Source of the DNA: a virus
Taxonomy: Duplodnaviria > Heunggongvirae > Uroviricota > Caudoviricetes
Reading direction: 5' to 3' (one strand)
Length of the DNA: 22,976 bases
IMG/VR virus record: IMGVR_UViG_2563366959_000008
The notes under the pieces were generated by a model, which saw only the letters and a list, made by a program, of their open reading frames with translations, had not been told where the DNA came from and did not search any database. Both the position numbers and the translations under genes were made by a program. Shown here in pieces: positions 1 through 22,976 of the stretch. Each line of letters begins with the position of its first letter. Positions within the stretch are counted from its first letter, which is position 1.

Positions 1-6673: not shown

Positions 6674-6800
6674 ACTACAGGCGCTACGTCAGGCGCGCCT
6701 TGATTTATTAACCGGTAAACGGGTGGTGTCTGTCCAGAAAGATGGTCGCAGAATTGAATATACGGTGGCTTCTCTGGATGAGCTTAACCGGGCGATCTGA
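6657..6800 (+). pseudogene. W: Head-tail joining gene W, 5' part (codons 1-46), truncated by the IS insertion
   Basis: ATG 6657 (GGAGGAG upstream) overlaps the 3' end of A; MVTVAELQALRQARLDLLTGKRVVSVQKDGRRIEYTVASLDELNRAI then TGA contributed by the first 3 bases of the IS. Confidence 0.8.
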
Positions 6801-6839
6801 ACCGCCCCGGGTTTCCTGGAGAGTATTTTATCTGTGAAC

Positions 6840-7730
6840 TCAGGCTGCCAGATCATTATTTCCGATGGAAGCATAATAAGCTTTTTCTGCTTCTGCCGGA
6901 GGAATATGGCCCAGCCTTTCCAGCAATCGTCGATTGTTATACCAGTCCACCCACGTTAGTGTGGCCAGTTCCACTTCTGTCCGGTTTTTCCAGCTCTTAC
7001 GGTGTATTACCTCCGCTTTGTAAAGACCATTGATGCTCTCAGCCATCGCGTTGTCATACGAGTCGCCAGTACTCCCTGTTGATGCCAGTAATCCGGCTTC
7101 CTTAAGCCGCTGCGTGTAGGCCAGCGATACATACTGAGAACCTTTATCACTGTGATGGATTGTGCCGGACGGCCGACGGGCCCACAACGCCTGCTCCAGT
7201 GCATCCAGCACGAATGTTGTTTCCATGGATGATGAGACCTGCCATCCCACGATGTATCCGGCGAACACATCAATGATGAACGCCACATAAACGAAGCCCT
7301 GCCATGTGCTTACCCAGGTAAAATCAGCCACCCACAACTGGTCTGGACGTTCTGCCACGAACTGACGGTTTACGCGGTCGCATGCGGCAACGGCTTTCCG
7401 GCTGACGGTAGTGCGGACCTTTTTACCCCGGAGAACACCGGCAAGTCCCATAACTGCCATGAGACGTGCCACAGTGCATCTGGCCACTCTGATACCTTCC
7501 CGTAACAACTGACACCAGACTTTACGCACACCGTATACCTGGTGATTTTCATCGTATACGCGCTGTATCTCTTTCTTCAGCCAGTCATCGTGCTGCGCAC
7601 GGGCACTGCGTTTATCCGGATGATGTCGCTGTTGCTGACAATGGTAATACGTTGACGGGGCAATATGCAGTTCGCTGCATACCGGTCCGACCCCGTACTG
7701 CTCACGCAGCTTATCCAGCAGTGGCATCAT
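6840..7730 (-). CDS. IS3-family transposase OrfB (DDE catalytic domain), expressed as an OrfAB fusion by -1 frameshift
   Basis: 296 aa with an rve-type integrase core (…[31 protein letters not shown]…[11 protein letters not shown]…[18 protein letters not shown]…); overlaps orfA in the -1 frame. Confidence 0.9.
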
Positions 7731-8053
7731 TTTTTCCAGAGGCGGTCGAACTCCGCCTTCGCAAAATAAGCGGAAGCCTGGCGAAGGATATCGTTACTGC
7801 GGCGCAGTTCACGATTTTCACGTTCCAGCTCTTTCAGACGCTGACGTTCAGCGCTGGTGAGCCCACCATCACCGCCCCCGGTATCCCGCTCATGCTGGCG
7901 AACCCAGACACGCAGAGTCTCCGGCGTACAGCCAATCTTTGGGGCAATGGAACAAATTGCCGCCCACTGTGAGTCATATTCATCCTGACTTTCCAGAACC
8001 ATACGAATCGCCCGCTGACGGACTTCGGGGGAAAAACGAGTATTTTTAGTCAT
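7727..8053 (-). CDS. IS3-family transposase OrfA (helix-turn-helix plus leucine-zipper part)
   Basis: 108 aa [22 protein letters not shown]…[32 protein letters not shown]; ends in an A6 run (plus-strand T6 at 7730-7735) that can act as the -1 frameshift site into orfB. Confidence 0.9.
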
Positions 8054-8107
8054 CCTGTTTACCTCTTTCTCAGGGAGTTTAGTCTCCAGGATTTCCGGGG
8101 CGGTTCA

Positions 8108-8176
8108 ATCAATGATGCGGAGTCGGTACTGGGGACAACCCGACGTCGCCGTCGTCCGCTGGGAGTGAGGTTATGA
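8108..8176 (+). pseudogene. W: Head-tail joining gene W, 3' remnant (codons 47-68) downstream of the IS
   Basis: After removing the IS and one ATC copy, the frame continues NDAESVLGTTRRRRRPLGVRL* with its stop overlapping the portal start (TTATGA), restoring a 68-codon W-like ORF. Confidence 0.75.
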
Positions 8177-9765
8177 AACGAACGCCTGTCCTGATTGATG
8201 TGAACGGCGTTCCGCTTCGTGAGAGTCTCAGCTACAACGGGGGCGGCGCAGGATTTGGCGGGCAAATGGCGGAGTGGTTGCCACCGGCGCAGAGTGCCGA
8301 TGCAGCCCTGCTGCCTGCGTTGCGTCTGGGGAATGCCCGGGCAGATGATCTGGTGCGCAATAACGGGATAGCGGCCAATGCGGTGGCCCTGCATAAGGAT
8401 CATATTGTCGGGCATATGTTTCTGATCAGCTACCGTCCGAACTGGCGCTGGCTGGGGATGCGGGAGACTGCGGCAAAAAGTTTTGTCGATGAGGTGGAGG
8501 CGGCCTGGTCGGAATACGCCGAAGGGATGTCTGGCGAGATCGACGTGGAAGAGAAACGCACGTTTACGGAATTTATTCGTGAAGGTGTGGGCGTTCATGC
8601 GTTTAACGGCGAAATCTTTGTGCAGCCGGTCTGGGATACGGAGAGCACGCAACTGTTTCGTACGCGTTTTAAAGCCGTGAGTCCGAAACGGGTGGACACG
8701 CCAGGACACGGTATGGGGAACCGTTTTCTGCGGGCCGGTGTGGAGGTCGATCGATATGGTCGTGCCGTTGCGTACCATATCTGTGAGGATGATTTTCCGT
8801 TCTCTGGGAGTGGACGATGGGAACGGATCCCGCGTGAACTTCCCACCGGGCGTCCGGCCATGCTGCATATTTTCGAGCCGGTGGAGGACGGGCAGACCCG
8901 TGGGGCCAATCAGTTTTACAGCGTCATGGAACGGCTGAAGATGCTCGATTCCCTGCAGGCAACACAGCTTCAGTCGGCCATAGTGAAGGCGATGTATGCA
9001 GCGACGATTGAAAGTGACCTTGATACCGAAAAGGCCTTTGAATATATCGCCGGTGCGCCGCAGGGGCAGAAGGATAATCCGCTTATTAATATTCTGGATA
9101 AGTTCTCCACCTGGTATGACACGAATAGCGTGACGCTGGGCGGTGTCAAAATTCCGCACCTTTTCCCCGGTGATGATCTGAAACTTCAGACCGCGCAGGA
9201 TTCAGACAATGGATTTTCGGCGCTTGAACAGGCGCTGCTGCGGTATATCGCCGCCGGTCTTGGCGTTTCCTACGAACAGTTGTCCCGTGATTACTCGAAG
9301 GTCAGTTATTCAAGTGCCCGCGCATCCGCCAATGAGTCGTGGCGCTATTTTATGGGGCGGCGAAAATTTATTGCGTCCCGGCTGGCCACGCAGATGTTTT
9401 CCTGCTGGCTGGAAGAGGCACTTCTTCGGGGGATTATTCGTCCGCCACGGGCACGTTTTGATTTTTATCAGGCGCGATCAGCCTGGTCACGGGCTGAGTG
9501 GATTGGAGCCGGAAGAATGGCCATTGACGGGCTCAAGGAGGTTCAGGAATCAGTGATGCGCATTGAGGCCGGACTGAGCACGTATGAGAAAGAGCTGGCG
9601 CTGATGGGCGAGGATTATCAGGACATTTTCCGCCAGCAGGTCAGGGAATCTGCAGAGCGGGAAAAAGCCGGACTCTCACGTCCGGTGTGGATAGCGCAGG
9701 CGTATCAGCAGCAGATAGCGGAGAGTCGCAGGCCGGAAGAGGAGACAACACCCCGTGAGACGTAA
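8173..9765 (+). CDS. B: Portal protein (gpB-like)
   Basis: 530 aa, collinear with recalled lambda gpB (ARADDLVRNNG, FNGE.FVQ, FEPVEDGQTRGAN.FYSVME, LQSAIVKAMYAATIES, LLRYIAAGLGVSYEQLSR). Confidence 0.95.
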   Translation: MKRTPVLIDVNGVPLRESLSYNGGGAGFGGQMAEWLPPAQSADAALLPALRLGNARADDLVRNNGIAANAVALHKDHIVGHMFLISYRPNWRWLGMRETAAKSFVDEVEAAWSEYAEGMSGEIDVEEKRTFTEFIREGVGVHAFNGEIFVQPVWDTESTQLFRTRFKAVSPKRVDTPGHGMGNRFLRAGVEVDRYGRAVAYHICEDDFPFSGSGRWERIPRELPTGRPAMLHIFEPVEDGQTRGANQFYSVMERLKMLDSLQATQLQSAIVKAMYAATIESDLDTEKAFEYIAGAPQGQKDNPLINILDKFSTWYDTNSVTLGGVKIPHLFPGDDLKLQTAQDSDNGFSALEQALLRYIAAGLGVSYEQLSRDYSKVSYSSARASANESWRYFMGRRKFIASRLATQMFSCWLEEALLRGIIRPPRARFDFYQARSAWSRAEWIGAGRMAIDGLKEVQESVMRIEAGLSTYEKELALMGEDYQDIFRQQVRESAEREKAGLSRPVWIAQAYQQQIAESRRPEEETTPRET

Positions 9766-11260
9766 TCTTTCACACATTATTGCCGCAGCATTCAATGAAC
9801 CGCTGCTTCTGGAGCCCGCCTATGCGCGGGTTTTCTTTTGCGCGCTCGGGCGCGAGATGGGGGCAGCAAGTCTTTCGGTACCACAACAGCAGGTACAGCT
9901 TGATGCTCCCGGAATGCTGGCTGAAACGGACGAGTACATGGCCGGAGGTAAACGACCGGCCCGTGTTTACCGGGTGGTGAACGGTATTGCGGTACTGCCG
10001 GTGACCGGCACGCTGGTGCACCGGCTGGGGGGGATGCGGCCATTTTCCGGAATGACTGGCTATGACGGCATTGTCGCCTGTCTTCAGCAGGCAATGGCAG
10101 ATAGCCAGGTGCGGGGCATACTGCTGGACATTGACAGTCCGGGCGGGCAGGCCGCCGGCGCGTTTGACTGCGCTGACATGATTTACCGCCTCCGTCAGCA
10201 GAAGCCGGTCTGGGCACTGTGCAATGACACGGCCTGTTCTGCAGCCATGCTGCTGGCGTCGGCCTGCTCCCGACGGCTGGTTACCCAGACATCCCGTATC
10301 GGCTCCATTGGCGTGATGATGAGCCATGTCAGCTATGCCGGTCATCTGGCGCAGGCCGGTGTGGATATCACGCTGATTTACTCAGGGGCGCACAAGGTGG
10401 ATGGCAATCAGTTTGAAGCCTTACCGGCAGAGGTTCGCCAGGACATGCAGCAGCGCATTGATGCGGCGCGCCGGATGTTTGCCGAAAAAGTGGCGATGTT
10501 TACCGGTCTGTCTGTTGATGCCGTCACGGGAACAGAGGCCGCCGTTTTTGAAGGTCAGTCCGGCATTGAGGCCGGGCTGGCGGATGAATTAGTCAATGCG
10601 TCGGATGCCATCAGTGTGATGGCCACGGCGCTGAACAGTAATGTCAGAGGAGGCACTATGCCGCAATTAACTGCAACGGAAGCCGCCGCGCAGGAGAACC
10701 AGCGAGTGATGGGGATCCTGACATGCCAGGAAGCGAAAGGACGTGAACAGCTTGCCACGATGCTGGCAGGACAACAGGGCATGAGCGTTGCACAGGCCCG
10801 GGCGATTCTGGCCGCGGCGGCACCGCAGCAGCCGGTGGCATCCACGCAGAGTGAAGCCGATCGCATTATGGCGTGTGAAGAAGCGAACGGTCGTGAACAA
10901 CTGGCGGCAACGCTGGCGGCGATGCCGGAGATGACGGTGGAAAAAGCCCGCCCGATCCTGGCTGCTTCACCGCAGGCGGATGCCGGACCCTCACTCCGTG
11001 ATCAGATCATGGCACTGGATGAGGCAAAAGGGGCTGAGGCGCAGGCTGAACAACTGGCTGCCTGCCCGGGAATGACTGTGGAGAGCGCCCGGGCTGTGCT
11101 GGCTGCGGGATCAGGTAAGGCAGAACCGGTCTCTGCATCCACAACCGCCCTGTTTGAACGCATCATGGCGAACCATTCACCGGCAGCGGTACAGGGTGGC
11201 GTGCCACAGACGTCAGCAGACGGTGATGCGGACGTGAAAATGCTCATGGCCATGCCATGA
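9755..11260 (+). CDS. C: Head maturation protease / scaffold (gpC-like, S49/ClpP-type serine peptidase fold)
   Basis: 501 aa from GTG 9755 overlapping the end of B; AFNEPL.LEPAYARVFFCAL, GMTGY.GI, AFDCAD.I, VWAL.ND..CSA, GSIGVMM, TLIYSG.HKVDGN as recalled for lambda gpC; the C-terminal third contains three tandem motif copies. Confidence 0.9.
   Translation: MRRNLSHIIAAAFNEPLLLEPAYARVFFCALGREMGAASLSVPQQQVQLDAPGMLAETDEYMAGGKRPARVYRVVNGIAVLPVTGTLVHRLGGMRPFSGMTGYDGIVACLQQAMADSQVRGILLDIDSPGGQAAGAFDCADMIYRLRQQKPVWALCNDTACSAAMLLASACSRRLVTQTSRIGSIGVMMSHVSYAGHLAQAGVDITLIYSGAHKVDGNQFEALPAEVRQDMQQRIDAARRMFAEKVAMFTGLSVDAVTGTEAAVFEGQSGIEAGLADELVNASDAISVMATALNSNVRGGTMPQLTATEAAAQENQRVMGILTCQEAKGREQLATMLAGQQGMSVAQARAILAAAAPQQPVASTQSEADRIMACEEANGREQLAATLAAMPEMTVEKARPILAASPQADAGPSLRDQIMALDEAKGAEAQAEQLAACPGMTVESARAVLAAGSGKAEPVSASTTALFERIMANHSPAAVQGGVPQTSADGDADVKMLMAMP
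10658..11260 (+). CDS. nu3: Nu3-like scaffolding protein, in-frame internal start within C
   Basis: ATG 10658 in the C frame with a strong RBS (AGAGGAGG 6 nt upstream); would encode the C-terminal 200 aa of C, analogous to lambda Nu3 nested in C. Confidence 0.5.
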   Translation: MPQLTATEAAAQENQRVMGILTCQEAKGREQLATMLAGQQGMSVAQARAILAAAAPQQPVASTQSEADRIMACEEANGREQLAATLAAMPEMTVEKARPILAASPQADAGPSLRDQIMALDEAKGAEAQAEQLAACPGMTVESARAVLAAGSGKAEPVSASTTALFERIMANHSPAAVQGGVPQTSADGDADVKMLMAMP

Positions 11261-11296
11261 AGTCAGTGCTGATCATCAACAGGAGGTTTTTACAAT

Positions 11297-11644
11297 ATGG
11301 TAACGAAAACCATCACTGAACAGCGTGCGGAAGTACGTATTTTTGCCGGTAATGATCCGGCTCATACCGCCACAGGCAGCAGCGGGATTTCCTCGGCAAC
11401 ACCGGCACTGACGCCCCTGATGCTGGATGAAGCTACCGGGAAACTGGTGGTCTGGGACGGACAGAAAGCCGGTAGTGCGGTTGGCATACTGGTACTGCCG
11501 CTTGAAGGCACAGAGACGGTACTGACGTATTACAAGTCGGGGACCTTTGCGACGGAGGCAATCCGCTGGCCTGACAGTGTGGATGAACACAAAAAGGCAA
11601 ATGCCTTTGCCGGCAGTGCCCTGAGTCACGCGGCGCTGCCGTAA
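11297..11644 (+). CDS. D: Head decoration protein (gpD-like)
   Basis: 115 aa; DPAHTAT…TPLMLD…KLV.WDG…AVGIL…TFYKSGTF…AFAG as recalled for lambda gpD; RBS AGGAGG. Confidence 0.9.
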   Translation: MVTKTITEQRAEVRIFAGNDPAHTATGSSGISSATPALTPLMLDEATGKLVVWDGQKAGSAVGILVLPLEGTETVLTYYKSGTFATEAIRWPDSVDEHKKANAFAGSALSHAALP

Positions 11645-11652
11645 CACGTTAT

Positions 11653-11672
11653 CAGGCCACCGCGGTGGCCTG
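11653..11672 (+). terminator. Palindromic hairpin between D and E (weak terminator or RNA-stabilising stem)
   Basis: Perfect palindrome caggccaccgcggtggcctg; only a weak T-tract follows. Confidence 0.3.
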
Positions 11673-11701
11673 ACTGATTTCTGAATGAAAGGAACTGATT
11701 T

Positions 11702-12730
11702 ATGGGATTGTTTACGACCCGCCAGTTACTCGGTTATACCGAACAAAAAGTGAAATTTCGTGCGCTGTTTCTGGAGCTGTTTTTCCGCCGTACGGTGAAT
11801 TTCCATACCGAAGAGGTGATGCTGGACAAAATTACCGGAAAAACGCCGGTGGCGGCCTATGTCTCCCCGGTTGTTGAAGGAAAAGTGCTGCGTCATCGTG
11901 GTGGTGAAACCCGCGTGTTACGTCCGGGCTACGTCAAGCCGAAACACGAATTTAATTACCAGCAGGCGGTTGAGCGCCTTCCTGGTGAAGATCCGGCTCA
12001 ACTGAACGATCCGGCTTACCGCCGTCTGCGTATCATTACCGATAACCTCAAACAGGAAGAGCACGCGATTGTCCAGGTGGAAGAAATACAGGCGGTAAAT
12101 GCTGTGTTGTATGGCAAATATACGATGGAAGGAGACCAGTTCGAGAAAATTGAGGTCGATTTTGGCAGGTCGACGAAGAATAACATCACTCAGGGTAGTG
12201 GTAAGGAGTGGTCAAAACAGGATCGTGACACGTTCGATCCTACACATGATCTTGACCTCTACTGCGACCAGGCCAGCGGTCTTGTGAATATTGCCATTAT
12301 GGACGGTACCGTCTGGCGTCTTCTGAATGGTTTTAAGCTGTTCCGCGAAAAACTGGATACCCGTCGCGGTTCAAATTCTCAACTCGAAACGGCAGTGAAA
12401 GATCTGGGCGCAGTGGTGTCCTTCAAGGGGTATTACGGCGATCTGGCCATTGTGGTGGCGAAAACGTCTTATATAGCAGAAGACGGTATCGAAAAACGTT
12501 ATCTGCCGGAGGGCATGCTGGTTCTGGGGAATACTGCTGCAGATGGGATCCGTTGTTACGGTGCCATTCAGGATGCGCAGGCGTTGTCCGAAGGTGTGGT
12601 GGCCTCTTCCCGTTATCCGAAACACTGGCTGACGGTGGGGGATCCCGCCCGTGAATTTACCATGACGCAGTCCGCGCCGCTGATGGTGTTGCCGGACCCG
12701 GATGAGTTTGTGGTGGTACAGGTGAAATAA
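11702..12730 (+). CDS. E: Major capsid protein (gpE-like)
   Basis: 342 aa collinear with recalled lambda gpE (YVSP.V.G.V.R…PGYVKPKHE…DPAYRR.RII…KLDTRRGSNS.LETAVKDLG…SARYPK.W.T.GDPAREFTM.QSAPLM). Confidence 0.95.
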   Translation: MGLFTTRQLLGYTEQKVKFRALFLELFFRRTVNFHTEEVMLDKITGKTPVAAYVSPVVEGKVLRHRGGETRVLRPGYVKPKHEFNYQQAVERLPGEDPAQLNDPAYRRLRIITDNLKQEEHAIVQVEEIQAVNAVLYGKYTMEGDQFEKIEVDFGRSTKNNITQGSGKEWSKQDRDTFDPTHDLDLYCDQASGLVNIAIMDGTVWRLLNGFKLFREKLDTRRGSNSQLETAVKDLGAVVSFKGYYGDLAIVVAKTSYIAEDGIEKRYLPEGMLVLGNTAADGIRCYGAIQDAQALSEGVVASSRYPKHWLTVGDPAREFTMTQSAPLMVLPDPDEFVVVQVK

Positions 12731-12737
12731 TCCGTGA

Positions 12738-12768
12738 GCGGGGGCGAAATGCCCCCGTGTCTTTTTTC
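12738..12768 (+). terminator. Terminator-like hairpin downstream of the major capsid gene
   Basis: Stem cgggggc/gcccccg with loop gaaat, followed by tgtctttttt. Confidence 0.45.
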
Positions 12769-12781
12769 ACAGGGGGCTGAT

Positions 12782-13156
12782 ATGGCAACGAAAGAGCAAA
12801 ATCTGAAACGGCTTGATGAACTGGCCCTGATTCTGGGGCGTGAGCCGGATATATCCGGGAGTGCCGCAGAGATAGCGCAGCGGGTGGCGGAATGGGAAGA
12901 GGAAATACAGTCATCCGGCGAGGATGTTCAGGTTGGGGATACGGTGATCCGGGAGCGGGAAACCGCGGCTCATGATGTTCGTGAGGATACATCCGGTGCG
13001 TTAACGCGCATCAGAGTTCTGACCTGCCTCCATCTCTGTGGCATTGATGGTGAAACAGGGGAATCCGTTGAGATTGCGGATGTTGGTCGGGTGATTCTGA
13101 TTATGTCCTCAGATGCAAAAACACACGTTGATGGCGGAATGGCTGTTTATGCGTGA
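12782..13156 (+). CDS. FI: DNA-packaging / head assembly protein (FI position), N-terminus FI-like
   Basis: Start at ATG 12782 (AGGGGG upstream) rather than the ORF-track start 12734; acidic protein in the gpFI position between E and FII; only loose similarity to recalled lambda FI. Confidence 0.65.
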   Translation: MATKEQNLKRLDELALILGREPDISGSAAEIAQRVAEWEEEIQSSGEDVQVGDTVIRERETAAHDVREDTSGALTRIRVLTCLHLCGIDGETGESVEIADVGRVILIMSSDAKTHVDGGMAVYA

Positions 13157-13502
13157 TTTTCAGAATGCCTTTGATGCTGCCCTTGCCGGGGTGGACAGCA
13201 CGATTGTTGAAGTGATGGGGCTCTGTGCGCAGTTCACCTCGGGGGCACAGTGTGGCAGCGAAGTTCAGGGGGTTTTTGACGATCCGGAGTCGCTGGGGTT
13301 TGCCGGTGGCGGGGTCCGTATTGAAGGAAGCAGCCCGTCATTATTTGTGCGGACGGATACGGTTCGTGCCGTGCGGCGTGGTGACACGCTGACCATTAAT
13401 GGTGAGATATTCTGGGTGGATCGTGTTTCTCCGGATGACGGGGGCAGCTGTTATCTCTGGCTCAACCGTGGTCAACCACCCGCCGTTAACCGGCGACGAT
13501 AA
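13149..13502 (+). CDS. FII: Head-tail connector protein (gpFII-like)
   Basis: Start ATG 13149 (MRDFQNAFDAAL…); GVFDDPE…GVR.EGSSPSLFVRTD.VR..RRGDTLTI…FWVDRVSPDDGGSC.LWL.RG.PPAVNRRR as recalled for lambda FII. Confidence 0.85.
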   Translation: MRDFQNAFDAALAGVDSTIVEVMGLCAQFTSGAQCGSEVQGVFDDPESLGFAGGGVRIEGSSPSLFVRTDTVRAVRRGDTLTINGEIFWVDRVSPDDGGSCYLWLNRGQPPAVNRRR

Positions 13503-13516
13503 ACGCAGGGTGAATT

Positions 13517-14050
13517 ATGGCGATAAAAGGGCTTGATCAGACGATTGAAAATCTGAGCCGGGTTCGTAAAAACGCCATTCCGGCGGCTTCAGCAATGGCC
13601 ATTAACCGCGTGGCCACAACGGCGATTAATCAGTCTTCGTCACAGGTTGCCCGGGAAACCAGGGTGAACCGGAAACTGGTAAAGGAACGGTCCAGACTGA
13701 AACGGGCCACGGTCAGAAATCCGAATGCCAGAATTATCGTTAACCGCGGTGATCTCCCGGTGATTAAGCTGGGGATCAGGATGCCGGGGCGTCGTCCGGA
13801 CAGCATACTCAAAGCCGGTCAGCATCGTTATCAGCGGGCATTTATTCAGCGATTAAAAAATGGTCGCTGGCATGTCATGCAGCGTGTGGCCGGGAAAAAC
13901 CGTTACCCCATTGATGTGGTGAAAATCCCGATGGCGGCCCCACTGAAACAGGCGTTTGATGAGAATGTTGACCGTATCCGGCGTGAACGTCTGCCCGGAG
14001 AACTGGCATACGCGCTGAAACAACAACTGAGGATTGCGATAAAACGATGA
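13517..14050 (+). CDS. Z: Tail completion protein (gpZ-like)
   Basis: 177 aa; LSR…AMAINRVA…SQVARET.V.RKLVKER.RLKRATV.NP.ARI.VNRGDLPVIKLG…NGRWHVMQRVAGKNRYPIDVVKIPMA as recalled for lambda Z. Confidence 0.9.
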   Translation: MAIKGLDQTIENLSRVRKNAIPAASAMAINRVATTAINQSSSQVARETRVNRKLVKERSRLKRATVRNPNARIIVNRGDLPVIKLGIRMPGRRPDSILKAGQHRYQRAFIQRLKNGRWHVMQRVAGKNRYPIDVVKIPMAAPLKQAFDENVDRIRRERLPGELAYALKQQLRIAIKR

Positions 14051-14442
14051 AACATACTGATATCCGTGCGGCAGTGCTGGATGCACTGGAGCTGCATGAA
14101 CACGGGGCGACGCTGTTTGATGGTCGCCCCGTTGTTTTTGACGAAGAGGATTTTCCGGCCGTCGCGGTTTATCTGACGGATGCAGAGTATACCGGTGAAG
14201 AGCTGGATGCAGATACCTGGCGGGCCACACTGCATATTGAGGTGTTTTTACCAGCACAGGTACCGGATTCGGAGCTGGATTCGTGGATGGAAAGCCGGAT
14301 TTATCCGGCGATGACTGCGATCCCGGCACTGGCAGACCTGATTACGACGATGGTTACGCAGGGCTATGAGTATCGTCGTGATGACGATATGGCGTTATGG
14401 AGTTCTGCGGATCTGACTTATTCCATTACATACGAGATGTGA
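14047..14442 (+). CDS. U: Tail terminator protein (gpU-like)
   Basis: 131 aa, close to recalled lambda gpU throughout; ATGA overlap with the Z stop. Confidence 0.9.
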
Positions 14443-14449
14443 GGACGAT

Positions 14450-15202
14450 ATGTCAACACCAAATCCCCTTGAGCCGGTAAAAGGTGCCGGTACCACCCTG
14501 TGGGTTTATAACGGTCAGGGTGACGCCTATGCAAACCCGTTGTCAGACGATGACTGGCTGCGACTGGCTAAGGTGAAGGATCTGACGCCGGGCGAGATGA
14601 CGGCAGAACCCTACGATGATAACTACCTGGATGATGAAGACGCGGACTGGACCGCGACCGGGCAGGGGCAGAAGTCTGCAGGAGATACCAGTTTTACGCT
14701 GGCCTGGAAACCGGGAGAAGAAGGTCAGAAAGGGCTTATAGGCTGGTTTGAAAGCGGGGATGTGCGGGCCTATAAAATCCGTTTTCCGAACGGCACGGTG
14801 GATGTGTTTCGTGGCTGGGTCAGCAGTATCGGTAAGGCCGTGACGGCGAAAGAAGTGATCACCCGCACGGTGAAAGTGACCAACGTGGGCAAACCTTCTG
14901 TAGCGGAAGAACGCAGCAAAATTACGCCGGTCACTGCGATTAAGGTGACGCCGACATCCGGTACGGTGGCAAAAGGGAAAACAACCACCCTGACGGTTTC
15001 TTTTGAGCCGGAAAGTGCAACCGACAAGACGTTCAGAGTGGTTTCCGCCGATCCGTCGAAAGCCACCATTAGTGTGAAAGATATGACAATTACGGTAAAC
15101 GGCGTGGCGACAGGTAAGGTGCAGATCCCTGTGGTGAGCGGAAATGGTCAGTTCGCCGCAGTGGCTGAAGTCACCGTTACTGAAGCGGGCGCTGCAGGGT
15201 AA
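14450..15202 (+). CDS. V: Major tail tube protein (gpV-like) with C-terminal Ig-like domain
   Basis: 250 aa; N-terminal tube domain ([11 protein letters not shown]…[39 protein letters not shown]) and a C-terminal bacterial Ig-like segment (…TLTVSFEPE…[11 protein letters not shown]…[27 protein letters not shown]). Confidence 0.95.
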
Positions 15203-15215
15203 ACGGAGGTAATAC

Positions 15216-15647
15216 ATGTTTCTGAAAACAGAACAATTTGAATATAACGGTGTGTCCGTCACGCTTTCCGAATTGTCTGCGCTGCAGCGTATTGAGCATC
15301 TTGCCCTCCTGAAACGGCGTGCAGAACAGGCAGAATCCAGCGGCAACCTGCAGGTAAGCGTGGAAGATCTCGTCAGAACCGGCGCGTTTCTGGTGGCGAT
15401 GTCCCTGTGGCATAACCATCCGCAGAAAACGGCATCACCGTCAATGAATGAGGCTGTGATGCAGATCGAACAGGAGGTGCTCACCACCTGGCCTGCGGAT
15501 GCCATTGCCCGGGCGGAAGATGTGGTGTTGCGTCTGTCCGGGATGAGCGGGGCTGTTCATGCGGATACTGACAGCACCGAAGTGGCGAAATATAACGCGC
15601 TGACTGATGATGATTTTTCTGCGGGAAAGTCTTCGACGGCGAGCTGA
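15216..15647 (+). CDS. G: Tail assembly chaperone G
   Basis: 143 aa; MFLKTE.FE.NGVTVTLSELSALQRIEHLAL.KR.AEQAES…GAFLVAMSLWHNHPQKT as recalled for lambda gpG; ends just after the slippery site. Confidence 0.9.
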   Translation: MFLKTEQFEYNGVSVTLSELSALQRIEHLALLKRRAEQAESSGNLQVSVEDLVRTGAFLVAMSLWHNHPQKTASPSMNEAVMQIEQEVLTTWPADAIARAEDVVLRLSGMSGAVHADTDSTEVAKYNALTDDDFSAGKSSTAS

Positions 15648-16087
15648 ATTTTGCCCTCAGACTGGCGCGTGAGATGGGGAGGCCTGACTGGCGCGCCATG
15701 CTTGCCGGGATGACATCCACCGAATATGCCGACTGGCGACATTTTTACCGTACGCATTATTTTCACGATACCCAACTGGATATGCATTTTTCCGGGCTGA
15801 CGTACGCCGTACTCAGCCTGTTTTTTTGCGATCCGGATATGCATCCCTCTGATTTCAGTCTGCTTGCCCCCCGGCGTGAGAAAGCGCAGACGGAGATGCC
15901 GGATGAGGAAAAAATGCTGATGCAGAAAGCGGCAGGACTTGCCGGAGGCGTACGGTTTGGTGGGGACGGAGGGCGTGAGATTTTATCGTCTGCGGATGTG
16001 GCGGATGTCAGCGAGGATGATGTCGCATTAATGATGGCTTCAGCGGGGATTCCGGGAGGTGTGAGATATGTCCCAGCCGGTTGGTGA
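15216..16087 (+). CDS. GT: Tail assembly chaperone G-T fusion (product of -1 frameshift at 15623-15629)
   Basis: T frame open from the slip site to the TGA at 16085-16087; T part (…STEYADW.RFY.THYFHD..LDMHFSGLTY.VLSLFF.DPDMHP.DFSLL…LMQKAAGLAGGVRFG…) matches recalled lambda GT; end overlaps the start of H. Confidence 0.8.
15623..15629 (+). other. Programmed -1 ribosomal frameshift site GGGAAAG for G-T synthesis
   Basis: Heptamer G GGA AAG at 15623-15629 near the 3' end of G; the -1 frame continues KVFDGELNFALRLAREMGRPDWRAML… (T portion). Confidence 0.8.
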
Positions 16088-18647
16088 TCTTGTTATTGAC
16101 CTGAGTCTGGATGCGGTCCGTTTCGATGAGCAGATGAGCCGGGTAAGGCGTCATTTTTCCGGACTGGAGACTGACGCCAGAAAAACCGTCGGTGTCGTTG
16201 AGCAGAACCTGAGTCGTCAGGCGCTGGCTGCACAAAAAGCCGGGATTTCCGTCGGGCAGTATAAAGCGGCCATGCGAACCCTGCCCGCACAGTTTACGGA
16301 TATCGCCACGCAGCTTGCCGGTGGTCAGAATCCCTGGCTGATCCTGCTGCAACAGGGCGGTCAGGTGAAGGACTCCTTCGGCGGGATGATCCCCATGTTC
16401 AGGGGACTTGCCGGTACGATCACCCTGCCGATGGTCGGGGTCACCTCGCTGGCGGTGGCGACAGGTGCGCTGGCGTACGCCTGGTACCAGGGGGATTCCA
16501 CGCTTTCAGCGTTTAATAAAACCCTGGTTCTTTCCGGTAATCAGTCCGGACTGACTGCCGATCGCATGCTGACGCTCTCCAGAGCCGGACAGGCCGCAGG
16601 GCTGACGTTTAACCAGGCGAGTGAGTCACTGGCAGCCCTGGTGAATGTCGGTGTGCGTGGTGGTGCACAGTTTGATGCCATCAACCAGAGTGTCGCGCGT
16701 TTTGCTTCTGCATCCGGTGTGGAGGTGGACAAGGTTGCAGAGGCTTTCGGAAAACTGACCACCGACCCGACGTCGGGGCTGATGGCGATGGCGCGCCAGT
16801 TCCGTAACGTGACGGCAGAGCAGATTGCGTATGTTGCGCAGCTGCAGCGTTCCGGTGATGAGGCCGGGGCCTTACAGGCGGCGAACGATGCTGCCACGAA
16901 AGGCTTTGATGAGCAGACCCGTCGCCTGAAAGAAAACATGGGGACGCTGGAGACCTGGGCGGATAAAACAGGGAAGGCGTTCAAATCGATGTGGGATGCC
17001 ATTCTGGATATTGGTCGTCCGGAATCCTCAGCGGATATGCTTGCCAGTGCGCAGAAGGCATTCGATGAGGCGGATAAAAAATGGCAGTGGTACCAGAGCC
17101 GGAGCCAGCGCCGGGGAAAGACCTCCTCTTTCCGTGCCAACCTGCAGGGCGCATGGGATGACCGGGAAAATGCCCGTCTGGGGCTGGCAGCGGCCACGCT
17201 GCAGTCGGATATGGAAAAAGCCGGTGAACTGGCTACCAGGGACCGGGCCGAACGGGACGCATCACAGCTGAAGTATACCGGAGAGGCGCAGAAGGCGTAT
17301 GAGCGTCTGCTGACGCCGCTGGAGAAATATACTAACCGGCAGGAAGAGCTGAATAAGGCCCTGAAAGACGGGAAAATCCTGCAGGCGGATTACAACACGC
17401 TGATGGCGGCGGCGAAAAAGGATTATGAATCGACGCTGAAAAAGCCGAAGTCGTCAGGTGTTAAAGTGTCAGCCGGTGAGCGTCAGGAAGACCTGACGCA
17501 TGCGGCGCTGCTGGCGCTTGAAACCGAGCTCCGGACGCTGGAGAAGCACAGCGGAGCGAATGAGAAAATCAGCCAGCAGCGCCGGGATTTGTGGAAGGCG
17601 GAGAGTCAGTTCGCGGTACTGGAGGAGGCGGCGCAACGTCGCCAGCTGTCTGCACAGGAGAAATCCCTGCTGGCCCATGAGCAAGAGACGCTGGAGTACA
17701 AACGCCAGCTGGCTGACCTGGGTGACAAGGTTGAATACCAGAAACGGCTGAATGAGCTGGCAAATCAGGCTGTGCGGTTTGAACAGCAGCAGAGTGCGAA
17801 GCAGGCTGCAATCAGCGCAAAAGCCCGGGGGCTGACGGACCGTCAGGCACAGCGGGAGTCGGAATCGCAGCGCCTTCGTGACGTGTACGGTGATAATCCG
17901 GATGCGCTGGCGAAGGCCACATCTGCACTGAAGAACACCTGGTCTGCGGAGGAGCAGCTTCGTGGAAGCTGGATGGCCGGTCTGAAGTCCGGCTGGGGCG
18001 AGTGGGCAGAAAGTGCGACGGACAGTTTTTCGCAGGTTAAAAGCGTGGCCACGCAGACCTTTGACGGTATTGCACAGAATATGGCAGCGATGCTGACCGG
18101 CAGCGAACAGAGCTGGCGTGGTTTCACCCGTTCTGTGCTCTCCATGCTGACAGAGATTTTTCTGAAGCAGGCCATGGTGGGGATTGTCGGGAGTATTGGC
18201 AGCGCCATGGGTGGTGCTTTCGGTGGTGGGGCGTCTGCCTCCACGGGGACGGCCATTCAGGCTGCGGCGGCGAACTTCCATTTCGCGACCGGAGGATTTA
18301 CGGGAACCGGTGGCAAATATGAGCCAGCGGGGATTGTTCACCGTGGTGAGTTTGTCTTCACGAAGGAGGCAACCAGCCGGATTGGCGTCGGCAACCTGTA
18401 TCGTCTGATGCGCGGGTATGCGGAAGGTGGTTATGTGGGCGGTGCCGGAAGTCCGGCGCAGATGCGGCGGGCGGAAGGCATTAGTTTTAATCAGAACAAT
18501 CACGTGGTGATTCAGAACGACGGCACCAACGGACAGGCGGGGCCGCAGCTGATGAAGGCGGTGTATGACATGGCCCGCAAGGGGGCGCAGGATGAGATTC
18601 AGGCGCAGATGCGTGATGGCGGCGTCTTTTCCGGAGGCAGGCGATGA
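16068..18647 (+). CDS. H: Tail tape measure protein (gpH-like)
   Basis: 859 aa; long collinear identity with recalled lambda gpH (LSRQALAAQKAGISVGQYKAAMR.LPAQFTD…ISQQRRDLWKAESQFAVLEEAAQRRQLSAQEKSLLAH…HFATGGFTGTGGKYEPAGIVHRGEFVFTKEATSRIGVGNLYRLMRGYA). Confidence 0.95.
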   Translation: MSQPVGDLVIDLSLDAVRFDEQMSRVRRHFSGLETDARKTVGVVEQNLSRQALAAQKAGISVGQYKAAMRTLPAQFTDIATQLAGGQNPWLILLQQGGQVKDSFGGMIPMFRGLAGTITLPMVGVTSLAVATGALAYAWYQGDSTLSAFNKTLVLSGNQSGLTADRMLTLSRAGQAAGLTFNQASESLAALVNVGVRGGAQFDAINQSVARFASASGVEVDKVAEAFGKLTTDPTSGLMAMARQFRNVTAEQIAYVAQLQRSGDEAGALQAANDAATKGFDEQTRRLKENMGTLETWADKTGKAFKSMWDAILDIGRPESSADMLASAQKAFDEADKKWQWYQSRSQRRGKTSSFRANLQGAWDDRENARLGLAAATLQSDMEKAGELATRDRAERDASQLKYTGEAQKAYERLLTPLEKYTNRQEELNKALKDGKILQADYNTLMAAAKKDYESTLKKPKSSGVKVSAGERQEDLTHAALLALETELRTLEKHSGANEKISQQRRDLWKAESQFAVLEEAAQRRQLSAQEKSLLAHEQETLEYKRQLADLGDKVEYQKRLNELANQAVRFEQQQSAKQAAISAKARGLTDRQAQRESESQRLRDVYGDNPDALAKATSALKNTWSAEEQLRGSWMAGLKSGWGEWAESATDSFSQVKSVATQTFDGIAQNMAAMLTGSEQSWRGFTRSVLSMLTEIFLKQAMVGIVGSIGSAMGGAFGGGASASTGTAIQAAAANFHFATGGFTGTGGKYEPAGIVHRGEFVFTKEATSRIGVGNLYRLMRGYAEGGYVGGAGSPAQMRRAEGISFNQNNHVVIQNDGTNGQAGPQLMKAVYDMARKGAQDEIQAQMRDGGVFSGGRR

Positions 18648-18973
18648 AAACATTTCGCTGGAAAGTGAAGCCGGATATGGAGGTGAACTCGCAGCCATCG
18701 GTGCGTGAAGTGCGTTTTGGTGACGGGTATTCGCAGCGTATGGCGGCGGGGCTGAATGCTGACCTGAAAACATACCGTGTGACGCTTTCCGTGACCCGGG
18801 AGGAGGCCCGACATCTGGAGGCATTCCTGGCAGAGCACGGTGGCTGGAAGGCGTTTCTGTGGACACCGCCTTATGCCTGGCGGCAGATAAAGGTGACCTG
18901 TGCCGCCTGGTCATCACGGGTTCGCATGCTGCGGGTTGAATTCAGCGCGGAGTTTAAGCAGGTGGTGAACTGA
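18644..18973 (+). CDS. M: Minor tail protein M
   Basis: 109 aa, MKTFRWKVKP.M…VRFGDGYSQR…L.EHGGWK.FLWTPPY.WRQIKVTCA.WSSRV.MLRVEFSAEF.QVVN as recalled for lambda gpM. Confidence 0.9.
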   Translation: MKTFRWKVKPDMEVNSQPSVREVRFGDGYSQRMAAGLNADLKTYRVTLSVTREEARHLEAFLAEHGGWKAFLWTPPYAWRQIKVTCAAWSSRVRMLRVEFSAEFKQVVN

Positions 18974-19671
18974 TGCAGGATATTCACGAAGAAAGTCTGA
19001 ACGAGTCGGTTAAATCAGAGCAGTCACCGCGGGTGGTACTCTGGGAAATCGACCTGACGGTGCAGGGTGGTGAGCGGTATTTTTTCTGTAATGAGCTGAA
19101 TGAAAAAGGGGAGGCGGTCACCTGGCAGGGGCGGCAATATCAGGTATACCCGATTGACGGCAGCGGTTTTGAGATGAACGGGAAGGGCAGCAGTGCCAGA
19201 CCGTCGCTGACGGTGTCCAATCTGTTTGGTCTGGTCACCGGGATGGCGGAAGACCTGCAGAGTCTGGTGGGGGCCACGGTGGTCCGCCGCCGGGTGTATG
19301 CCCGTTTTCTGGATGCGGTGAATTTTGTGGCGGGCAATCCGGAAGCGGACCCGGAGCAGGAGCTGAGCGACCGCTGGGTGGTGGAGCAGATGTCAGAGCT
19401 GACGGCCATGACGGCCTCGTTTGTGCTGGCGACACCGACCGAGACGGACGGGGCGCTGTTTCCTGGTCGCATCATGCTGGCGAACACCTGTATGTGGGAT
19501 TACCGGGGAGATGAATGCGGGTATAACGGTCCTGCGGTGGCGGATGAGTTCGACAACCCCACCACGGATATCCGTAAGGACAGATGCAGCAAGTGCATGC
19601 GCGGGTGTGAGATGCGCGGCATGGTGGCTAATTTTGGCGGTTTCCTTTCCATTAACAAACTTTCGCAGTAA
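18973..19671 (+). CDS. L: Minor tail protein L (with C-terminal Cys cluster)
   Basis: 232 aa; VLWEIDLT…GERYFFCNE.NEKGE.VTWQGRQYQ.YPI…FPGRIMLANTC.W.YRGDECGY.GPAVADE.D.PT.DI.KD.CSKC; conserved cysteines as recalled for lambda gpL. Confidence 0.9.
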   Translation: MQDIHEESLNESVKSEQSPRVVLWEIDLTVQGGERYFFCNELNEKGEAVTWQGRQYQVYPIDGSGFEMNGKGSSARPSLTVSNLFGLVTGMAEDLQSLVGATVVRRRVYARFLDAVNFVAGNPEADPEQELSDRWVVEQMSELTAMTASFVLATPTETDGALFPGRIMLANTCMWDYRGDECGYNGPAVADEFDNPTTDIRKDRCSKCMRGCEMRGMVANFGGFLSINKLSQ

Positions 19672-19676
19672 ATCCA

Positions 19677-20420
19677 ATGACACAGACAGAATCAGCGATT
19701 CTGGCGCATGCCCGGCGGTGTGTGCCTGCGGAGTCGTGCGGCTTCGTGGTGAGAACGCCGGAGGGGGAGCGGTATATCCCTTGTGTGAATATCTCTGCAG
19801 AGCCGGAGGCGTATTTTCGTATTGCACCGGAAGACTGGCTGCGGGCAGAGATGCAGGGGGAGATTGTGGCACTGGTCCACAGTCATCCCGGTGGTCTGCC
19901 CTGGCTGAGCGAGGCTGACCGGCGGCTGCAGATAAAAAGCGCACTGCCCTGGTGGCTGGTCTGCCGGGGTGACATTCACAAATTCCGCTGCGTGCCGCAC
20001 CTGACGGGACGGCGCTTTGAGCACGGGGTGACGGACTGTTACACCCTGTTCCGGGATGCATACCATCTGGCGGGGACTGAAATGCCGGATTTTCATCGCG
20101 GGGATGACTGGTGGCGCAACGGTCAGAACCTTTACCTGGACAATATGGCGGTCACCGGCTTTTACCGGGTGCCCCTGTCCTCTGCACAGGCGGGCGATAT
20201 TCTGCTGTGCTGCTTTGGTGCTTCGGTACCGAACCATGCCGCCATATACTGCGGCAACGGTGAGCTGCTTCACCATCTGCCTGAACAACTGAGTAAACGG
20301 GAGAGGTATTCCGAAAAATGGCAACGACGAACGCATTCTGTCTGGCGTCACCGCCACTGGCACGCATCTGCCTTCACGGGGATTTACAACGATTTGGCCG
20401 CCGCCTCAGCCTGTACGTGA
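19677..20420 (+). CDS. K: Tail assembly protein K (JAMM/MPN metalloprotease-like plus NlpC/P60-like domains)
   Basis: Single 247-codon ORF; JAMM motif HSHPGGLPWLSEAD visible; the C-terminal part carries the conserved Cys (GVTDCYTLF) and His residues; overlaps the start of I in another frame. Confidence 0.9.
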   Translation: MTQTESAILAHARRCVPAESCGFVVRTPEGERYIPCVNISAEPEAYFRIAPEDWLRAEMQGEIVALVHSHPGGLPWLSEADRRLQIKSALPWWLVCRGDIHKFRCVPHLTGRRFEHGVTDCYTLFRDAYHLAGTEMPDFHRGDDWWRNGQNLYLDNMAVTGFYRVPLSSAQAGDILLCCFGASVPNHAAIYCGNGELLHHLPEQLSKRERYSEKWQRRTHSVWRHRHWHASAFTGIYNDLAAASACT

Positions 20421-20998
20421 ACACGGCAGCGGAAGCCATTCGCGCCCTGTCGATGCAGATGCCGGGCTTTCGCCGTCAGATGAACGAAGGGTGGTACCAG
20501 ATACGTATTGCCGGTGAGGACACGGCACCGGAGGCGGTGTACGCCCGTCTTCACGAACAGCTGGGTGAGGGAACGGTCATCCACATTGTGCCGCGACTGG
20601 CCGGGGCCGGAAAGGGTGGACTGCAGATTGTGCTGGGGGCGGCAGCCATCGTGGGCTCTTTCTTCACTGCCGGAGGCTCGATGGCGTTATGGGGTACAGC
20701 CCTGAGTGCCGGTGGTTTTTCTGCCACCACGATGCTGTTTTCACTGGGTGCCAGTATGATTCTGGGCGGTGTGGCCCAGATGCTGGCCCCGAAGGCAAAA
20801 ACACCGGATTACCGCGCAACGGATAACGGCAGACAGAACACGTATTTTTCGTCACTGGACAACATGATTGCCCAGGGTAACCCGATGCCGGTGCCTTACG
20901 GGGAAATGCTGGTTGGTTCACGACGGATATCCCAGGACATCAGCACCCGTGATGAAGGCGGGGGCGGAAAGGTCGTGGTTATCGGGCGGCAGGGGTAA
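20318..20998 (+). CDS. I: Tail assembly protein I
   Basis: 226 aa; ARICL.GDLQRFGRR…IRAL..Q.P.FR…GWYQ.RIAG…GAVIHIVPR.AGA…QIVLGAAAI.GSFFTAG…LFSLGASM.LGGVAQMLAPKA.TP…TDNG.QNTYFSSLDNM.AQGN as recalled for lambda gpI. Confidence 0.9.
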   Translation: MATTNAFCLASPPLARICLHGDLQRFGRRLSLYVNTAAEAIRALSMQMPGFRRQMNEGWYQIRIAGEDTAPEAVYARLHEQLGEGTVIHIVPRLAGAGKGGLQIVLGAAAIVGSFFTAGGSMALWGTALSAGGFSATTMLFSLGASMILGGVAQMLAPKAKTPDYRATDNGRQNTYFSSLDNMIAQGNPMPVPYGEMLVGSRRISQDISTRDEGGGGKVVVIGRQG

Positions 20999-21012
20999 AA
21001 AGAATAAAAAAT

Positions 21013-21042
21013 CCCGCAGTGCTCACGGACAGGAACTGCGGG
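21013..21042 (-). terminator. Candidate intrinsic terminator for the minus-strand sodC transcript
   Basis: Inverted repeat cccgcagt…actgcggg; on the minus strand it is followed by a U-rich tract (the complement of aaaaagaataaaaaa at 20995-21010). Confidence 0.4.
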
Positions 21043-21160
21043 AGAGTTACGAAGATTAAGTGTAAGGAATTATTCTTATGTCACGACAAAAACATTAACT
21101 CAGAGAGGGAGGATGTGCCGTTCTTTTCAGGGAGAAAGGATTTATCGTCCTGAGGAATAA

Positions 21161-21183
21161 AGGTAAGGGGCCCGCCCCTTACC
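21161..21183 (-). terminator. GC-rich hairpin immediately 3' of sodC
   Basis: aggtaagggg-ccc-gccccttacct, a perfect 10-bp stem 8-30 nt beyond the sodC stop; the flanking T-tract is weak. Confidence 0.4.
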
Positions 21184-21190
21184 TGACTGA

Positions 21191-21718
21191 TTATTGAATG
21201 ATGCCGCAGGCCATTCTCGCACCACCACCGCCCAGGGGCTCCGGATGGTCATGATGGTTATCACCGCCAGCATGAAGCATGAGAGAACGCCCTTTAATCT
21301 CTTTTAATGAGTTCAGTCTCGGGGCCAGGACCGGGTAGTTCGCTTTTCCGTCATGCGTCACGAACAGCGCAGGGAGGTCGCCCGGGTGTCCATCCGGAGA
21401 CCAGGGGCCAAGATGTTTGCCGGTGTTTTTCGGGTCAAAGTGACCGCCAGCCGATAATGCTGCGACCGGTTTTCCGTCTTTCAGTGCCGGGGCGCAATTT
21501 CCTTTTTCGTGCACATGAAAACCATGAATGCCTTCAGACAGAGAGTGAAGGGCTGGTGTGAACAGCAGACCGTAGGGGGTCTCCTGAATGGTTATTTTTC
21601 CAATGCTGACTTCTTTTCCGTCAGCACTGACAAGGTTCATTGGGACTTCCTGTTCTGCTGCGTATCCGCATGATGCTGCTGTCAGCATGGCAATGGCAGC
21701 AATGATTTTACATTTCAT
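21191..21718 (-). CDS. sodC: Periplasmic Cu/Zn superoxide dismutase (prophage-borne SodC)
   Basis: True start [20 protein letters not shown] (signal peptide) at 21718, 175 aa; copper/zinc ligand motifs [27 protein letters not shown] and [24 protein letters not shown]. The 344-codon ORF in the track is an upstream in-frame extension into antisense J. Confidence 0.9.
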
Positions 21719-21851
21719 AAAACCCTCATTAATTCCGTTAACAGACTGAGCTTGCTGGTTACAGGGTAACAAACAGCGTTCTGATGATATCGCGCAATAG
21801 CTGTGCAATATCCTATCACTGCGATTAATAATACCAATTGAGAGGAACATT

Positions 21852-22976
21852 ATGGGCAAAGGTGGCGGCAAGGCGCACACACCGCGCGAGGCGAAGGACA
21901 ATCTCAAATCCACGCAGATGATGAGTGTGATTGATGCGATTGGTGAGGGACCGATAGAAGGCCCGGTGAAAGGCCTGCAGAGTATTCTGGTGAACAAAAC
22001 CCCGCTGACGGACACGGACGGTAATCCCGTGATACACGGTGTGACGGCGGTCTGGCGCGCCGGGGAGCAGGAGCAGACACCACCGGAAGGCTTTGAGTCC
22101 TCCGGTGCTGAAACCGGACTGGGCGTGGAAGTGACGAAGGCAAAACCGGTGACGCGCACCATTACGTCCGCGAACATTGACCGCCTGCGGGTTACCTTCG
22201 GGGTGCAGTCACTGGTGCAGACCACGTCAAAGGGCGACCGTAATCCTTCCTCTGTCCGGATTCTGATTCAGTTACAGCGTAATGGCCGCTGGGTGACGGA
22301 AAAGGACGTCACCATTAACGGCAAGACCACCTCACAGTTCCTGGCCTCGGTGATTCTGGAGAATCTGCCTCCCCGGCCCTTTAACATCCGGATGGTCAGG
22401 GAGACGGCGGACAGCACCCCGGACCAGCTGCAGAATAAGACGCTGTGGTCGTCATACACCGAAATCATCGATGTGAAACAGTGCTACCCGAACACGGCCA
22501 TTGTGGGGCTGCAGGTGGATGCGGAGCAGTTCGGCGGCCAGCAGATGACGGTGAACTACCATATCCGCGGTCGCATCATCCAGGTGCCGTCAAACTATGA
22601 CCCGGAAAAACGCACGTACAGTGGTATCTGGGACGGCAGTCTGAAACCGGCATACAGCAACAACCCGGCCTGGTGCCTGTGGGACATGCTGACTCACCCG
22701 CGCTACGGCATGGGAAAACGTCTGGGGGCGGCGGATGTGGACAAGTGGGCGCTGTATGCCATCGGGCAGTACTGCGACCAGACGGTCCCGGATGGTTTCG
22801 GGGGCACAGAGCCGCGGATGACCTTTAATGCGTACCTGTCACAACAGCGTAAGGCATGGGATGTGCTCAGTGATTTCTGCTCGGCGATGCGCTGTATGCC
22901 GGTATGGAACGGCCAGACGCTGACGTTCGTTCAGGACCGCCCGTCGGATGTGGTGTGGCCGTACACCAACAGCGAT
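21852..22976 (+). CDS. J: Tail tip / host specificity protein J (5' part; continues beyond the window)
   Basis: ATG 21852; [22 protein letters not shown]…[51 protein letters not shown]…[22 protein letters not shown]…[52 protein letters not shown]…[35 protein letters not shown] as recalled for lambda J; the frame is open to the last base. Confidence 0.9.

Follow-up and report, generated by a model that had tools for sequence, protein, structure and literature searches.

In phage lambda, C is the prohead protease and Nu3 is the scaffold, Nu3 being an in-frame C-terminal product of C. The reported interaction partners of lambda Nu3 are C, E, and Nu3 itself, and portal incorporation requires Nu3 (PMC3224144). 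In addition, lambda gpNu3 is described as intrinsically disordered in the title of Medina et al. 2011. In other phages, the scaffold contacts the capsid protein via small helical motifs to which it binds; P22 gp8 and phi29 gp7, whose small helical internal-scaffold elements touch the capsid protein, provide a functional analogy only (PMC11922011). Tandem three-helix-bundle binding modules, e.g., the staphylococcal protein A domains and the albumin-binding GA modules, are also among the closest systems.

In phage 21, the corresponding head protease/scaffold gene is gene 5, with gene 6 nested in it. GenBank M81255, which we take to be the record of the phage 21 head gene description by Smith and Feiss of about 1993, lists in its feature table three repeat regions that carry the remark "function unknown; putative" and are called "Tri1 box", "Tri box", and "Tri3 box". 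We take the prior description of the triplication from this feature table. The boxes have stood in GenBank for about three decades. For annotation purposes they are of little consequence, being a feature on record for one of the most frequent head genes of E. coli prophages.

Here we analyze the equivalent gene of an E. coli prophage in a stretch of 22,976 nucleotides (IMG/VR record IMGVR_UViG_2563366959_000008), which is referred to as the window. Judged by sequence, the triplication found in the window is already known, since phage 21 has it, annotated as Tri boxes, in its head protease/scaffold gene. What is new is the prediction of a three-helix bundle for the repeated unit, a census of its copy number across the family, and an allelic series in E. 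coli.

A phage-21-type head gene with a nested scaffold gene

The coordinates of the gene and its features are listed in Table 1. The gene is located between a portal gene (8173-9765, 530 aa) upstream and a D-like decoration gene (11297-11644, 115 aa) downstream, which is followed by an E-like major capsid gene (11702-12730, 342 aa). The order portal, C, decoration protein, and major capsid protein is the position expected of a lambda-family C/Nu3 gene. In accordance, the N-terminal part of the protein carries an S49 peptidase domain (PF01343), and the C-terminal part carries the conserved unit and tail of that family. The NCBIfam model SppA_dom also matches this domain (2e-31, under the model's own curated cut-off).

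The gene is 98.5% identical to M81255 gene 5 of phage 21 over 1506 of 1506 nucleotides (98% at the protein level), the near-identity expected of a phage 21-type gp5/gp6 allele, and the same 98.5% identity holds for OL657228, also from phage 21, and for some dozen further coliphage isolates. Its likeness to phage 21 genes 5 and 6 extends to the length of 501 aa, the internal ribosome-binding site and start, the 200-aa product, and the three units; the differences are a few substitutions and the W gene of the window prophage, which an IS element interrupts. On sequence grounds, it is near certain that the head gene is a phage-21-type allele of lambda C/Nu3.

This allele is widespread. RefSeq genes named "S49 family peptidase" match it at 100%, and the exact 501-aa protein occurs on 990 contigs of a public collection. 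In megablast, 2032 of 5426 complete E. coli genomes match the gene, 1866 of them over at least 80% of its length. Among a spread sample of 60 of the best E. coli matches, 52 are full-length (1506 bp). The estimate of length alleles is based on this spread sample of best matches; a junction-based census was dropped, because split matches get joined.

Table 1 Features of the C/Nu3-type head gene in the window.
Feature	Position	Strand	Basis or remark
Lambda C / phage 21 gene 5 homologue, head maturation protease/scaffold	9755..11260	+	ORF, GTG start, 501 aa
Peptidase S49 catalytic domain, aa 146-293	10190..10633	+	Pfam PF01343, E = 5.9e-35
Putative Shine-Dalgarno sequence GAGGAGG of the nested scaffold gene	10647..10653	+	corresponds to gene 6 RBS in M81255 and OL657228
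Nested in-frame gene, phage 21 gene 6 equivalent, Nu3 analogue	10658..11260	+	200 aa, from codon 302 of C
Unit 1, aa 314-359, phage 21 Tri1 box	10694..10831	+	HMM 79.4 bits
Unit 2, aa 367-409, second Tri box	10853..10981	+	HMM 87.3 bits
Unit 3, aa 414-454, Tri3 box	10994..11116	+	HMM 78.9 bits
C-terminal tail, aa 455-501	11117..11257	+	aligns with tails of single-unit relatives

The initial annotation, made from the sequence alone, had placed an internal ribosome-binding site and ATG at 10658 just upstream of the repeats. Both are present, and the ATG coincides with the annotated start of phage 21 gene 6. Translation from the ATG at 10658-10660 is annotated by similarity and should be read as predicted. 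The nested gene is matched by phrog_53, by phrog_8399 ("head scaffolding protein"), and by phrog_8940 ("capsid assembly protein"), the last two each in three stretches. A Shine-Dalgarno sequence and ATG following a "GG[T/R]" motif are found at M302 in the window, M302 in Salmonella Gifsy-1, M311 in N15, and M309 in lambda (tcaggagggcgaATG); M311 is the annotated start of N15 gene 6.

Two side observations concern this region. The start of lambda nu3 as annotated in NC_001416 (position 5132, M239) has no obvious Shine-Dalgarno sequence, and the lambda counterpart of the conserved Shine-Dalgarno sequence and ATG is M309, at record position 5342. In lambda Nu3, it is residues 71-201 that correspond to the 131-aa "head scaffolding protein" of PHROG 8399. 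The Nu3 of the lambda record may, from this sequence comparison, be longer than the conserved start suggests. The other observation is that the minus strand matches the CII pattern TTGYN6TTGY at 10663-10676 and 10897-10910, inside gene 6, and that OL657228 labels two such matches in gene 6 as CII binding sites. The pattern occurs four times in the window, with 4.1 occurrences expected by chance, and the matches inside gene 6 are most likely meaningless.

Three tandem units and a separate tail

The initial annotation had described three consecutive copies of a motif of about 45 aa in the C-terminal third of gpC. All of the peptides it quoted are present, and the copies align with each other. 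Self-BLASTP of the 501-aa protein returns the identity match only, so Smith-Waterman alignment (BLOSUM62) with shuffled controls was used instead. The scores between the units are 95, 77, and 97, compared with shuffle means of about 26 (SD about 5), which corresponds to z values of 9.7-14.3; none of 2000 shuffles reaches the observed value. The possibility that the repeats would fail under a proper scoring scheme is thereby answered. Moreover, an HMM built from the three units finds exactly three matches in the window protein, at 79-87 bits.

The units are 44-54% identical to each other at the protein level and 51-61% at the DNA level, and about 40% of the residues that are identical between units share a codon. 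The low DNA identity and the scrambled synonymous sites indicate that the duplication is old and that the similarity is held at the protein level. The age of the copies also explains why a DNA repeat finder yields only fragments of 12-25 nt. Unit 1 has a 3-aa insertion (VMG) in helix 1, which is shared by the lone unit of lambda. Unit 3 has GAE at the site in the helix 1-helix 2 loop where GRE is found throughout the family.

When transferred to the window, the Tri boxes of M81255 fall on aa 324-358 (Tri1, 10725-10828), aa 371-407 (Tri, 10865-10975), and aa 418-455 (Tri3, 11006-11119). Each box maps to one of the three HMM matches, i.e., the window has three tandem Tri units at the annotated positions. 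A reading of the repeats as a new expansion at this locus does not survive, because a 98.5% identical phage 21 gene is already annotated with three boxes.

The segment behind the units had been taken as a partial fourth copy, on account of its "ALFERIM" sequence. The alignment of this sequence with any of the units is no better than with shuffles (z from -1.7 to 0.6), and an hhalign profile-profile comparison of unit and tail gives a probability of 0.4%. Instead, ALFERIM is an element of a family-wide tail, which holds the ALFERIM helix (aa 465-471, 11147-11167) and the terminal KMLMAMP. ALFERIM aligns with the tail element of single-unit relatives, i.e., TALDRLM of lambda and the corresponding segments of N15 and PhAER-1. 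The M of ERIM is nearly invariant in 30 diverse tails. The conserved tail behind the units, and not the units, could be the actual capsid-targeting element.

Predicted fold of the unit

The PHROGs families that contain the unit are named head scaffolding protein, capsid assembly protein, and head maturation protease. No Pfam family covers the unit. The helix-hairpin-helix family HHH was tried as an identification and rejected, since its matches reach 13-14.8 bits and miss the gathering cut-off of 24. A sequence search of the PDB with the unit gives no related chain, the only matches being chance matches to designed helical repeats.

AlphaFold2 was run at two scales. When given all 200 aa of the scaffold region and a shallow alignment, it gives helices and no confident fold (pLDDT 52.6). 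The low pLDDT agrees with the reported disorder of lambda gpNu3 when alone. For unit 1 (aa 309-364), with an alignment of 81 units drawn from the whole family, the pLDDT is 88.8 and the pTM is 0.69, and the model has three helices (construct residues 2-14, 23-30, and 37-46). The unit is therefore confidently predicted to fold as a small three-helix bundle, a bundle that may form only on binding. The nearly invariant positions of the unit are those of the hydrophobic core (I, A, A, A, L) and an E-A-x-G-R motif in the connection between helices 1 and 2.

Fold searches used the single-unit model only, because the whole-region model is of low confidence. They return generic three-helix bundles only. 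The predicted structures of other viral S49 prohead proteases contain the unit fold, with TM scores of 0.83-0.91. P22 gp8 and phi29 gp7 match the unit neither in sequence nor in fold. The unit is predicted as a three-helix bundle and not as a helix-turn-helix, it does not sit at the extreme C-terminus, and a protease is fused to it. Assignment to the P22-type coat-binding domain, an extreme C-terminal helix-turn-helix homologous to gp8, is accordingly rejected.

One unit is the rule in the family

Lambda C (NC_001416 4418-5737, 439 aa) is 59% identical to the window protein. It resembles the window protein in the S49 domain, the nested-gene layout, the unit itself (55.7 bits), the tail type, and the gene neighborhood. 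However, it has a single unit (aa 357-400), which follows a long low-complexity linker. Compared with lambda, the window protein has two extra units and lacks the Ala/Thr/Ser-rich linker of about 36-50 aa. The initial annotation had described lambda C/Nu3 as single-copy, which is borne out by the one unit found. Its further statement that an expansion lengthens gpC to 501 aa is right relative to the 439 aa of lambda, but the expansion is not new to the locus. A lambda-like build with one unit is also found in N15 and phi80 (447 aa each) and in PhAER-1 of Aeromonas (440 aa).

Gifsy-1 STM2605 of Salmonella (498 aa) has three units in the same order, each closest to its counterpart in the window, and an internal Shine-Dalgarno sequence and ATG at codon 302, as in the window. 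It differs in that the scaffold part is 57.5% identical and that unit 3 retains GRE where the window has GAE. More distant enterobacterial relatives (46-62% identity) likewise have three units. Since three units are common to the phage 21 type, Gifsy-1, and these distant relatives, the triplication predates the divergence of the lineages.

To determine how common three units are, we searched 1.84 billion representative proteins with a profile of the three window units at E ≤ 1e-3. This exhaustive search of representatives was chosen because word-index searches with the 200-aa region or the unit profile give mostly fragments of at most 81 aa. The census retrieves 478 proteins. Among the 136 new sequences in the best 150 matches, 128 have one unit, five have two, and three have three. 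Lambda-type C proteins in general do not carry three repeats, an alternative under which the triplication would have been unremarkable; a single copy is the norm, and the triplicated form is the mark of one very abundant clade.

The census matches are of two kinds, i.e., S49 proteins of 400-550 aa in which about 50 residues separate the unit from the C-terminus, and shorter proteins that are colinear with the S49 C-terminal part and represent nested Nu3-type calls or fragments. Unit-bearing proteins of 100-250 aa were considered as a separate standalone scaffold family. This was rejected, since most of them align colinearly with the end of an S49 protein.

A two-unit protein of 198 aa (P0283) comes from a different lineage, indicating that duplication happened more than once. 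P0283 is related to a 75-aa protein of Bradyrhizobium sp. th.b2 (P0238; AUGA01000070, 6001-6228) that is barely more than one unit, and its two units represent an independent duplication. The Bradyrhizobium gene belongs to a small phage-like element, where it precedes an ORF of 292 aa and a tape-measure gene of 846 aa, with no recognizable S49 protease or capsid gene nearby. A search for related loci in viral contigs with another protein (P0317) gave no match.

Natural length alleles in E. coli and Shigella

The repeat array in E. coli and Shigella prophages is a hotspot of length variants, with in-register deletions and duplications as well as out-of-register deletions. The 451-aa allele has two units and is an in-register chimera of units 1 and 2 that removes exactly 50 aa. 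The 551-aa allele has four units and contains an exact 50-aa tandem duplication. In the 482-aa allele, found on at least 1000 contigs (3592 listed blocks), an out-of-register deletion of 19 aa truncates unit 2 and leaves about 2.5 units. A 472-aa allele (P0200) also exists among the E. coli/Shigella relatives. The head gene cluster is the same for all length alleles, as is its 342-aa capsid protein. Alleles with one, two, about 2.5, three, and four units in otherwise near-identical head clusters allow simple genetic and binding experiments.

All 19 isolated-phage records with this gene have the three-unit length. The shortened 451-aa and 482-aa alleles are absent from these 19 records, which give split matches only. 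The shortened alleles are therefore seen in bacterial genomes only, so that a phage may or may not tolerate a change in copy number. A 657-aa protein (P0094) has six unit matches and a duplication of 156 aa that includes part of the protease end; it may be a rearrangement or an assembly artefact.

Proposed role of the units

The unit is the sole strongly conserved element in the scaffold region, and as such it provides a handle on the old question of how scaffold and protease are held in the procapsid. By virtue of the shared C-terminus, protease and scaffold are given the same address inside the shell, and the unit, as the conserved core of this shared region, is the best candidate for an interaction module. 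We infer the following arrangement, in which the interaction partner and the effect of copy number are uncertain. An N-terminal S49 serine protease is followed by the scaffold region, and the latter would also be made alone, as a 200-aa product, from the internal start. The array derives from an old tandem triplication and takes the place of the low-complexity linker and single module of lambda. In each copy, the predicted three-helix bundle has a conserved charged loop, E-A-K-G-R-E, that joins helices 1 and 2. The modules would act as protein-protein interaction units within the procapsid and tether scaffold and protease to the shell, with the major capsid protein as the most likely partner; they may also tether the two to one another. 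Three copies would supply redundant or multivalent binding, and the protease would degrade the whole region at maturation.

We put the probability at about 0.55 that the three tandem modules are redundant or multivalent interaction units of the internal scaffold in a phage-21-type C/Nu3 allele. Weighing against it are the low-confidence model of the scaffold region and the reported disorder of gpNu3, the conserved tail as a rival targeting element, the uniform three-unit length in the isolated-phage records, and the probable defect of the window prophage. Redundancy is suggested by the natural alleles, which carry two, about 2.5, three, and four units, and by lambda, which works with one. Alternatively, the extra units could be mainly spacer or filler that replaces the lambda linker and sets the reach or volume of the scaffold, with only one unit or only the tail making the specific contacts. 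Such a spacer would fit the linker of 36-55 aa, rich in Ala, Thr, Ser, and Val, that single-unit relatives have where three-unit proteins have none, the conservation of the C-terminal tail across the family, and the very common 482-aa allele, whose truncation of unit 2 should break that bundle. However, the core and loop residues of all three units are kept between phage 21 and Gifsy-1 at 57% identity, a divergence at which one would predict a mere spacer to have decayed into low-complexity sequence like that of lambda, and the isolated-phage records are free of shortened alleles. We consider a spacer role rather unlikely. It is unlikely, in our estimate, that the units mediate self-association of the scaffold or recruitment of the portal instead of capsid binding, so that triplication would alter the oligomeric state or the nucleation complex. 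The reported Nu3-Nu3 and Nu3-C interactions of lambda and the need of Nu3 for portal incorporation point in this direction (PMC3224144), as does the fact that, in the loci compared, the unit is always accompanied by an S49 module and a portal of the lambda type. Nevertheless, an interaction of Nu3 with E is reported in the same work (PMC3224144), the co-occurrence is equally true of the E-type capsid protein, and the sequence does not separate the partners.

A bolder proposal sees in the unit a three-helix "scaffold core" domain, common to the family and so far without a name, whose copy number, from one to four, tunes the engagement of the shell by scaffold and protease, with the length variants reflecting selection. 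If true, the variants in prophages would speak of assembly fidelity or of escape from capsid-hijacking satellites or defence, and not of the decay of dead prophages; we regard this as very improbable. Least credible of all is that the similarity is a by-product of Ala-rich composition or that the repeat acts at the DNA or RNA level, as regulatory sites or recombination targets. The region is indeed Ala-rich, OL657228 annotates its two CII-pattern matches within gene 6, and in-register unequal crossing-over between units gave length variants. Yet composition-preserving shuffles never reach the observed scores, the unit profile retrieves its 478 relatives specifically, the inter-unit DNA is diverged with scrambled synonymous sites, and the CII pattern occurs at chance level (4 vs 4.1 expected). 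Redundant or multivalent interaction units of the scaffold are the reading that we retain.

Other features of the window

An IS3-family element of 1,310 bp lies on the minus strand at about 6798-8107, within the region 6657-8175. Its transposase orfB (6840-7730) matches NF033516 with E = 1e-92, and its ends carry terminal inverted repeats (TGAACCGCCCCGG...) and a 3-bp target duplication. The insertion lies behind codon 47 of W, the head completion gene that corresponds to phage 21 gene 3, and taking out the element together with 3 bp restores an intact W of 68 aa. Because W is interrupted, the window prophage is probably defective. E. coli O145 RM9872 has the same IS at another site in a prophage that is otherwise 98-99% identical.

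Genes for Cu/Zn superoxide dismutase, sodC, are a known kind of cargo gene in the lambdoid prophages of EHEC. The window has a putative sodC on the minus strand at about 21190-21717, between a tail assembly gene and the J tail-tip gene, as judged from the annotation of a 98% identical stretch in NZ_CP028379.

Follow-up and report, generated by a model that had tools for sequence, protein, structure and literature searches.

Genes for Cu/Zn superoxide dismutases (SODs) that run antisense inside the tail operons of lambdoid prophages are an established, recurrent pattern. In Salmonella phage Fels-1, sodCIII is flanked by the homologues of tail genes I and J, runs against the tail operon and starts about 140 bp from the start of J, and in Salmonella phage Gifsy-2 the prophage-borne sodCI, which encodes a dimeric periplasmic SodC and is a recognised virulence factor, sits inside the tail gene block in antisense orientation, with a lom-like gene and L as its neighbours. 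Escherichia coli O157:H7 carries SodC-F1/SodC-F2 on its prophages CP-933R and CP-933V, the two genes being told apart by nucleotide 335, which is T (Leu) in sodC-F1 and C (Pro) in sodC-F2 (D'Orazio et al., 2008; PMC2569942). In uninduced cultures, be they exponential, stationary or anaerobic, both proteins accumulate, and their expression is independent of RpoS; dual processing by the SPI and SPII routes yields a soluble periplasmic and a lipid-anchored form, and a strain without sodC-F1 and sodC-F2 is sensitive to hydrogen peroxide (PMC2569942). The interval between the I and J homologues is also the site of PasB, an 83-nt, Hfq-dependent and Northern-validated small RNA (sRNA) of enteropathogenic E. 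coli (EPEC) E2348/69, encoded at NC_011601.1 1466343..1466261 (Pearl Mizrahi et al., 2021, PMC8550237, table S6; Zhu et al., 2026, preprint).

Here we describe the I-J spacer of a 22,976-nt stretch of Caudoviricetes DNA (IMG/VR record IMGVR_UViG_2563366959_000008), referred to as the window throughout. In our reading, this region very probably holds sodC-F (F2 allele), the Cu/Zn SOD gene that prophages of pathogenic E. coli carry, as a classic moron with a predicted promoter of its own and an exported, periplasmic product, followed downstream by a separate PasB-like sRNA element.

A sodC gene antisense between tail genes I and J

The spacer between the end of gene I at 20998 and the ATG of J at 21852 spans exactly 20999-21851. 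The earlier note had placed in it a sodC gene antisense to the flanking tail genes, and this arrangement is borne out by an open reading frame on the minus strand and by Pfam calls for both neighbours (Table 1).

Table 1. Features of the I-J spacer and of its neighbours, in window coordinates.
Feature	Coordinates	Strand	Basis or remark
Tail assembly gene I (upstream neighbour)	20318..20998	+	ORF; Pfam Lambda_tail_I, 61 bits; "tail assembly protein" in matching genomes
PasB-like small RNA body, element separate from the sodC cassette	21003..21088	-	65/83 identical to PasB of E2348/69
Distal hairpin, intrinsic terminator of the PasB-like RNA	21012..21043	-	9-bp perfect arms; -16.1 kcal/mol; U6 tract 21006-21011
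sodC cassette, segment unlike sodC-less relatives	21107..21851	-	Homology break against the Stx2c phage (L002) and E2348/69 (L004) loci; GC 0.506
Proximal hairpin, sodC intrinsic terminator	21161..21184	-	10 pairs, 6 of them G-C; -17.4 kcal/mol; 7 nt past the stop codon; tail UUUAUU 21155-21160
sodC CDS, 175 aa plus stop, SodC-F2 allele	21191..21718	-	ORF, profile and structure matches, ligand alignment
Nucleotide 335 of sodC: C, Pro112 (F2); T, Leu112 (F1)	21384	-	Sole coding difference from four other loci
Signal peptide, residues 1-20, with AASC lipobox; Cys17 possible lipidation site	21659..21718	-	Sequence inspection and hydropathy
sodC 5' region	21719..21851	-	Shine-Dalgarno GAGGG at 21723-21727; also carries the J ribosome-binding site
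J ribosome-binding site GAGAGGAA	21840-21847	+	Within the sodC cassette
Tail tip gene J, 5' part (downstream neighbour; continues beyond the window)	21852..22976	+	Pfam FNIII-A_GpJ, 139 bits; gpJ in matching genomes

The product was likewise held to be a complete Cu/Zn SOD with a signal peptide and all metal ligands, and so it is: the open reading frame is intact, scores 111 bits against the Sod_Cu family (Pfam: PF00080; cut-off 28.9) and, over residues 2-174, 214.9 bits against NF007628, the SodC equivalog of NCBIfam (cut-off 165), and falls into PHROG 1975 ('superoxide dismutase precursor'), which is categorised as 'moron, auxiliary metabolic gene and host takeover'. Its closest solved structures are bacterial SodCs (E ~1e-61), including Salmonella SodCI (1eqw). 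In alignment with human SOD1, its ligands are in register: 1) the copper ligands H68, H70, H93 and H149 correspond to H46, H48, H63 and H120, 2) the zinc ligands H93, H102, H111 and D114 correspond to H63, H71, H80 and D83, with H93 as the bridging residue, and 3) the catalytic arginine R168 and the cysteine C171 are invariant with R143 and C146. The disulfide partner cysteine, C75, is kept in the three bacterial SodC sequences aligned. Of two PROSITE-style patterns, the C-terminal SOD motif matches the product and the first SOD signature does not, owing to Asn74.

The N-terminus, with a basic n-region (MKCK), a hydrophobic core (mean Kyte-Doolittle hydropathy of 2.2) followed by SCGYA|A, and an AASC lipobox, is shaped like a Sec signal peptide, and periplasmic export of the protein is predicted.

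The gene corresponds to the sodC-F2 allele of O157:H7

Alignment to prophage sodC alleles had been proposed as a check on the gene, and it places the gene with O157 sodC-F and Salmonella sodCI and sodCIII, as one of the same kind, its protein being exactly that of O157 sodC-F2. A single residue, at position 112, separates the window SodC from WP_000649829.1, the F1-type Leu112 allele, and this Pro112-for-Leu112 exchange is also the whole distance to the allele shared by E110019, E105, one EDL933 locus and two Stx2a phages. O157:H7 entries with the motif GHPGDLP, one of them from EDL933, are identical to the window SodC over the shared length, and the exact protein sequence occurs on 977 contigs in a public collection. 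Because nucleotide 335 is a C and codon 112 thereby encodes proline, the gene is sodC-F2 by the definition of D'Orazio et al. (2008) and can be annotated as such.

The likeness to the O157:H7 locus extends beyond the protein to the I-J site, the orientation, the AASC lipobox and the 133-bp spacer upstream of sodC, which is identical to that in EDL933; over 299 bp upstream of the gene there are 8 differences from EDL933, all within the J coding sequence. The gene itself does not differ from O157:H7 sodC-F2. What sets the window apart is its prophage, which has a lambda-type head/tail module ~96-99% identical to the listed genomes and an insertion sequence (IS) in a gpW-like gene. The observation made in the earlier note is therefore real, but the feature is already known, as sodC-F2, and ordinary.

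Distribution and relatives

The arrangement of I, sodC and J, counted at a coverage of at least 80% of a 1.7-kb query, is found in 542 of 5426 complete E. coli genomes, where the gene is annotated as sodC by PGAP; EDL933, E110019, E105 and the two Stx2a phages are examples. These two phages are also the only carriers of this gene among 50,697 phage records, about 150 others matching the I and J flanks only.

The Salmonella genes are more distant. Fels-1 SodCIII is 60% identical to the window SodC in amino-acid sequence, the upstream DNA of the two genes cannot be aligned, and the ~53 bp between the stop of sodCIII and that of I leave no room for a PasB-like RNA; Gifsy-2 SodCI, apart from its different site, is 58-59% identical. 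When the regions upstream of sodC in the window, Fels-1 and Gifsy-2 were aligned, no conservation was seen outside the region of the J start codon, so that no shared regulatory element can be inferred for the three. In a search for the donor of the cassette across one genome per species (GTDB), the nearest relatives were only 61-68% identical (Serratia, Pseudomonas), and thus no donor is evident. That sodC genes on prophages are accessories of fitness and virulence is recognised, and the window copy adds nothing to this; its value is one of annotation.

Boundaries of the sodC cassette

The extent of the cassette becomes apparent from comparison with relatives that lack sodC between I and J in an otherwise homologous context, namely Stx1a/Stx2c phages and prophage PP6 of E2348/69. 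Homology to the Stx2c phage and to PP6 runs from gene I to about position 21106 and returns exactly at the ATG of J, which delimits a sodC-specific segment of 745 bp (about 21107-21851). Its GC content of 0.506 (0.53 for the sodC coding sequence) is below that of gene I (0.60) and J (0.59). In place of the cassette, the sodC-less relatives have ~135 bp of other sequence, and we found no direct or inverted repeats flanking the cassette.

The earlier description of the locus as a moron inserted as a unit of about 850 bp stands in its first part, sodC being a moron: an extra gene with its own terminator (the proximal hairpin, then TTTATT) and a distinct base composition. The unit, however, comprises only the 745-bp segment and not the whole spacer, and it took the place of ~135 bp instead of being purely inserted. 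Lost with the sequence that the cassette replaced were the promoter of PasB, a terminator on the plus strand ahead of J and the original ribosome-binding site of J. The I-J spacer of lambdoid prophages is a small hot spot, occupied in different relatives by an sRNA gene together with its promoter and terminator, by a terminator on the plus strand ahead of J, or by a sodC cassette overwriting part of these.

A PasB-like element downstream of sodC

Two hairpins, one of them with a U-tract, had been noted after sodC and assigned to its expression unit. Both are present, but by our scan criteria both are followed by T-rich tails (TTTATT and T6), and the distal one belongs to another element. With the PasB of PP6, the segment that contains it shares the site right after gene I, the strand, the identity given in Table 1 and the stem CCCGCAG/CTGCGGG followed by a U-tract, while the two differ in the loop and in the 5' portion; the probe used for PasB in Northern blots (AATCCCGCAGTG...) overlaps the stem of the distal hairpin. 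The segment folds as a typical sRNA, with an open 5' part, a terminator hairpin and a U-tract. Moreover, the ~110 bp after gene I, distal hairpin included, are common to sodC-less phages such as the Stx phage used above, and the PasB-like variant (90-99% identical), left without annotation in RefSeq, is found at 1759 places spread over 1257 complete E. coli genomes, more than twice the number of genomes with sodC (1257 vs 542).

These observations bear on a simpler account, in which the two hairpins would be tandem terminators of one sodC transcript with nothing but plain 3' UTR between them. Both are indeed terminator-like on the minus strand and downstream of sodC, and the window has no promoter-like site between them; yet the distal hairpin follows gene I in far more genomes than have sodC and is present in phages without the gene, and its homologue in E2348/69 is a validated Hfq-dependent sRNA with a promoter of its own, so that we regard this account as unlikely.

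We therefore favour a PasB-like element separate from sodC. The Hfq sRNA with its own terminator would be the older resident of the I-J spacer, and the transcript of sodC would end mainly at the proximal hairpin. In E2348/69, a strong match to a promoter on the minus strand lies just upstream of PasB (TTCACA-N16-TATAAT, 11/12), and the sRNA copy of the Stx2c phage has a similar one (TTCACA-16-AATAAT, 10/12). In the window, the counterpart sequence is replaced by the sodC cassette, and no promoter-like site was found within 20700-22100. The PasB-like RNA of the window would thus have its body and its terminator, which lie ~70 nt beyond that of sodC, but no recognisable promoter, and may be either a relic or a product of read-through from sodC, since the cassette removed its promoter and kept body and terminator. 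A possible but doubtful extension is that in sodC prophages the RNA is made only by read-through of the sodC terminator, whose tail (UUUAUU) is imperfect, and by processing, as a 3'UTR-derived sRNA co-regulated with sodC-F; the alternative is a silent relic. If the former is true, the PasB-like RNA is no longer independently transcribed, unlike in EPEC E2348/69. In annotation, the second hairpin should go under the PasB family of sRNAs, as a remnant or a gene, and not as a sodC terminator.

Other assignments were considered as well. The anti-sRNAs AgvB and AsxR of enterohaemorrhagic E. coli (EHEC) were rejected as identities of the distal hairpin, as they are encoded downstream of PR' and not in tail genes. 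Rfam at gathering thresholds gave nothing in the I-J region, and the supplements of Tree et al. (2014) hold no entry for sodC or the tail genes. Under relaxed thresholds, Rfam reported STnc400, a Salmonella sRNA, at 21151-21227 (-) with 23 bits against a gathering threshold of 80, mostly driven by the hairpin and taken as noise, and a sub-threshold match to anti-hemB with 14 bits. There is also a 19-nt stretch of 84% complementarity between the loop of the PasB-like terminator (21017-21035) and the sodC coding sequence (21611-21629, nt 90-108 of the CDS), which is likely due to chance because the PasB-like segment predates sodC at the I-J site.

Tail transcription across the cassette

The position of sodC had been taken to mean that tail transcription must read through its terminators. 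Both hairpins can form on the plus strand too, but there they are followed by AGAGTTACG and GACTGATTATTG, neither of which is a T-tract, so that tail transcription meets no canonical terminator there. The one terminator-like match that this strand has in the region, a weak site of 6 pairs inside sodC, is within chance expectation, and the proposed read-through is thus not supported. If anything, a plus-strand terminator present in the sodC-less relatives was lost to the cassette. In these, the I-J interval has a terminator-like hairpin, with a stem of 9-10 bp and then TGTTTTTGTG, at 1931-1954 (+) of the PP6 locus (L004) and 2073-2096 (+) of the Stx2c phage locus (L002), and it is absent from the window. 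Late transcription in lambda is Q-antiterminated. In lytic growth, convergent late transcription would produce antisense RNA to sodC.

Expression and activity of SodC-F2

The sequence identity, the ligands, the cassette boundaries, the terminators and the distribution are observations on the window, and for lysogen expression, RpoS independence, partitioning between periplasm and membrane and the hydrogen peroxide phenotype we draw on work on the identical allele and locus (PMC2569942). On this basis, sodC-F2 would have a promoter of its own and be transcribed against the late/tail operon, and would therefore be produced in the lysogen, in which the tail genes are silent. Its precursor would be exported by way of its N-terminal signal peptide, then in part be freed by signal peptidase I as a soluble periplasmic enzyme and in part remain lipid-anchored through Cys17 after cleavage by signal peptidase II, and the dimeric enzyme would remove periplasmic superoxide, conferring more resistance to exogenous oxidative stress.

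As to the promoter, no sigma-70 consensus site for sodC was found in 20700-22100. Salmonella sodCI is under PhoPQ control; upstream of sodC in the window, a search for the PhoP box (TGTTTA-N5-TGTTTA, at most 3 mismatches) gave none. The 299-bp upstream fragment served as the sodC-F promoter in the published work, where it drove lacZ (PMC2569942).

The activity of the Pro112 form calls for some caution. Pro112 sits between the zinc ligands H111 and D114 (H111-P-G-D114), a position that is Leu, Met or Val in six homologues (SodC-F1, Fels-1 SodCIII, Gifsy-2 SodCI, the SodCs of Haemophilus ducreyi and Yersinia pseudotuberculosis, and human SOD1), and only SodC-F1, the Leu112 form, has been purified and assayed, as a very stable dimer of high specific activity (19380 U/mg; PMC2569942). 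The gene could on these grounds be intact in sequence and compromised in function, the Leu112Pro exchange weakening the zinc site of a hitch-hiking or decaying copy, and the IS in the gpW-like gene of the prophage would fit a defective carrier. Against this, the exact Pro112 protein recurs on 977 contigs with no other change, the open reading frame, signal peptide, ligands and terminator are all intact, and FLAG-tagged SodC-F2 accumulates and partitions like F1 (PMC2569942). We consider a compromised allele highly unlikely; the wide occurrence of the Pro112 protein and the reported accumulation of the tagged form argue for a functional allele, and we infer that SodC-F2 is catalytically active. 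That sodC is instead an auxiliary gene of the lytic cycle, expressed with the late genes and not for the lysogen, as its place inside the late operon and its PHROGs category might suggest, is scarcely credible, given that it is opposite in strand to every late gene, so that late transcription yields its antisense, that SodC-F accumulates in uninduced cultures (PMC2569942), and that it is found in only 2 of 50,697 phage records as against 542 bacterial genomes.

The host prophage

The window covers the late region of a lambda-type prophage, with lysis genes, a gene for a PerC-family regulator, and terminase, portal, head and tail genes, and shares 97-99% identity with prophages found in several strains of E. 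coli. It is interrupted by an IS3-family element with IS629-like ends (TGAACCGCCCCGG...) at 6798-8107 (-), flanked by a 3-bp target duplication (ATC) and containing an ALIL frameshift pseudoknot at 7656-7772. With its insertion after codon ~47, this element interrupts the gpW-like head-tail joining gene, which is intact in E105. Because of this interruption, the prophage is probably defective and unable to form infectious particles. It follows that sodC would effectively be a resident bacterial gene, and that any interplay between its transcription and that of the tail genes would be moot, with sodC itself unaffected.

In E105, the same IS is found elsewhere, between the esterase and holin genes. 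The 104-aa open reading frame at 3241-3555 (+) of the window corresponds to a gene of the near-identical E105 prophage whose annotation is PerC-family transcriptional regulator, and constitutes, between the lysis genes and the terminase, another cargo-type gene.
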